From a candidate division FCPU426 bacterium (GTDB taxonomy: Bacteria; Oederibacteriota; Muellerivitia; Muellerivitales; Muellerivitaceae), in assembly GCA_963771075.1 (NCBI GenBank), contig CAVYSE010000028.1:192001-256000 (forward strand): a DNA stretch of 64,000 bases, written 5' to 3'. Positions 1 through 64,000 of the stretch are shown here, in pieces. A program made the position numbers and the translations under genes. Each line of letters starts with the position of its first letter. Position 1 is the first letter of the stretch. The notes under the pieces were generated by a model that saw nothing but the letters and a program-made list of their open reading frames with translations, had not been told where the DNA came from and searched no databases.

Positions 1-731
1 CCGGCTTCCCACGCCCAGGTCCTCGCAGGCGGTGATCTGCACATGGTCCACGTAGCGGCGGTCCCAGATGGGCTCAAAGATGGAATTGGCGAAGCGCATC
101 ACCAGGAGGTTCTGCACCGTTTCCTTTCCCAGGTAATGGTCGATGCGGTAGATCTGGTGTTCCTGGAAAGCTTCCTTGACCTGCCGGTTGAGTTCCTGCG
201 CCGTGGTAGGTCCCGGCCGAATGGCTTCTCGATGACCACCCGGGCATAGCCCTTCTCTTCCTTACTCAAACCCGCGCCCTTGAGATTCGTGATGATGTCC
301 TTGAAGACGTTGGGAGGGGTCGAGAGATAAAAGATGCGGTTTCCCTGGGTGCCGTTCTTGGCGTCCAGTTCATTCAAGAGGCCCGCTAGGGCGGTGAAGG
401 CCGAGGGGTCGTCATAGGCCCCCGCCAAGTAATGGAAATTCTGGGAAAAGCTGTCAAAGAGGGCGTCTGAAAGTCCGGGCTCAGCCTCCTTTAAGAAGTC
501 TTTCAAGCGGTTCCGGAATTCCTCATCTTTGAGCTTGGAGCGGGAAATCCCAACTAGGTTGAAGGAAGCCGGAAGCTGGTGTCGGCGGTAAAGGTCAAAG
601 AGGGCGGGAACAAGCTTCCGCTGGGTCAAGTCCCCGGAGGCACCGAAAATGACCAGGGTGCAGGGGACCGGCACCCGGTCGGCAAAGAGTCCTTCACGCA
701 AGGGGTTTTCCAAGGATGAGCCAGCGGGCAT
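1..731 (-). CDS. zwf: Glucose-6-phosphate 1-dehydrogenase (runs off the window; 1-nt frameshift near 204-208)
   Basis: [17 protein letters not shown]-binding motif, RIFYLSTPP and VIEKPFGRD. After a frame change the sequence reads [37 protein letters not shown], the catalytic signature. Confidence 0.95.
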
Positions 732-872
732 GTGAAACCTCGGGGAAATGGAATTGGAATGGGCATTACCTTAACGATGGCGAGGGAGGTTTTCAATCCG
801 GGGAAAAAACATAACAAGGCCTTTACTTTGCCTGCTTTCCCGCCCCATCTTGGGGAAAGGGAGGATGGAACC

Positions 873-1759
873 ATGACTGACTGGGAAAAAAGGGTTCAGG
901 GCAATGCCGAGGGCAACTTTTTCGTCGATTCCACCTGCATCGACTGCAACACCTGCCGCCAGTTGGCCCCCGCGATTTTTGAGGACGGCGGGAATACTTC
1001 TTTTGTCCGGGTCCAGCCCCATACCCTCAGCGAGATCCGTTCCGCAACCCAGGCCCTCCTGGCCTGCCCCACAGGTTCCATCGGGACCCGGGGACCCAAC
1101 GGGACTTCCGAAATCCTCGCCGATTTTCCCCTTCCGATCGAAGAAGGAGTGTTTTACTGCGGATTTAATTCCTCGAAATCCTTCGGCGGAAACAGCTACT
1201 TTATTCAGCATCCCGAGGGTAACTGGCTGGTGGATCCCACCAAGTTCCTTCCCCACCTGGTCAAAAGCTTCCAGGAAATGGGCGGCTTAAGCTTTATTTT
1301 TCTCACCCATCGGGACGATGTAGTAGACGCCTCCCGTTAGGCCGAAAAATTCGGAGCCCAACGGATCATCCATAAGGAAGACCAAGACGTCCAACCAGGG
1401 CTGAAATCATCCTGCAAGGGGCGGATGTTTCAGAACCAATCCCCGCCTTCAAAATCATCCCTACCCCCGGCCATACCGAGGGCCATTGTGTCCTCCTCTA
1501 TAAGGACAAATTACTCTTCACGGGCGACCATCTCTGGTGGCGACGCAAGCGCCAGGACTTGGGCGCCTCTTCCAGCGTGGCGTGGTACTCCTGTAAGAAA
1601 CAAACCGAATCGATGGAAAAACTACTGGATTATGAATTCGAGTGGGTCTTGCCGGGACACGGCAAGAAGAAAAAGATGGAAAGACCGGTCATGCGGAATG
1701 AATTGGAAGAACTGGTGAAGCGGATGAAGGCTTCCATGGAGCCCGGCTGGGAAGATTAA
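873..1759 (+). pseudogene. Ferredoxin-domain MBL-fold metallo-hydrolase, disrupted by an in-frame TAG at 1338 and a frameshift near 1398-1400
   Basis: CIDCNTC..CP ferredoxin motif and THRDD before the stop; TPGHTEGH, FTGDHL and VLPGHG continue in the shifted frame to TAA 1759. SD GGGAGG precedes ATG 873. The disruptions may be sequencing errors. Confidence 0.8.
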
Positions 1760-1790
1760 AACCTGTTTGAGTTATGTTAAAATCTCTCCC

Positions 1791-3863
1791 ATGTCCCCGT
1801 CCCAGGCTTCCTCCCCATCCCACCGGCTTCAAATTTCCTACAACCCCTGGATTTACACCTTCCTGTTCGTTGTCTCGAATATCCTTCTTTCTTATTTCCA
1901 CTTCTCCCTCTCCATCAAACTCTGGATTGGAATTTTCGGATTAGGCTTGCCCTTTTTCTTGGCGCTGTGGACTCTCCATGAAAACGGAAAGCTTTTCAAC
2001 ACCCCGGGCATGGGCGGAAAATCCCTATCCAAAACCAATTCTTCCAACGAAAACCCGCCCCTTTGGCTCTGGGGCCTTTTTATTTTCCTTCTGCTCGCGA
2101 TTAGGTTTTACAAACTGACCTCCCTGCCCTATTGGTCCATCGGGGACGAGGGTATCGTTGCTTTTTTACCCATGAAGCAATTGGATGAATGGCATTGGGA
2201 TCTTTTATGGACACCCGCCCGACTTGAGCCCCTCTTTTTTTGGCTGTTGGGAATTTATTTCAAAGCCATATGGCCTTCTTTTTTCTCAATCCGTTTTTTC
2301 CCTTTAATCGTTTCTCTCGCGACCTCCCTGTCCCTCTATTGGGCGGCGCGCCAGTACTTTCCCCGAAAAACATCCTTCCTGATCTGCTGGTTCTTCAGTT
2401 TTTCTTTCGGGGGGATGTTTTTATCCCGTTATTGTTTGCCCATCATTCTGCTTCCTCTTTTCCTGGCTTGCGGGTCGGGCCTTCTCGGCCTCTATCAACA
2501 AAGCTCCTCACCAGCGGTTCAAAAGAGGATATTGGTCCTATTAGGCCTGATCGGCGGCATTGGTTTTTACACCTACCCCAGCTGGTTGATGGTGTGGGGC
2601 GTCCTTGGGATGGCTCTTTTATTCATGTCATGGGTCAAAAACCATGGCTCGAAAAGCGATTTTTTAATTTACGGCGCAATAAGTTCCCTCCTCGCTTTAC
2701 CCCTGGTCCTGGCACGAATGGCGCCGGGGGGAATGGTTCTTATCCAGGGATATTTTTCAGGGTTCTCGGCCCTTAAATATTTTTTTCTCTACCTCATCGC
2801 CGTCTTTTGGGATGGTCAGGAAAGTTTTCCTTACGGCCCCATATGGGGCGGCTGCCTCGACCCTGTGACCGCCTCCCTTGTTTTCATCGGCCTATTCGCG
2901 GCCATCCAAAAATTCGGAAAGGCCGCATCCATCTTTATTTTATTTTCCCTATTTTCTTGGATGATTCCAGGGGCCATGACCAACAACATCGAAATATGCA
3001 GGGTCCTACCCGTCTTGATGGGGTTATGTGTCTTGATGGCTCTAGGCCTTCAAAGCCTGGTGGCCTTCAACCCGGCCCCGGTAAGCAAGGTTTCTATTTA
3101 TATCCTTCTCTTTTTATCTTTGGGTCTGAGTCTTTTTCATTACTTTGGTCCCTTTTGCGATCCCGCCCAGGCTTCCACGACCCAACAATGGAGATCCCCC
3201 AAATATTCCCAGATCTACCAAATCCTCAATCAAAAAAGCCAGGAAAGGAGCTCCCTCTTCGTTTTCTCGGAATTCAACATGGATTATTTCAATAAGACCC
3301 TGGAGGTGGCGGATTTCTCTTTCAACGCGCTTCAAAACCTACGCCTTCCGAGAAATAAAGTTCAATGGGCGGCTCTGCTGGTCTCAACGGATGATGGGCC
3401 TTTTCTAAAAAAACAATTCCCCCATCTTGAATCCATCCCCTTAAACGACGGACTGCCGGCTTCCCTGGGTTTATTTTTAATTCCCCTTGCCGATTTCCCG
3501 CCGTCAACCCTTGCGGCCTGGATCAGAATGGACCGGTTTTGCAGCGGTCTCTCCCAGATAATTATCAACCGGCACCCCTACAGTTCCCTCGGGCAATTCG
3601 CCGAATTGTTAAAACCCCTTGAGCCTCAATTCAACGCCGACCCTTTATTAGCCTGTTTCTGCTGGGAAAAAATCGCCTTCTTAAAAGGCGGGGGGGGCGA
3701 TTATTCCGGCGCTATCAGGGCTTACCAGAAGGCCCTCCAGAAGGGGTTCCCCGCCCCTCACCTTTATTACCACCTCGGACAGATGTTCGAGTTGACGGGG
3801 AACAAGGCGAAAGCAGATCAGGCCTTCCAGAAATTTAACAGGACCTCAAGTCATAAGGATTAA
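1791..3863 (+). CDS. GT-C fold (ArnT/PMT-like) glycosyltransferase with C-terminal TPR, paralog 1
   Basis: Multi-TM protein with the RFYKLTSLPYWSIGDEG acidic loop, YGPIWGG..DP and a C-terminal TPR. Motifs are shared with the genes at 29753, 36084 and 57059. Confidence 0.8.
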   Translation: MSPSQASSPSHRLQISYNPWIYTFLFVVSNILLSYFHFSLSIKLWIGIFGLGLPFFLALWTLHENGKLFNTPGMGGKSLSKTNSSNENPPLWLWGLFIFLLLAIRFYKLTSLPYWSIGDEGIVAFLPMKQLDEWHWDLLWTPARLEPLFFWLLGIYFKAIWPSFFSIRFFPLIVSLATSLSLYWAARQYFPRKTSFLICWFFSFSFGGMFLSRYCLPIILLPLFLACGSGLLGLYQQSSSPAVQKRILVLLGLIGGIGFYTYPSWLMVWGVLGMALLFMSWVKNHGSKSDFLIYGAISSLLALPLVLARMAPGGMVLIQGYFSGFSALKYFFLYLIAVFWDGQESFPYGPIWGGCLDPVTASLVFIGLFAAIQKFGKAASIFILFSLFSWMIPGAMTNNIEICRVLPVLMGLCVLMALGLQSLVAFNPAPVSKVSIYILLFLSLGLSLFHYFGPFCDPAQASTTQQWRSPKYSQIYQILNQKSQERSSLFVFSEFNMDYFNKTLEVADFSFNALQNLRLPRNKVQWAALLVSTDDGPFLKKQFPHLESIPLNDGLPASLGLFLIPLADFPPSTLAAWIRMDRFCSGLSQIIINRHPYSSLGQFAELLKPLEPQFNADPLLACFCWEKIAFLKGGGGDYSGAIRAYQKALQKGFPAPHLYYHLGQMFELTGNKAKADQAFQKFNRTSSHKD

Positions 3864-3945
3864 TTCATCACGCGGCCTAAAGGGGCCTGAGGATTCACCG
3901 GGGCCTTCATTGTTTTTCACTCCTTACATCCCTATGATTCTTTAA

Positions 3946-4671
3946 ATGTCGCCATCCAGGGGAGTTCCTTTGAAAACTTACGAATTCGATCAATTGAACC
4001 ACCGGTTTTCCACCGAAAATCCAACTGTCCTCATTGAATGGGCCGCCGGGGAATTCGGGGACAAACTGGCCATGGCGACCTCCTTCGGCGCCGAAAGCGC
4101 CGTTCTTTTACATTTAGTGACCCGAGTCGTGCCGGAAATTCCCGTTCTTTTCACCAACACCGGTTTTCATTTCAAGGAAACCCTGGAGCACCGGGACCGC
4201 CTGGTTTCCATGTTAAAATTGAACCTGATCGAATTTAAACCTGATACGCCCACTGAGGAATTCCTCGCTCAGAATGGGAAACTTTACGAACGCGACCCCG
4301 ACGCCTGCTGTGACGTGAACAAGATCGCGCCCTTTGAGAAGGGCTTACGTGTTTACGACGGATGGATTACGGGAGTGCGCCGCAACCAGGCCCAAACCCG
4401 GAAAGCCCTTCCCTTTGTGCAGCGGGACCGGGAAACCAAGGTCAAGATCTGCCCCCTGCTTGAATGGAACAGCAAAAAACTCTGGGAATACGCCAAAGCC
4501 AATGGCCTTCCCTACCATCCCCTATGGGAAAAGGGTTATCTTTCCATCGGTTGTTCCCCGGAAGTCTGTACACGCCCGGTCTTGGCCGGGGAGAACCCCC
4601 GCGCCGGCCGTTGGTCGGGCAAAAACAAGGTTGAGTGCGGAATACATGTTTCCGACCCCCCCACGAAATAA
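3946..4671 (+). CDS. cysH: APS/PAPS reductase with Fe-S-type cysteine ligands
   Basis: TSFG, NTGFHF, ACCDVNK, WITGVRR, GYLSIGC..CT, RAGRW and ECGIH motifs. Confidence 0.92.
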   Translation: MSPSRGVPLKTYEFDQLNHRFSTENPTVLIEWAAGEFGDKLAMATSFGAESAVLLHLVTRVVPEIPVLFTNTGFHFKETLEHRDRLVSMLKLNLIEFKPDTPTEEFLAQNGKLYERDPDACCDVNKIAPFEKGLRVYDGWITGVRRNQAQTRKALPFVQRDRETKVKICPLLEWNSKKLWEYAKANGLPYHPLWEKGYLSIGCSPEVCTRPVLAGENPRAGRWSGKNKVECGIHVSDPPTK

Positions 4672-4783
4672 ATATTTTCTTTAGATTGGTGTATTTCTTC
4701 TCTTTCTCGTCTCAACTTTTGATAGGGCTCACCCGTCCTAATATCAATATTCGTTTTTTTATCTCAATTTCCCGAGGAACGGA

Positions 4784-5692
4784 ATGAACAGAAAAAAAAC
4801 AGGCTTTCGAATGTTGTTCGTGATTCTCATGTCCTTCTTGGTGATCCTTCCCCTATGGGCCGCGACGGGCGAGGACAACGAAGGAGACGATTCTCTACTG
4901 GAGACCCCCTTCAAACCCTACTGGGAGAATGAGTTTCAACTTAGTTATGCCAGCCAGCAGGCGGGCCAGCTGACGACCTCCCTCTGCTACACCGGCACCC
5001 AGCATTTCAATGAAGGGGGAAATTCCCTTTCAGTGGAAGGCGTCATCCAAGGGCAAAAGATCGAGGGCGCCCGATCCAACGTCGATATCCTGACGACCGA
5101 GGGAGGATTGGGAATAGGGTCTTTCACCCCCTCCCTTTCCGTCGGGTTTGAATTAGGCGACAGCAATTGGCGCCAGATCGACAGCACCCTGAGCCTTTGG
5201 TTTCAAGTCATCGACCCCCTTTCCATCAGCTATACCTTGGGTGGCACGATTGGCCACCACCAGGGTGACGTGACGGGTTACTTCCCATCCTCGGTTCAAA
5301 CCGCGTTGCTGGCCCTGACCTCCGGCCAGCCGGTCACGGGCCAAATCGATACCGCCAGCTTGAACACTTCCTTGGGGTTTACGGTGGACGCCTGCGAATG
5401 GTGGACCATCACTCCCACCCTGGCCTATGACTACGAGTACACCTACCAAGTCCAATGGCCCAAGCTGAAGGAACCCATCAACCAGTCGGACAAAAGCGCG
5501 ACCTTCACCTTGGCGCTCGATTTCACCCTTTTCAAAGGATTGATCTTGGACCTGGCGCCCCAAGTGGGACAAGAATACACGCCAGCGGGAACCTATTACA
5601 GCAAACTCGCCGGCGGTTTCGTCAATTCCACGAATTCCTCCGCACAAAATTTCACGGGCGGGACCCTATCCGTTTCTTATAGTTTCGAGTAA
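4784..5692 (+). CDS. Putative outer-membrane beta-barrel protein
   Basis: Signal peptide, alternating beta-strand pattern, C-terminus LSVSYSFE. Paralogous to the next gene. Confidence 0.7.
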   Translation: MNRKKTGFRMLFVILMSFLVILPLWAATGEDNEGDDSLLETPFKPYWENEFQLSYASQQAGQLTTSLCYTGTQHFNEGGNSLSVEGVIQGQKIEGARSNVDILTTEGGLGIGSFTPSLSVGFELGDSNWRQIDSTLSLWFQVIDPLSISYTLGGTIGHHQGDVTGYFPSSVQTALLALTSGQPVTGQIDTASLNTSLGFTVDACEWWTITPTLAYDYEYTYQVQWPKLKEPINQSDKSATFTLALDFTLFKGLILDLAPQVGQEYTPAGTYYSKLAGGFVNSTNSSAQNFTGGTLSVSYSFE

Positions 5693-5730
5693 TTTAAGGC
5701 CGAACAATCCATTTTTTTCTTGAGGGTTCC

Positions 5731-6693
5731 ATGAAATGCTTAAAGGGGATAGCCGGTTGGATATGGGTCTGTTTGTTGTTTCAATCCTCCCTGATGGCCA
5801 AGGAACCGCCCAGTCCCACCCCTTCCCCGATGCCAGCGGCGGTCACTGACACGGCGGTGACCGTGGAGAATGCTTCCACCGCTGAAACCCTTTCAGGGAA
5901 CCTCACTTCGTCCGACGACGAGGACAATCCCTTCGTTCCCCACTGGACCGGCCAGTTGGGTTTCACCTATTCCAACCAACCCAACAGTTCGGGCCAGGGA
6001 CAGGTCGAGAAACAATTTAGCCTGACGGGCACCTATAACTTCACCGAAAGCGGCCACTACATGTCCCTGGGGCTGACGGGAGGGCAGCAATTAGTCGAGG
6101 GGGCCAATACCAATTTCGGGGAAGTGAGCCTGGAAGGCGGATTAGGCTGGGGTTTCTTCAACCCCGCGTTGGAACTGAGCACCCAGCAAGGCGCCGCCGC
6201 CTTGAATGAATATGGCTCCACCCTGACCCTGAATTTCAAACCGATCGATATCCTGACCCTCGGTTTGATCGGCGGGGGCGGCTTGCAAAGCCACCAGGGG
6301 CCCCCTCCCACGATCAGCACGGACAAGATCGACGAGATCGACGAGTACAGCTATACCGGCGAGTTCCAAGTGTCCGTGGAAACTGCCGATTTCCTTACCC
6401 TTTCATTGACCGCGCAGGATGAGTGGGACACAACCTACCAATGGCAAAACGTCACCCACGATTCCGTTCATCCATTGAAGAATGAAATAGACCAAATGCC
6501 ATCCCTCACTTTGGGGATTGACACGGCCTTTTTGAAGAGCTACGAGGTGGAACTGGACCTGCAGTACGGGAAAGAATATGAACCGGCGGGGCTTTTCTAT
6601 TCTCCCAAAAAAGCCAAGTTCATCTATAACCCCGCGCCCGTGGAACAGGATTTTCAGGGAATCAGCCTGGCGCTCAATTACAACTTCGAGTGA
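5731..6693 (+). CDS. Putative outer-membrane beta-barrel protein (tandem paralog)
   Basis: Signal peptide, NPFVPHW vs TPFKPYW in the upstream gene, EGGLG.G.F.P motif, C-terminus LALNYNFE. Confidence 0.7.
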   Translation: MKCLKGIAGWIWVCLLFQSSLMAKEPPSPTPSPMPAAVTDTAVTVENASTAETLSGNLTSSDDEDNPFVPHWTGQLGFTYSNQPNSSGQGQVEKQFSLTGTYNFTESGHYMSLGLTGGQQLVEGANTNFGEVSLEGGLGWGFFNPALELSTQQGAAALNEYGSTLTLNFKPIDILTLGLIGGGGLQSHQGPPPTISTDKIDEIDEYSYTGEFQVSVETADFLTLSLTAQDEWDTTYQWQNVTHDSVHPLKNEIDQMPSLTLGIDTAFLKSYEVELDLQYGKEYEPAGLFYSPKKAKFIYNPAPVEQDFQGISLALNYNFE

Positions 6694-6780
6694 ATCACAA
6701 AAGCCATTTCACCGCGAAAACGCGAAGTAAAAAGCCTAAAAGATTCAACCGACCTAGCCGGGGATTTCAACACGGCGACT

Positions 6781-7275
6781 TTAAAAACGCAGGGCCAGCC
6801 GCACGCCAGCGCCGTCACCCCGGTTTCCCATAGCCTGAACGCCCAACTCAGGCTGTCCCAATGCCTCCAGGGTCAAGAGGGTAAAGGCATGGGTGCCCAG
6901 GGCGATCCAGGCCCTGTTTCGACTGGGCGGATCGCTCGAGGTTAGGACCATGACGGCTGGATAAACGGTTTTGGCGATACCGGCCGCGTTGATAAGAAAA
7001 AGTCCCGTGTAATCGGGGGAAAAGGCCATCCATCCCCATCCCAGGGCATCGACCCCCGCCGTGGAATAACCGAAAACCGTGGATCCATCCTCAAAGATCT
7101 CGGTATAGGACCAGGCATAATAATCCGCCAGAATGAAAGGCACCGTGATGGCTTCGTTTCCGGCCCGGGCTTTTTCAGTACCGGCGGTCAAGATTAGCGC
7201 CGCCAATCCGGACACCAAAAGAGTGAAGATCGCGGATCTTCTTCGTGACAAACCCTTAAACCGCTTGCTGGGCAT
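6781..7275 (-). CDS. Hypothetical exported/membrane protein
   Basis: Signal-like N-terminus, hydrophobic segments, C-terminus VRLALRF. Overlaps the upstream gene by 20 nt. Confidence 0.6.
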   Translation of the reverse strand: MPSKRFKGLSRRRSAIFTLLVSGLAALILTAGTEKARAGNEAITVPFILADYYAWSYTEIFEDGSTVFGYSTAGVDALGWGWMAFSPDYTGLFLINAAGIAKTVYPAVMVLTSSDPPSRNRAWIALGTHAFTLLTLEALGQPELGVQAMGNRGDGAGVRLALRF

Positions 7276-7927
7276 GATGTTTCTTTCGGCGTTTGAGAGG
7301 CGGGGGTGTCGGACTCGGGGTGGGCGTGACGGTCGGGGTGGGGGTTACCGTGGCGGTCGCGGTGGGCGTGACCGTGGCTTGGGGAGTGGGCGTGATCCAG
7401 ACGAACCCGGTGGGAATATTGGTGTTGGGATAGATATAAACGTAAACAGGCACTTGAACAAGGGCCTGGGGATCGCAGGGGGGGCCATCCGTATAGAGAA
7501 TGTTCAAAATGGAAATGTTGTAGCAGTCAGAGACCATTTCGTCCCCGTAGGGAATAACGTGCTGGCAGGAGTTAATAACCGGAAGCATGGTGAAAAGAAC
7601 CGTCTGGGTATTCCAATCGATCAGGGGCTCACCATTACTGGCGAGGGGCATACCCGGCTCTAGTTGTGGGTTAATCTGGCTCCACCAATAATCAAAATTA
7701 GCTTGATCATTCACCTTGGCGTTACCCACTGCCAGGATGGAGGAGGGCATGCTGGCGGTGGCTCGGATCAACCGGTGCGGGATCGCGTGAAGATCGCACT
7801 TGTCCAGGGGACTACGGCCATACTGTTCCACCTGGCCAGGGGCGTAAACGGGCACATCCTGGTCAATGGAAACGCACCCCACCCAAAGCGATCCTACGGC
7901 CGCCAATGCTAAGATCCACTTTTTCAT
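7256..7927 (-). CDS. Hypothetical lipoprotein with Thr/Pro-rich tail
   Basis: MKKWILALAAVGSLWVGC lipobox and TPTPTVTPT repeats. ATGA overlap with the upstream stop. Confidence 0.75.
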   Translation of the reverse strand: MKKWILALAAVGSLWVGCVSIDQDVPVYAPGQVEQYGRSPLDKCDLHAIPHRLIRATASMPSSILAVGNAKVNDQANFDYWWSQINPQLEPGMPLASNGEPLIDWNTQTVLFTMLPVINSCQHVIPYGDEMVSDCYNISILNILYTDGPPCDPQALVQVPVYVYIYPNTNIPTGFVWITPTPQATVTPTATATVTPTPTVTPTPSPTPPPLKRRKKHHAQQAV

Positions 7928-9456
7928 CCCCGTCCTTTCGAATCTTTCACGGTATGGGCATCCCAAACCACCATCTTACCCTTCACCACCGCCCATTCCA
8001 CCTCCGCCGTATGGGACCATTGGATCGCCAACCGGCGGGCGACCCCCGCCAATTCAAAAAGCGGATAGCCCCTCAAGGGAAAGCTTGGGGGAAAATATCC
8101 CAGGGGGTTGGGTTGGAGGCTTAAATCCATGACAAGGGCTTTCCCTTCCGGCGAAAGGTTGGCTTTGAGTTGGACCAAGCCTAACCCCCTTCCCTTCGGG
8201 GGAAATCCCCGGCAGACTCCCGAAGCGCTTATCCTCTGTGCCTTTTGGACGATCCAGGAACGATTTTGTGTCCTTTTCAAGGTGCGCTTGACCTGCTCCA
8301 GGGTTTGGGTCTTCAAAACCCGCAGGGAAACTCCCGGGCCCTCGGAGGGTCTTACCCAAAAGGGCCCACCCCCCAGGTCCTTCAGGGCCCTTGTCCAGGC
8401 TTTCTCCGACCATGGAAATTTTTCCCCTCCGCACAAAAAACCCGGAGCCGTATCCACGCCCAGCGCCAGTATCTCGCTCATTCGTTCCGCCAGGCGTCCG
8501 TAAGGCCTTTCCCTTCCCTCGGTCAGGTCCAGCAGCCACACCAAGGGCGGATGGAGGGAATGGCGGTAAACCCTGGCAAGGCTCTCGAACCGGGGGGCAG
8601 CCCAGGCGCTGGAAAGCGCCAGCAGTCCCCCGCTGATGAGGTCGGGAAAATAGTGGAATCCCAGGAATAGGGTTGAAAGCCAGATGGCCAAGGCCAGGGG
8701 AAGACCCCAAACCATGGACCGGCGGTCATGCCGGAATTGCCAGGCGACCAGATATCCGGAAAGCGCCCCATGCAGGCTGGGAAAAACGTCGAATCGTGAT
8801 CCCATCCGATCAATCAATCCCTCGGCCGTTTGAAAGATCCAACCTCCCTGGAGCCAGGTCCAATCCTGGGGGTAGGCGAAGCGCGGACCAATCGCGGGAA
8901 ACAGGATATAGCCCAGGAAACCGCCGACATAGACCAGGGTCAACCCCAGCATGAATCGCTGGTAAAGCGCGCGCCTCAGCCAGCTGTGGTAAAAGATCAG
9001 CCCGATCAACCAGGCGAAAAGGGCCAGGTAGCACAGGCTGAAAAGATCCGTGAGGTGGGGGTGGCCGAAGAGGCCCCTTTCCCAAAAGGAAGGCCCCTTC
9101 CCAAGCAAACTTAAGTCCAGGCTCCTTAAATCCGCGTCAAAAAGCTTGGGATGAAGAACGGGCACCATCGGTTTCATCAATCCATAGCACAAAACCAGTC
9201 CCAACCAGGGGCTCACCCCCCGCACGAGGCTCCATCCCCCGAAGGGGGGCGGCCGCCGGATGGCAATCCAAAACATCCAAGTAGTCCATAGGAGAACATT
9301 GAAGGAGGCTTGAAGAAGGACTGCGGAGGCTCCCGGACGTTCCGCGAAAAAAGCCCCCAGCGCCAGCAGGTAAAAGACCCCGAAAAGGGCCGAGATCAGG
9401 AACTCACAGGGGGAAAAGGCCCAGAGGTTTTTACGCAGGCGCACCAGGAGCGGCAT
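7924..9456 (-). CDS. Aur1/Ipt1-like PAP2 lipid phosphotransferase fused to a degenerate PEP-synthase/PPDK ATP-grasp domain
   Basis: FPAIGP, DVFPSLH and GFHYFPD motifs in a TM domain. The C-terminal domain has GVDTAPGF, WVRPS, IVQK..SASGV and EVEWAV. Start set at ATG 9456, just after the VOC gene stop. Confidence 0.7.
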   Translation of the reverse strand: MPLLVRLRKNLWAFSPCEFLISALFGVFYLLALGAFFAERPGASAVLLQASFNVLLWTTWMFWIAIRRPPPFGGWSLVRGVSPWLGLVLCYGLMKPMVPVLHPKLFDADLRSLDLSLLGKGPSFWERGLFGHPHLTDLFSLCYLALFAWLIGLIFYHSWLRRALYQRFMLGLTLVYVGGFLGYILFPAIGPRFAYPQDWTWLQGGWIFQTAEGLIDRMGSRFDVFPSLHGALSGYLVAWQFRHDRRSMVWGLPLALAIWLSTLFLGFHYFPDLISGGLLALSSAWAAPRFESLARVYRHSLHPPLVWLLDLTEGRERPYGRLAERMSEILALGVDTAPGFLCGGEKFPWSEKAWTRALKDLGGGPFWVRPSEGPGVSLRVLKTQTLEQVKRTLKRTQNRSWIVQKAQRISASGVCRGFPPKGRGLGLVQLKANLSPEGKALVMDLSLQPNPLGYFPPSFPLRGYPLFELAGVARRLAIQWSHTAEVEWAVVKGKMVVWDAHTVKDSKGRG

Positions 9457-9461
9457 GGGGT

Positions 9462-9896
9462 TTAGGCCGGCCCGGGCTTTGGCATAAGGACATAGGCGAA
9501 TTCCAGCAGGTGTCCGTCCGGGTCCGACACCAGGCAATAGTAGCCCCTCATGTGGCCCCCATAATGCGCACCCTCGACCAGGCAGCCTTCCTCCTTGGCC
9601 TTGGCTCCTATCTCCTCCACGGGTTTCAGGTCGCCCAATCGAAAAGAGAGGAGGGGGACGAAGGGCTTGGTCGGGGCCGCCTTGACGACATTATCCTCTT
9701 TCAACACGATGAAGGGCGCCGTGGGATTCTCGGAGAACCTCAGCCAAACCCACCGGCCACCGTAATTGTCCTTCTGGTCCAGCACGGCGGCCATGCCCAG
9801 GTAATTGGAGTAAAAGTGAATGGAAAGATCGGCGTCCTTGACCCTCAGGAGGAGATGGTGCCACTCGGGAAAATGGGAGACGAACTCGATGCCCAA
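9462..9896 (-). CDS. VOC/glyoxalase family protein
   Basis: HHLLLRVKD..SIHFY..LG and SDPDGHLLEF motifs. Confidence 0.85.
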   Translation of the reverse strand: MGIEFVSHFPEWHHLLLRVKDADLSIHFYSNYLGMAAVLDQKDNYGGRWVWLRFSENPTAPFIVLKEDNVVKAAPTKPFVPLLSFRLGDLKPVEEIGAKAKEEGCLVEGAHYGGHMRGYYCLVSDPDGHLLEFAYVLMPKPGPA

Positions 9897-9937
9897 GGAA
9901 ACACCCTTTCGCGATTAAAAAGTGGACTTGCCCACCC

Positions 9938-10921
9938 TCAATCCATCAAACGGCAGACGTCATCGATGAACTTGTTGCGGGAGGAAGGTTGATTTAAGCA
10001 GGTTTGAATCAACTGGGCAAGGGGAACGGGCGAGGCCGTCCCCAGGGCCCGCAGGACGATCGGCGCGTTTTGCGCCCCCTCGGGCAGGATGATACTCAAC
10101 CGGGCCAAGGCCTTTTCCGTCTCCACTCCCGTTCCCAACAGTTCCCCCAGCCGACGGTTATGGGAATCCCGGGAAAAACCGGTGGTGATCAAATCCCCCA
10201 AACCCGCCAGGCCGTCCAGCGTTTGGGGTTTGGCGCCCCAATGGGCCGCGGCGATTTTCATTTCACGCAAAGCGAGGGTCGCGAAGGCCGATTTCAGGTT
10301 GGCGGAGCCGTGGTTGAGCCCGTCCAAGAGGCCGAAGCCGATGGCGTAAATGTTCTTGAGCACTCCGCCGATCTCCACGCCAGCCATGTCCCCGCTCACC
10401 TCAACGTGGAAGTAGGGGTTGCGCAATACCTCTGCGGCCTTTTGGGCGTGGGAGAGTGCCCCCGCCACCACCACCGCGGTGGGCCTTTTCATGGCGAATT
10501 CATTCGCGATGGAAGGCCCCGACAGGGCCATGTAATTCTCGCTGGAGTGGGGGGAAGCGGTGGCGTAAACCTCGCTCATTCGCCGGCCCGTGCCCGGTTC
10601 CAGCCCCTTGGCGGCCCCCAGGACCAGGGCTTGGGGCACGGCGAAGGGGGAAAATTCTTTCACCACATTGGCGAAATAGGGGGAGGGAACGCATACGAGG
10701 ATGAGCTGGGCTTCCCGAACCACGTGGTGAAGCAGATGATCCGCGGTGATGGCGGGAGGCAGGGCGATTCCGGGAAGGAACCGCTGGTTGATGTGGTTCT
10801 TGCGGATATCCTCGACCACCTCGGGGATATGGTCCCAACAGGAAACCGTGTGGCCATTGTCGGCCAAAACCAGCGCCAGCGCGGTCCCCATGTTGCCTGT
10901 GCCGATGATCGCGGTTCGCAA
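9938..10921 (-). CDS. gpsA: NAD(P)H-dependent glycerol-3-phosphate dehydrogenase
   Basis: IGTGNMGTALA, AAKGLE, LSGPSIA, GGVLKNIYAI and GLAGLGDL..T..S..SHNR motifs. Confidence 0.95.
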   Translation of the reverse strand: MRTAIIGTGNMGTALALVLADNGHTVSCWDHIPEVVEDIRKNHINQRFLPGIALPPAITADHLLHHVVREAQLILVCVPSPYFANVVKEFSPFAVPQALVLGAAKGLEPGTGRRMSEVYATASPHSSENYMALSGPSIANEFAMKRPTAVVVAGALSHAQKAAEVLRNPYFHVEVSGDMAGVEIGGVLKNIYAIGFGLLDGLNHGSANLKSAFATLALREMKIAAAHWGAKPQTLDGLAGLGDLITTGFSRDSHNRRLGELLGTGVETEKALARLSIILPEGAQNAPIVLRALGTASPVPLAQLIQTCLNQPSSRNKFIDDVCRLMD

Positions 10922-10990
10922 GAGCCCTCCCGAAGGTATGACCGAAGAATTCCATTATAGCTTTGGCAGGAAGGAGGGGAGGCCTTTCTT

Positions 10991-11022
10991 AAAAAGAAAA
11001 GGCTCCCCGGCGCCGGGGAGCC
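10991..11022 (-). terminator. Rho-independent terminator after the large surface protein gene
   Basis: GGCTCCCCGG-CG-CCGGGGAGCC hairpin followed on the minus strand by TTTTCTTTTT. Confidence 0.8.
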
Positions 11023-11053
11023 CTAAAGGCTTCCAGTCAACTTCTAAAGAGTA

Positions 11054-14000
11054 TCAGTAATACATCACCGATAGGCGGCTGTTGTTGGAACCATCCGCGT
11101 AAGCCACGAAAGGCACGACGCCGTTGAAGGCCAAGCTAAGGAAAAGGTTCGTGTTCGGGGAAAAACTCGGATTTCCTACTGTCGACCAACTGCCGCCTGA
11201 ATAATCCATGACGGTAGCCTCATCGTTGCTATTGTTCGTAAAGGCCACATAGGGAACCCCGCTGGGGTTAAAGGCCAGGGCCACGTTTCCATAGGTGGCC
11301 GGGGAGAAATCCGCGCTTCCCACCGCCGACCAACTGCCTCCGTTATATTCCATCACGGTCAATTCATCGTTATTGCCGCTATCCTCGAAAGCCAGGTAGG
11401 GGGTATTACCGCTGTTGATGGCCAAAGAGGGGGATATGGCATTTGAAAAAACCGTTCCGCCTACTGTCGTCCAAGTCCCACCGGTATATTCCATTACCTT
11501 GCTCACAAATGAAGTCCCCGAACTTTCAAAGGCCACATAGGGGTTGCCGCTACCGTCGACAGCCAAGGAGGGGTAGAATCCAACCCCCACGGACGTCCCT
11601 CCCACCGTCACCCAATTGCCCCCGCTGTAATCCATCACATAGATCGTGGGCGTACCGGGGTTGGTATCATCCATAAAGGCCACATAGGGCGTCCCACCGC
11701 TCATGACCAGCGTCATCTCCTCCGCTGTGGCGGAAGAAAAATCCAAGCTTCCCACGTAGGACCAGCTCCCGCTATAAGCCATGACCGAGGGCTTGTAAGT
11801 GGCGTCCGAGAAAGCGACATAGGGCGTGTTGTTGTTAAAGGCCAAGGCGAGGCCCCCGTAAATGATTTGTGGCGAAAAATCAGGATTGCCGACCGTGACC
11901 CAGGTCCCCCCCACGTCCTCCACCACGGTGGCTTTATCGGAGTTGTTGTAATCGATAAAGGCTACGTAGGGGTTGTTATTACTGTCGAAAGCCAGTTGTC
12001 CCAATGTAACGCCCCCTGAGGTGAAGTCAGGGCTCCCTTCATAAGTCCAATATGCTCCCGTTGGGGTGGTTGTAGGAGTAACAGTCATGGTCGATGTCGG
12101 ATAATAAGTAACCGTGGGTGTGGGAGTGACGGTCCCGCAACTGATTGTAATGGAGACGGTATTGCTGGTCACCGGCGCCCCGCCGGGTAAATTGACGGTC
12201 GCGTTGTCGGACACAACCTGGCAAAGATCCGATCCCTGCAGGTAATAAGCGGTCAAGAGGAAGGTTATCGGCGCGCAATAACCCGCCGGGAGGTTGTCGA
12301 GCGTAAAAGTCAGGTTAGGCATCTCTTCGGATATAGGGCTCAGGGTAACGGTCGAGGAACCAACTGTTTCAGTCCAGGTACTATAGGGCCCGAAGTACGA
12401 CCAGCTCAGCGGATTGGTGATGTTATCCGTCACCGTCACCCCCATGGCGGGTCCTGTCGATCCGGCGCTGTTGCAAACATTCATGATGAAGGTTATGGGC
12501 GTCCCGTTTTCCATATAACCCGAAGTGGGGCCTAAAGTAGTTTTACTGATGGTCAAGGACACTCCCGGGGTCGGGGTGGACGTCACCGTGAAAGTGGGAG
12601 TAATCGTAACGGAAGAAAGAAGTTGGATATAGGTCAGGGCGTTAGATGTCGCATTCCCGGAGGGCCAGCTGACCGCGCCCTGGTTCACTAAGGTGATACC
12701 GGTACTTCCAAGGACATCGTAATACTGGATCAATTGTGCCGTCATCGTAACGCACCCGGTCCCCAAACTCGGGAACACGAGGGTGTTGTCGCTGGCCGTA
12801 GGCTCGTTCCCCAGACCGTTCATGGGGGTGAAATAACACAAGGTATAGGGTTGGATCGAGTCCCCATAACCCCAACACCCGAAACCAAAGGAATTGGCAC
12901 CTGTGAAATTCTCTGAAATGTTATCTACGACTGTAGTGGGCCCCGTCGTGACCGGCCCGCCCGAGTTGCATAAGGCGAGACTGTAGTTGATGGTCACGGT
13001 ATTATTTGAGGTATTGGTGACCGCGCTGGCCATGGTTTCGGAAAGGGTAAGGTTGGGCGGTCCCAGAAGATTATGGGATTGAGGAATAGTCGCGCATTGC
13101 CGCCAGAAGAGAGCGCCCGTCGAATTGGAGGGGGAGTAATCCCCCGAGCAATTGTTCGAGATAAATGGCAGGTCGGCTCCACTGGTAGGATCGAAAAGAG
13201 TGTTGGCCCATGTAGAGATTGTCACGCCGCTGGAGCAATAGCTAGTGCTGAAACTACCGCCTGTATAGGCTGGGCTGTACCAGGGATTTCCGCTCCCATC
13301 GCTCGCCGGAACAGGCGCAGGGTTTCCAGTAGCTACATAATCCACCGAGATGCCAGTTCCCGAGCTGGTAATCTCCGAATGTCCTCCGCTGGAACAAGTG
13401 ACATCCAGATCCCATGCGGAATAGTTGTTATTGGGGCTGGTGTTTTGGGTTTCAATGGCCAAACAGACTTCGGAGCCCGTCAAGAGGGCGGTCGGCACGC
13501 TCATGCAGGTTGGATTGGCCACGCCGCTGGTTCCAGGCGCGCCAGCGTAGGGGAAGGTCCCAATCAGGGTTCCCCCGATATAAACGACGGAATAGTCGTC
13601 GCTTGACACGCAGATTGAGGCGGCGACGGGACTGCAAAGCGAGGAAGCCGGGGTGGAAGTTACAGTGGGGGTTACCGAGTCTGTCACTGTGGCCGTTGTG
13701 GAAGGAGTGGAACTAATGGTGGCCGTCGGCGTGGCTCCCGCAGGGCAATAATTCGCGTAGATCAAAAAATCACCCGGGTAAGTGGAGGTCACGGAAAAGG
13801 TCGAGGGGAAAGGCCCAAAGGTGACATTATCTAAAACCCCGGCGTTGGGGTTCGAATCACCGACATAACCCAGGTCCAGCGTAGAGCTAGGAGGCCCGAT
13901 GTTGGAAATCTCCCCTTGGGCCGCCAGCCAATAGTTTCCCGCCGCCAAAAAAGTCGGCGTAATGGGGGCATACTGCCACGTTTGGCCATAAACAAAGGAA

Positions 14001-14128
14001 ACGGGGTTGGACTGGACGATGAGGGTTCCGGGTCCCGAACCCGTATCCGAATAGATCGCCATGCTCACTTGCCCCAGGGGGTTGGGATAGGGAGTCGCAA
14101 AGGGGATTTGGGCCACGAGTTCGTTCAC
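11054..14128 (-). CDS. C-terminal part of a large modular surface protein (T/P linkers, Ig/DUF11-like domains, 7-blade beta-propeller)
   Basis: Seven P(Y/F)(V/L)A(F/Y)...W..VG repeats at the C-terminus. The frame stays open upstream to ~14275, so it probably joins the upstream ORF. Confidence 0.8.
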   Translation of the reverse strand: MNELVAQIPFATPYPNPLGQVSMAIYSDTGSGPGTLIVQSNPVSFVYGQTWQYAPITPTFLAAGNYWLAAQGEISNIGPPSSTLDLGYVGDSNPNAGVLDNVTFGPFPSTFSVTSTYPGDFLIYANYCPAGATPTATISSTPSTTATVTDSVTPTVTSTPASSLCSPVAASICVSSDDYSVVYIGGTLIGTFPYAGAPGTSGVANPTCMSVPTALLTGSEVCLAIETQNTSPNNNYSAWDLDVTCSSGGHSEITSSGTGISVDYVATGNPAPVPASDGSGNPWYSPAYTGGSFSTSYCSSGVTISTWANTLFDPTSGADLPFISNNCSGDYSPSNSTGALFWRQCATIPQSHNLLGPPNLTLSETMASAVTNTSNNTVTINYSLALCNSGGPVTTGPTTVVDNISENFTGANSFGFGCWGYGDSIQPYTLCYFTPMNGLGNEPTASDNTLVFPSLGTGCVTMTAQLIQYYDVLGSTGITLVNQGAVSWPSGNATSNALTYIQLLSSVTITPTFTVTSTPTPGVSLTISKTTLGPTSGYMENGTPITFIMNVCNSAGSTGPAMGVTVTDNITNPLSWSYFGPYSTWTETVGSSTVTLSPISEEMPNLTFTLDNLPAGYCAPITFLLTAYYLQGSDLCQVVSDNATVNLPGGAPVTSNTVSITISCGTVTPTPTVTYYPTSTMTVTPTTTPTGAYWTYEGSPDFTSGGVTLGQLAFDSNNNPYVAFIDYNNSDKATVVEDVGGTWVTVGNPDFSPQIIYGGLALAFNNNTPYVAFSDATYKPSVMAYSGSWSYVGSLDFSSATAEEMTLVMSGGTPYVAFMDDTNPGTPTIYVMDYSGGNWVTVGGTSVGVGFYPSLAVDGSGNPYVAFESSGTSFVSKVMEYTGGTWTTVGGTVFSNAISPSLAINSGNTPYLAFEDSGNNDELTVMEYNGGSWSAVGSADFSPATYGNVALAFNPSGVPYVAFTNNSNDEATVMDYSGGSWSTVGNPSFSPNTNLFLSLAFNGVVPFVAYADGSNNSRLSVMYY

Positions 14129-16335
14129 TAAGGCTCCCTGGGGCAGGCTGTATTTGGTGGAGGCGATATTCGACCCCAGGATGGTTCCATAAATACCAAT
14201 AAGGGTATTAACGGATGCTGCGGGATTAGCGCCAAAAGTGGTTGAGGGTCCGGAACAGGGGGGAGGGTAGGCGTATTAACCACTGTTGAATCCAACACGG
14301 GTGTGACTGTGACGGTGGGAGTTATGGTCATGGTCAAGGTGGGGATCGAGGAAGTTTGGGTTAACGTCGCAAGGGGCGTACCTGATAGTGGACAGCCCGA
14401 GGTGTATATCGAAAATAGGTTGCCGGTCGGGCCGGGTGTCGTCACCACCGTTATTTGGGCCGGTATGGATGAATAATTAACTACAACGCCGGCTGAGGTC
14501 ATAACCGCTCCGGTAACGCCGGATGAAAAGAGAATGCCCGCTTTATCGGTGACAAAACCCAACCAAACGTAGGCACCCGCATTCACCGTGACGGGTTGGG
14601 TCAGGGGGGCGGTCATCCATCCTGAACCCACAAAGAGCAGGGGCCCGGTTTGCCCTAAGAGAGAGGTGGGCCCGGTGCCGCTTCCGTTATCGGCATAGAC
14701 CGCTAAATTGAAATCCGTGTAAGTGGCGCCGTAGAGGGGGCTGAAATAGGTGGACATGGTCTGAAGGGTCATGTTTTCAGGTATTTGGAAACGGTTTAAA
14801 TAAAGATCACCGATGACGCTATTCGATGAGGTCTCTGGGTTGACATCGCCCACATTCACCGAACCTGGGCAAAGCGTATAGGTACTCACGGGCGTGTTCA
14901 CCAGGAGAGTGGATGTCGGAGTGACGGTGTTTGTGAAAGTGGTGGTCATGGTGACGGTCCCCTCGACGGTGGGAGTCGCCGTATTCGTAAGGGTAGGTGT
15001 TAGTGTGTTCGCCAGGGTGGCCTGGGGAGACCCCGTCGGGGTGGGCGTGGTGGTATTCGTGGCACCCGAGGGGCAGAACTCCAAGTACATACCCAAATAA
15101 CCTGTGTTGGAGGTGTCACTTCCCGCGTAAGAATAAATGCTTCCGGTATTCTGAGTCAGGTAGGAACCCATCAAACTATCCCCCCCCATCACAATCCCAG
15201 TTCCCAAGGGCTGGATCGCCAGCCAATAACTCGAGCTTGAGTCAACAACCGGGTTATTAATGGCAATGGTGTTCCAGGCTTGTATGGACGAAGTGTTACC
15301 TCCAAAGGCCAAAGCCGTACCCGGCTGGCCTCCGTTATCCGAATAAAGTGCCATCGAGACACCCGCCCCTGGGTTATAAGAAAAGTAATGCAAGACTGGA
15401 ACCGTCCCAGACATTCCAGAGCCAATACTCATGAAATAAACTTCCCCGTTTACCATGGAGATCGGCGAGCTGTAATAAGGTTCGCCTCTCCAATTCCCTC
15501 CAGTGCACACAACGGTGGGCATGTAAACCGTCGTGGTGTTCGTCAAGGTCGCCGTGGTCGTCACCAATGGAGTGGGAGTTAAGGTGGCGGAAAAGAGAGG
15601 CGTGGAGGTGGACGTGATGGTCAAGAAAGAGACGGCGGAGGAAGTGAGGGTGGCCGTCGGGGTCACTGAATGGGTTTGGGTAACCGACGGGGTGACAGTG
15701 GATGTCAGGGTCGCGGGTTGGGTAGGCGTGGGGGTGATAGTCGAAGTCGCGGTAATGGTGTAGGTGGGGGTGGTCGATAAGCAGGGCACGGTCAGGGTCA
15801 CGGGGATGGTGAGGAAATACCCCGCGGAATTCCAAGACACGCTATTGAAGATCACGGAGGACTGGCAGTCGTTGTTCGGGTAATAATAGTTTTCCAACAA
15901 TTGGGTGATGGTCACGCAGGCACCCGCGGCGAGGCCGCTGGGGAAAACCATGGTCGTCCCACTGGCGTTGGGGTTCGGGGAGGTTCCCGTGGAATAGGGA
16001 AAAGTTCCGTTGAAACCCCATCCCAGGAACTGAAACCCGCCGTTATTGGCGGGCATGGTCTCGACCACCGTAACAGGTACCGTGACGGCAGCCCCGCTAT
16101 TGCAAAGACCCATGCACAAGGTGATGGCCAGGCTGGAACCCGAGGTAACGGCACCCCCGCAGGGGTAATACATCAAAGAAACCCCCAAACTGGGGACAAC
16201 CGGGGTGTAGGCGACGGTAGCAGTTGGCGATTGGTTGGTGGGTTGGGTGGGTAATATGGATCGGTTACAGCTGATGCTGCCCAGAATCGCCAGGCCGACA
16301 AACATAAACAACGAGGAGATATTAAGCTTTGACAT
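14128..16335 (-). CDS. N-terminal part of a large Thr/Pro-rich surface lipoprotein (frameshift at ~14260)
   Basis: SD GGAGG before ATG 16335, signal ending LGSISC, T/P linkers and repeated A(L/V/I)Y(S/A)D.G..P domains also present in the downstream ORF. Confidence 0.8.
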   Translation of the reverse strand: MSKLNISSLFMFVGLAILGSISCNRSILPTQPTNQSPTATVAYTPVVPSLGVSLMYYPCGGAVTSGSSLAITLCMGLCNSGAAVTVPVTVVETMPANNGGFQFLGWGFNGTFPYSTGTSPNPNASGTTMVFPSGLAAGACVTITQLLENYYYPNNDCQSSVIFNSVSWNSAGYFLTIPVTLTVPCLSTTPTYTITATSTITPTPTQPATLTSTVTPSVTQTHSVTPTATLTSSAVSFLTITSTSTPLFSATLTPTPLVTTTATLTNTTTVYMPTVVCTGGNWRGEPYYSSPISMVNGEVYFMSIGSGMSGTVPVLHYFSYNPGAGVSMALYSDNGGQPGTALAFGGNTSSIQAWNTIAINNPVVDSSSSYWLAIQPLGTGIVMGGDSLMGSYLTQNTGSIYSYAGSDTSNTGYLGMYLEFCPSGATNTTTPTPTGSPQATLANTLTPTLTNTATPTVEGTVTMTTTFTNTVTPTSTLLVNTPVSTYTLCPGSVNVGDVNPETSSNSVIGDLYLNRFQIPENMTLQTMSTYFSPLYGATYTDFNLAVYADNGSGTGPTSLLGQTGPLLFVGSGWMTAPLTQPVTVNAGAYVWLGFVTDKAGILFSSGVTGAVMTSAGVVVNYSSIPAQITVVTTPGPTGNLFSIYTSGCPLSGTPLATLTQTSSIPTLTMTITPTVTVTPVLDSTVVNTPTLPPVPDPQPLLALIPQHPLIPLLVFMEPSWGRISPPPNTACPREP

Positions 16336-16632
16336 CGATGCCTCCAAAACCATATTACCAGTTTTCAAGATTTCCCCTGCCTTATAGCGTTATCCAGTGG
16401 CCTTTTATTCCAAATTTCATTACCTAAACTTTTTTCAGGGATTTCACCATAAAAACAGCCCTTTATAGTGATTGATGAGGACTTTTTATTTCATTCAAAC
16501 CAAAAATATTCTTATGGTTTTTCACATCCACAAAGGCCGGTGTGCTTTTAATATATGGAAGGACCCTAAGTTTTATCGGACGGGTTGAACCCCTCCCGGC
16601 TTATGGACCCCATTTATCCTTTGGATCGGCTT

Positions 16633-16995
16633 ATGAAACCACCATTCTTTAAAACCTGGGTTTGGCTTTTTCTTTTCCTTCTGACCGCGCTGTCCACCTC
16701 TGCCCTGCAAACTCCCGCTACTGGAACCTGTTTTGTTTACCCCTCCCCAGCCACCGGAAACCAGGCCTATGTGGTTTTCAACATGCCCCAAAGCGGGACC
16801 GCGACGGTTTGGGTCTACAACGAGGCCGGAGACCTGGCGACCGTGGTGGATCAATATGAAACGGCGGGTGTTCAGCAAACCTCGCTGGACCTCACCTACT
16901 TCCATCGGGGGATTTATCTCTGCCGGGTGACGCTTAACTTTGACGCGGGAGGAAACCAAACACTTCCCATTTTCAAGTTCATGGTTCGCCGTTGA
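16633..16995 (+). CDS. Small secreted protein made only of a T9SS type-A CTD-like domain
   Basis: Signal peptide followed by FVYPSPA...VWVYNEAGD...LD....RGIYLCRV...FKFMVRR, matching the YPNP/IY..G/G.Y/K.. CTD pattern. Confidence 0.7.
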   Translation: MKPPFFKTWVWLFLFLLTALSTSALQTPATGTCFVYPSPATGNQAYVVFNMPQSGTATVWVYNEAGDLATVVDQYETAGVQQTSLDLTYFHRGIYLCRVTLNFDAGGNQTLPIFKFMVRR

Positions 16996-18335
16996 TCTAC
17001 CAGCGGGTTTTCTCCCGGTTCCGAAGAAACTGTTTTTCCATACTTCTGGTAACGCTATTTCTTTTAGTGCCGCTGAAGCCCGCTCAATCCACGGTATACA
17101 GCACTTCGGAACTGCCGGATCCCTTGGAAGATGTGGGCCATTCTCCCCGGGCCGCTGCCATGGCCTCGGCCTTCACCGCCTCCCAAGGCACGGCCGATTC
17201 CATCTATTGGAACCCCGCCGGATTGGCGACTATTCCAACGTTCCAACTCTCACTCGTCCACCAAAGCTGGTACAGCGGAATTTTCAGGGAAAATATCACG
17301 GCCGCTTTTCCCGTCAATGATTTCGGCTCGTTCGGGTTGGGCGCGGATTACACCGGTTTCGGCACCCTTCAGGGCTATGACGGCAACGGCGACCCCACCA
17401 CCTCCTACCAACCCTACCGTTATTCCCTTTCCATTGGATGGGGAACCCAGATTATCCCTTCCCTCGCGGCCGGGTGGGTCGCCACGAGCCGTATGGATTT
17501 TCAATCCTCCGATGATCAATCCCTTTCCGGCTATCTTTCAGCCGGGTTTTTGTGGTGCCCATGGACCCCCTTCCGCGTGGGTGCCTTTTATTCCTTCCTG
17601 AATTCGGACGCTTTAGCCGGGATGGGCCTGCTCAAAATAGGCGGTTCCTGGTCCCCTGTTTTACTCAAGGATAGCCCCACCTTGTTTCTTTTGGATTTTT
17701 CCCTTCCCCCCTATGGGGTCTATTCCCTTCAAGGGGGGATGGAACAGAATCTCTGGGAAAACTTTTACGCCCGTGCGGGTTACCAGTGGGAATGGGACAA
17801 TAACGAAATCCCCGGTTTAAGGGGCATCACGGCCGGGGTGGGCATCCGTTTGGAGGACTGGGGATTGGATTACGCCTTTATTCCCTACGGCGACCTGGGC
17901 ACTTCCCAAACCCTGGGTTTGACCTATTTTTTCCCAGCCCCATTGGCTTCTCCCGCGATTCCCGCCTCTCCCCTACCCCCGAAACCCAAAACCACGATTG
18001 CACCCGGCGCGGCCTTTAAACCGGCCGAATCCCTGCTTCCGGGCGACAAATTGGTCAATGTGCAGGTTAATATCCAGCTGCCCCAAGACTCGGGTGAAGA
18101 GCCCCCCAGCCCGGTAGACCCCCAAATAAAGGAAGCCATTAGCCTGTTGGTTCAACAAGTGTCTAAAAATCCAAAGGATCCACAGGGCTGGAATAACTTG
18201 GGTAACCTATACTGGAAGATAGGCCGGAAGGATTTCGCGGCCCAATGTTTCGAGGAAATTCTCCAGTTACAACCTGCCAACCAGGCCCTGAAAGACTGGC
18301 TGGATCATTACAAAAAAGCGCATGCCAACAACTAA
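16992..18335 (+). CDS. PorV/PorQ-family outer-membrane barrel with Pro-rich linker and C-terminal TPR
   Basis: SPRAAAMASAFTA...SIYWNPAGLA, LSLVHQSW, GITAGVG and LDYAFIPYGDLGTSQ motifs; TPR DPQGWNNLGNLY. 4-nt overlap with the upstream gene. Confidence 0.8.
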   Translation: MIYQRVFSRFRRNCFSILLVTLFLLVPLKPAQSTVYSTSELPDPLEDVGHSPRAAAMASAFTASQGTADSIYWNPAGLATIPTFQLSLVHQSWYSGIFRENITAAFPVNDFGSFGLGADYTGFGTLQGYDGNGDPTTSYQPYRYSLSIGWGTQIIPSLAAGWVATSRMDFQSSDDQSLSGYLSAGFLWCPWTPFRVGAFYSFLNSDALAGMGLLKIGGSWSPVLLKDSPTLFLLDFSLPPYGVYSLQGGMEQNLWENFYARAGYQWEWDNNEIPGLRGITAGVGIRLEDWGLDYAFIPYGDLGTSQTLGLTYFFPAPLASPAIPASPLPPKPKTTIAPGAAFKPAESLLPGDKLVNVQVNIQLPQDSGEEPPSPVDPQIKEAISLLVQQVSKNPKDPQGWNNLGNLYWKIGRKDFAAQCFEEILQLQPANQALKDWLDHYKKAHANN

Positions 18336-18388
18336 CCCGGGGATGCGAATAAAATGCCCCCCCGCGACACTATAAGGAAAGGGTAGAA

Positions 18389-18967
18389 ATGCCAGAGGAA
18401 AAGGACCTGGTCCAGCGAATCCTCTCGGGTGACCGGGAGGCCCAAGACCTCTTCTACCGTGAATACTCCCACCGGTTGTTCCCGGTCTGCGTGCATTTCC
18501 TTGGAACGGGCGATTCGGACGCCGAGGATGTCGTGCAAGACACCTTCCTGGTCGCCTGGCGCAAACTCGGGGGTTTCCGCTTCGAATCGAGCCTTTACAC
18601 CTGGCTCAACCATATCTGCGTGAACCTCTGTTACGAAAGGCTCCGGAAACGCAAAAAAAACCTGGTTTCACTTGAAGAGGACCTGGAAAAGCTAACCCAG
18701 CCCCACAAGGGCTGGGTTCAAAAGAAGAAAGCCGAGGAGGAAGACGAGGAAAAAAAGGCCCTTTTGGTCCGGCTCAATCGGATCATCGATTCGATGGGAG
18801 AAAATTGCAGGCAGATACTGGTCCTGCGGGACCGCGAGGGGCAAAGCTACATCGATTTGGCCAGGAACTTAAAAATCCCGCCCGGAACGGTGATGTCCCA
18901 ACTGGCCCGGTGCCGGAAGGCCGTGTGGCATTTGATGCGAAATGAATTAAAGGAAGCGAAACCGTGA
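18389..18967 (+). CDS. ECF sigma-70 family RNA polymerase sigma factor
   Basis: DAEDVVQDTF..AW, SLYTWL..I..N and region 4 GTVMSQLARCR. Confidence 0.93.
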   Translation: MPEEKDLVQRILSGDREAQDLFYREYSHRLFPVCVHFLGTGDSDAEDVVQDTFLVAWRKLGGFRFESSLYTWLNHICVNLCYERLRKRKKNLVSLEEDLEKLTQPHKGWVQKKKAEEEDEEKKALLVRLNRIIDSMGENCRQILVLRDREGQSYIDLARNLKIPPGTVMSQLARCRKAVWHLMRNELKEAKP

Positions 18968-19761
18968 TGGATCTGGTGGAAGAATATTTCAAGCGCGACT
19001 TGAGCGCCTCCGAGGAGACCCAACTGGCCAAGTTATTGGCCGGGTCGCCCGAGGCCGCCCAAAAGATGGCCGAGGGGATGGCCACACTCTTCCGCGCGGG
19101 CGGCGAGGCTGAACCCGCCTGGCCCGGGAAACCCCTGCCCCTCAGCCGGTGGACCGTCTCCGGTTCCTGGATCAAGATTGCTGTCTTTGCCCTGCTCAAC
19201 CTGGCCTTGATCGGCCTTTTGATCTACCTGATCCTCGGCTTTTTAAAGGCCCATGTCTCCACTCCCGCTCCCAAAGCCCAAGTGGAAGTCTCAACCCTGG
19301 TCCTGGACGAACCGGCTAAGGATGTCCGTAAGGCCGCATCGCGAAAGGCCTCGCCCCCGCCGGCCTCAAAACAAATGGAAGCCTCCGCTCCTTTCCTTCC
19401 TCCCCTTCCGGTCGAGGGGCCTAACTCCCAATCGGCCCTTCCGGCGCCCTCCTCGAACGCGGAGCCCGCCTCCCCCGCGGTCCCTCCCATGACAGCCTCG
19501 GGCAGGCAGTTCGAACAGCTTTCGGTGGTCATCAACAACCCCGAGGCCGGCCTGGCCACCGTCAAGGTCTACAACGCCGATCACGTCCTTGTCCGCCGGC
19601 TCTTTACCGGCATCCTTCCCGCCGGGACCCAGACCCTCGTTTGGGACGGCCGTACCGAGGAGGGCGCCGCCGCGCCTGCGGGAACCTACCAAATGGAAGT
19701 CCAATCCGGGGAAAAGATCATCCAGAGCGAGATCAAAATCAAGGCGGGTGACAACCCCTAA
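18964..19761 (+). CDS. Putative anti-sigma factor: one TM helix, Pro/Ala linker, C-terminal FlgD-Ig/CTD-like domain
   Basis: GTGA coupling to the sigma gene; N-terminal LVEEYF..DLS..EE..L..LL; TM helix; VKVYNAD..LVRRL...LVWDGR..G..APAGTY. Confidence 0.75.
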   Translation: MMDLVEEYFKRDLSASEETQLAKLLAGSPEAAQKMAEGMATLFRAGGEAEPAWPGKPLPLSRWTVSGSWIKIAVFALLNLALIGLLIYLILGFLKAHVSTPAPKAQVEVSTLVLDEPAKDVRKAASRKASPPPASKQMEASAPFLPPLPVEGPNSQSALPAPSSNAEPASPAVPPMTASGRQFEQLSVVINNPEAGLATVKVYNADHVLVRRLFTGILPAGTQTLVWDGRTEEGAAAPAGTYQMEVQSGEKIIQSEIKIKAGDNP

Positions 19762-19773
19762 CCTGGGTGCGGC

Positions 19774-20556
19774 CTAATTCAGGGCTTCTTCCAAAACACG
19801 GAAGAACGAATCCCGCGCCTTCTTTTCCATCCAGGGTGTGTGGCCGCATTTTTCCAACAGGACCCATTTGAATTCGGATAGGACCGCCTTCAAGGGCTCC
19901 TCCACGCCTAAGGCAGGGTGGGGATCATGGTTTCCGTGGATGGCTACCACCGGGCAATTGATCTTCTTCACTTCTTCCATCAATTTTCCGCTTTTTCGCA
20001 TACTCGAAGCCTCTTCCCAAATCGTTTGGAACTGCTCCAGGTTCAAGGCCATTCCCTCATGCCTCATGGGCAGGGGGTCATAATCATCGGCAATGGACAT
20101 GAGTTCCCCCAAACGGGCGAATTCCTCCGGGTGCTCCATTTTTTTCCTTAACATCACGTTCGCTTCGTCTTTTTCCCTTTTGCATAAACGCCCCAGGCGG
20201 GTTTTCGTCATTTCCCCCACGTATTTTTCCTCAAAGGGTCCGCTGGAAATTAGAATGATTTTTTGGACGAGACCCGGATACCGGGCGGCGGTCAGGCAGG
20301 CCAGCCAGGCGCCCCAGGAATAACCCACCAAACAAACGGGACCGGAGGCCTGTTCCTCCAATAGGATCCTTAGTTCCTGCACCAGGCCTTCGATGGAAAA
20401 CCTTGTTTGAAGGGGTTCCAGTATCCCGCGCTTTAAGGCCAATTCCCGCGCCACGGGTGCCATCTCACCCGGCGCGCCCGGCCCCCCGTGAAGGAGAGCC
20501 ACTTTGTAGGGGGAAGGGCCGTAGACTCGGAGGTTTTCCACGCGTTTTTCCCTCAA
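19774..20556 (-). CDS. Alpha/beta hydrolase
   Basis: LHGGPG, GYSWG nucleophile elbow, HGNHD and CGHTPW motifs. Confidence 0.9.
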   Translation of the reverse strand: MREKRVENLRVYGPSPYKVALLHGGPGAPGEMAPVARELALKRGILEPLQTRFSIEGLVQELRILLEEQASGPVCLVGYSWGAWLACLTAARYPGLVQKIILISSGPFEEKYVGEMTKTRLGRLCKREKDEANVMLRKKMEHPEEFARLGELMSIADDYDPLPMRHEGMALNLEQFQTIWEEASSMRKSGKLMEEVKKINCPVVAIHGNHDPHPALGVEEPLKAVLSEFKWVLLEKCGHTPWMEKKARDSFFRVLEEALN

Positions 20557-20571
20557 TTAAAAATTGGAGGT

Positions 20572-21159
20572 TTAGGGGCGAGGGGTCTTGTTTCGGGTTT
20601 TGATCTTGGGAGCGGACTTGCCTTTAGGGATGGCGCCGAGTTGCCGCAGGATCCTATCGCAAATTCGTTCGACGGGGGAATCGCCCCCATCCACCGTCAG
20701 GTCGGCATATCGTTCGTACAGGGGCTTGCGTTCCCGGAAGAGGGCAGTCAGGGTGTTCCCTCCCCGGCGCACCACCGGCTCGCCGGACCAGTCCCCCATC
20801 CGCCGCTTCACTTGCGCGAGGGAAACCTTCAGGAAAAGGCAAAGGCCCAGGGACTTCAAATGCCGCATGGCTTTAGGGTAATAAACCGCGCTTCCCCCGG
20901 GGGCGATCACGCAATGGCGCGTGCGAAGCGTGAGGATGACCTCCTCCTCCGCCTTCATGAACCCCTTCATGCCCAATTGGTCCAGCACCCTCTTGATGGG
21001 TTTTTGGTACCGCCGCTCGATCAACTGGTCCACGTCCACGAAGTCATAGCGGATCTTTTCGGCCAATTGCCGGCCCACGGTGCTTTTGCCGCTCCCGAAC
21101 ATCCCGATCATGACCAGGTTGTTCGGAATGGCTTTGCGGTTCAACTCGATAGTGGCCAT
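20572..21159 (-). CDS. aroK: Shikimate kinase
   Basis: IGMFGSGKSTVG P-loop, DVDQLIE, APGGS and ERKPLY motifs. Confidence 0.9.
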   Translation of the reverse strand: MATIELNRKAIPNNLVMIGMFGSGKSTVGRQLAEKIRYDFVDVDQLIERRYQKPIKRVLDQLGMKGFMKAEEEVILTLRTRHCVIAPGGSAVYYPKAMRHLKSLGLCLFLKVSLAQVKRRMGDWSGEPVVRRGGNTLTALFRERKPLYERYADLTVDGGDSPVERICDRILRQLGAIPKGKSAPKIKTRNKTPRP

Positions 21160-21175
21160 AAGCCCCGTTCTTCCC

Positions 21176-22264
21176 TCAAAAGGTATCGGAAAGGACAACC
21201 CCGTTCCGGTAGTTCAGGCGCGAGAGGGGACCATCCGAAGCCCCCGCCGGGAGCCATGCCTGGTAACCCAAGTTCCAGGTTTCGCCCAGTCCCAAGTCGG
21301 CCTTAATCCAAAAAACCGCCGGTCCGCCATCCAGGGACTTCAGCAACCCCGCGAAGGCCCCCCATTTTGGGGCAACACGCTTCTCAACCGAAGCAAAAAA
21401 ATACGAAGCTTGGGTGAAACCGTCGGAAAAAGGGCCCAGCACCTGGCCCGAACCGTCCTTGAAAAACTCCAGGTTGTAGGTAACGAGGTTTTTCACGGTC
21501 GAGAGGCCCCCGATCCACGTCATTTCGCTTGTGCCGTCGTTATAAAGCCAATCCACGCCCTCCAACCGGGCCTGGAATTGGGGAAAGGTCCCGGAAAGCT
21601 CCAGCCCGGCTCCGTTGCGGCCGGTCAGGAAGGCGAAACTGGGGCTGACCCCGACCCCAATGCCCTTATCCACCAGCCGGATGACTTCCTCGGCCATGCC
21701 ACTGTCCAACCAGCGCACGGCGCCTTCCACGCTGAGAAAATCGAAAAGGAAGCAGGACAGGTCCAGGGCTTCACTCCCCAAAGGCTCGTCCCTTTGCCAG
21801 GCGAGGGGAGGCAGGGGGAAAAAATAATCGGTGGGCCGGTAGAAATAAGAGGACCCCCAATTGAAATCCATCAGCCCCGCCCTCACCTCCAGTGAGCCCT
21901 CGGTCCACTTGAGGAAAGCCCGGTCCAGCTGAAGGGTGTAAAGGGAACCATCCCCGTTGGAGAGGTCGTCGGTTTGAAGACGCAGGAAGTTCGAGTCGGG
22001 ATAAGCCAGCCAAGCGGGGGCCAAACCGTTCCCCGCGACTTGGCCGTCCGCCTCCCCGGCGAATGAAAACAGGAGGTCCGAGTCCAGGTCATCCTCGTTC
22101 CTCAGGAGCAGGCGGGAGAGGGCGTAAACGCCGGTGGCAGAGGGGCTAACGGCCCCGGCTTCCAGGGAAGCCATGCCGGAAATCAGGCTTCCCTCCTGGC
22201 CCCAGGACGGCATAAAGGTTAAAAACACAAAAAGAAAAAGTGGGTAGAGCCGGAAATTCTTCAT
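21176..22264 (-). CDS. Putative outer-membrane beta-barrel protein
   Basis: Signal peptide from ATG 22264 (overlaps the mscS stop), LDRAFLKW..EVRAG..NWG..RPTD pattern, terminal Phe. Confidence 0.65.
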   Translation of the reverse strand: MKNFRLYPLFLFVFLTFMPSWGQEGSLISGMASLEAGAVSPSATGVYALSRLLLRNEDDLDSDLLFSFAGEADGQVAGNGLAPAWLAYPDSNFLRLQTDDLSNGDGSLYTLQLDRAFLKWTEGSLEVRAGLMDFNWGSSYFYRPTDYFFPLPPLAWQRDEPLGSEALDLSCFLFDFLSVEGAVRWLDSGMAEEVIRLVDKGIGVGVSPSFAFLTGRNGAGLELSGTFPQFQARLEGVDWLYNDGTSEMTWIGGLSTVKNLVTYNLEFFKDGSGQVLGPFSDGFTQASYFFASVEKRVAPKWGAFAGLLKSLDGGPAVFWIKADLGLGETWNLGYQAWLPAGASDGPLSRLNYRNGVVLSDTF

Positions 22265-23349
22265 GCTTTTTTTGAGCTTCTCGGCGGGGAGCCCCTGCCT
22301 TTCGTTGTTTCCTTGATCTCCACCGTCCTTTGAGGAAAGGGAATCGTGATTCCCTCCTCCCGGTATCGGGCGTGGATGGCCTTGATGAACGCATGCCGCA
22401 ACAGGATCGTGGAAGGGTACTGGCGGGCGCTGAGAAGGACGTTCAAGTTGATGGAGGAATCGGCGAAGGAATGGAAACTCACCGCGGGCTCGAAATTCGG
22501 GTCCGCGTCCCTTACGTTTTTTTGGACCGATCGGGCCGTTTCCAGGGTTACCCTTTCCACTTTTTCCAGATCGCTGTCGTAATCCACTCCCAGTTCCACG
22601 AAGAAAGAGCAAAGGTCGTTGGGCAGGTGGTAATTCAAGATGCGTTCCTCGGCCAATTTGGAGTTAGGGATCACCAGGGTGGTGGTATCGATCAGCCGCA
22701 CGCGGGTGGAGCGCCACCCGATGGATTTCACCTCCCCCTGTTCACCCGTTGGAAGCTTGATGTAATGCCCCACCCGAATGGGTTTGTCCACCAACAGGTA
22801 CATTCCCGAGAAAAGGTTCGCGAGGGTGCTTTGCAGGGCCAGGGCCACCGCCAAGCTGCCCACGCCAAGGGACGCCAGGAGCGGGGTGATATTGATGCCC
22901 AGGCTCGCGAGAACCACGAGGATACCCAAGGACCAAACCCCGACCCTCACCAGCGCGGAAAATAGCAGGTGGGAATGCTTGAGGTCCCCGTGGCGGTTTT
23001 CCAGGTCCTTCAAGAGGCCCTGCAACAGGTTGTCCGCCAGGTAGACCAGGGCCACCATCAGGACGATCTTGAGGACCTTGATCATGAAGGCCTCGTCCTC
23101 CGCCAGGACGGGAGCGAATCGGCTGGCAAACATGACCCCGCCGATGATCCAAATGAGATAAGCGGGCAGGGGCAGGCCCTTCAGGATCATGTTATCGAAG
23201 AAATGGGAAGTACCGGAAACGGCCTTATTGAGGACGGAAAAGAACCCCCGCAAGAGGATAAAACCCAACACCAGCCACAGCCCTAAAACCACCAGGGCCA
23301 GGGTCCAATCCCCCATGACCGATAGGTCGCGCTGGAAAAGATGGTTCAT
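22261..23349 (-). CDS. mscS: Small-conductance mechanosensitive channel
   Basis: LASLGVGSLAVALALQSTLANLFSG, PIRVG, IGWRST, IPNS and IPFPQ motifs. Confidence 0.92.
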   Translation of the reverse strand: MNHLFQRDLSVMGDWTLALVVLGLWLVLGFILLRGFFSVLNKAVSGTSHFFDNMILKGLPLPAYLIWIIGGVMFASRFAPVLAEDEAFMIKVLKIVLMVALVYLADNLLQGLLKDLENRHGDLKHSHLLFSALVRVGVWSLGILVVLASLGINITPLLASLGVGSLAVALALQSTLANLFSGMYLLVDKPIRVGHYIKLPTGEQGEVKSIGWRSTRVRLIDTTTLVIPNSKLAEERILNYHLPNDLCSFFVELGVDYDSDLEKVERVTLETARSVQKNVRDADPNFEPAVSFHSFADSSINLNVLLSARQYPSTILLRHAFIKAIHARYREEGITIPFPQRTVEIKETTKGRGSPPRSSKKA

Positions 23350-23387
23350 GATTCCTCCCGCCTGAGATGGGTGTTCATTTATCCGAT

Positions 23388-23480
23388 AGCTATTGACGAT
23401 TAGCCTTTAGCCCTTCGAGAGCCTCAGGGCCCCGAGTCATATCGGGGGGGCTCATGGCAAAAAACTAACAGCTAAAAGCT
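23388..23480. repeat. 7-nt-periodic inverted repeat enclosing a REP-like palindrome
   Basis: Arms GCTATTGACGATTAGCCTTTAGC and GCAAAAAACTAACAGCTAAAAGC. The internal GCCCTTCGA-N4-CTCAGGGCC recurs at 33215. Confidence 0.6.
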
Positions 23481-23716
23481 TACGCATCGTTATCCAACAG
23501 CTCCCTGGCCAGCGCCTCATCCGACTTTTTGATCCAAAGCTTGACCCCGCCAAAGGTGGCGTCAAAAAAAGATCGGGGGCTCAATTGATTCATGATATCC
23601 CCACTTAAAAAACATTCCACGCCCTCGGCTTCCAGCTTGGACTTGGCCACCTCAGCCTCAAAATCGTTTGAAAAGGCCTTGTACGGGATCAGTTCCTCTT
23701 CCCGGGAATTTTCCAT
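23480..23716 (-). CDS. DUF2007-like putative signal-transducing protein
   Basis: EAEVAKSKLEAEGVEC...GGVKLWI...D...ARELL pattern; TAATG coupling. Confidence 0.8.
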   Translation of the reverse strand: MENSREEELIPYKAFSNDFEAEVAKSKLEAEGVECFLSGDIMNQLSPRSFFDATFGGVKLWIKKSDEALARELLDNDA

Positions 23717-24684
23717 TACTCTTTCCTGAAACAAGAAGGTTCATCCGGCACTGCGGATACCAGGGGCGGATAGGCTTCCTTCCCCAGATGGTCGCTAAAG
23801 TTCATCGCCTTCCCGCTTTCCGCGTCGAGCAGGTAAGTCAAGTCCGTGGCCCCTGGACCCAGGTTATCATGAACTGAAACCATCAACCATCGGCGGCCTT
23901 TTTTCTCGCAAAAGGAGAGCGCTCCCAATTCCAGTTTTCTTTTCAAGTTTTGAAAAGGCAGTTGCGATTTCCAGAGAATGTTTTTATCCGGATTGACACA
24001 AAGAACCTCCCCGTCGGACTGGAGGGCGAAGGTATTTCCCGAAGGGCCCCTTAACACATCCTGGATCGGGTCCGAACCGGCGGGCAGATTCCACTGCCAG
24101 GCCAGCTTATCTTCCCGGAATTGTATTTCCTCCACGGAACCATCGGCCAGAAGCACGAGAAAATTGCCGTCATCGGGGCAGAGTTTAACTTTGACCGGCT
24201 GGGTCGGAAGCGCGTATTCCCACCGGATCTTCACTCCCGTGGATTTTGCCTCTGCCAGGACCAGTCTTTTCCCCAAGCTTTCCGCCCCCAGGATAAGGCT
24301 GGGCTCTCCCTTGAGGTTCCAATCGGCCGCGACCGCGCTGACGATGGAAACCCCTTCCAGCGCCGACCAGTCCCAGATCACTCGCACCCCACTGTCCACC
24401 TTGCGGATGAGATAAACCTGGCGCGGCCCCCCGACCACCAGGACCCGATTCTCGATGGGCTGTGGCTGGACTTCCCTTGCCTGACCATCCCCATCGTATT
24501 CCCAATCGATCTTGTTTTGGTTGACGTGGACCACATGCCCCCGCTGGGTGCATAGGACCAGGGAAGGAAAACCCGGGACTTCTTTACCGGGTTTCGCGTT
24601 CACCCCGTTCGCGGATAACAACAAGAAAAGAGCTGTAACCAAAGCTTGAATTGGGTGGCTTTTAAACAAAGTGGATTTGATCAT
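23716..24684 (-). CDS. Secreted beta-propeller-like protein
   Basis: Signal peptide and repeated Trp blade motifs (IDWEY, VIWDW, IRWEY, LAWQW, ILWKS). Confidence 0.6.
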   Translation of the reverse strand: MIKSTLFKSHPIQALVTALFLLLSANGVNAKPGKEVPGFPSLVLCTQRGHVVHVNQNKIDWEYDGDGQAREVQPQPIENRVLVVGGPRQVYLIRKVDSGVRVIWDWSALEGVSIVSAVAADWNLKGEPSLILGAESLGKRLVLAEAKSTGVKIRWEYALPTQPVKVKLCPDDGNFLVLLADGSVEEIQFREDKLAWQWNLPAGSDPIQDVLRGPSGNTFALQSDGEVLCVNPDKNILWKSQLPFQNLKRKLELGALSFCEKKGRRWLMVSVHDNLGPGATDLTYLLDAESGKAMNFSDHLGKEAYPPLVSAVPDEPSCFRKE

Positions 24685-24755
24685 TTTTCTTGGAGGCCGT
24701 TTCGAAGAGGGATGAGTCGGCTGCCAACTGTGGACAGTCGTCTGGGAACTGTTTT

Positions 24756-25247
24756 TTAGGTACACCAGAAGCGGATAGTCTCAAAACTGCGGTTGGCCTC
24801 CCGAATACGGGAGCAAAGGGTCACCACGACCATGTCCTGCACCCGCAGGGCGGTCGCGGGATGCTCCCATTTGATTCGCTCGTATTCACCATGGGAGAGC
24901 CAGAACAAAACGGAGTTTTCCTCCGCAACGGCGTCCGCGGAACGGGGCGCGTTGTCCACCAGGGCCATCTCGCCGAACAGGCTTCCCGAATTCAAGATGG
25001 TCAGAAGTTGCTCGTAAACTTCCCTCTTGCCGTCCGGAACGACCCGCCGGCTGATACGGATCTTGCCGGAACGCACCAGGTAAAAACCGTCCCCCGGATC
25101 GTTTTCCTTGAAAACATAGGTCCCCATGAGCAGGCTCTTTTCCTGGAAAATTCCCGAAAATACTTCCCAGTCTTTTTCCTTAAAACCTCGGTAGGGGGCG
25201 GCGTCCTTAAAAACGGTGAAATCTACCGGCATGTAGGCATCCCTCAT
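24756..25247 (-). CDS. Stand-alone cyclic nucleotide-binding domain protein
   Basis: VFKENDPGDGFYLVRSG and FGEMALVDNAPRSAD; no HTH domain. Confidence 0.9.
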   Translation of the reverse strand: MRDAYMPVDFTVFKDAAPYRGFKEKDWEVFSGIFQEKSLLMGTYVFKENDPGDGFYLVRSGKIRISRRVVPDGKREVYEQLLTILNSGSLFGEMALVDNAPRSADAVAEENSVLFWLSHGEYERIKWEHPATALRVQDMVVVTLCSRIREANRSFETIRFWCT

Positions 25248-25486
25248 GGTTTATCCCCAAGCGGTGGGGTTTTCTTTACTTTATAGCCAAATGGACGATT
25301 TTTAAATTTTTTACGAATTAAAATCGCAATCTTCCGTCTAGAAGTTGTGAATATTCATCAACTTTTCCATTCCAATCTGATTCAAGGAGGGGTTTTTATG
25401 AAAAAACCCTTCAATGTTTGTCTCTTCTGTTTGTTTTAATTAGTCTTATTGGTTTCATGTACCGCCACCGGTTAACAAAGCTCATC

Positions 25487-26911
25487 TTAACGGCCCTTCG
25501 TTTTTCCCAACAAGTCGTTAATAAACTGCCGGGCCGTGCGACCCGAGCGGCTGTTGTTGGCCCTCTCCCATTGGGCGGCCTTCAGGTGCAATTGGTCGAG
25601 AGGCATCTTGATCCCCTCGGCCTTGGCCCAACTTTCGACCATCCGGAAATAGGTTTCCTGGTCGGGGGAATAGAATGAAATCACCAAACCGAACCGGTCG
25701 GAAAGGGAGAGTTTCTCCTCCACCGTATCCGCGCCGTGGATCTCACCCTCGTTTTGAACGCCTTCCGTACGATCCGAGAAAAATTCCTTCACCAAATGCC
25801 TCCGGTTGGAGGTGGCGATCAGGATGACATTACTCGGTGTGGGTTCGAGGGTTCCTTCCAAAATAGCCTTAAGGCCCTTGTAAGACGTTTCATTCTCCTC
25901 AAAAGACAGGTCGTCCACGAAGATAATGAATTTCTCTTTCCTCCCCCTTAAAACCGGAAGAATGTCGTGCAATTCCCTAAGATCCGTCGGGGATACTTCC
26001 ACCAGCCTCAACCCCTTGTCTCCGTACTCGTTCAAAAGGGCTTTCACGGTTGAGGATTTGCCCGTGCCCCGCTCTCCATAAAGAAGCGCATTGTTGGCGG
26101 TCTTGCCCGCCACAAAGGCCTCGATATTATCGATCAAGGGCTGGCGCTGTTCCTGATAGCCCACCAACTGGTCCAGGCGGATCGGGTCCACCGATTCCAA
26201 ACCCACCATGTTCCCGCCTTGCCCCCGGTCCTCCCAGCGGAAGGCGCGGTAACGGCCAAAAAGCCCAAAACCATTCGCGTAGAAATAGGAGGCCACGCTT
26301 TCCGCCAGTCCCTGGGGAGATTGACTGCCCTGGAGGAGTTGACTCTTCAAGGCCTTTCGGGCAACGGCTTGGGACGAGGAGGGCTTACTCTTTTCTAATT
26401 TCCTCACTCCCTCCAGCGAGGGGACTTCGGCCCGATCCAACCGTCCGGATTTTCTCAGGAATTCCGCTTCCCAATCCACCTTGAGGATCTTGAGGAATAG
26501 GTCCAACTCCCTCATATAGGCTTGGTAAAGGGAGGGTGTGATTTCAGAAAGTGCGGATTGTTCAGTCTTGCGGTGAAAGGAGTTGGCGTCTTCCAATAAC
26601 CGTTCCAAGAAATAATCCTGCAACTGGGTTCCGACCCTGGGATGAGTTCCGAATTCCTCAAAGTCCACCACCGATTTCCAAAGACGGCCCCAACGGCGGA
26701 AGCCCTTGGCCGGGTCCTCCTCCTGCTTGCTGGATAACCAGCGAAGAACCCTGCTAAAAGCCTTGCCGGTCTCGCCGGTAAACACACCCTCCAAAAGAAT
26801 GAGGGAGTCCATCCAATCCAGGGCTTTGCGGGCGGTGGAGGAGGAAGGTATTAGGCGTGGCACGTCCTTGGGTATCCCCACGGCGGCCTTGCGAGCTTTG
26901 GCTTTGGACAT
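25487..26911 (-). CDS. DUF815-family AAA+ ATPase
   Basis: LLYGERGTGKSS, FVDDLSFE, YKGLKAILEG, ATSNRRHL, EEKLSLSDRFG and RSGRTARQF motifs. Confidence 0.9.
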   Translation of the reverse strand: MSKAKARKAAVGIPKDVPRLIPSSSTARKALDWMDSLILLEGVFTGETGKAFSRVLRWLSSKQEEDPAKGFRRWGRLWKSVVDFEEFGTHPRVGTQLQDYFLERLLEDANSFHRKTEQSALSEITPSLYQAYMRELDLFLKILKVDWEAEFLRKSGRLDRAEVPSLEGVRKLEKSKPSSSQAVARKALKSQLLQGSQSPQGLAESVASYFYANGFGLFGRYRAFRWEDRGQGGNMVGLESVDPIRLDQLVGYQEQRQPLIDNIEAFVAGKTANNALLYGERGTGKSSTVKALLNEYGDKGLRLVEVSPTDLRELHDILPVLRGRKEKFIIFVDDLSFEENETSYKGLKAILEGTLEPTPSNVILIATSNRRHLVKEFFSDRTEGVQNEGEIHGADTVEEKLSLSDRFGLVISFYSPDQETYFRMVESWAKAEGIKMPLDQLHLKAAQWERANNSRSGRTARQFINDLLGKTKGR

Positions 26912-26949
26912 TGGTTTTTTTCCTCTGATTTTAGAGAACCCTCAAACTC

Positions 26950-27040
26950 TTACCAAAAAGTTACGAAGAACACGAAGAATGCCTCCAAAAACTACTAAAA
27001 CCAATAAACAACCGCGTGCCTTTTGTACCCTTCGTGGTAA
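26950..27040. repeat. Degenerate inverted repeat of 9-nt units (CACGAAGRR)
   Basis: Left arm TTACCAAAAAGTTACGAAGAACACGAAG; right arm reverse complement TTACCACGAAGGGTACAAAAGGCACGCG. Confidence 0.55.
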
Positions 27041-27117
27041 TAGTTTTTCATGATTTTACGTCTTTTTGCGTTTGAGAAAGCCCAATTTTGACCTCTCCCG
27101 GGTCTAAAATGAAAGCC

Positions 27118-28260
27118 ATGAGCGATGAAACCACGCTGGAAAAACTTCTGGGACAACGCACCACCCCGGGTGAACTTTATGAAAAACTGCCAGGTAATAA
27201 GGTTCGTTGTTACGCCTGCGGCCACCGATGCCCCATTCCGGAGGGCCGCCGCGGGGTTTGCCAGGTCCGGTTCAACGAGGGGGGCATCTTGCGGGTTCCG
27301 AATGGCTATTCCGCCGCCCTGCAGGTGGACCCCATCGAGAAGAAACCGTTTTTTCACGTCATGCCGGGTTCCCGGGCCTTTTCCTTCGGCATGCTCGGCT
27401 GTGATTTTCACTGCGATTATTGCCAGAACTGGTTCACCAGCCAGGCCCTGCGGGATCCCGAATGCGCGGAAGCTTCCTCCACCCTGACCGACCTAACCGC
27501 CCATGCCATCGTGGACTTGGCCATCCAGAACGAATGCCAGGTCATCACCTCCACCTATAACGAACCCCTCATTACGTCCGAATGGTCCTCCCAGGTTTTC
27601 GATTTGGCCCGCACCCGCGGATTGCTGACTTCCTTCGTGTCCAACGGAAACGCCACCCGCGAGGTGTTGGAATACCTGCGTCCCCGCCTGGACGCCTATA
27701 AGGTGGATCTCAAGAGTTTCAGCGACTCGACCTACCGCAAAACCTTCGGGGGCACCTTGAAACCGGTTTTGGAAAGCCTGGAAAGGCTCAAGGCCATGGG
27801 TTTCTGGGTGGAGGTGGTAACCCTGGTCGTGCCGGGATTGAATGACAGCGAAAACGAGCTTACGTCCATCGCCCGTTTCATCGCCTCGATCTCCAAGGAA
27901 ATCCCCTGGCATGTGACCGCTTTCCATCCGGATTATAAGATGGGGGACCGCCCCCCCACTGGCGCCGACCATTTGAACTTGAGCTATGAGATTGGCCGTT
28001 CGACGGGGTTGGATTTTGTATATTCGGGCAACCGCCCGGGCGAGGTGGGCATCACCGAGAACACTTACTGCCCTTCCTGCGATTTTCTTTTAGTGGAACG
28101 GATGGGTTACCGTATTCTCAATAATACACTGAAGCCCGACGGAGCCTGTCCCCAATGCTTCAGGATTCTGCCCGGCATTTGGAAGGCGCCTAATCGCAAG
28201 CCCAATCTGGTGCGGCCCGTTTTGGAAACACCCCTGGCCAATAAGGTTCTAGTGAAGTAA
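27118..28260 (+). CDS. amrS: AmmeMemoRadiSam system radical SAM enzyme
   Basis: C..C.H.C....G.C.VR, DPIEKKP, CDFHCDYCQN (CxxxCxxC), TYNEP, PWHVTAFHPDY and C-terminal CPSC/CPQC. Confidence 0.92.
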   Translation: MSDETTLEKLLGQRTTPGELYEKLPGNKVRCYACGHRCPIPEGRRGVCQVRFNEGGILRVPNGYSAALQVDPIEKKPFFHVMPGSRAFSFGMLGCDFHCDYCQNWFTSQALRDPECAEASSTLTDLTAHAIVDLAIQNECQVITSTYNEPLITSEWSSQVFDLARTRGLLTSFVSNGNATREVLEYLRPRLDAYKVDLKSFSDSTYRKTFGGTLKPVLESLERLKAMGFWVEVVTLVVPGLNDSENELTSIARFIASISKEIPWHVTAFHPDYKMGDRPPTGADHLNLSYEIGRSTGLDFVYSGNRPGEVGITENTYCPSCDFLLVERMGYRILNNTLKPDGACPQCFRILPGIWKAPNRKPNLVRPVLETPLANKVLVK

Positions 28261-28324
28261 CCTTCCTTTGCTTTTATAATGCGGCCAGCCATCCTGAAGA
28301 AACCATTCCGCCGGGTTGGAAACC

Positions 28325-29038
28325 ATGTTATTCATCACCTTCACCGAAGACACACCCACTTCCAAGCGCATTCCCTACGCCAATACCTTCATGATTCTCT
28401 TGAATATCGGCTTGGCTTTTTACACTCTGGACCGAACCGATTTTCTCCAGATCCTCGACCGCTTCGGGTTTATACCCGCCCGGCATCTTTCCTACAGCCT
28501 CATCACCGGCCTTTTTCTCCATAGCAGTTGGGCGCAGTTGGTGGCCAACATGACCTTTCTTTTCATGTTCGGGAGAGGGGTGGAAAAAGAATGGGGACCC
28601 GGCCGGTACTTCCTGGCTTACCTGGCCTGCGGTATCGCGGGAGAATTCACCCACCGTTATTTCACTCCGAATGGGGTCTTGGCCTTTGTGGGAGCCTCCC
28701 GGGTGGTGACGGGACTGGGCGTCATCTACCTGTTGCATTACCCCTGGGGCCGCATGAAATGGTACATCACCTTTTTTGGGGCGCCCATCGTGGAATTTCC
28801 CTCCCGCACCATCTACACCATGGTTTTATGGGCGGGCGTCCAAGCCGTGATGACCTTCCTGCCTTGGTACCGGTTTTCCCAGCTATTCCCGGCCTTGAAC
28901 CATTTCATCGGGCCCCTCCTGACCATCCACCCCACCGCGGGGACGGCCTGGATCGCCCATTTGGGCGCGGCCCTGGCGGGTCTGATCCTCTTTTTGATCT
29001 TCTCGATGAGTGACATCGGGAAAAAGAAAAGGAGGTAA
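28325..29038 (+). CDS. Rhomboid-family protein with altered active-site motifs
   Basis: FLHSSWAQLVANM, VGASRV and WIAHLG. Confidence 0.8.
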   Translation: MLFITFTEDTPTSKRIPYANTFMILLNIGLAFYTLDRTDFLQILDRFGFIPARHLSYSLITGLFLHSSWAQLVANMTFLFMFGRGVEKEWGPGRYFLAYLACGIAGEFTHRYFTPNGVLAFVGASRVVTGLGVIYLLHYPWGRMKWYITFFGAPIVEFPSRTIYTMVLWAGVQAVMTFLPWYRFSQLFPALNHFIGPLLTIHPTAGTAWIAHLGAALAGLILFLIFSMSDIGKKKRR

Positions 29039-29041
29039 TGG

Positions 29042-29698
29042 GTGTTTTTCGTCTTACCCATTGAGGAGGGAAAGCCCCCCAAGCGGTTCCCCCTTGCCAA
29101 CTGGCTCTTGATCGGCTTGAACTGCTATTTCTTTTACAAGAGCGTCCTACGACCCGATTTCGAAACCTATGTCTGGCGCAACGGGTTTATCCCCGCCCAT
29201 CCCCATCCTTCCGCCATCTTCTCATCCATGTTCTTGCACGCGGGTCTCATGCATCTCTTGGGCAACATGTACTTTCTTTACGTGTTCGGGGACAAGGTGG
29301 AGGACCGGCTGGGTTTCTTCCGTTACTTGTTCGCCTACCTGGCGTGCGGGGTCGTGGCGGTTTGGACGCAATATTCCGTTTCGCCCCATTCCACCATCCC
29401 CATGATCGGGGCCTCGGGGGCCATCTCCGGCATCTGCGCCCTCTATATGATCCTTTTTCCCTGGCAGAAGATGCGTTGGCAGTTCTTCTTTTTGATCTTC
29501 CCCATCTTTTCCATTCCCTCCCGTGCCTTCTTCGTGGTGGGTTTATGGTTTTTGGAACAATACCTTTTGGCGTCCCATTCTTCGGTCAACCAGGGGGGCG
29601 TGGCCTTCTGGGCCCATGTGGGAGGTTTCTTCACGGGGCTGATCCTCACGGCCCTGTTGGACCCGGGACTCAGCCGGAAGGTCCGGCCGAGGGCTTAA
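29042..29698 (+). CDS. Rhomboid intramembrane serine protease
   Basis: HAGLMHLLGNM, IGASGAI and FWAHVGG canonical motifs; SD GGAGG. Confidence 0.92.
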   Translation: MFFVLPIEEGKPPKRFPLANWLLIGLNCYFFYKSVLRPDFETYVWRNGFIPAHPHPSAIFSSMFLHAGLMHLLGNMYFLYVFGDKVEDRLGFFRYLFAYLACGVVAVWTQYSVSPHSTIPMIGASGAISGICALYMILFPWQKMRWQFFFLIFPIFSIPSRAFFVVGLWFLEQYLLASHSSVNQGGVAFWAHVGGFFTGLILTALLDPGLSRKVRPRA

Positions 29699-29752
29699 AG
29701 GAATCCCGTCCCTTCCAGGCCCAACCCTGCGAGCTGTGTTAGAATCCGACCG

Positions 29753-31927
29753 ATGAACACCCCGATCGAGATACGGCCCACTCCTTCCCTTCCCCTCAAG
29801 AAGGGGGAATTTTCCTTCCATCCTTGGGTCCTGTTCGGGATCTTCCTCTCATCCAACACGTTACTTTCCTACTTTCCCTGGCCCAACCCCGTCAAATTAT
29901 GGGTGGGAGTGTTCGGGCTGCTGATCCCGTTCCTTCTGGCCTGTTGGGACCTCACCCAGAAACGAAATGGTTCCGTTCCCACCCCCCTTTCGCCTTTCCG
30001 TGACGAGTTCCTTCCCGAAGGTTGGTTCAAATGGGGTGGGTGGTTCCTCACCCTGGCGATGGTCCTCAGGTTCTGGCAACTCACCACCCTTTCGGTCTGG
30101 CCCCTGGATGACGATGGGTTGGTCGGCTCTATTTCCCAGGGCATGGTGGAGGGGGAGCCTCTGCGCCTCTTCCATGCCTACAATTCCATCCCACCTTTCA
30201 CTTTCATGGGCCTGGCGTTCTTCTTCAGGATTCTGGGGATTTCCCTCTTCTCGCTCTGGCTTTATCCCGCCGTTCTCTCCACGCTGGCGCTGTTCGTCTG
30301 GCGTTGGGCCGCCCGCCGGTTGTTTTCAAGCTCTTACGCCTTTCTTTTCCAGCTGGGAGTGGGCCTGTGTTTCTGGCCTTTGTTCATTGGAAGGTTCGTG
30401 AACTGGGGAGGTCCCCTGTTTCTTGGGGAGGGAGTCTCCTTCCTTCTTTTCTCGTTCTATCTCTCCGGAAACCCTGGAAAACCCCGATCGTTCGCAACCA
30501 TCCTGCTGGGTCTGTCGGTGGGGCTGGGTTTTTACACTTATCACACCTGGGGGGTCGTGGCGGCGGTCCTGGGCCTGGCCGTGACGCTGGACTGTTTGCA
30601 CGCGAAGAGGAAAGATTGGGCCTCCTTTTTCACATTCCTATTGGCGGCGGGCGCAGGCGCCCTTCCCATCGCCTGGAAACTGCTACAAAACCTCGACCCG
30701 ACCTTTTTGAATGCCGTGTGGGCCTTCCAGGGGCATGTCGGTCTGTCCTCTTTCATGGCTCTGGTCTCGAACATCCTCGCCTATTTCTGGGGGCCCATCC
30801 CTTTCGACATTTTTTCCTACAACCCCCTCTGGGGCGGATTCTTCAATCCGGTCACAAGTTCCCTCATCTTTTTGGGTCTTTTAGAATTGGCCCGGGAGAG
30901 GGCACAGGGGTGGGTGCTATTTTTCCTTCTGTCCGGGTTCATTCTTTGGCTTCCGCAGGGCTTGAGCCGGGGCCAGGAATATATGCGGGGAATCCAACTG
31001 ATTCCTGTTTTCGTGTTCCTGCTGGTCCTGGGCGCGCGTTACCTGATCCTCCATCCGCCCGGGAGAACCATCCGCCTGGGGACCTGGGTCCTGGCCCTCC
31101 TATCCCTTTCCCTGGGTTGCGATGGGTATCACCTATTCGGGGCCTACCATCAACGATGGTCGGTCATCCACGACACGGGATTCCAGAACAAGTCCCTGGA
31201 ACGGCAAAGAGCCTTCGAGTTCTTCGACCGGACCAGGGCCCAATGGGGTCCCGGGCTGATCCTGGGCGACTTGACCGACGATATCCATGACCAAACTTTG
31301 GAACTGGCCGCCTGGGAATTCAACGCGTTGGAAAACCCGAAAGCCCCCTCACCCCGGGTGCCCTGGGCGGGCCTCCTCTGCAACGTCCACTACCGGGGAT
31401 ACCTGGCCAAGCTTTTGCCCCAGGCCCAATGGAAGGACCTGGCCACGGATGTCTTCCGCGAGAACGGGGGTTTGATGGCGGGTGTGATCCCGGTCAACTC
31501 GACGAACCTGCCGGTCCTGGCCCGCTGGGCGAAGGCGCAAAAAACCATGCACGGGTTCGCCCAGGAGATCCTCGAGACCCAGCATTCCCCCCATACCGAA
31601 CGATTGCCGGGGCGAATGGCTCCCGCTTACCCGCTCTTCCAGGGCGACCCTTTTTTGGAATCCTGCTTTTGGGAAAAACAGGCGCAGAACTATTTCATGA
31701 ACCGGAAATACGCCGAGATGATCAAGCCCCTCGAGAACGCCCTTCAACTCGGGGTTCCGGAAGCGCATCTTTACAACCGCTTGGGAGTGGCCTGTCTGGC
31801 GACCGGGGATTTCAAAAAAGCCCAATGGGCGCTCGAACACGCCCTGGCATGCCCGGATAACCGGACCTCCGCCGCGTATCTTTATACCCACTACCTGTTG
31901 CCCCGTCAGATCTTGATTGTCCCCTGA
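29753..31927 (+). CDS. GT-C glycosyltransferase with C-terminal TPR, paralog 2
   Basis: RFWQLTTLSVWPLDDDG, YNPLWGGFFNP, FNALENP, DPFLESCFWEK and TPR AHLYNRLG. Confidence 0.8.
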   Translation: MNTPIEIRPTPSLPLKKGEFSFHPWVLFGIFLSSNTLLSYFPWPNPVKLWVGVFGLLIPFLLACWDLTQKRNGSVPTPLSPFRDEFLPEGWFKWGGWFLTLAMVLRFWQLTTLSVWPLDDDGLVGSISQGMVEGEPLRLFHAYNSIPPFTFMGLAFFFRILGISLFSLWLYPAVLSTLALFVWRWAARRLFSSSYAFLFQLGVGLCFWPLFIGRFVNWGGPLFLGEGVSFLLFSFYLSGNPGKPRSFATILLGLSVGLGFYTYHTWGVVAAVLGLAVTLDCLHAKRKDWASFFTFLLAAGAGALPIAWKLLQNLDPTFLNAVWAFQGHVGLSSFMALVSNILAYFWGPIPFDIFSYNPLWGGFFNPVTSSLIFLGLLELARERAQGWVLFFLLSGFILWLPQGLSRGQEYMRGIQLIPVFVFLLVLGARYLILHPPGRTIRLGTWVLALLSLSLGCDGYHLFGAYHQRWSVIHDTGFQNKSLERQRAFEFFDRTRAQWGPGLILGDLTDDIHDQTLELAAWEFNALENPKAPSPRVPWAGLLCNVHYRGYLAKLLPQAQWKDLATDVFRENGGLMAGVIPVNSTNLPVLARWAKAQKTMHGFAQEILETQHSPHTERLPGRMAPAYPLFQGDPFLESCFWEKQAQNYFMNRKYAEMIKPLENALQLGVPEAHLYNRLGVACLATGDFKKAQWALEHALACPDNRTSAAYLYTHYLLPRQILIVP

Positions 31928-31948
31928 CCGGGTGACCGGGGCTGGCGG

Positions 31949-32566
31949 CTACCGGATGGCCTTGTTCAGGAAGTCCATGGCAGAAGGGGCGTCGCTGTAG
32001 CTGAGCATTTCTTTATACCCCTTTCGGTGGAGCGCCTGGACCGCCAAGGCGGGAAAACCCGTGACTTGGAACCGGTTCTCCAAACCCATCACTTCCGGGG
32101 TGTTTTCCGTCTTGGTCTTGATCTCATCGGTGACCTTGACCGGCACGAAAGACCGGTTGATGCGGGCGGCGATTTCCCCGTCCCCGAAAAACTCATTTTC
32201 CATCTTCCGGCACAGGTCGCTCTTCCCATCGGTGAAGAAATAAAGCAGGGCCTTTCCCGTGGCCTGGCTCTCGGCAAGCCCGTCGGATGGGTTCCGCCAT
32301 ACCAGGGTCTCGGGCGCCGTCTTCACCACGTCTACCTCGGCCTTGGGTTCGGGGAATTTCGGGGCGGGGACCGGAGTTTCCTTCGGCAGCAGCTGGGGCG
32401 GTTGGGCCAGTTTGGGCTTTTCCCAATAACCGATGGTTTTTTCCTGGAGGTTCACGAAAACCATCACCAGGGTGATGAATAGGGCGATCGTAAAACCGGC
32501 GAGAGCCCAACTGGCTGCCGGATGCAATTGGGGTTTATCTTTTTTGGGGGGAGTAGACTCGGTCAT
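31949..32566 (-). CDS. Membrane-anchored thioredoxin-like protein (SxxC)
   Basis: One TM helix, W.....G...SQATGKALLYFF..SDLCRKME and FQVTGFP. SD GAGGAGG. Confidence 0.75.
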   Translation of the reverse strand: MTESTPPKKDKPQLHPAASWALAGFTIALFITLVMVFVNLQEKTIGYWEKPKLAQPPQLLPKETPVPAPKFPEPKAEVDVVKTAPETLVWRNPSDGLAESQATGKALLYFFTDGKSDLCRKMENEFFGDGEIAARINRSFVPVKVTDEIKTKTENTPEVMGLENRFQVTGFPALAVQALHRKGYKEMLSYSDAPSAMDFLNKAIR

Positions 32567-32699
32567 GGTTTGCCTCCTCAACGGGTCAAGGTCTAAATGG
32601 CAGTCTTATTGTGGGACTTGATGAAAGTTCCAGCCTATGACCACAGTCATAAACAATGCAACAAAAGAGGCAGGAACTTTTGGTAACTGATTAGAGTCT

Positions 32700-33206
32700 T
32701 TAAAGTTTCCAGGAATATTTCAAAAGGCCGAAGTCCATGCCGCCAATCTGAATATTTCGGGTGCAAGGTTCCAGAACCCCGCCGAGCGCCGTATAGAAAC
32801 CTCGGGATGGGTTTTCTTTCAGGGAATAAAGCACCATACGGTGGTAACCCAAGCCCCGAAGTTTATCGAGGCAGGCGGCAAAAAGCTTTCGGCCTATGCC
32901 TTTTCCCTGGTGTTCCTTCAAAAGATAAATAGCGTACAGCTCGCCCTCGCCGGGTTCCTTTTTTTCCCGCTCGGGTCCACCGCTCACGAACCCCACCAGC
33001 CTTTCCTTCTCCTTCAAGGCCCCGATCAGAAACCTTCCCGCGGGTTCTCGGAACCATTTTTGAAAATCTTCCGTCCGGGTGGAAAGGGCGAGGGAATCCA
33101 GATAGGCGTCCGGAACCAGGCCCCGGTAGGTGCTTTTCCAACTTTCTACATGCACCCGCGCGATTCCTTCCGCGTCCGCCTCGGTCGCCTCCCGAATGAA
33201 AATCAT
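32700..33206 (-). CDS. GNAT N-acetyltransferase
   Basis: IREAT..D...IA.VH..SW..TY, ELYAIYL...QGKGIG and N....FY..LGG. Confidence 0.9.
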   Translation of the reverse strand: MIFIREATEADAEGIARVHVESWKSTYRGLVPDAYLDSLALSTRTEDFQKWFREPAGRFLIGALKEKERLVGFVSGGPEREKKEPGEGELYAIYLLKEHQGKGIGRKLFAACLDKLRGLGYHRMVLYSLKENPSRGFYTALGGVLEPCTRNIQIGGMDFGLLKYSWKL

Positions 33207-33214
33207 TGCGTCTT

Positions 33215-33253
33215 GCCCTTCGATTTACTCAGGGCCTTAAACCTGTCGAAGGG
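33215..33253. repeat. REP-like palindrome between the tandem GNAT genes
   Basis: GCCCTTCGATTTACTCAGGGCCTTAAACCTGTCGAAGGG; CCCTTCGA/TCGAAGGG arms. A related copy lies at 23410. Confidence 0.65.
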
Positions 33254-33265
33254 GGAGGTGTGCAT

Positions 33266-33772
33266 TCAAAGGTTCCAGCGGTAGGAAACCAAGTTCATGG
33301 AATCCGCCCCAAGGGTCATCTTCTTCGTTTCCCCGCCCAGTTTGCCGCCCGCTTTCTCATAAAAACCGCGGGCCTTGCCTTCCCTGAGGACCCAGGTGCG
33401 GGCTTGGTTCCAGCCCATGGAACGGAATCTCTGAAAAGCCTCCTCCAAAAGAAACATTCCAAGGCCTTGCCCCTGATAGGATTCCTGGAGGTACATGCCG
33501 TAAATTTCACCCAGACTGACTTCCTTATTTTCCCGGTCCCGGCCGCCATCCAAGTAACCCACGATCTGGCCCTCCGGTTTTTCGGCCAATAGCACAAAGT
33601 AAGAATACCCAACCGATTGGAAACTTTCCTGAAAGGTTTTCTCGGCGATCGGGTATTGGATGGCCTTCAAGAAGGCGTCGGGCAATAGCCCTTGATAGGT
33701 GGAGTTCCAGACCTGGGTATAGATTCGGCTGATGTCCGGGATATCCTTCGAAGTCGCTAATCGAATGGGCAT
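33266..33772 (-). CDS. GNAT N-acetyltransferase (tandem paralog)
   Basis: IRLAT..D, EIYGMYL...QGQGLG and FYEKAGG. Confidence 0.9.
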   Translation of the reverse strand: MPIRLATSKDIPDISRIYTQVWNSTYQGLLPDAFLKAIQYPIAEKTFQESFQSVGYSYFVLLAEKPEGQIVGYLDGGRDRENKEVSLGEIYGMYLQESYQGQGLGMFLLEEAFQRFRSMGWNQARTWVLREGKARGFYEKAGGKLGGETKKMTLGADSMNLVSYRWNL

Positions 33773-33789
33773 GGCTTTTTACCTCAATT

Positions 33790-36084
33790 CTATTGGGAGG
33801 GCGGAAGGCCGCCTTCCTTTTCGATTTCCTCAAGCATAGTGAGAGCCGACGCCGCCAAGGTACGGTTTCCCGGGGCCTTGAGGGCCTCATTCAGGTCCGC
33901 CCTCGCGGAAGCGAACCGGTTCTTCCTCAGCTCGATGCTTCCCCGTTTGTAAAAGAATTGGGCGCAAGGGTAACCTTCCCGCAGGGCCTGCCCCAAGGCC
34001 TGCTGATCGTTGGGATAGGCCTTGTCCCGGTAAAGAAGGTCGGATGTTTTCTCCCAATAAATGCTCGTCAGGAAAGGATCGTCCTCCAGGAGCGGCTTCA
34101 CTTTCGCGAAATCATTCAAGAGACCCTCGGCTTTCTGAAAATCAGCCAGTTCCAGCCAACCCCAATCCATGTCCCGGAAGGCTGGATAGGCCTCCACCCA
34201 TTGGGCAAACAGGTCCTGGTTGGAATCATCCACCGGGATCACCCCCAACATCTCTCCTCCATCCGCCGCTTGGACGTCTTGATCAACCCAAAACCATTTA
34301 CCTTCGGGAAAGGATTTTTTAAGGAAGGGTTCATAGCAGCTGTTCACGAGAAAAGCCGCCCAGCGAACCTTGTTTTTCGGTAACTTGGGATTCTCCAGGG
34401 CGTTGAAGGCGTAAACCCCGCAGTCCAGGCTTTGGTCATAGGGCATGGAGGTGAAATCGTTGAAAAAATAGCCCGGCCCCCTCGACGATTCTTCCTTGAG
34501 AATTTGGTAAGCCCGGTAGCTATTCATCATTTTAGGGGGCGGCACACCCCTCATCGGCCCCCTGGCCGATTCCAAGTGAAAAAAGTGGGGAGTTGCCAGA
34601 TGGGTCACGTCCAGAACCAATGAAACCGCCAACAGGCTCACCAGCACCATGACCCTTTGGGGTAAGGGGGCCTCTTTCATCAGCCGCAACAAGCCCCAAG
34701 CCGAGCCTAACAAAAGAAAAGGGATCACAAGGACGACGCGGAACATATCCACGTTCATGGAAAATAGCCCGGGCGCCATACAGAGGATGCCTCCCGCCCA
34801 GGCCCACCGGACTTTTGGATTTCGCCGGTGCCGGAAACTTTCCAACAGGCCGAGCCAAAAAGCGCCCGTCAGGATGGGGTTGAACATTCCTCCCCAAACG
34901 GGCGCGTAGGCGGGTTGGGCCTCAAAAACCCCCCAGAAGGGTGCGGTCAGGTATGAAAAAAAAGCCAATACCCCCTTGGCCAGGGGCATATCGCCCTGAC
35001 CCGAGGAGACCGCGAATATAGGGTGGCCAAACCCCTCGATGAAGACGGCTCGAAAAAAGGGTATGAGGCAAACAATGAAAAAGAGTGCGAAAACCATTAA
35101 TGGGGTTTTGGATTTTTTACCATGGATTGTTTCCAGCGTGACGACGCCTAGGATCCAGAGCGCGAAAATCGGCCAAGGCGTGAAGGTCAAGGACCCGAAA
35201 CCCGCGACCAGACCCAACAAAGCGCCCCGCCCAATGCGCGCGAGTTGAGTTTTGGCTTTCAGATAAAAACCCAAAGCCGCCAAGGCCAGACATTCCCACA
35301 GCGGGAGGAGTACTCCCGGATGGCAAAACCGCCCATAAAAAAAGGGCCAGAAGGAGAGGCCCCAAAGGGTAAAGGCCATAAAGGCGGTGGAACGCGAGAC
35401 AAGGGGACGAAAAGCGAAATAGCAGAGGAAAAAGGCAAGGGTTGAAAGGCAGGCCGGCAAAAGCCAAAGGCCCATCAGGAGGTCTGCCATTTTGGCGGAG
35501 AAAAAACAGAAGAGCCAATGGATACCGGGGGGTATCTGGTTATAAAAAAAACTCCACTGCCGGTGATTGAAAAGGTCCAACCCGAAACGGGCCACCAGGC
35601 CCTCATCGGTGTTGGGCCAGACCGGCCAGGTGGTGAGGTCGGCGAAGCGCAAGTCGATCGCCAACGCCAGGATCGGAAGGATCACCCAATAGGAGGAACG
35701 GGGGAGGATTTCCTCCTCGATTAACAACACTCCCCGAACGGCTGGCTCTCGGATGATCCGAAGAAGGGTCCAGACAAAGGGAAGGAGGATGCCGAACAGG
35801 CCCAATTCCATCTTGATCGTGAGGGAAAGGGGTGCATAGGAAAGGAGGACGCTTGTCAGGGTAAAAAGTCCGTAGAGAAGCCATGCGTGGCGAAACAAAA
35901 CCGGCCTGATGGATGTCGCTTTGGACTTCAACCTCGACCTCATTCGTATTGATTCGTTTGGAGGTCTAAGGTTTTTTCCCTTTCGATCCCCCTTCATCAA
36001 GGGCCATGATACCCTTTTCCATTTCGTCCTGAGGCTCTCAAAGGGCCATTCATAAAGGCGGTCCATGGCCTTGCCCCCCGCCAT
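33790..36084 (-). CDS. GT-C glycosyltransferase with C-terminal TPR, paralog 3
   Basis: RFADLTTWPVWPNTDEG, YAPVWGGMFNP, FNALENP and DPFLTSIYWEK. The true start could be ATG 35943. Confidence 0.8.
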   Translation of the reverse strand: MAGGKAMDRLYEWPFESLRTKWKRVSWPLMKGDRKGKNLRPPNESIRMRSRLKSKATSIRPVLFRHAWLLYGLFTLTSVLLSYAPLSLTIKMELGLFGILLPFVWTLLRIIREPAVRGVLLIEEEILPRSSYWVILPILALAIDLRFADLTTWPVWPNTDEGLVARFGLDLFNHRQWSFFYNQIPPGIHWLFCFFSAKMADLLMGLWLLPACLSTLAFFLCYFAFRPLVSRSTAFMAFTLWGLSFWPFFYGRFCHPGVLLPLWECLALAALGFYLKAKTQLARIGRGALLGLVAGFGSLTFTPWPIFALWILGVVTLETIHGKKSKTPLMVFALFFIVCLIPFFRAVFIEGFGHPIFAVSSGQGDMPLAKGVLAFFSYLTAPFWGVFEAQPAYAPVWGGMFNPILTGAFWLGLLESFRHRRNPKVRWAWAGGILCMAPGLFSMNVDMFRVVLVIPFLLLGSAWGLLRLMKEAPLPQRVMVLVSLLAVSLVLDVTHLATPHFFHLESARGPMRGVPPPKMMNSYRAYQILKEESSRGPGYFFNDFTSMPYDQSLDCGVYAFNALENPKLPKNKVRWAAFLVNSCYEPFLKKSFPEGKWFWVDQDVQAADGGEMLGVIPVDDSNQDLFAQWVEAYPAFRDMDWGWLELADFQKAEGLLNDFAKVKPLLEDDPFLTSIYWEKTSDLLYRDKAYPNDQQALGQALREGYPCAQFFYKRGSIELRKNRFASARADLNEALKAPGNRTLAASALTMLEEIEKEGGLPPSQ

Positions 36085-36128
36085 GGAATCAATCTTGTCG
36101 GTGTTATGTCCCCGCCGTCAAAACGACC

Positions 36129-36503
36129 CTATTTTTTATTGCGGAATTTGACTTCAGGGAGACCCTCAAAGTCGGCGTCTTGGGTCCAAACCTTCGCCCC
36201 ATGTTCTTTTGCCGTCGCCAGGATAATGCTGTCGGCCATGGGAAGCTTATGTTTTAAACTCAGGGAAGCCGCCCGGATGGATAGGGGGGCCGTCAAGTCC
36301 ACCACTAATCCCTGTCGCATGGCCGCGGTCTTTTCCAAGGCTTCCTTTTTGCCGCTTTGGCGAAGGAGGGATTTAAAGACTTCATAGAGGCAGATTGAGG
36401 GCACAACCAGGCGTTTCGGGTCCTCGATGGCGGGGGCGAAAAAGCCGGCGTTCGGCCCCCCCGCGAAATATTCCAGCCAGGCGGAGGAATCCACCACGTT
36501 CAT
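36129..36503 (-). CDS. vapC: PIN-domain toxin
   Basis: VVDSSAWLEY, LYEV, MADSIILATA and WTQDADF motifs. Confidence 0.9.
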   Translation of the reverse strand: MNVVDSSAWLEYFAGGPNAGFFAPAIEDPKRLVVPSICLYEVFKSLLRQSGKKEALEKTAAMRQGLVVDLTAPLSIRAASLSLKHKLPMADSIILATAKEHGAKVWTQDADFEGLPEVKFRNKK

Positions 36504-36709
36504 ACGCGGTCTTCCCTATCGCGGGGAACATCCGTGTCAATGCCCTTGAGGGATCCCCTGAGGGAGCGCACATCCTTGACGGGCACGAATTCCAGGCAGC
36601 CCTCGAATTCGATGACATCGAATTTTTGGCCGGGCTTTATTTTCATGCCCTTGCGGACCAATTCGGGGATGACGACCTGGTATTTAGGGGAAACGGTCAC
36701 GGTACTCAT
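36500..36709 (-). CDS. AbrB/MazE-family antitoxin
   Basis: VSPKYQVVIPELVR..I.PG motif; 4-nt overlap with the toxin gene; SD GGAGG. Confidence 0.9.
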   Translation of the reverse strand: MSTVTVSPKYQVVIPELVRKGMKIKPGQKFDVIEFEGCLEFVPVKDVRSLRGSLKGIDTDVPRDREDRV

Positions 36710-36718
36710 CAAACCTCC

Positions 36719-36755
36719 ATCGATCTACTTACCGTCATACGGTAACATGATCGAT
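36719..36755. promoter_or_regulatory. Palindromic operator upstream of the toxin-antitoxin operon
   Basis: ATCGATC-TAC-TTACCGT-CAT-ACGGTAA-CAT-GATCGAT. Confidence 0.65.
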
Positions 36756-36830
36756 AAAATTTCTCAAGTTGAGCCTTTAAAATCTCAATAAACAAGTCAA
36801 CTCCATAAATCGAAAATTGAATGGATCGGG

Positions 36831-38723
36831 TTACTTCTTCCCCTTAAACCCTTCCCCATCGTCGGGGATGATTCCCTTTTCCAACCACTCGTAAACGCCA
36901 TCCATCGCTTTAACGGACGCTTGGTTATCCTTGATATCCGTGTTCCAGCAGACCCCCAGGAAATAATTGTGTATACGGATGCGGGCCTGGCGGCAAAAAA
37001 GATCTGCCAGTTCCCGCGAACATTTGAATTCCGGGGTTTCGGCCTCCACCGCCAGGGCCTTGGCGCAACTGGCCGCCATGGCGAATAGTTCGGTCCCTAC
37101 CTCGACCAGGCGCCCTAAAATCATCTGCCGCCGCTCCAACTTGGGGCCGAACCGGATCATCTGGTGGAACAGCGTGCGGGCCAGCTTGCGGGAAGTCCTT
37201 TCGATGTATCTCATATGACCCGCTAGGTTGCCGTATTCTCCATAGCGGGGCCATATTCCCGTCGGCAGCCAAAGACGCAAATACCAAAAAGGATAAAACA
37301 GGGCGCAGGCCACCAGAGCCTTCAATTTTTGATTTATCGTGGATTTCGGGCTCAACAGGTCACCCGCCATCTTCATGTGCTTGTCCAAGGCTTCCCGGGC
37401 GATGAAGAGATGTTGTATCTCGCTCGTGCCTTCGATGATGCGGTTGATGCGCGCGTCGCGCATCATGCGTTCCACCGCGTAGCCCTTCTCGCCCCGGCCC
37501 CTTAAAGAGGGCGCGGTTTCATAGCCCCGCCCGCCCCGCAACTGCATCAGGTCGTCCAGGATCTTCCAGGACGCTTCCGAACAGAACAGCTTCGACATGG
37601 CGGCTTCCAGCCGGATATCCGCCCCGCCCTGATCGACCAGGGCGGAGGTGTAGTAGGTCATGCTTTCCTGCGCGTAGGTGGAACCGGCCATATTGGCGAT
37701 CTTGCTGGACCCCGCCTCATGCTTGCCGATGGGCTGGCCCCACTGCACCCTTTCCTTCCCCCAGAGCCGGGCGATATGCAAAGCCTGTTTGCTCATTCCC
37801 GCCGAGGCGGCGGGCAGGGTCAAGCGGCCGGTGTTCAGGGTGATCAGGGCCAGCTTTAGCCCCAGACCCTCGCCCCAGAGGATATTTTCCGAAGGGACTT
37901 TCACGTCCTTGAATTGGATAACCCCGTTCTGGATGGCGCGGATGCCCATGAAATCGCAACGGTGGGTGTATTCGATGCCGGGCATGCCTTTTTCCACGAT
38001 GAAAGCGGTGATCTGCTGTTTCTCCTTCCCATTCACGATCTTGGAGGGGGTGCGGGCCATGACCGCGATGTAATCCGCGACCAGGCCATTGGTACACCAT
38101 AGTTTCGAACCGTTGATCGTCCAGGTCTTGCCGTCAAGGGATGGCTCGGCGGTGGTCGTCAAATGGGCGGGGTCGCTGCCCACCTGGGGCTCGGTCAGGG
38201 CAAAGGCCGAGATGGCGCCTTTCGCGAACTTGGGGAAAAATTTTTTCTTTTGATCGTCGGTTCCGAATAGCTTCAGGGGCTGGGGAACCCCGATGGACTG
38301 GTGGGCGGAAAGCCACACGGCGGTGGACCCGCAATAGGAGGCTACCATCGCCACCGCGCGGTTGTAATTGACCTGGGACAGGCCCAGCCCGCCGTATTCC
38401 TTGGGGATCTTCATGCCCCAACAGCCCAGTTTAGCCAGGCCGTCCAGGACCTTTTGGGGAAGGAGTGTGGTCTTGTCCACTTCATCCGGGTCGAGGTTTT
38501 CCCTCAAGAAAGCCTCTAGGCGCCCCATGAACTCGTCGCCGACCGCCTTGTCCTCGGCGGATTGGAGGGGATAGGGAGAGATTAAATCGTCACGGAAGCG
38601 ACCCATGAAAAGCTCGGCCACGAAACTCGGCTGGGTCCATTCGGTTTCCCTGGCTCCCTCGGCGACTTCCAGTGATTCCTTTTCTTTTTCATTCAAGTGT
38701 TTGGCGGTATCGGCGACTCCCAT
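36831..38723 (-). CDS. Acyl-CoA dehydrogenase (long-chain type)
   Basis: IPKEYGGLG, AFALTEPQVGSD, NGSKLWCTNG, QLRGGRGYE and RDARINRIIEGTSEI motifs. Confidence 0.93.
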   Translation of the reverse strand: MGVADTAKHLNEKEKESLEVAEGARETEWTQPSFVAELFMGRFRDDLISPYPLQSAEDKAVGDEFMGRLEAFLRENLDPDEVDKTTLLPQKVLDGLAKLGCWGMKIPKEYGGLGLSQVNYNRAVAMVASYCGSTAVWLSAHQSIGVPQPLKLFGTDDQKKKFFPKFAKGAISAFALTEPQVGSDPAHLTTTAEPSLDGKTWTINGSKLWCTNGLVADYIAVMARTPSKIVNGKEKQQITAFIVEKGMPGIEYTHRCDFMGIRAIQNGVIQFKDVKVPSENILWGEGLGLKLALITLNTGRLTLPAASAGMSKQALHIARLWGKERVQWGQPIGKHEAGSSKIANMAGSTYAQESMTYYTSALVDQGGADIRLEAAMSKLFCSEASWKILDDLMQLRGGRGYETAPSLRGRGEKGYAVERMMRDARINRIIEGTSEIQHLFIAREALDKHMKMAGDLLSPKSTINQKLKALVACALFYPFWYLRLWLPTGIWPRYGEYGNLAGHMRYIERTSRKLARTLFHQMIRFGPKLERRQMILGRLVEVGTELFAMAASCAKALAVEAETPEFKCSRELADLFCRQARIRIHNYFLGVCWNTDIKDNQASVKAMDGVYEWLEKGIIPDDGEGFKGKK

Positions 38724-38829
38724 TTCGGCCCTCCTAGCGTGGAATAGAACGGCCTCTTAACGTCTATTTTAATCCTCCTGAGCGGGAAAGACCCCTTAGT
38801 TAAGGAAAAATCTCAATATTAATTTACAA

Positions 38830-39022
38830 GCAGTTTGCTGGTCGCTGGAAAGCCTTTTAAAGTCTGACTGCCGACTGCGAACCGTCTCCTGCAACGAAAC
38901 CACAAGGTTCGTTGCGTGTCTTGGTGATCCCTATTGCTAAGGCAATAGGGGCCGACTGCCAACTTCGAACACCCACCATAAACTGGGATTGCTCCGTGGC
39001 GAAATTTACCCCTCGCAATGAC
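38830..39022. repeat. Cluster of heptad repeats, two hairpins and a half REP-like element
   Basis: GACTGCC-type heptads; hairpins at 38891-38915 and 38929-38950; GGGATTGCTCCGTGGCG..CCCTCGCAATGAC at 38985-39022. Confidence 0.55.
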
Positions 39023-39087
39023 AGCAAAACAACCAATGGTTGAAAAAAGGGGTTTTCAAGCCCTGGGCCAGGGGATAAACTACACCT

Positions 39088-39309
39088 ATGAGAGCTTTCG
39101 CCAAACCCGAAGAAGCCGTGCCCTATACCTACACGGATTTTCCCGCGCCCGAGCGAGCGAAAATAGAATTTTCCTTCGCAGACAACCCCGCCTCCAAGAA
39201 GTTCGTTTTGTTCGACGCCGACGCAAACCGGATCCAAGACGCATCCCTTCCCGTTGTCCAAGGCCTCCTGCTTCAGGACTTCAAGGAAGTTATTTCCCGC
39301 GTTTCTTAA
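39088..39309 (+). CDS. Small hypothetical protein
   Basis: 73-aa ORF with a TAAACT -10 box 6 nt before the ATG; ends 12 nt before the next gene. Confidence 0.55.
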   Translation: MRAFAKPEEAVPYTYTDFPAPERAKIEFSFADNPASKKFVLFDADANRIQDASLPVVQGLLLQDFKEVISRVS

Positions 39310-39321
39310 TTTTTTTTAACC

Positions 39322-41265
39322 GTGGATTCCCTCCCGGAACCGCAACCTCCCCTTACGCTTTACAACCGGGCATTCAAACGCTTATCCCTTTTGCTATCCG
39401 ATCCCTGGGCCTGGACCCTTTCCCTATGCTTTGCCCTGGTGTTCCTCTTCGCCGCCCGCAAGAATCTTGATTTTGACCTGGGCTACCACCTGGCCTCGGG
39501 CCGGTGGATCCTCCAGCACTTGGATGTGCCTCGCCAGGATACCTTCACCTTCGGCGCGGCGGGCCATGAATACCTGGACAGCCAATGGCTTTACCAGGTT
39601 GGGATCTATCTCCTGGACCGCCTGGGCGGTTATCCCCTCGTTTCCCTCTCTCACCTTTCCCTCATCCTGCTAGCCTTCGCGCTCACCGCCGTGCGCATTT
39701 CCCTGGGCGGATGCCCGCGGTGGCTTCAGGCGGCGTTGGTCCTTCCAGCGATCCTGGGAATGGAGATCCGCTTCCTTGAGCGCCCCGAGCTTTTCTCATG
39801 GGTCTTCCTGGTCATGGTGCTTCTTTGTTTGGATCTCCACCGAAAGGGAAAAACGGGCGCCCTTTTCTTTTTGCCCGTGATCCATCTGGTCTGGGCCAAC
39901 GTGGAAGGCCTCTTTCCGCTGGGTTGGGTCGTGATCGGCGCCTACCTCATGACCTCCTATTTCGAACGGGGCCGTTTGGACCCGGCGCTGGTCAAGGCCC
40001 TATTGGCATCGGGGGCGGCGACCCTGGTCAATCCCTACGGATTCCGGGCCCTCTCCTTCCCCTTTCTCCTCCTTACCCGTTTTGACCCAGGTGGTTTTTT
40101 CAAAAAAGCCATCTCCGAATTCCAATCCCCCTGGACCGCCGCGGCCTCCCCCGATTCCCCGTTCTTTCCGGCCTTTCCCATCGACAGCTACCGGGTGGTC
40201 TCGATCCTATTTCTCCTGTTCATCCTCCTGACGATCCGCCGCCGCAAATTCCACGAATACGGCCTGGCCTTTTTTTTCTTCGCCCTCTCGGCCCTGGCCA
40301 TCCGGAACATTCCACTTTTTTTCCTTCCGGTTCTACCCACCGTGGCCAAGGCCGCGGCCGATTGCGCTTCCTTTACCCACGAAGGGGAAGGCCCCAAGGA
40401 ACGATGGACCCCTCCCCGGGGCCTGGGCCAGGGCATGGCCTTTATCGTCTTGCTCATCTGCCTGCGGGTGGGTACGGGGGCCTACTATGTTTCCGAAAGG
40501 CGAATCATCCACAACGGATGGGGAATGGACCCGGAGCACCTTCCCTTAAAGGTCTGCTCCTTTATCAGGCAAAACCACCTCTCGGCGCCCCTGCTGAACA
40601 GCATGGGATTCGGCGGTTTTATGGAATGGGAGACCCAGGCCGTTCCCTTCATCGACGGCCGGCTGGAGGTGATGGGTGAACCCCTGTTCCGGCAGTACGA
40701 GCTCAGTCACGCTCCCGGCGGATTGCAGACCCTTTCCCTCAACGCCAACTTCCAGGGGATCGTCTATGACCACATGATGGATATCCCCTGGACCAAACAG
40801 CTGCTCGATCTTGAGGGTTGGCGCATGATCTATCTGGACGACCTATCCGCCCTCTGGGCGGCGCCCGGATATGCCGTGAATCTTCCCACCGTCACGCCCC
40901 GGGACCTGGAGAAGGATTGGGGCGTCACGCCCCTGGACGAGGGAAAAACCATTTTTGACATCCATCACGGCCCGCGAAGCAGCCTGGGAGATTGGCTCAA
41001 CGGCTTTGTCTTTCCCCAGCAGTACCCCATGCCCTGCATGCGGCTGGGAAGCCTGGCCTATGAGATGGGAGATTACGAAAGCGCGAAGGATTATTTCTTG
41101 AGGGCCTTGGTCCTGTCAGGGGGGAGCTATTACGAGGTCTATTACAACCTGGCCTCGGCCTATGGAAAATTGGGCCAGAAAGACATGGCCCGTTACTGCT
41201 ACCAGTGCGTCTTGGACCTGTTCCCTTCCTGCCCGGGAGTGACGGCCCTCATCGCGGGCCTTTAA
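39322..41265 (+). CDS. Multi-TM membrane protein (probable GT-C fold) with C-terminal TPR
   Basis: DFDLGYHLASGRWI..D.F, RPELFS, LVWANVEG, NPYG, ISEFQSP and FIDGRLE motifs; TPR YYNLASAY. Confidence 0.7.
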   Translation: MDSLPEPQPPLTLYNRAFKRLSLLLSDPWAWTLSLCFALVFLFAARKNLDFDLGYHLASGRWILQHLDVPRQDTFTFGAAGHEYLDSQWLYQVGIYLLDRLGGYPLVSLSHLSLILLAFALTAVRISLGGCPRWLQAALVLPAILGMEIRFLERPELFSWVFLVMVLLCLDLHRKGKTGALFFLPVIHLVWANVEGLFPLGWVVIGAYLMTSYFERGRLDPALVKALLASGAATLVNPYGFRALSFPFLLLTRFDPGGFFKKAISEFQSPWTAAASPDSPFFPAFPIDSYRVVSILFLLFILLTIRRRKFHEYGLAFFFFALSALAIRNIPLFFLPVLPTVAKAAADCASFTHEGEGPKERWTPPRGLGQGMAFIVLLICLRVGTGAYYVSERRIIHNGWGMDPEHLPLKVCSFIRQNHLSAPLLNSMGFGGFMEWETQAVPFIDGRLEVMGEPLFRQYELSHAPGGLQTLSLNANFQGIVYDHMMDIPWTKQLLDLEGWRMIYLDDLSALWAAPGYAVNLPTVTPRDLEKDWGVTPLDEGKTIFDIHHGPRSSLGDWLNGFVFPQQYPMPCMRLGSLAYEMGDYESAKDYFLRALVLSGGSYYEVYYNLASAYGKLGQKDMARYCYQCVLDLFPSCPGVTALIAGL

Positions 41266-41365
41266 GCCCGGGTTTTCCTTTCGAATGAACGGACGTCAGG
41301 TTTGAATTCTTTTGATAAACAACATGAAATTAACAATAATCTCCATCCCGAACCCGGAAATATCA

Positions 41366-41395
41366 CGAAACGTTTGAAGGCGCCTGAGCGTCTAA
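41366..41395 (+). promoter_or_regulatory. ECF-sigma-type promoter
   Basis: CGAAAC-N17-CGTCTAA about 30 nt before the ATG at 41426. Confidence 0.45.
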
Positions 41396-41425
41396 TATTT
41401 ACAGATTATTAAAGGAGAGTTCACG

Positions 41426-42676
41426 ATGAAATCCACCCTGGCTTTGCTTGGTTTATTCGCTCTTTTGTTGATTCCCACCCTGGCTTCGGCCCAGATGACA
41501 TCCCAGGAATACGATCAATTGGGACAGGCGGTCTACCAGAAAGGCCTTTACGACAAGGCGGTAGTTTACTTCCAGCAAGCCACCCAGGCGGACCCCACCA
41601 ACGCCCAGGCCTTCGAGGATCTCGGCAACGCCTACATGAAACAGGGCAACCAATCCCAGGCCCTGCAAGCCTACCAGCAGAGCCTCCAGTTGAACCCGAA
41701 CAACACCACCTTGAAGGTAATGGTGGACAACATGAACAGCGCGAATAACACGGCCGCGCCGGCCCAAGCCCAAAACGAACCCGCCAATCCCCAGATGGAA
41801 CAATCGCCCGCCCAGGAAACTATTGTCATCCACCGGCGCCGGCCCAGGCCACAGCCAGAACCTGTCGTGAATTACAACGACAACCTGGCCCCCATGGACC
41901 ATGCCCGTGTCTGGACCAAGTTCGAGTTCGGGTACAACTATTCCCTTCAGGGGGATTTAACGGATAGCGCCACGAATGTCACGAACGAGAACAGTAACGG
42001 GACCCTCGCCGCCCAGGAATACGGTTTCACGAATGGCAGCGCCAGTATGCCCCTGGGAGGCTTGATGCTCGGTGGGGAACTGGGATTTTTGATCGACCCG
42101 AACGAGGGCATCGCCATTGGGGTCCGATACCTCCAGGCCAACGACTACAATTACAGCGCCTCCAACTCAGCTCCCTCGTCATTCGCGGGTTATCCCAGCG
42201 ATTTTTGGGCCACGACCTTGACCCCCTACGCGGTTCCCTTCACCCTCGACTATTACCTGTTCCTACCCGACCATAACGGCCGTTTCTTCATCACCGCCGG
42301 CGCCGGTTACTACGCGGGCACCGTCCAGGTGCAGGACAATTTCAGCGTGGTGAATTACACCGGGGATACCACTCAAAATGACAATCCGAACGGCGATTTG
42401 ACCGCCGGGAACATCGGCTTCGAATTCGGTATCGGACGGGATTTCGCGATCAACCGTAATTTCGGCATTTCCGTCTTCGCTCGCGGCCGGTACGCCAAGA
42501 TCACCCAATTCCAAGGCACCCTCAGTGACGGACAACAATGGGTCCTGGCCAAGTTCTCGGATGGAAGCGTGGATATTTGCGACCCCTCCCAGATCGGGTC
42601 GCATGGGATTTCCTACGCTACGGTGGACTTTACTGGCTTTGACATCGGCGCTTCCCTCAACTTCTACAGTTTCTGA
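41426..42676 (+). CDS. TPR-containing outer-membrane beta-barrel protein
   Basis: SD AAGGAG, signal peptide, N-terminal TPRs, beta-strand C-domain ending ASLNFYSF. Confidence 0.8.
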   Translation: MKSTLALLGLFALLLIPTLASAQMTSQEYDQLGQAVYQKGLYDKAVVYFQQATQADPTNAQAFEDLGNAYMKQGNQSQALQAYQQSLQLNPNNTTLKVMVDNMNSANNTAAPAQAQNEPANPQMEQSPAQETIVIHRRRPRPQPEPVVNYNDNLAPMDHARVWTKFEFGYNYSLQGDLTDSATNVTNENSNGTLAAQEYGFTNGSASMPLGGLMLGGELGFLIDPNEGIAIGVRYLQANDYNYSASNSAPSSFAGYPSDFWATTLTPYAVPFTLDYYLFLPDHNGRFFITAGAGYYAGTVQVQDNFSVVNYTGDTTQNDNPNGDLTAGNIGFEFGIGRDFAINRNFGISVFARGRYAKITQFQGTLSDGQQWVLAKFSDGSVDICDPSQIGSHGISYATVDFTGFDIGASLNFYSF

Positions 42677-42685
42677 ATTTAAGTC

Positions 42686-42723
42686 AAAAAAGGCCGTTTC
42701 CCTCACGGGGAGCGGCCTTTTTT
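42686..42723 (+). terminator. Rho-independent terminator
   Basis: AAAAAAGGCCGTTTCCC-TCAC-GGGGAGCGGCCTTTTTT. Confidence 0.85.
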
Positions 42724-42728
42724 ATTTC

Positions 42729-42755
42729 TGTAACTTCTTTTCTTATTAGCCGTAA
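42729..42755 (+). promoter_or_regulatory. ECF-sigma-type promoter of msrA
   Basis: TGTAAC-N16-CGTAA between the terminator and the SD of msrA. Confidence 0.6.
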
Positions 42756-42786
42756 TTATTGGCAAGAACTTTGAGGGGAGAACAAC

Positions 42787-43380
42787 ATGAAAGCTACCGC
42801 TTTAATCCTTTTCGCGGGGGCCCTGCTGGCCGCCTCGGCGTCTTTCGCCCAACCCAAAACCGAATCGGCGGTCTTCGCCGGGGGCTGTTTTTGGTGCATG
42901 ACCCCGCCTTTCGAGAAGCTCGCGGGGGTCCTGAAAGTAACCGCCGGTTATGCCGACGGGCAGGGGGAAAACCCCAACTATGACGATTACGGCGACAAAG
43001 GCTACACCGAGGGGGTTTCCATCCTTTACAACCCCGGGAAGATCACCTATGCCCAGCTGGTGGATGTCTTTTGGAAACAGATCAACCCGACCGACCCCAA
43101 CGGCCAGTTCGTGGACCGGGGACTCCATTACCGCGCGGCGGTCTTTTACATGAACGACAGCCAAAGGAAGGCCGCGGAAAAATCAAAGGCCGTCCTGGAT
43201 AAATCAGGAAAGTACGATCAGCCGATCGTAGTGCCCGTCAAGAAATTCACGAACTTCTACCCCGCCGAGGATTACCACCAGGATTTTTACAAGAAGAACC
43301 CGGTTCATTACAACCTTTACCACATGAATTCAGGCAGGGACGAGTATTTGGATTCGATCTGGGGCAAGGGGAACCACTGA
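42787..43380 (+). CDS. msrA: Exported peptide-methionine (S)-S-oxide reductase
   Basis: Signal peptide, FAGGCFWC, GQFVDRG and FYPAEDYHQDFY motifs. Confidence 0.95.
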   Translation: MKATALILFAGALLAASASFAQPKTESAVFAGGCFWCMTPPFEKLAGVLKVTAGYADGQGENPNYDDYGDKGYTEGVSILYNPGKITYAQLVDVFWKQINPTDPNGQFVDRGLHYRAAVFYMNDSQRKAAEKSKAVLDKSGKYDQPIVVPVKKFTNFYPAEDYHQDFYKKNPVHYNLYHMNSGRDEYLDSIWGKGNH

Positions 43381-43464
43381 CTTTTTGCCGGGACATGGTT
43401 GGAAATTGCTCCCAAACTTCTATAGGATGATCCCGCCTTCAATCTACCCTTGGGGAGCCCCGAC

Positions 43465-43935
43465 ATGGACATCGCCTTGATCGCCGTTCAATTCCTGCAT
43501 GTGTTGTTCGGCGCCATTCTCATCGGGAGCGCCGTCTACATGCATTTCGTGCTTTGGCCTGGGATCCTCTCGCGCCCTTCGGCGGAAGCCCGGGCCTTTT
43601 ACGAGGGCATCCTGAAAAAAACTAGCGTCCTGATGGCCTCCTCCGGGGGGATAACCTTCCTCCTGGGCATCCTGCGGGGAACCCTCCTGGGCCCCATCCA
43701 TTCCTTTTCCGATTTAGGGTCACCCTACGGGATCACCTTTTCCATCGCCCTCTTCGCCACCCTCGCCATGCTCATCCAAGGGCCCCGGATCGGCCCGACC
43801 CTCCTGAAAAAAGTCTGGAACGGGAACGCCTTCTCTCCCGAAGCCGCCCGAACCGTGAAGGTGATGAACCTCGTTCCGCTGTTGGCGATCCTGGTTATCC
43901 TTGCCTGCATGGTCCTGATGCATTTCAGCTATTAA
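43465..43935 (+). CDS. Hypothetical 4-TM membrane protein
   Basis: FLHVLFGAILIG N-terminus, four hydrophobic helices, SD GGGGAG. Confidence 0.7.
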   Translation: MDIALIAVQFLHVLFGAILIGSAVYMHFVLWPGILSRPSAEARAFYEGILKKTSVLMASSGGITFLLGILRGTLLGPIHSFSDLGSPYGITFSIALFATLAMLIQGPRIGPTLLKKVWNGNAFSPEAARTVKVMNLVPLLAILVILACMVLMHFSY

Positions 43936-44102
43936 CCCAACCTAAAATTCGGAAAGCGTTCTCCTTGCGCGCGAGCCCTTAAGGGGATGAAGGATTCAAT
44001 CGATTTCCCTTTTGGCTTCGGTTTTTCCTAGGCGGCACGTCAAAACTCTTTCTATATTAAAACCAGTTCAAATCGATCGGCCTTTACTCTGGAGCGCCAT
44101 TC

Positions 44103-44444
44103 ATGGATTCCCTGACCTACGAATTAAAAACCGTTCCCGGGCATAAGAACACCTTCTGCCTGGAACTGCGGGGTTTCCTTTATGCCGGCACCCTTCCCAC
44201 GGCCGCAGAGGCATTTCAGTCCATCCCCCTTTCCAAAACGCGGTTATTGCTGGATCTCACGGGCGTCCAGTACGTCAGCACGAGTGCTTGGAGCCGGATA
44301 CTGGAACTGCAGCAGCGGCTGAGGAACTCCGAGGGCGGAGTGGTCCTGTTCGGCCTCAAACCCGAGGTCCAGGATGGTTTCGAGTTCATGGAATTCAACA
44401 AGGTTTTGGAACACCACCCAAGCCGGGTGGAAGCCCTGCGCTAG
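44103..44444 (+). CDS. STAS-domain anti-sigma-factor antagonist
   Basis: LLDLTGVQYVSTSA...GGVVLFGL.PEV..FE motif. Confidence 0.85.
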   Translation: MDSLTYELKTVPGHKNTFCLELRGFLYAGTLPTAAEAFQSIPLSKTRLLLDLTGVQYVSTSAWSRILELQQRLRNSEGGVVLFGLKPEVQDGFEFMEFNKVLEHHPSRVEALR

Positions 44445-44658
44445 TGGGTTGTTGAGAAAGTCCTGGTACGGACTGTTGCAACTGACACCTAATACGGTAC
44501 CCCGCGATTCCAACGTGCCACCCCTCAATTTAATTTACGTAGAGGGTGGTACAGTACCCTTTGGGTACAAAAATCTTTGAATGAGCAGGCCGCTTTTAGC
44601 CGATTACTAAATTAATGAAATCGGTATGCGGCCTTTTTTATTTTCAGCAGCCTGCCAG
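44441..44658. mobile_element. Degenerate MITE-like element
   Basis: Left end CTAGTGGGTTGTTGAGAAA and right end TTTTCAGCAGCCTGCCAG form imperfect terminal inverted repeats; several internal hairpins; no transposase. Confidence 0.5.
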
Positions 44659-44701
44659 GGTTTTACTTGCCCTTCCCGGTTTGAAACCGTAAGCTTCCTT
44701 C

Positions 44702-45472
44702 GTGATCGCGCGTTTTTTCCTTTCCTTTTTTTTATTCGGCTTGTTTTTCCCTCCCGTTTGGGGGGAAGAGGATCTCCGTTCGGGACAACGGGCCCTTTTA
44801 GAGCGGAATTATCCCCTCGCCTTTTCTTATTTCCACCATAGCGCCCAAAAAGGCGACCCGGCGGGGGAGTGCGCCCTCGGCTTGATGTACGAGAACGGCT
44901 ACGGGGTAGAGAAGGATTACACCCAGGCCAAGGTTTGGTTCGAGCGGTCCGCCCGCAAGGGCGATCCGAGCGGGCAGAACAACTTGGGCTGGCTTTACCG
45001 CTATGGAAAGGGCGTCCCGCGCGACAATAAAACGGCCCTGGGCTGGTTCATCAAGGCAGCCGGGCAAGGCTTGGCCTCGGCCCAGCTCAACCTTGCCCTG
45101 ATGGCCGCCCGGGGCGAGGGGATGAAAAAGGACGCCGGACTGGCCTATATCTGGTTCGAGAAGGCCGCCCTCCAGGGCGACGACGAGGCCCAGGTCAACC
45201 TGGGGCAAATGCTGTCCTTGGGGGAGGGAACACCCAAGGACCTGGTGGAATCCTACAAGTGGTTCGCGGTGGCTTCCAAACACCCCGACTTAAGTGGGGA
45301 CAAGATGGATGAAATCCACGACGATTTGGAGTGGCTGGAAAAACACATGACGGGGGACCAGGTACGCGAGGCCCAAAAGAAGGCCGACCGGTTCAAGGCC
45401 GACTCCGTGGAGGCGGACCTGCCGACGCCCACTCCGCCGCCGAATGAGGAACGAAAGGCCATTCACCCATGA
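44702..45472 (+). CDS. Sel1-repeat protein
   Basis: Signal peptide and repeated LG.MY..G.GV.KD...A..WF..AA..G units. Confidence 0.92.
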   Translation: MIARFFLSFFLFGLFFPPVWGEEDLRSGQRALLERNYPLAFSYFHHSAQKGDPAGECALGLMYENGYGVEKDYTQAKVWFERSARKGDPSGQNNLGWLYRYGKGVPRDNKTALGWFIKAAGQGLASAQLNLALMAARGEGMKKDAGLAYIWFEKAALQGDDEAQVNLGQMLSLGEGTPKDLVESYKWFAVASKHPDLSGDKMDEIHDDLEWLEKHMTGDQVREAQKKADRFKADSVEADLPTPTPPPNEERKAIHP

Positions 45473-45999
45473 ACCTCTACTTCCGGCTGCTCATCCGCCT
45501 ATGGATGACATGGATAAAACCCCGTCCCCTGGGCCTGTTGGATACCTCCGAGTTGCCGGGCCGGGTCTGGCCGATGGACCTGGATACTAACCTTCACATG
45601 AACAACGGCCGTTACCTGTCCCTGATGGATCTGGGGCGGCTCGACCTGGTGGCCCGGGCGGGACTTCTTGGCGCCATCCTGCGAAACCACTGGTATCCCG
45701 TTTTGGGTGCCGCCCGGATCGACTATTTCCACCCCCTGAAGCCCTTCCGTTCCTATGTCCTAAAAACCAGGTTCGTGGCCTGGGACGAGAAGTGGCTTTA
45801 CCTTCGCCAGGAATTCTTTTCCGGAGGAAAAACCTGCGCCGTGGCCTATGTCCAGGGCCTGTTCCTGGGTCCCCAAGGAAAGGTTTCCACGGAGGAATTT
45901 TTTTCGGTCCTTAACTTTCACGAGCCCTCCCCTCCCTTTCCAGCGGACCTGGCTGAATGGCGCCGCCCCGTCCAGGGCCCGGCTCCTCCGCTTCCCTAG
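45469..45999 (+). CDS. Hotdog-fold acyl-CoA thioesterase
   Basis: DLDTNLHMNNGRYL..MDLGR motif. Confidence 0.9.
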   Translation: MNLYFRLLIRLWMTWIKPRPLGLLDTSELPGRVWPMDLDTNLHMNNGRYLSLMDLGRLDLVARAGLLGAILRNHWYPVLGAARIDYFHPLKPFRSYVLKTRFVAWDEKWLYLRQEFFSGGKTCAVAYVQGLFLGPQGKVSTEEFFSVLNFHEPSPPFPADLAEWRRPVQGPAPPLP

Positions 46000-46105
46000 G
46001 AGAATCAATCCAGGAAAATGATTTCCTGTTACGTCGGGGTTAATTTCCATTTCGACGGTCCTGAAAGTTATTCTTTTTTATTTATTTGTTCCATACTAGA
46101 CAGGT

Positions 46106-47005
46106 ATGAATGATTCACTGAATTTGAATCCTTCCCTGCTGGCTTGGCTCATCGCCGGATTTCTTTTTTTCTTCGGCCTGAGCGCCCTTCACTATATCCG
46201 CCAGACCCTCCGCAAAAGAGAAGCTTTACGTGAATTGGCCCGCCAGATGGGTTTCGGATACTTCGTCCTGGTGACCGACCTGACTCGGGCCGGATATGAT
46301 CTCCCGGAGCCCCTCGCGCCTCGGCAGGCCCATTCCCCACTCATCCACCTGGGGCTGGGGCCCGGGTCCCAAAATATCTTGAGGGGGGAGAAAAACGGCT
46401 GGACGATTTTTTACCTTGAAACCCCCGCGCCCGAAAGGGACCGGACCCTGGAAACACTCGCCCTTTTCCTAAACCCGGGCGCGGACCTTCCCTACTTCGA
46501 ACTGGTCCCCCTGAGGCTCTTCGATAAATTTCACCGCCTTTTGGAACTGGACATCCGGGACCTGGTCTCCGGCCCCGGCGTGAGCCGGTTGGAGATCAAA
46601 GGGCTGGCTGATTTTCACAGGCCCAAGCACCACCTTTGGGGCGAAACCCGACGGGCTTCCGACTTCGCATCGATATTTTCGCGGGAGTTCCTGGAATTCC
46701 TGGGGGGCCAGCCCAACTGGCGCATCCAGGCGCGGGGGGACTGGGTGATGATCTTTGAGGAAAATTTCGCCATACCGCCCGAGGCTTTGGGCGAGTTCGC
46801 GTCCCGAACCCAAAGGGCCATGGAACTTTTCTTCAGCGGACTGAAGGATTCAAGGGCTCGGGTCCCGGTAGAGGCTGGAAAAGGGCTGGCTTCGGGGCCC
46901 TTGGACGGTGGCGGGAGCGGCGTTGGGGAGCCGGGTTCCAAGCATCGGACGCTTGGCGGCTCCGTTCGGGAGACTCCCCTGAACGGCCAAAGACCTGCCC
47001 CTTAG
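46106..47005 (+). CDS. Hypothetical membrane-anchored protein
   Basis: N-terminal TM followed by R.EALRELA..MGF. The 3' end overlaps a convergent ORF. Confidence 0.6.
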   Translation: MNDSLNLNPSLLAWLIAGFLFFFGLSALHYIRQTLRKREALRELARQMGFGYFVLVTDLTRAGYDLPEPLAPRQAHSPLIHLGLGPGSQNILRGEKNGWTIFYLETPAPERDRTLETLALFLNPGADLPYFELVPLRLFDKFHRLLELDIRDLVSGPGVSRLEIKGLADFHRPKHHLWGETRRASDFASIFSREFLEFLGGQPNWRIQARGDWVMIFEENFAIPPEALGEFASRTQRAMELFFSGLKDSRARVPVEAGKGLASGPLDGGGSGVGEPGSKHRTLGGSVRETPLNGQRPAP

Positions 47006-47263
47006 GGCGCTCATCGGGCCATTGTGGTTTCCCGCGGGTTGAAGCGGAATAAACCCCGGCGTCTTGATGGGAATGGCCGGGTTTTTCTTCCAATTTCTCC
47101 GGGCCGGCTTCAGGCCGTTCATCTTCAGGGTTCGATTCGGCGCGGACCAAACATTCGTCGCCACGGGAATAAGGCCGTTGTTCTGGGCCGAAAGCGGCAC
47201 GGTTCCAAAAACCACCCCAAGGAATGTTAGGAATAAGCCATATTTCGAAAATACCCGGATCAT
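46850..47263 (-). CDS. Hypothetical secreted basic low-complexity protein
   Basis: Signal peptide ending PLSA-Q; TAGAAT box 6 nt before the ATG. Confidence 0.5.
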   Translation of the reverse strand: MIRVFSKYGLFLTFLGVVFGTVPLSAQNNGLIPVATNVWSAPNRTLKMNGLKPARRNWKKNPAIPIKTPGFIPLQPAGNHNGPMSALRGRSLAVQGSLPNGAAKRPMLGTRLPNAAPATVQGPRSQPFSSLYRDPSP

Positions 47264-47473
47264 GCAAGCATTCTAGTCTGGCTTTCACCAAAATCCAGGA
47301 ATACCGGCTTTACCCATATTGGGCGTCTCTTTTTCTTTTTTACCCATTCCTCCACGGTTCCGGCTCCATTTGCGGAACCCAATCCCCACGATATATAGGA
47401 AATCGGGGAGGACCCCTTTGGCACGTCCTTTGCTTTGCTTATGGAGTCGCTATTCACTTTGACGGGGAGATTT

Positions 47474-47980
47474 ATGCGTTCGACTTTAGACAAAGCAAGC
47501 CGTACCCAAGTCCGCTATTCCAAACCCGCCCAACCACACCTTTCCCTCCCCTGGGTTCCCAAACCGGAAGATTGTTTCACCCAATTCGCCCAAGCCTTGA
47601 GAAACTTCGGGGATTTTCCATCCCATTGGCTGAATACCTTCCGCATTCAATCCTCCGACATGAAATTGGTCCGCACCCTGCGCGTTGGAGGACATAACGG
47701 GATCACCTGTCTGATCCGCACTTCCCCCCGGCTGGAGAGCTATCTCCAGGAAAACGCCAATCCCCTGATCCGGGTGGGGGAACCCCTGTTTGACCGGCTG
47801 GCGGTGGAATTTACCCAACGCATCGCCCACCTCTGTTTGGGATCCACCCTGATGATCGCGCCCGAAATCCAACCGGGAATCCCCAAGCTTCTTCAGGACC
47901 GTGAGCCGGATGTTGTTTGCAAGGTCCTGGTGGACGTAACATTCGTCGAAATCCTTCTCTTTCGGGAACCGCTCACCTAG
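47474..47980 (+). CDS. Hypothetical protein
   Basis: SD GGGGAG before ATG 47474; 168-aa ORF. Confidence 0.55.
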   Translation: MRSTLDKASRTQVRYSKPAQPHLSLPWVPKPEDCFTQFAQALRNFGDFPSHWLNTFRIQSSDMKLVRTLRVGGHNGITCLIRTSPRLESYLQENANPLIRVGEPLFDRLAVEFTQRIAHLCLGSTLMIAPEIQPGIPKLLQDREPDVVCKVLVDVTFVEILLFREPLT

Positions 47981-48068
47981 CGGTAACCCAATTCCGCACC
48001 TAAAGGTTTTTTTCTTCGGGGCAGGGCCTTTTCTTTTTTCGAACTTTTCCCCATTCTCTATCTAGGTC

Positions 48069-48128
48069 AGCTATTAGCGGTTAGCCGTTGGCTTTTAGCT
48101 AATAACTAAAAACCAATGGCTAACGGCT
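48069..48128. repeat. 7-nt-periodic inverted repeat
   Basis: AGCGGTTAGCCGTTGGCTTTTAG pairs with CTAAAAACCAATGGCTAACGGCT. Confidence 0.7.
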
Positions 48129-48161
48129 GCTTTTGAGAGCAGTTGTTGTGAGGTTCCAACC

Positions 48162-48977
48162 ATGGCCATCACTATTAATAAAGAGGGGTCGAATGGCCCC
48201 ATGCCGGTGGGTTTCGTGGGTCATGGCGCGCCGACTTTGGGGATGGAGGACAACGCCATCACCCAAGCCTGGCGCCGCTGGGCCCTTTCCCTCCCCAAAC
48301 CCAAGGCCGTTCTGGTCTTCTCGGCGCATTGGCTTTCGGACAAACCCCTGGTCGGCCCCCTCACTCCCCAGCCCTTGATCTACGACTTTTATGGATTTCC
48401 CGAGGAACTTTACCGGGTGAAATACGAACCTGCTGTTCCCGAAAAGTTGATCCGCGGAACCTTGGACCTTTTGCGCTCGGCGGATTGGAACCCCTCCTCC
48501 GCGCCCGAAAGGGGCCTGGACCACGGTGCCTGGGTACCCTTGATGAAAATGTTCCCGGACGCCGGCATCCCCGCCTTCCAGGTTTCCCTTCCCACCCAAG
48601 TGCCCCTCTCCGATCATCTGGCTTTGGGAAAAACTCTGGCGCCCCTTCGGGAAGAGGGCGTCTTCATTCTGGGGAGCGGAAACGTGACCCACAACCTCCA
48701 GCGGGTGAATTTTCACGACCGCCAAGCCGAACCGGAGGACTGGGCGAAAGATTTCGACGCTTGGGTAGTGGAGACGTTGGAAGGGGGCGGTCTTGAAACG
48801 TTGACTCGGTATCGGGAAGCCCCGGGCGGGGCTCAATCCCATCCGACGGACGACCATTACGTGCCCCTGGTGGCCGCGGCCGCCGCTGCTGGTGCACATG
48901 GTAAACCCCATATCCGATACCCCCATGAGGGTTTCGACTACGGGACCCTTTCCATGCGTTGCGTGGAATTTTCCTGA
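48162..48977 (+). CDS. ygiD: DODA/LigB-type extradiol dioxygenase
   Basis: GHGAP, SAHW, IYDFYGFPEELY, RGLDHGAWVPL, GSGNVTHNL and HPTDDHYVPL motifs. Confidence 0.9.
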   Translation: MAITINKEGSNGPMPVGFVGHGAPTLGMEDNAITQAWRRWALSLPKPKAVLVFSAHWLSDKPLVGPLTPQPLIYDFYGFPEELYRVKYEPAVPEKLIRGTLDLLRSADWNPSSAPERGLDHGAWVPLMKMFPDAGIPAFQVSLPTQVPLSDHLALGKTLAPLREEGVFILGSGNVTHNLQRVNFHDRQAEPEDWAKDFDAWVVETLEGGGLETLTRYREAPGGAQSHPTDDHYVPLVAAAAAAGAHGKPHIRYPHEGFDYGTLSMRCVEFS

Positions 48978-48981
48978 GCCT

Positions 48982-49521
48982 CTAGGGCTGGGCCGCCTGG
49001 CTGGGCACTTTCAGCCACGCCGGCTTCGAGCCCGGGGTCAGGTTGTCCATATGCTTCAGGAAAAGTGTGATCTTCCAGATTTGGTCATCATTGAGGGTGC
49101 CGCTGAAACCGGGCATGCCCGTGAGGCGGATACCGTGTTTGATTTTCCAGAAGGTCACGCCTTCCGGGTCATCCTCCACCCCGTCGTCGGCTAGCTGGGG
49201 GGCTTTTTGGTATAAGCCGACCGCGATATTAGAAGGTTTGGCGTCCGCAGCCCCGTGGCAAACCGCGCAATTGAAGGCATACAGGCGAATTCCCTCGATC
49301 AAGTTCGGGTCGGTCAGGGCCACCGGGTTTCCGCCCTGAGGCGCTTCCCGTTGGATGGCGGCGTGGAGGGAGGTCCGGGCCGCCCATTTTTCCCAAACGG
49401 GAGGCTTGCCGTCCGCGTTGGCGGGCATCCTCCCGGACGTGATGAACCAGTATCCCCCGCCTAATAGAAGAAAGAGCACCGTCAAACAGCCCCACAAATA
49501 TGACTTTATCATGGATCCCAT
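48982..49521 (-). CDS. Membrane-anchored c-type cytochrome
   Basis: N-terminal TM, CAVCH heme motif, FWKIKHGIRLTGMP. Confidence 0.9.
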   Translation of the reverse strand: MGSMIKSYLWGCLTVLFLLLGGGYWFITSGRMPANADGKPPVWEKWAARTSLHAAIQREAPQGGNPVALTDPNLIEGIRLYAFNCAVCHGAADAKPSNIAVGLYQKAPQLADDGVEDDPEGVTFWKIKHGIRLTGMPGFSGTLNDDQIWKITLFLKHMDNLTPGSKPAWLKVPSQAAQP

Positions 49522-49702
49522 CCTCCCTATGCGTCGTTTGATATGTTTTGGACGTTCAATCTTGTGGAACAGACACTTTCAGACTATGAATATCGTCCAT
49601 AGGACATGACTTTTTCAAGCCGGACGTTAACCCTTTCGCCATCTTGTTTTGTCCGGTATGAGGGGTTTAGTTTATGAGGAACTAGGCAGGGGAGGTTTCC
49701 CA

Positions 49703-50152
49703 ATGGTAGTGGCATACGAAAAATTCCGCGCCGTCCGTCGCCAGTTGAACCTGATCTTCACTCAGAATCTGAGGCCCCTCAAGATCGGTCCCAAACAAGC
49801 CGTCATGCTGCGGCATATCGACTCCATGGGAAAATGCTCCCTCGCGGACCTTTCCCGGGCCACCGCCACCGATCCCGCCGCGGTCAACCGGGCCATCGCC
49901 TCCATGATTTCGCGCGGATTGATCCACCGCCAGGCGCACGAGTCGGACCACCGTTGCTGGCAGGTTTCCCTCACCGAAAAGGGCCGTAACATGGCCCGGG
50001 ACATCGACCGTGTTTACGGTCAGGTCGCCGAAGTGCTCGTCGCTCCCCTCAATACGGAGGAACGGAACACGCTCTTGTCTCTCCTGGATAAAGTGGCCGA
50101 ATCCATTCCCGCAGACAAGCCCCGGAAAAGGGAGCTTGCGGGAAAACGCTGA
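49703..50152 (+). CDS. MarR-family regulator
   Basis: LADLS..T..D.AAV.R.I..M and DHR...VSLTEKG motifs; SD GGGGAGG. Confidence 0.9.
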   Translation: MVVAYEKFRAVRRQLNLIFTQNLRPLKIGPKQAVMLRHIDSMGKCSLADLSRATATDPAAVNRAIASMISRGLIHRQAHESDHRCWQVSLTEKGRNMARDIDRVYGQVAEVLVAPLNTEERNTLLSLLDKVAESIPADKPRKRELAGKR

Positions 50153-50241
50153 TCACCTTAAAAGGGTTCCCTCAATCAAACAAATGAACAAAATCATGCC
50201 GGCTCCCCTACCCACCTTATAAGGAACCCATTTCCTCTTCC

Positions 50242-50607
50242 TTAGGTAAGATCCCGATGGACGGTATCCGCGGAAAAAGCGGGAAGGCAAACCGCCATAG
50301 TCTCGGCGCCGCCGTTGTGAGGGGTGCTGTAGCGGACCCACTCCCCCTTCAATACATGGACCGCCTGCCCGGCCCCCACATCAAAGATGGAGCCTTTCGT
50401 TTCCACCCTCAAACAACCTGACAGGACGAGGGTGTATTCGTCAAACTCGGGGGTTTGCCCCGGTTCGACCCACCCTTGCGGGCTTTTCATCCGGGCGACG
50501 CTGACCTTTTCTTCCTTGGACTTGACCCTGCCGAAAAATTCCTCGATCCGCTTGGGCTTGTTTCCCGCGGCTTCCACGACCGCCGGGGAGGATATGAGTT
50601 CGGCCAT
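50242..50607 (-). CDS. Cupin-domain protein
   Basis: GNKPKRIEEFFGRV, GWVEPGQTPEFDEYTLV and AVCLPAFS motifs. Confidence 0.85.
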   Translation of the reverse strand: MAELISSPAVVEAAGNKPKRIEEFFGRVKSKEEKVSVARMKSPQGWVEPGQTPEFDEYTLVLSGCLRVETKGSIFDVGAGQAVHVLKGEWVRYSTPHNGGAETMAVCLPAFSADTVHRDLT

Positions 50608-50637
50608 AGGTTTTCTCCTTCTCGGCTATAGGATCCA

Positions 50638-52281
50638 TCAGTGCGCGTCGGTCGCCTTCGCCAATTGAGCGGGTCGGTGCATGAAAAAGGTGGGGATCAG
50701 GGTCAGGCTGAAAACCAGCACCATAATCCACATCATGTAATCGAAGCTCACCACAAAGGCTTGTTTCTGCACCCGGAAATAGGCCTCCCGCGCCAGAAGG
50801 CCGTTGGTATTGAACATCCCGACCTCGTTGGAAAGCCGATAGCCCAGCGCCTTCGCCCCGTAGGACCACTGGGTGAAGCTCGAGTTCAAGGGGCTGATGA
50901 ACTGGACCAGGTTATGGTACACCCGGTCCTGGGACTGCTTGAACATGGTGGCGAAGACCGCGATGCCCACGCTTCCCCCGATCTGCCGGGAAAGGTTCAT
51001 GATGCCCGCCGCCTGGCCCAGGTTGGGCCCGGTGAACTGCCCCAGCACCACCGCGTTGATGGGAACGAACAGGCTGGACATCCCCGCGCCGCGGATCATG
51101 AGCGGCCAGAAGAGGTTCCAATAGGTGGATTGGGCGGAAAAATGCGCGATCATGAAAAGGGCGATCTCCGAGCAGGAAAGGCCGTAAAAGATGAATAGGC
51201 GCGGGTCCCTTTTCTGGATCTGCATGCCGATGACCGGCATCATGAGGCCCGACAGGATGGCGCTGGGCATGAAAAGGTTCCCGGTCTGGGTGGCGTTCAT
51301 GGTCAGCATGAACTGGGCGAAGATGGGGATGAAAAAGATCAGGGCGTAAAGCATGCCCCCCACCGAGGCCATGAGGAAGGCCCCGTTGAAAAGCGCGAGA
51401 TTCTTGAAGAGCCTCAGGTCCACGATGGGGTGCTCGACCTTCAATTCCCACCATAAGAAAGCCGGGAGAGTGATGGCGGAAATAATGGCCATCACCACGA
51501 TGGTTTGGGAGGAAAACCAATCGTCCGCTTCCCCGCGCTCCAGCAAGAATTGCAGGCATCCCACCCCCGTCACGAGCAGTCCCAGCCCAATAAAATCCAC
51601 CGGCGCGCTGCGCATGCGGTTGTGGTGTTCCTCGTGGTGCTTTTCCACCTTGTAATCGGTCACGAACATGGCGGCCATGAAGGCCGCCAGGAGACCCAGC
51701 GGAAGGTTGATGTTGAAGATCATGCGCCAGCCGAAATGGTCGGTCAGGTAGCCGCCCAAGGGGGGGCCCAGGGTGGGGCCGATGATGACCACCATGCCGT
51801 AAAGCGCGGACCCCAGGCCGGAACGGCCGGGAAAGGCTTCCTGGATCAGGGCTTGGGAGGTGGGCAAGAGGGCCCCGCCGGCCAGGCCCTGCAGGACCCG
51901 GAAAAGCACCAGCGCCTGGAGATTGGGGGCGAATCCGCAGGCCACCGAGGAGGCCACGAAGAGAAGGATGCAGGTGATGTAATAAAAGCGCCGCCCGAAT
52001 CGGACCCCCAGCCAGCCCGAGATGGGAAGCACGATGGCATTGGAGATGATGTAGCCGGTGACCACCCAGCCGATCTCGTCCAGGGTGGCGCCCAGGTTGC
52101 CCATCATGGTGGGGATCGCCACGTTCACGATGGAGGTATCGACGATCTCCAGCATGGAGGCCAGCCCCGCCGTGATGACCATCATCACCGCTGCGCGGGA
52201 AATGCCCTGGGCCGGCGCGGACACATGCCCGGCTGCCGCGCCCAACGCTTGATCCTGGGAATGATGTTTTGAATCGGCCAT
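50638..52281 (-). CDS. emrB: DHA2 MFS efflux permease
   Basis: DTSIVNVAIP, WVVTGY, FRVLQG, GPTLGP.LGG and WRMIFNINLP motifs. Confidence 0.9.
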   Translation of the reverse strand: MADSKHHSQDQALGAAAGHVSAPAQGISRAAVMMVITAGLASMLEIVDTSIVNVAIPTMMGNLGATLDEIGWVVTGYIISNAIVLPISGWLGVRFGRRFYYITCILLFVASSVACGFAPNLQALVLFRVLQGLAGGALLPTSQALIQEAFPGRSGLGSALYGMVVIIGPTLGPPLGGYLTDHFGWRMIFNINLPLGLLAAFMAAMFVTDYKVEKHHEEHHNRMRSAPVDFIGLGLLVTGVGCLQFLLERGEADDWFSSQTIVVMAIISAITLPAFLWWELKVEHPIVDLRLFKNLALFNGAFLMASVGGMLYALIFFIPIFAQFMLTMNATQTGNLFMPSAILSGLMMPVIGMQIQKRDPRLFIFYGLSCSEIALFMIAHFSAQSTYWNLFWPLMIRGAGMSSLFVPINAVVLGQFTGPNLGQAAGIMNLSRQIGGSVGIAVFATMFKQSQDRVYHNLVQFISPLNSSFTQWSYGAKALGYRLSNEVGMFNTNGLLAREAYFRVQKQAFVVSFDYMMWIMVLVFSLTLIPTFFMHRPAQLAKATDAH

Positions 52282-52408
52282 GTTCAGCTTTCTGTTTTTT
52301 AAGTTTGGAGTGGTTCGTTTTCTTTATTGATAGTTTTTCAAATTGCGATTGAAAAACATTCCTTACTTAGAACTTAAATCGAGGTCCCCACCCTGGTTGT
52401 GATTCGTT

Positions 52409-53263
52409 TCAGTGGATCTTCACGTCCACCACGGCGGATAGTCCCGCCGGGAGCCGATCGATATCCTGGGGGGAGAGGTACAGAAGCTTGATCTTGACCG
52501 GGATACGCTGGACCACCTTGGTGAAATTACCCGTGGAATTGTCCGGCGGCAAAAGGGTGAAGGTGGAGCCGGTGGCCGAGCCGATGGAATCCACCACGCC
52601 CTCGAACTTTTTTCCCGTGACCGCGTCCACTTCCACCGCCACCTTCTGGCCCGGTTTGATGGAGGATAGCTGGGTTTCCTTGAAATTGGCCGTGATCCAG
52701 CGCTCTTGGGACGAAACGAAACCAAAAAGGGCCTGGCCGGGGGGAATCACCATCCCGGGTTCCACCGACTTTTTCGCGATGGAACCGTCCTCCGGAGCGG
52801 TGATCTGGGTGTAGCTCAGGTTCAGCTTGGCCTCGTCCGCCTTGAACTGGTCGGCTTTCAATTTGGCCTGCAGATTGTGGAACCGCGCCACGGCCTTGTC
52901 GAATTCGGCCTTGGAAACGGCCTTCTCATGGTACAAGCGGCTGATGCGGTCGTAATCGAGGGAAGCCTGCTCCAGGTCGGCCTGCACGGAGGATTGGTCG
53001 GCCGCGACCTGGTTAAAGGCCGCCGAGTAATCCTTATCGTCGATCTGGGCCAAGAGCTCGCCCGCCTTCACCTTGTCGTTCTCATCCACCAACACCTTTT
53101 GGACCGTGCCGCCGATGCGGGCGGATAGCATCAGGGAATGGGCCTGCACATAGGCGTCGTCGGTGGACTCGTAATAGTAGGCGCGGTAGCCGAAATAACA
53201 CGCCGCCGCCAGGGCCAAGATCACGACGACTCGGATGAACAGGTTTTTTCGTTCCTTACTCAT
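52409..53263 (-). CDS. emrA: HlyD/EmrA-family membrane fusion protein
   Basis: STDDAYV, ANFKETQL and LPPDNSTGNFTKVVQRIPV motifs. Confidence 0.9.
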   Translation of the reverse strand: MSKERKNLFIRVVVILALAAACYFGYRAYYYESTDDAYVQAHSLMLSARIGGTVQKVLVDENDKVKAGELLAQIDDKDYSAAFNQVAADQSSVQADLEQASLDYDRISRLYHEKAVSKAEFDKAVARFHNLQAKLKADQFKADEAKLNLSYTQITAPEDGSIAKKSVEPGMVIPPGQALFGFVSSQERWITANFKETQLSSIKPGQKVAVEVDAVTGKKFEGVVDSIGSATGSTFTLLPPDNSTGNFTKVVQRIPVKIKLLYLSPQDIDRLPAGLSAVVDVKIH

Positions 53264-54629
53264 GGCTGATCCTCTTTCCCACGGTGTTTTCAAGATTAAT
53301 CAAGGCTTCCAGCGCGTCCACCTGGGCTTGCACCAGGCCCGCCTCCGCCTGGAACTGGTCCAGTTCGGCGTCCAGGACGTCGGTGGTGGTGCGGGTGCCC
53401 GCCTTGAAGCCCAGAATGGCCAGGCGGGAATTCTCCCTCGACTCGTCGATCTCCGTCAGTTTGGATCGATAGAGGGCGACTTTCGAGACTAACGTCCGTT
53501 TCCAGATGTCGAAATCAAAAGGGGCCCTCAGCTTGGCGCTGTTAAAGTCATCGATCGACTCATTGGCCTGTTCCTGGGCCGCGTTGGCTTGGGCCCAGGA
53601 CTGTCCTCCGTCCAACAGGTTCCAGGTGGCGGCCGCGCCCACGAAATAACTTGTACTGACGTTGCCCGTATTCATCGGATCGGACCCGATGGTATAGGCT
53701 TGTTCGTTGTACCAGGTGTAATCCCCGATTAATTGGACCTTGGGAATCCAAAAGGATTCCGCCGCGGCGCTGCGGTCCTGGGCCGCCAAGGCCGTCAGTT
53801 TCTTGGCCTTGAGGTCGGGCCGGTTCTCGTAATCCTCCTGGTTCACCCGGGAGAGTATCTCGTCCGGGTTCAGGATCGGCAGGGTCCCGGATAAAACCCG
53901 ATCGTCCGCTTTATACCCCATCGCGTTAGCGAGGGCTTCCCGGGCCAACACCACATTGTCGTGCGCGGAGATCTGGTCCGATTGGGCGCGGGATAGTTTG
54001 ACATTGACGCTCAAGAGGTCGTATTGGGTGGCCTGGCCGTTGTCCAATTGGTCCTTCACGACACGCTGATGGTCCTGCAGGGTCTTCACGTTCTGGTCTG
54101 CGGTATCGGCCAGCTCCTTCTTGGCAAGGGCGTTGTAATAGGCCAGCCGGACACGCTGGGTTAATTGAAAGGAAGCCCATTGCGAGGAAAGCTTGGCGGA
54201 TTCATGCTGGTTGTTCGCCGCGTCCAACTGGTGGATGTTTTGGAAGCCATCGAAAAGATCGAAGGTCGCGTCCACCGACAGGTCCGCGATGGGGAAATTC
54301 TCCAGGAAGGGCTGGAGCCCACCGGGACCGAACGAAACAAGTTCTTGGGGGTACTGATTGTCGAAAAAATACTTTCCCCCGATGCTGAGGTGGGGAAGGA
54401 ACCCGGCGGTAAAGGCCTCGACCTGTTCCCAGGAGGCCTCCTTTTCCGCGTTGATGGCCTTCTGGTAATCCGGTGAATGTTCGATGGCTTCCAACTCGGC
54501 GGTCGCCAGGTCCAAGGACGGGGAAGGTGTCCCGGCCGGGGAAGCGGCCACGGCTTCGGTCTGGGCGTAAACCCACGGAGCCAACCCCACCGATAAAATG
54601 AACAGGCCTAAGCGTGTCTTGCTTTTCAT
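53256..54629 (-). CDS. TolC-family outer-membrane efflux protein
   Basis: Signal peptide, LFDGF, VRLAYYNAL and FKAGTRTTTDVLDAE motifs; in the efflux operon. Confidence 0.9.
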   Translation of the reverse strand: MKSKTRLGLFILSVGLAPWVYAQTEAVAASPAGTPSPSLDLATAELEAIEHSPDYQKAINAEKEASWEQVEAFTAGFLPHLSIGGKYFFDNQYPQELVSFGPGGLQPFLENFPIADLSVDATFDLFDGFQNIHQLDAANNQHESAKLSSQWASFQLTQRVRLAYYNALAKKELADTADQNVKTLQDHQRVVKDQLDNGQATQYDLLSVNVKLSRAQSDQISAHDNVVLAREALANAMGYKADDRVLSGTLPILNPDEILSRVNQEDYENRPDLKAKKLTALAAQDRSAAAESFWIPKVQLIGDYTWYNEQAYTIGSDPMNTGNVSTSYFVGAAATWNLLDGGQSWAQANAAQEQANESIDDFNSAKLRAPFDFDIWKRTLVSKVALYRSKLTEIDESRENSRLAILGFKAGTRTTTDVLDAELDQFQAEAGLVQAQVDALEALINLENTVGKRISHE

Positions 54630-55135
54630 ATCGTTCCTCGATTCGACTCGTTTGAAAGATGGGATAAAACCAGTTTTTTCAAGAGCTTAAAAATTTCCTT
54701 TTGTTCATGGGTGGATAGGCTCGACAGAAATTTCTTGTCGGCCGCCTCGCTCAGCTTATGGGCCTTGGGAAGGATTTCCTTGCCCTTCGGGGTTAATACC
54801 AGGGCGTGGGAACGACGGTCGGTGGGGTGCTCCTGCCTTTCCACCAACCCTTTTTTCTCCAGTTCATCCACGAGGCTAACCATGGTGGTACGGTCGATAT
54901 GGGTGCATTTGCCGATCTCGTGCTGGCTGACCGAGCCTTTTTCATTCAATACCAGCAAAACCCCCCATTCTTTCCCATCGATCCCTAAAGGCGCCAGGGC
55001 TTCCTGGTAGGCCTCCCGTATCTTTTGTCCTCCCTTATTCAACAAAAAACCCATCCGGCCCAAAAGAACCTCCGGAACGGGGTCCGGGGCCTTTGCGGAA
55101 AGACCAGACTTTTCGAACAATGATTTTAAAACCAT
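54626..55135 (-). CDS. MarR-family regulator of the efflux operon
   Basis: IDRTTMVSLVDELEKKGLVER..TDRR...LTPKG. Confidence 0.92.
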   Translation of the reverse strand: MVLKSLFEKSGLSAKAPDPVPEVLLGRMGFLLNKGGQKIREAYQEALAPLGIDGKEWGVLLVLNEKGSVSQHEIGKCTHIDRTTMVSLVDELEKKGLVERQEHPTDRRSHALVLTPKGKEILPKAHKLSEAADKKFLSSLSTHEQKEIFKLLKKLVLSHLSNESNRGTI

Positions 55136-55161
55136 TTAATTGATAATCCTTTTCATCATGC

Positions 55162-55202
55162 TTCGGATAATCAGTAATACTGATTATCCGAACAAGTGTC
55201 AA
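55162..55202 (-). promoter_or_regulatory. Perfect 15-bp inverted repeat (MarR operator) next to a TTGACA -35 box
   Basis: TTCGGATAATCAGTA-A-TACTGATTATCCGAA at 55162-55192; TTGACA on the minus strand at 55202-55197. Confidence 0.8.
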
Positions 55203-55347
55203 TCCCCTGTTCCAAAAATAATGAGGGAACAAGAAGCCGTCTAATTTCTTTTGGGCTGTTCGGAAACCTTGGAACGTTTTCCTTGTTGTCCGCACCCCGC
55301 TTTTAAAATTTCTTGACCGCCCTGGAATCGGCGTTTAGGCTCTTGTC

Positions 55348-57030
55348 ATGCAAAAAATTCCAGGCCTGGCCAACCTCCGTGAGACCTTGAACCGGAACCT
55401 GTTATTAAAGTCCAGCCATCTTCCCTGGTTCACCCAGGGTGATTTGGACGGCTTCTTCGGTTTATTTATCGACAATCTTTTACAACTCATGCTCGTGGGG
55501 GCGCTTTGCAATGTCTTTTGCGGCATTCCCGCCGACTTCATCACGGGACAAATATTGCCTGGCGCAGCCCTCTCCATTCTTTTGGGCAACTTCTATTACG
55601 CCTGGCAGGCGCGCCGCCTGGCGCTGGACTCCAAACGGGCGGAAGTGACCGCGCTGCCCTTCGGGATCAATACTCCCAGCCTGATCGCCTTTATCTTCCT
55701 GGTAATGGCGCCGGTCTTCCGCGAAACCAACGACTGGCACCTGGCCTGGAAGGCGGGTCTATTCGCCTGTTTGTTGAACGGGTTGATGGAAATCGGCGGC
55801 TCCTACTTGGGCGATTGGCTCAGGCAAAACACACCCCGGGCCGCCATGCTTTGCGCCCTGGCCGGCATCGCCATCACCTTCATCGCCATGGGCTTCATTT
55901 TCCAGATCTTCGCTTCCCCCCTGGTGGGCCTCCTGCCCATGCTGTTGATCCTGCTTTCCTATTCCTCCCGGATCAAATGGCCCCTTTCCCTGCCGGGCGG
56001 CTTCCTGGCGGTGGTCGTGGGCACGGTGTTGGCCTGGGCCTTCCACACGGTCGCCCAATTGCCCCTCAACGTCTCGACCAATCCCATCGTCTGGTCCTTT
56101 TATGTTCCCCATCCCGTCCCCAAAGACCTGTTTTCGCTCCTGCTGAACCCGACCGGGTGGAAATACCTGGCGGTCATTTTCCCCATGGGACTTTTCAACG
56201 TGATCGGATCGCTCCAGAACCTGGAAAGCGCCGAGGCGGCGGGGGACCGCTACCCGACCAAGCCCTCCCTCCTCTGGAACGGCATCGCGACCCTGTTGGC
56301 GGGCTTCCTGGGCAGCCCCTTCCCGACGACCATTTACATCGGCCATCCCGGTTGGAAGGCGATGGGCGCCCGCCATGGTTATTCCATCCTGAACGGAACG
56401 ATCATTACCCTTCTTTGCCTGTTCGGCGGCGTCACCCTGATCCTGAAGGTCATCCCCCAGGAATGCATCCTTGGCATCCTGCTTTGGGTGGCGATCATCA
56501 TTACCGCCCAAGCCTTCATGGAAATTCCCAAGGAGCACGGCTTGGCGGTGGCCTTCGGGCTTATCCCCGCCTTCGCGGCCTTCGTGCTCCAGTTGGTCAT
56601 TGAGCCCACCCTGAAGGTGGCGGGCATGAGCCTGGCCGATGTCTGGGATAAATTCGGGAGCCTTCTCTATATCAAGGGCGTGGTCTACCTTAGCCAGGGC
56701 TTTTTGCTGACCTCGATGATTTTCGCGGCGGTGATGGTTTACATGATCGACCGTAAATTCCTCAAGGCGGCCCAGTGGACCTTCGCCGCTTCCCTTTTTT
56801 CCTTCCTGGGGCTCATCCATGCCTTTCGTTTGTCCCCGGACGGGGTAATCCAAAACGTTTTCGGGCTGGTCGCGGCGCCGGATTTTGGCATCATCTACGC
56901 CTTGGTGGGCGGAATCCTTCTCATGCTCCATTACCGCCAAAAATCGGATTCGCAATCCTCCCGCCGAAAAAAGAAGGGAAAGAAAGCACCTCCGCCCGAG
57001 CGCCCCAAGAGCAAGGTCAGCTACGTCTAG
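55348..57030 (+). CDS. NCS2-like nucleobase permease
   Basis: GDLDGFFGLFIDN, TALPFGINTP, NLESAEAAGD and PTTIYIGHPGWK motifs; TTGACC-N17-TAGGCT promoter. Confidence 0.85.
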   Translation: MQKIPGLANLRETLNRNLLLKSSHLPWFTQGDLDGFFGLFIDNLLQLMLVGALCNVFCGIPADFITGQILPGAALSILLGNFYYAWQARRLALDSKRAEVTALPFGINTPSLIAFIFLVMAPVFRETNDWHLAWKAGLFACLLNGLMEIGGSYLGDWLRQNTPRAAMLCALAGIAITFIAMGFIFQIFASPLVGLLPMLLILLSYSSRIKWPLSLPGGFLAVVVGTVLAWAFHTVAQLPLNVSTNPIVWSFYVPHPVPKDLFSLLLNPTGWKYLAVIFPMGLFNVIGSLQNLESAEAAGDRYPTKPSLLWNGIATLLAGFLGSPFPTTIYIGHPGWKAMGARHGYSILNGTIITLLCLFGGVTLILKVIPQECILGILLWVAIIITAQAFMEIPKEHGLAVAFGLIPAFAAFVLQLVIEPTLKVAGMSLADVWDKFGSLLYIKGVVYLSQGFLLTSMIFAAVMVYMIDRKFLKAAQWTFAASLFSFLGLIHAFRLSPDGVIQNVFGLVAAPDFGIIYALVGGILLMLHYRQKSDSQSSRRKKKGKKAPPPERPKSKVSYV

Positions 57031-57058
57031 TTTCCAGGCCCGAGAAAAGGAACCGGCC

Positions 57059-59170
57059 TTGTCCCCACCCCCCTCCGCTTATTTATTGCGCCGGTTCCTG
57101 TGGTACGGTTATTTCCTATGCCTGTGCTCCCTCTTGACTTGGATCCCCATGGATGGAGCCATTCAATTCGCCCTGGTTTTGGTCGGCTTGGGGATTCCCT
57201 TATTAACCGCATGGCGCAAGGCGATCCCCGGCACTCCTTCCACTCCCTGGGAAACAGAAACCCTTAGCCCCCTGTCACCCTGGGTTTGGTTTATTTTTAT
57301 CTTCCTGGCCCTAACCCTTCGCCTGGCCGATATCCAATCCTTTCCGGCCTGGCCCAACCCGGACGAGGGTGGCATCGGCACCATGGGTTTAAGCATCAGC
57401 CAGCATTGGACTAGCCGCTTTTTTTATTCTTTCGCCCAAAACCCTCCCCTGACCTTCTGGCTGGACGCCCTGGCCGCGAAGATGTGGCTGAACCCCTTTC
57501 TCGCCCTATGGCTTCCCTCCGCGGTCGTTTCGGTTTTGACCTTGGGAATGGGTTATTGGGTTGCCCGACGTTTTTTCTCTTTTTCTTTGTCCTTTTTATT
57601 CACGTCTCTGGTGGCCTTCTCTTTCTGGCCCCTTTACATCGGCCGCCACAGCCACGAGGGCATGGCCCTTCCCCTGTTTGAACTCCTGGCCTTTGGGGCC
57701 TTGGGTCTGGCGGTTCAAAAGCAGAAGAACGAGGGTTCTTCTTTCCGTTTTTTCTTGTTCGGGCTCACGGCAGGTTTGGGTTTTATCACCTTCACCGCCT
57801 GGGCCGGAGTGGCGCTCTATTTCGTTCTTCTTGCGGCTTGGGGCCTTTGGAAAAATCCCGCCACACGTTCAAAATGGTTGTGGTTCATCCCCGGAATAGG
57901 CTTGGGGGCTTTCCCTTTCATCCGGGCGGTTTTAACCGAGGGTTATGGTCACCATCTAACTTCCCTGACCCCTTGGAGCGGTTGGTTTCCCTGGGCCCAT
58001 CAATTCGAAGTGGATTGGCATTACCTGACGGTGCTTTGTTGGGGCACGTTTGACCCGGAAGCCGCCTATACCCCGGTGACCGGCGGGTTTCTGAACCCGA
58101 TTCTGGGAGCTTTTTTCTTTTTGGGATTAATGGAAATTCTTAAATTCCGCAGGGCAGCTTGGGCCCAATGGATGCTCTTGGGTTTTCCTATTCTTATCCT
58201 TCCCGGCGTCCTCTCCATGAACGTGGAGGCTTTCCGCATCGTCCCTGTCTTCCCGCTCCTTTTATTCACGGCGGCCCTGGGATTTCAATCCCTGTTGGAA
58301 GCACTGAATTTGGAAAGAAGATGGCTTTACTTGTTTCTATTACTTTTGATATCGCTTGGATTTGATTTGTACCGCTTGGTAGGGACCTGGACGGACTATG
58401 ACGCCCACCCAATGGACTTTGACCGGCCCGTGAAGTCCGTGGAAAAACTTCGCGCCTACCGGATGATGGAGGAAACCTTTAAGGAAAAGGGGCCGGGGAT
58501 TGTGTTAGCCGACTTTGATACCAATACCGAAAATGACGCTACCCTCACGCTTTGCACCTCATTTATGGATTTCGCCCAAATTCCTTTACGGCCGGGCAAC
58601 CCTATTGTTCCCACATGGGGAGCACTTTGCGTGAATGTGCATTACCAACCCTATTTGGAAAAGCGCCTTCCGGGCGCCCAATGGTTCTATCTGGCGAAGG
58701 GACTCCAAAAACCGGATGGAGGGTCTGTACTTGCCATTTTCCCCATCTCAAATCCGATACCGAAATTCGTTATGAATTGGATGGGAATCAACATGTATAT
58801 GAGGACAGTGGACTCAAAACGGCTCAATCAACCAAAAGAGGATTGGGATTCTTTAATCAGTGAGTTATACGGTTTTTGTTACGGTTTGTCCGAAAAAGAT
58901 CCATTTTTGGCCTCAGTCTTTTGGGACAAGGTAGCGGCTTTTGAGTACGGCAAGCTGGACTATGGCGCGAACCTGGCGGCCCTGCAGTACGCGGTGAAGG
59001 ATGGTTATCCCACCGCGGCCCTTTGTTTTGAGCTGGGAAATCTATACCTGGCCAAGGGTTTCAAAAAGGAGGCCCGGGAAGCATATCAAATGGCCCGAAA
59101 AGCCCCCCTCGACCTGACTCCATCGGCTCTCCTTCTCTTACAACTCCAAAAAGAGAATTCCGCCAAATAA
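57059..59170 (+). CDS. GT-C glycosyltransferase with C-terminal TPR, paralog 4
   Basis: RLADIQSFPAWPNPDEG, YTPVTGGFLNP, DPFLASVFWDK and TPR. Start placed at TTG 57059, after the permease stop. Confidence 0.8.
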   Translation: MSPPPSAYLLRRFLWYGYFLCLCSLLTWIPMDGAIQFALVLVGLGIPLLTAWRKAIPGTPSTPWETETLSPLSPWVWFIFIFLALTLRLADIQSFPAWPNPDEGGIGTMGLSISQHWTSRFFYSFAQNPPLTFWLDALAAKMWLNPFLALWLPSAVVSVLTLGMGYWVARRFFSFSLSFLFTSLVAFSFWPLYIGRHSHEGMALPLFELLAFGALGLAVQKQKNEGSSFRFFLFGLTAGLGFITFTAWAGVALYFVLLAAWGLWKNPATRSKWLWFIPGIGLGAFPFIRAVLTEGYGHHLTSLTPWSGWFPWAHQFEVDWHYLTVLCWGTFDPEAAYTPVTGGFLNPILGAFFFLGLMEILKFRRAAWAQWMLLGFPILILPGVLSMNVEAFRIVPVFPLLLFTAALGFQSLLEALNLERRWLYLFLLLLISLGFDLYRLVGTWTDYDAHPMDFDRPVKSVEKLRAYRMMEETFKEKGPGIVLADFDTNTENDATLTLCTSFMDFAQIPLRPGNPIVPTWGALCVNVHYQPYLEKRLPGAQWFYLAKGLQKPDGGSVLAIFPISNPIPKFVMNWMGINMYMRTVDSKRLNQPKEDWDSLISELYGFCYGLSEKDPFLASVFWDKVAAFEYGKLDYGANLAALQYAVKDGYPTAALCFELGNLYLAKGFKKEAREAYQMARKAPLDLTPSALLLLQLQKENSAK

Positions 59171-59202
59171 AAAAGCCTCTCCCGTTTGCGGGAAAGGCTT
59201 TT
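59169..59202. terminator. Bidirectional Rho-independent terminator
   Basis: AAAAAAGCCTCTCCCG-TTTG-CGGGAAAGGCTTTT between convergent genes. Confidence 0.8.
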
Positions 59203-59231
59203 AATCTTTGCCTATTCACTCCCAACTTGAC

Positions 59232-59618
59232 TTATGGTTTGTAGGCGTCCGCCTCGATCTCAACCATCATTTCGGGGTCGATCAATCGGGACACTTCCAC
59301 CAAGGTCATGGCGGGCCGGATTTCGCCGAACACTTCCCCGTGGGCCTTGCCGTACTTTTCCCACTCGGCGGCCTTGGTCACGAACAACCGGGTTCGAACC
59401 ACGTCCTTCGCCGAAAAGCCTGCCTTCTCCAAGCCGGCCAACAGGTTTTTGAGGGCCTGGACCGTCTGGGCGTAGGCGTCACCGACCCCGACGATCTTTC
59501 CGTCGGGCCCTGTGCCCGTGGTGCCGGAAACAAAAAGATGCGGCCCCACCTTCACGGCGCGGGAATAACCCAGGATGGGCTCCCATTTCGAACCAGTGCT
59601 GATGTTCTCTCGGGACAT
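59232..59618 (-). CDS. RidA family protein
   Basis: [22 protein letters not shown] and RPA...V..LI...MVEIEA motifs. Confidence 0.9.
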
Positions 59619-59663
59619 GTTCTTACCTCTGGAATGGAATCACTTCGTAAAATTAGCTCAGTC

Positions 59664-59984
59664 TTAGGACGATCCAACTTTTCGGGGAGCGGAAACCTGC
59701 TTTTGCGCGTTCACCGGATTCTGGGTCCGGGTCGGCCCGCCCTTCTCGTGCTTGTGGGCGTGCTCGTGGGGATGCTCATGGTCGTGGTGGTCATGGTCAT
59801 GCCCGTGTTCTTCCTCGTGCTTCTTCGCCTCGGCCGCCGCATCCGAGTTGGTCTTGGCCAAGGCTTCGCTCTCGGTCTTCTCGTCCGCCTGCAGGTGGCA
59901 CTTTTTGTACTTTTTTCCCGACCCACAAGGGCAAACATCGTTTCTCCCCGTCTTCAGCCTGGCCTGCCAATCCTGATCCGCCAT
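59664..59984 (-). CDS. SEC-C metal-binding protein with His-rich tract
   Basis: GRNDVCPCGSGKKYKKCH followed by HEEEHGHDHDHHDHEHPHEHAHKH; SD GGAGG. Confidence 0.85.
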   Translation of the reverse strand: MADQDWQARLKTGRNDVCPCGSGKKYKKCHLQADEKTESEALAKTNSDAAAEAKKHEEEHGHDHDHHDHEHPHEHAHKHEKGGPTRTQNPVNAQKQVSAPRKVGSS

Positions 59985-60094
59985 AAGTCCTCCAAAACCA
60001 ATTGATTAGGGGCGTTATTATACGGTGGTTGGACAAAAAATCATCCCCAGTACTATTTCAACAGTCGGAAAATTGAGATCGTGAAATGAAAAGG

Positions 60095-60404
60095 TTAATA
60101 GGTAGGAGTATTCGTAGGCTTACCAAAGAAGTACGTAGGAGTTGGGGCAGACGTGCGATGATGTGTGGTGGGTGTAATAAGTAAACTTAAAGTTGTAGAC
60201 GCACTACCCGCATAGCCACCTGAACCGCCATTAACATAACCCGATCCGCCTACGCCACCGGCTATGCTCACAATACTGCTGTCCACCGACACCGCTCCAA
60301 CGACCGTTAATACCGCCGAACCAAAGCTCACCAAGGGCCATGGCCGAAAGAAAAGAAAATATCATTCCCTTTTTCAGCGACCGCGTAAAAATTTTACTTT
60401 CCAT
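60095..60404 (-). pseudogene. Frameshifted remnant of a secreted Gly- and Thr/Pro-rich protein
   Basis: AT-richer segment. A signal-like MESKIF..FLSAMA switches frame near 60337 to ...GGVGGSG...TPT..PTPTY..PTNTPTY. Confidence 0.35.
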
Positions 60405-60495
60405 ATTATGAGGACGGTTAAACATATGTGGAATTTTACTCTGATATTCATTGTATTGTGCAACGATTATTAAAGTTCTAACCTTAATTTCCCAT

Positions 60496-62169
60496 TTACC
60501 TATTTTTTGAGCCGCTTTTCGCCATTTCCCGGGCCTTCTTGGCCTCCCGAGCGGTCCAATCCTCATACTCGGCGTAGCTTCCCTTGAAGTCGTTATAGGT
60601 GCCATCCGGTTTCAGCTCCAGGATGCGGTTGGCCACCTTTCCGATCAAATCCTGGTCATGGGACGAGAAGATCACCGTCCCCGTGTATTCCTCCAGGGAT
60701 TTGCTCAGGGACTCGATGGATTCCAAATCCATATGGTTGGTGGGCTCGTCGAGAATGAGCACGCTCGCTCCCTCGATCATCAGCCGGGAAAGTACCATGC
60801 GCTGGCATTCGCCCCCGGAAAGCACCTTCACGCTCTTGTCCTGCTCCTCGCCGGAAAAAAGCATCCGGCCCAGCATCCCGCGCAGGACCTGGCCCTCTTC
60901 CAGGGGAGCGAACTGGCGAAGCCACTGAAGAGCGGTCATGTCGGTGGTCAGTTCTTCCTTCACGTCCTGGGGCATGCTGGAAAGCCTGACCGTGGAGCCC
61001 CATACCACTTGTCCCTCGTCCACCTTCACTCCCCATTGGGCCAAGTCCGACCCCTCGTTATGGAAGGCCCCGACGAGAGACTTGATAAGGGTGGTTTTGC
61101 CCACGCCGTTGGGCCCGATGATGGCCAACTTGTCTCCGTTGCCCACGATGAAGCTGAGCTTCTTCAGCACCTTGAGGTCGCCGTAACCCTTGCTGATGCT
61201 CTTGACGTTGAGGATGTCCTTGCCCGCGCCCTGTTTTTCCTTGAAGAAAAGCCGGGGATACTGCCGGGTAGTGGGGATGATCTGCTCAAGCTCGATTTTT
61301 TCCAAGAGCCGGGCCCGGCTGGTGGCCTGGGCGCTCTTGGAGGCGTTGGCGGAAAAGCGCGCCACGAAGGCCTTGAGCTCGGCGATCTGCTTTTCCTTGC
61401 GCGCGTTCTCGGTCATCTTGGTGTCCAGGTTCTGCTGGGAGGCGTGCACGAAAAAGTCGTAGTTGCCCGTGTACACCGTCACCTTTTCCCGGTCCACGTC
61501 GGCGATATGGCTGCAAATGTGGTTGAGGAAGTGGCGGTCGTGGGAGATGACGATGATGGTGCCCTCGTAGGCGTTGAGGTAGTCCTCCAGCCAGTCGATG
61601 GTTCGGATATCCAGGTTGTTGGTGGGCTCATCGAGGAGCAAGACGTCGGGCTTGGCGTAAAGCACCTGGGCCAAAAGTACGCGCACCTTCCAACCGCCGG
61701 TCAAAAGCTTCATCCGGGTCTCGTGCCGGGCCGTCTCGATGCCCAGGCCTTCCAGCAGCTCGCCCGCGGCGGCCGCGTAGGCATAGCCGTCCATGTCCCC
61801 GAACTGGGCCTCCAGCTCGGCGGCCCTCAAGCCCTCGTCGTGGGTCATCTCGGCCTTGGCGTAAAGCGCGTCCTTTTCCTGCTGGATCTTCCAAAGGTCT
61901 TCCCGGCCCATGAGGACCGTTTCGAGCACCGTGAACTCGTCGAAAGCGTATTGGTCTTGCTTGAGCATGGCCACCTTGACGCCCCGGTCGATGGCGATTT
62001 CACCCTCGTCGGGCTTGAGCTGCCCCGCGAGGATCTTCATGAAGGTGGATTTTCCCGCCCCGTTGGCCCCGATCAAGCCGTAGCAATAGCCCGGATTGAA
62101 TTTCACCGTGACCTTGTCGAAAAGGGTTTTCTTCCCGAAACGGAGGGTTACTTCTTTAGCCGAAATCAT
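60496..62169 (-). CDS. ABC-F family ATPase (YbiT-like)
   Basis: Two ABC domains (GANGAGKST, LLDEPTN; GPNGVGKTT, LSGGE), RFSANASKSAQATSR linker, no TM. Confidence 0.93.
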   Translation of the reverse strand: MISAKEVTLRFGKKTLFDKVTVKFNPGYCYGLIGANGAGKSTFMKILAGQLKPDEGEIAIDRGVKVAMLKQDQYAFDEFTVLETVLMGREDLWKIQQEKDALYAKAEMTHDEGLRAAELEAQFGDMDGYAYAAAAGELLEGLGIETARHETRMKLLTGGWKVRVLLAQVLYAKPDVLLLDEPTNNLDIRTIDWLEDYLNAYEGTIIVISHDRHFLNHICSHIADVDREKVTVYTGNYDFFVHASQQNLDTKMTENARKEKQIAELKAFVARFSANASKSAQATSRARLLEKIELEQIIPTTRQYPRLFFKEKQGAGKDILNVKSISKGYGDLKVLKKLSFIVGNGDKLAIIGPNGVGKTTLIKSLVGAFHNEGSDLAQWGVKVDEGQVVWGSTVRLSSMPQDVKEELTTDMTALQWLRQFAPLEEGQVLRGMLGRMLFSGEEQDKSVKVLSGGECQRMVLSRLMIEGASVLILDEPTNHMDLESIESLSKSLEEYTGTVIFSSHDQDLIGKVANRILELKPDGTYNDFKGSYAEYEDWTAREAKKAREMAKSGSKNR

Positions 62170-62203
62170 GGGTTATTCGCCTCTTTATAAACAGAACCAA
62201 CTT

Positions 62204-62288
62204 CCAACGAAAAGCCGCAATGAAAACCTTTCTAATTTAAAAGTTAAAACAAATAGTTTTTCTTGGCGGCTTAGCGTCTTTGCGTTGG
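62204..62288. repeat. Inverted repeat of 9-nt units (ACGCAAAG-type)
   Basis: Left arm CCAACGAAAAGCCGCAATGAAAAC; right arm reverse complement CCAACGCAAAGACGCTAAGCCGCCAAGAAAAAC. Confidence 0.6.
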
Positions 62289-62347
62289 CTTTGGGTTTTA
62301 AGCCCGCAATTGTCCGGGGTTTCAGCCGGTGAGTCAAGGGCAACGGA

Positions 62348-63016
62348 TTAGGGACGGCCGTGCGGATGGCCGGTGCGGAGGTCGTGCAAATGGTCCCGCC
62401 ACTGGGCCAAATCCGCCACATCCTCGGGTGGAAAGGAGAATTTATCCTTCCATTTCCCCTTGTCATAAACAATGACCTGCCCCTTCTTGACGATATCGGT
62501 GCGGCCCTTGGCGCTGGTCACGAACCCGCCCTGATGGGAATAGACCTCCACCTGATCGCCCTTCTTGACGAACTCCACCAAAGTGCCGTGGGCCTGGCAG
62601 AGAACGTCGCCCGCGTAAACCTCGAAAGGATAATTGGGCGTTTGGTCCATTTGGGCCACCAGTTTCCCGGAAAGCAGGGTCACCCGAAAGGTCAGGCCCC
62701 GGGTCTCGTCAAAGCGCAGCCGGCTGATGGAAAGGCGGGAATTCTCGGCCAATTGCAGGTATACCCGGTTTTTGAGCCTCAACACCACTTCCGACTTGGG
62801 GCCCGTGGTGATGCGGTCGCCGTCGTCCACGTGCTGGTCCATTCGAAGGCGTTTGGTCTCATCCGTCTCATCGCGGAAGGCGGTGACCTGCCCCACGCAA
62901 TCCAATACTCGAAGCCGCGGGTCCGAGTCGTCCGCGCGCAGGTTGGAAAAACCAACGAGGACCAGGATCAGGGAGAAACCCATCCAACCCTTCAGGTTTG
63001 AAAAAGTTCTTTTCAT
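62348..63016 (-). CDS. Secreted FecR-domain protein
   Basis: Signal peptide; GDRITTG..S...L....L.ENS.L, L.SG.L and HGT motifs. Confidence 0.8.
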   Translation of the reverse strand: MKRTFSNLKGWMGFSLILVLVGFSNLRADDSDPRLRVLDCVGQVTAFRDETDETKRLRMDQHVDDGDRITTGPKSEVVLRLKNRVYLQLAENSRLSISRLRFDETRGLTFRVTLLSGKLVAQMDQTPNYPFEVYAGDVLCQAHGTLVEFVKKGDQVEVYSHQGGFVTSAKGRTDIVKKGQVIVYDKGKWKDKFSFPPEDVADLAQWRDHLHDLRTGHPHGRP

Positions 63017-63140
63017 GAGGGCGTATTATAAGAAATAGAAGCCTTATTTCTTCCCTAAATCAATCTGGCCGCGAACAGGGAGGATGCACCTGGATCGGCG
63101 TAAAACATTTTCCTTTTGGACAGATCACCTGAATCTCACC

Positions 63141-64000
63141 CTAGGACGGGGTCGAAAGGATTTTTTCCAGGCGGATCAACTCGCCCAGCGACCAGGCTTG
63201 GAAGGGACAGCCGCCGGAATGGAAGGGAGCCTCCCCGTCGAAAAGCTCGGGCACATGGGTCGAACCCGAAAGGTGCATGTGTTCCAACAGCGGCTCCATG
63301 AATTTTTTCCTCGCCTCGGTTTTTGCCTTGGGGTTTTCCCCGTGGCATTTGAGCCAGGCCTCCACGAAGGGCCCCAGGAGCCAGGGCCAGGCCGAACCTT
63401 GGTGGTAGGTTGCCTCGCGTTCCTGGGCCCCGCCCCGGTAATGGGGCTGGTAGCCCGGCTCCTCGGGCGCCAGGGTCCTCAAACCGTAGGGCACCGCCAA
63501 TCTCCGCTCGACTTTTTCCAAAACTTGCCGCGCCTGGTCGGCCGTAACCAGGGTCAGGGGCAGGCCTCCCACCGCGAAGAGTTGGTTGGGCCTGAACCGG
63601 CTGTCCACCGAATGGGGAAACCGGTCCGCGTCCACCACGTCGTATAGGTAGCCGCCTTCCTTGAACCAGAACCGGTCCCGGAAAGACTTCACGCCGCGCT
63701 CCAGAAGCTTCTTCAGTTCGGGGTCCGGATGCTTGCCAAGGGTGAGTGCGAAGGAAAGGGCGTTCAGCCAAAGGGCCTCCACCTCGACGGGCTTACCCAC
63801 CCGGGGCGTGACCGCGTTACCGTGCACCCGGGAATCCATCCAGGTGAGGGCGCTGTCCCCCTCCCCCGCCCAAAGCAATCCGTCCGAATCCAGGCCCAAC
63901 CCGATGCGGATGCCCTTGCGGTATCCTTCCAATATCTTCCAAACCGCCTCGGTCAATTCCTCTTCCCCGCCCTTGCCCCCGGACAAAAAGTATTCCCTCA
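63141..64000 (-). CDS. Glycogen debranching enzyme (amylo-alpha-1,6-glucosidase), 5'-truncated by the window
   Basis: LTWMD..VTPR.GKPVEVEALW.NAL, RPNQL, YGLRTL, YHQGSAWPWL, ELFDG and GCPFQAWS motifs. Confidence 0.92.
   Translation of the reverse strand, partial: REYFLSGGKGGEEELTEAVWKILEGYRKGIRIGLGLDSDGLLWAGEGDSALTWMDSRVHGNAVTPRVGKPVEVEALWLNALSFALTLGKHPDPELKKLLERGVKSFRDRFWFKEGGYLYDVVDADRFPHSVDSRFRPNQLFAVGGLPLTLVTADQARQVLEKVERRLAVPYGLRTLAPEEPGYQPHYRGGAQEREATYHQGSAWPWLLGPFVEAWLKCHGENPKAKTEARKKFMEPLLEHMHLSGSTHVPELFDGEAPFHSGGCPFQAWSLGELIRLEKILSTPS

Follow-up and report, generated by a model that had tools for sequence, protein, structure and literature searches.

A conserved four-gene cassette

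The locus consists of four co-oriented forward-strand genes in a 64,000-nucleotide window (the whole stretch of DNA analyzed, to which all positions refer) from a candidate division FCPU426 bacterium. Gene 1 (16633..16995; ATG at 16633 to TGA at 16995, 120 aa) shares TTGA with gene 2 (16992..18335; TTG start, 447 aa), a 53-nt gap follows (18336-18388), and gene 3 (18389..18967; 192 aa) shares GTGA with gene 4 (18964..19761; GTG start, 265 aa). Re-checking confirmed the coordinates, strand, and spacing that a first-pass annotation had given for these genes; absent from that annotation were three features described below, namely, an ECF promoter motif in the 53-nt gap, two motif copies facing a divergent gene, and a beta-strand in the tail of gene 2. 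Together, the genes make up a cassette that is conserved, and the earlier supposition that they belong together held when synteny was checked: loci fetched with the sigma factor as the sole query carry all four parts in 32 of 41 cases, and this genome has five paralogous copies (cassette paralogues number four to five per genome). The other three parts were absent from every one of 37 loci of distant ECFs. The 46 complete cassettes share the same four parts in three gene orders; 30 encode a CTD protein with cargo, and the remaining 16, with a signal peptide and a bare CTD, have one common gene order. Four further loci (L033, L060, L077, and L086) have an ECF/anti-sigma pair and lack both barrel and CTD genes, and cargo-barrel gene pairs without a sigma factor are common in this genome.

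Gene 1 encodes a signal peptide (judged by eye on the sequence) joined to a type-A T9SS CTD with no cargo between them. The domain scores above the curated cut-offs of both PF18962 (Por_Secre_tail; 28.6 bits, cut-off 27) and TIGR04183 (28.7 bits, cut-off 23), and its terminal lysine (Lys115) is nearly invariant, so that signal peptide, C-terminal domain, and terminal lysine together mark gene 1 as a T9SS type-A CTD protein. Alignment to PDB sequences gave nothing below an E value of 0.2. The possibility that gene 1 is a truncated piece of a longer gene was ruled out, since the signal peptide is directly joined to the CTD in 16 cassettes. Truncation is also contradicted by an excess of silent change (against two orthologues from the same genus, 63 to 64 of 92 residues are identical, and roughly half of the codons for these residues carry silent changes) and by the barrel tree, in which cargo-less cassettes fall on one side of a branch with weak support (45/7) that includes an inner 13-row clade at 100/99. 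The first-pass reading of a genuine cargo-less CTD protein thus stands. A 146-aa CTD open reading frame in this genome (at C20) is unlike gene 1 and seems to be the last part of a large cargo gene with a broken frame.

Gene 2 is predicted to be a PorV/FadL-type barrel with 14 strands spanning residues 85 to 313. The top Foldseek matches of its AlphaFold model are PorV (6h3i_F, E = 1.4e-11) and 8gl6_F, and PorV is also a sequence match (E = 2.9e-12). The score against the PorV/PorQ family model NF033709 is at the line (89.6, cut-off 90), and we take gene 2 as a PorV/PorQ barrel on this borderline score, the strand number, and the structural match. Because the model has 14 strands, the C-terminus is predicted to lie on the periplasmic side, where a proline linker, a lone beta-strand, and a C-terminal TPR follow the barrel (tail, residues 343 to 446). 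The amphipathic strand (18060..18083, forward; V357-x-V-x-F/I-x-L-P364) is hydrophobic at its four alternate positions in 43, 41, 43, and 43 of 44 tails, with pLDDT below 50 in the single-chain AlphaFold model. An anti-sigma Ig domain lies within 10 kb of 73 of 87 strand-bearing tails and of 0 of 25 plain TPR matches, and 74 of 99 anti-sigma Ig domains have a strand-bearing tail; these counts use strand and Ig models derived from cassettes in the very genomes that were counted, include kin that are not independent, and are blind to which proteins touch. At the level of sequence, the lone strand is a feature restricted to cassette barrels, and we take it as the candidate element on which the anti-sigma Ig domain may dock. 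The correlation between tail and Ig-domain sequence distances is 0.46, no better than for other cassette pairs (0.37 to 0.61). A profile match between the lone strand and CTD strand B is in register and not significant (probability, 0.6%; E = 0.1).

Gene 3 encodes a sigma factor belonging to a lineage-specific ECF group, with sigma regions 2 and 4 (TIGR02937, 88.4; cut-off, 42.9); among NCBIfam sigma families, the superfamily alone exceeds its cut-off. The product of gene 4 comprises a conserved N-terminal domain, one transmembrane helix (approximately residues 72 to 94), a Pro/Ala linker (median, 88 aa among 157 full-length homologues), and a C-terminal FlgD-type Ig domain (residues 173 to 262; FlgD_ig, 45.4; cut-off, 27) whose model best matches the structures of FlgD (Z = 8.4) and PorU (Z = 7.6). 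Its position immediately after the sigma gene with an overlap, its conserved N-terminal domain, and its single transmembrane helix are consistent with an anti-sigma. The domain calls proposed at first pass were above profile cut-offs for the gene 1 CTD, the sigma regions, and FlgD_ig, with PorV/PorQ just below. That annotation had also proposed that the anti-sigma domain competes with the CTD for the barrel, an idea weakened by motif content: a YPNP-like motif occurs in 10 of 157 anti-sigma homologues versus 37 of 43 cassette CTDs, and the terminal lysine motif, found in 106 of 156 homologues, is missing in 11 of the 16 cargo-less cassettes, this one included. The gene 4 Ig domain itself has neither the YPNP-type first strand nor the terminal lysine of a T9SS secretion signal. 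FlgD-type domains also lie within predicted periplasmic barrel tails in this genome, so this fold is not confined to signals.

Promoter motif, predicted targets, and export genes

A GGAATAA-N15-CACTA motif lies upstream of 53 of 60 sigma genes of this group. In the window, a predicted autoregulatory ECF promoter (18346..18373, forward; -35 CGAATAA, -10 CACTAT) occupies the 53-nt gap and reaches 18.2 bits under a matrix whose training set excluded this genome. Two further sites on the reverse strand are predicted target promoters facing a divergent gene, one at 16384..16411 (GGAATAA...CGCTAT; 18.2 bits, reached by 0 of 40 shuffles) and one at 16465..16492 (GAAATAA...CACTAT; 16.8 bits). This gene (11054..16368, reverse strand), the predicted output, would encode a Thr-rich lipoprotein with a lipobox-like ILGSISC and no CTD; it is present as two open reading frames of 746 and 1,024 aa that resemble one gene with a frame change, and it has an orthologue in L031. 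Divergent lipoprotein-like genes accompany 15 of 16 cargo-less cassettes scanned, with the motif directed toward them in 13 of 15 (shuffles, 0/40). In 15 of 22 cargo cassettes the motif stands before the following gene on the same strand (antisense, 1/22), and the type of cargo tracks the adjacent target, with PA14-CBM9 (glycan-binding) cargo beside glycanases and NHL cargo beside proteases.

The motif was not found upstream of gene 1. Because gene 1 and the barrel gene lie upstream of the sigma promoter in the cargo-less subtype, their expression would not depend on it; these genes do not look sigma regulated, yet they stay linked to the sigma gene. Nor did export genes carry the motif (SprA-like gene, best score 0.9; skp, 9.0; 13 other barrel or cargo genes, ≤11.5), and control of the export machine by the sigma factor was rejected on these low scores. 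Genome-wide, there was no enrichment (35 matches versus 30 in a reversed control), and a regulon called at 12 bits was also rejected (CTD genes, 3/112; lipoproteins, 1/20; others, 45/3,753; antisense, 2, 0, and 43, respectively). A sigma-70 promoter and terminator scan performed at chance level.

The search for a SprA homologue suggested at first pass gave an SprA-like gene of about 2,000 aa in 39 of 41 related genomes, with collinear matches that exceed the cut-off in only two, and it is split into two open reading frames in this assembly. GldM was not found in this genome, where divergent forms are possible given that no control genome exceeded the cut-off for the GldL, GldM, or GldN models. 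GldL was above cut-off in 0 of 41 genomes, with one weak match and with controls also below cut-off, and GldN had no match, as was the case everywhere for its control. For the PorU sortase, NF033707 matches the C-terminal domain region only, and PF01364 gave no match, though its control also matched nowhere. Release from the translocon requires the motor in Flavobacterium, as reported in PMC10994853, and motor and hub genes were not found here; we therefore only infer that the CTD protein is exported.

A possible trans-envelope switch and its alternatives

We assign a probability of roughly 0.5 to the reading that the cassette as a whole is a trans-envelope signaling switch assembled from components of type IX secretion. 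After leaving through the SprA-like translocon, the CTD protein would settle on the external loops of the PorV-like barrel that its cassette encodes, by analogy with Flavobacterium johnsoniae PorV, for which CTDs are reported bound at extracellular loops (PMC10994853). In the periplasm, the strand and TPR tail of the barrel would bind the anti-sigma, anchored in the inner membrane, by its Ig domain. A change at the barrel would then release the ECF sigma, presumably with proteolysis of the anti-sigma, to transcribe its own gene and the neighboring gene for a surface protein. Where a copy carries cargo, that cargo is probably the sensor. Here, with no cargo, the bare CTD probably reports nothing beyond barrel loading (a working export route and an unstripped surface), and a lipid-anchored surface protein without a CTD would be the output. 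This reading draws on features legible in the sequences, namely, the four-part linkage, the domain identities, the cassette-only strand, and the promoter motif at the sigma gene and the neighboring target; the lack of an evident ligand site on the bare CTD counts against it. The first-pass annotation had linked T9SS-like export to sigma release, and such a link is plausible, given that the four genes are a conserved unit, gene 1 is a genuine CTD protein, and an SprA-like gene is present. Its notion of export sensing as the general purpose fared less well, with 30 of 46 complete cassettes bearing cargo and no motif at the SprA-like gene or other barrels; its idea of reporting barrel occupancy may hold for the cargo-less subtype. 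We extend the switch only tentatively to a modular class of trans-envelope signaling, in which T9SS shuttle barrels might act as receptors with a swappable CTD-tethered sensor and a tail strand that docks the anti-sigma Ig domain, the cargo-less copy might report export state and activate lipoprotein-anchored substitutes, and Bacteroidota might use the same logic separately.

Several other arrangements could account for parts of these data. Stalled export might leave a periplasmic CTD protein to bind the anti-sigma Ig domain, with the barrel as the sink that removes it, much as the Porphyromonas gingivalis PorA CTD alone is reported to activate PorY-PorX-SigP from the periplasm without PorV (PMC12152298). 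A CTD without cargo would be such a ligand reduced to its minimum, and it also fits that the sigma promoter of the cargo-less subtype lies downstream of gene 1 and the barrel gene, but the conserved strand-TPR tail and the tracking of target type by cargo type are left unexplained and the motif is missing at export genes, and we consider this backlog sensing unlikely. It is quite improbable that the Ig domain of the anti-sigma serves as a secretion signal in its own right, engaging the translocon or the CTD site of the barrel, with free CTD as its competitor: its place at or near the C-terminus, its likeness to FlgD, PorU, and CTD domains, the terminal lysine motif in most homologues, and a Bacteroidota ECF-linked transmembrane protein with a type-B CTD at its end and a PorP/SprF barrel after it all speak for it, but the motif frequencies above and the FlgD-type domains within barrel tails speak against it, and no motor was found for pulling the domain.

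Barrel tail and anti-sigma might also form a split intermembrane tether that senses envelope distance or damage mechanically, with the CTD protein only stabilizing the barrel. Dma1 crosses both membranes via a disordered linker (PMC10927553), some ECF21 subgroups are reported to encode anti-sigma and barrel as separate genes (PMC7826278), and the cargo-less version fits well; however, the variety of cargo and its matching to targets across the 30 cassettes with cargo suggest specific ligands, and for a single stress a set of four to five paralogues per genome would be redundant, which makes such a link a poor prospect. Finally, an ordinary ECF/anti-sigma pair might sit beside a cargo-barrel pair under its control with no physical coupling. 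Both kinds of pair do occur separately, as sigma-free cargo-barrel genes in this genome and as the four ECF/anti-sigma loci above, but the restriction of the strand-TPR tail to cassette barrels, together with the persistent linkage of cargo-less CTD and barrel genes that lack the motif and do not look sigma regulated, renders this very improbable.

Relation to known systems

Few routes are known by which a surface signal reaches an ECF sigma factor in diderms (TonB receptors and Dma proteins). If correct, the switch reading would contribute a further route, assembled from T9SS components and fitted with exchangeable sensor heads, in a host lineage with an SprA-like translocon and many PorV paralogues and in which motor genes were not found, raising the question of what powers CTD export without GldLM. 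Because the promoter, the target genes, and the candidate 8-residue docking strand are concrete, the idea is testable with purified domains. We found no such layout of T9SS parts in the published literature.

FecI/FecR/FecA signaling joins an outer-membrane barrel, a periplasmic coupling domain, a transmembrane anti-sigma, an ECF sigma, and adjacent ligand-specific target genes, an arrangement that the cassette resembles. Genes 2 and 4, however, had no FecR or TonB-receptor Pfam domains at E values up to 0.1; the cassette thus has neither a TonB-dependent receptor nor a FecR or N-terminal signaling domain, its barrel has 14 strands, its coupling element would be a C-terminal tail, and its sensor an exchangeable CTD-tethered protein. 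Dma/ECF21 systems likewise pair an ECF with a transmembrane anti-sigma whose long disordered periplasmic linker leads to an outer-membrane barrel, and the outer membrane is the proposed origin of the signal. There, an 8-stranded barrel is fused into the anti-sigma as its C-terminal part, whereas gene 4 ends in an Ig sandwich and the cassette barrel is a separate 14-stranded PorV-type protein with a strand-TPR tail; the cassette further adds the FlgD-type Ig end and a CTD protein as a fourth part, in hosts where the Bacteroidota motor genes searched for were not found.

The PorA-PorY/PorX-SigP circuit of P. gingivalis, described as a histidine kinase route that controls T9SS genes (PMC7712824, PMC12152298), shares with the cassette a small CTD protein, PorV, an ECF sigma, and the CTD as signal. 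In contrast, the cassette has a predicted anti-sigma, a private barrel, and a local target and no kinase; histidine kinase or receiver genes were not a recurring part of the layouts examined. Type-B CTD cargo genes are reported to adjoin their own cognate PorP/SprF shuttle barrel (PMC12618676), as CTD and barrel genes do here, but the cassette has a type-A-like CTD, a PorV-family barrel, and a tie to a sigma switch. A phylum-wide Bacteroidota search with a 433-aa protein returned mostly the PKD/CTD ends of large cargo. Bacteroidota do have a parallel unit, overlooked until now, in which an ECF and a CTD-tipped transmembrane anti-sigma accompany a PorP/SprF barrel.

Conservation and layout of the cassette

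The four genes at 16633..19761 (+) show the two 4-nt overlaps and the gap of 53 nt reported in the first-pass annotation, and profile searches bear out the identities proposed there. Gene 1 passes the type-A C-terminal domain (CTD) models PF18962 and TIGR04183, gene 2 is a PorV/PorQ-type barrel at the family cut-off (89.6 against 90) with TPR at its end, gene 3 is an ECF sigma factor, and gene 4, the predicted anti-sigma factor, combines a single hydrophobic helix with a Pro/Ala linker and an FlgD_ig domain. A search seeded with the sigma factor alone retrieved 41 loci (E up to 4e-27). The layout is syntenic in relatives, with all four parts at 32 of these loci; five others are truncated at the edge of a contig, in one the sigma, anti-sigma, and barrel genes were called but a CTD gene was not, and three (L060, L077, L086) have sigma and anti-sigma only. 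The weak CTD of L074 was checked by eye. Among the other 39 sigma-seeded loci are two partial same-group matches, of which L125 is complete and L106 lies at a contig end; the 37 distant-ECF loci carry none of the other cassette parts. At L033, the orthologous locus in a same-genus genome (G002:C9:82000-98000), the ECF and anti-sigma genes are kept and the CTD gene, barrel, and divergent lipoprotein gene are absent. At L060:7346-7894, an anti-sigma gene without the Ig domain adjoins an ECF gene with the promoter motif, in a flank without barrel or CTD gene.

The window's own genome holds five copies of the four-part set (contigs C28, C11, C21, C20, and C3) and, on C5, a further sigma of the group interrupted by an insertion-like element. 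All 24 same-family genomes contain matches to gene 4, and outside the family the matches listed reach no more than the Ig domain, in other proteins; the Ig-domain profile at E 1e-14 finds 24/24 family genomes and 1/16 outside. An anti-sigma profile (E up to 1e-30) retrieves 235 cluster representatives, some of them long FlgD-repeat proteins. Three gene orders occur in the 46 complete cassettes: CTD-barrel-ECF-anti-sigma (16 cargo-less and 3 with cargo), ECF-anti-sigma-CTD-barrel (14), and ECF-anti-sigma-barrel-CTD (13).

The cargo-less gene 1 is a real gene rather than a fragment, as its recurring short form and pattern of silent change indicate. Sixteen cassettes have such a signal-peptide-plus-CTD ORF of 118 to 161 aa, with another in the divergent lineage L074, and gene 1 shares 63 to 64 of 92 residues with two same-genus orthologues, 31 to 33 of those codons being silently changed. 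A weakly supported branch (45/7) of the 43-row barrel tree has the 16 cargo-less rows on one side; the long row L062 stands at the base, and support for the inner 13 is 100/99. CTD-only protein clusters of 112 to 136 aa also occur in Bacteroidota, Cloacimonadota, and Ignavibacteriota (score, 0.93 to 0.94), though these may include fragments.

Barrel tail, anti-sigma domain, and host machinery

The gene 2 model has an N-terminal hatch, 14 strands (residues 85 to 313), a disordered linker, and four helices, with PorV as best structural match; because the strand number is even, barrel topology would place the tail on the periplasmic side. Within the tail linker lies a lone strand whose alternate positions are hydrophobic in 43, 41, 43, and 43 of 44 tails. 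Tail searches gave 113 matches in 41 genomes, of which 112 were used after a second repeat in one protein was dropped. Strand-including tails lie within 10 kb of a same-strand anti-sigma Ig domain in 73 of 87 cases, versus 0 of 25 plain TPR matches, and 74 of 99 Ig domains have a strand-bearing tail, many misses being close to contig starts; these counts are not independent, since part of those loci served to train the profiles.

The gene 4 Ig model is an Ig sandwich that resembles FlgD most (Z 8.4; rmsd 3.0; 80 aligned); PorU (7.6) and CTDs (6.1 to 6.3) figure among many middling-Z rows, and the domain is distant kin of gene 1 (86%). Type-A CTDs bind the outer loops of PorV and have an almost invariant terminal Lys, according to the portions covered of PMC10994853. 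Among anti-sigma homologues a YPNP-like motif occurs in 10/157, against 37/43 cassette CTDs, and a terminal Lys motif in 106/156, being missing from 11 of 16 cargo-less cassettes, gene 4 included; in these respects the domain differs from export signals. The anti-sigma linker (median, 88 aa; 5 to 95% range, 49 to 123) could be long enough to span the periplasm.

Searches of the genome gave 25 matches to the PorV family, spread over about 20 places, and 68 to FlgD_ig; 112 of its ORFs have a CTD-like end. Some 15 additional barrels of the PorV family lie on G000:C7, C11, C14, and C18, several directly downstream of a CTD cargo gene, and by eye the tails of several other barrels are Fn3-like, OmpA-like, FlgD-like, or TPR. 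An SprA-like gene is found in 39 of 41 related genomes, above cut-off in 2. At G000:C20:131583-137533 it is split in two ORFs (one frame of about 2000 aa in most relatives), near skp/lpxD/lpxC/lpxA, with the gene for a 1539-aa CTD protein coming after it. Profile searches with weak controls did not find GldL, GldM, GldN, or the PorU peptidase domain.

Promoter motif and candidate targets

The motif GGAATAA-N15-CACTA occurs in the 90 nt upstream of sigma genes (53/60 by a permissive rule); in the window the predicted site is at 18346-18373, within the 53-nt gap ahead of gene 3. A matrix trained on sigma-upstream sites of other genomes only was used to scan upstream of gene 1 in 16 cargo-less cassettes (17 windows, leaving aside L038 and L074). 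Fifteen have a divergent lipoprotein-like gene: in 13 the best site is aimed at that gene and exceeds all 40 shuffles, and in two it is matched by 2/40. L062, which has no such gene, gave no site in the scan, and sites toward the CTD gene in cargo-less cassettes score 8.2 at most. The divergent genes mostly encode predicted lipoproteins rich in Thr, whose heads vary (serpin, NHL propeller, or unknown; thioredoxin in a second gene); the lipobox pattern is present in 11/13, with the Cys seen by eye in the other two and in L034, and a CTD search of them gave no hit.

The divergent gene of the window, a Thr-rich lipoprotein gene at 11054-16368 (-), lies in two frames with a junction near 14128-14250; other frame breaks in the assembly (SprA-like gene, C20 cargo, C11 glycanase) suggest a sequencing indel. 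At L046:11445-12410 a tandem repeat array separates the CTD gene from the divergent lipoprotein gene.

Of the 22 cargo-bearing cassettes whose next gene is on the same strand, 15 are followed by a site scoring 12 bits or more (antisense, 1/22). Cargo type tracks target type. PA14-CBM9 cargo (called by Pfam scan in L063 and L072, by N-terminal likeness in L068, L069, L078, L087, and L089) lies upstream of CBM3, GH30, GH44, or malectin proteins in six of seven, NHL-type cargo upstream of S8 or kumamolisin proteases or NHL proteins, and the IgGFc-binding cargo of L073 upstream of a serpin. Serpin lipoprotein genes lie within or beside several cassettes (G000:C21:63183-69510; L036:4137-5468; L073:8796-9278), and one signal for the cassettes could be an attack by proteases on the cell surface. 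The motif shows no genome-wide enrichment, which counts against a wide regulon, and no site was found ahead of the SprA-like gene, skp, or other barrels. The top-scoring copies outside cassettes are at G000:C18:44819 and C6:7887; the genes after them, for a CTD protein of 1617 aa and a lipoprotein-like product of 305 aa, may be distant targets.

Proposed signaling model and relation to known systems

The cassette is likely a new form of trans-envelope ECF signaling. We propose, with a probability of about 0.5 for the mechanism as a whole, that the barrel and its surface CTD protein would act as receptor, that the tail strand and TPR would hold the anti-sigma Ig domain, and that altered barrel load or a cargo ligand would free the sigma factor, which would then amplify its own expression and turn on the neighboring surface gene. 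In the window copy the sigma promoter comes after the input genes, and loading of the barrel is all that the bare CTD would report.

Among the alternatives, a periplasmic CTD acting as ligand is unlikely but the strongest. The first-pass annotation had proposed that the free CTD and the anti-sigma domain could compete for the barrel. This is improbable given that the Ig domain seldom has the YPNP-like hallmark of CTDs and, in gene 4, lacks the Lys hallmark; a parallel in Bacteroidota nevertheless keeps the idea alive. A Dma-like mechanical tether is about as improbable as competition, and co-location and nothing more is the least probable reading.

In that parallel, atlas look-alikes of gene 4, which are leads only, are Bacteroidota transmembrane (TM) proteins carrying CHU_C or Por_Secre_tail (scores, 0.85 to 0.87). 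Of 11 stretches sampled in four Bacteroidota genomes, each around a mid-length CHU_C ORF, one (L142; 124-3131, G044:C17) encodes an ECF sigma factor, a TM protein of 433 aa that combines PKD domains with a type-B CTD-like end, and a PorP/SprF barrel, in that order. The order recurs in the three closest metagenome loci with flank (a fourth stops after the second gene), and the barrel follows a CHU_C-ended TM protein in L142, L174, L176, and L177. The 433-aa protein has at least 120 near-full-length homologues. A CHU_C-tipped neighbor occurs at 3 of 30 related-ECF loci (L254, which is L142 itself, L271, and L280), and several others of the 30 look like Dma-type barrel fusions. At L271 and L280, too, the ECF gene precedes one for a TM protein with a type-B (CHU_C) end. 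This parallel unit supports a general link between anti-sigma factors and T9SS shuttles.

The cassette is real, conserved, and apparently undescribed in print: the first-pass annotation knew of no system with such a layout, and no describing paper was found in the literature searched, mostly outside subscription journals. FecIRA is among the closest known systems. The passages covered of the ECF classification have no FlgD, PorV-type, or sorting-domain entry, and give the -35 element GGAATAAA for ECF26 and ECF207, with different -10 elements (PMC7826278). The closest systems also include PorA (PMC7712824, PMC12152298), cognate shuttles (PMC12618676), and Dma/ECF21 (PMC10927553), some ECF21 subgroups having the barrel encoded as a separate gene (PMC7826278).
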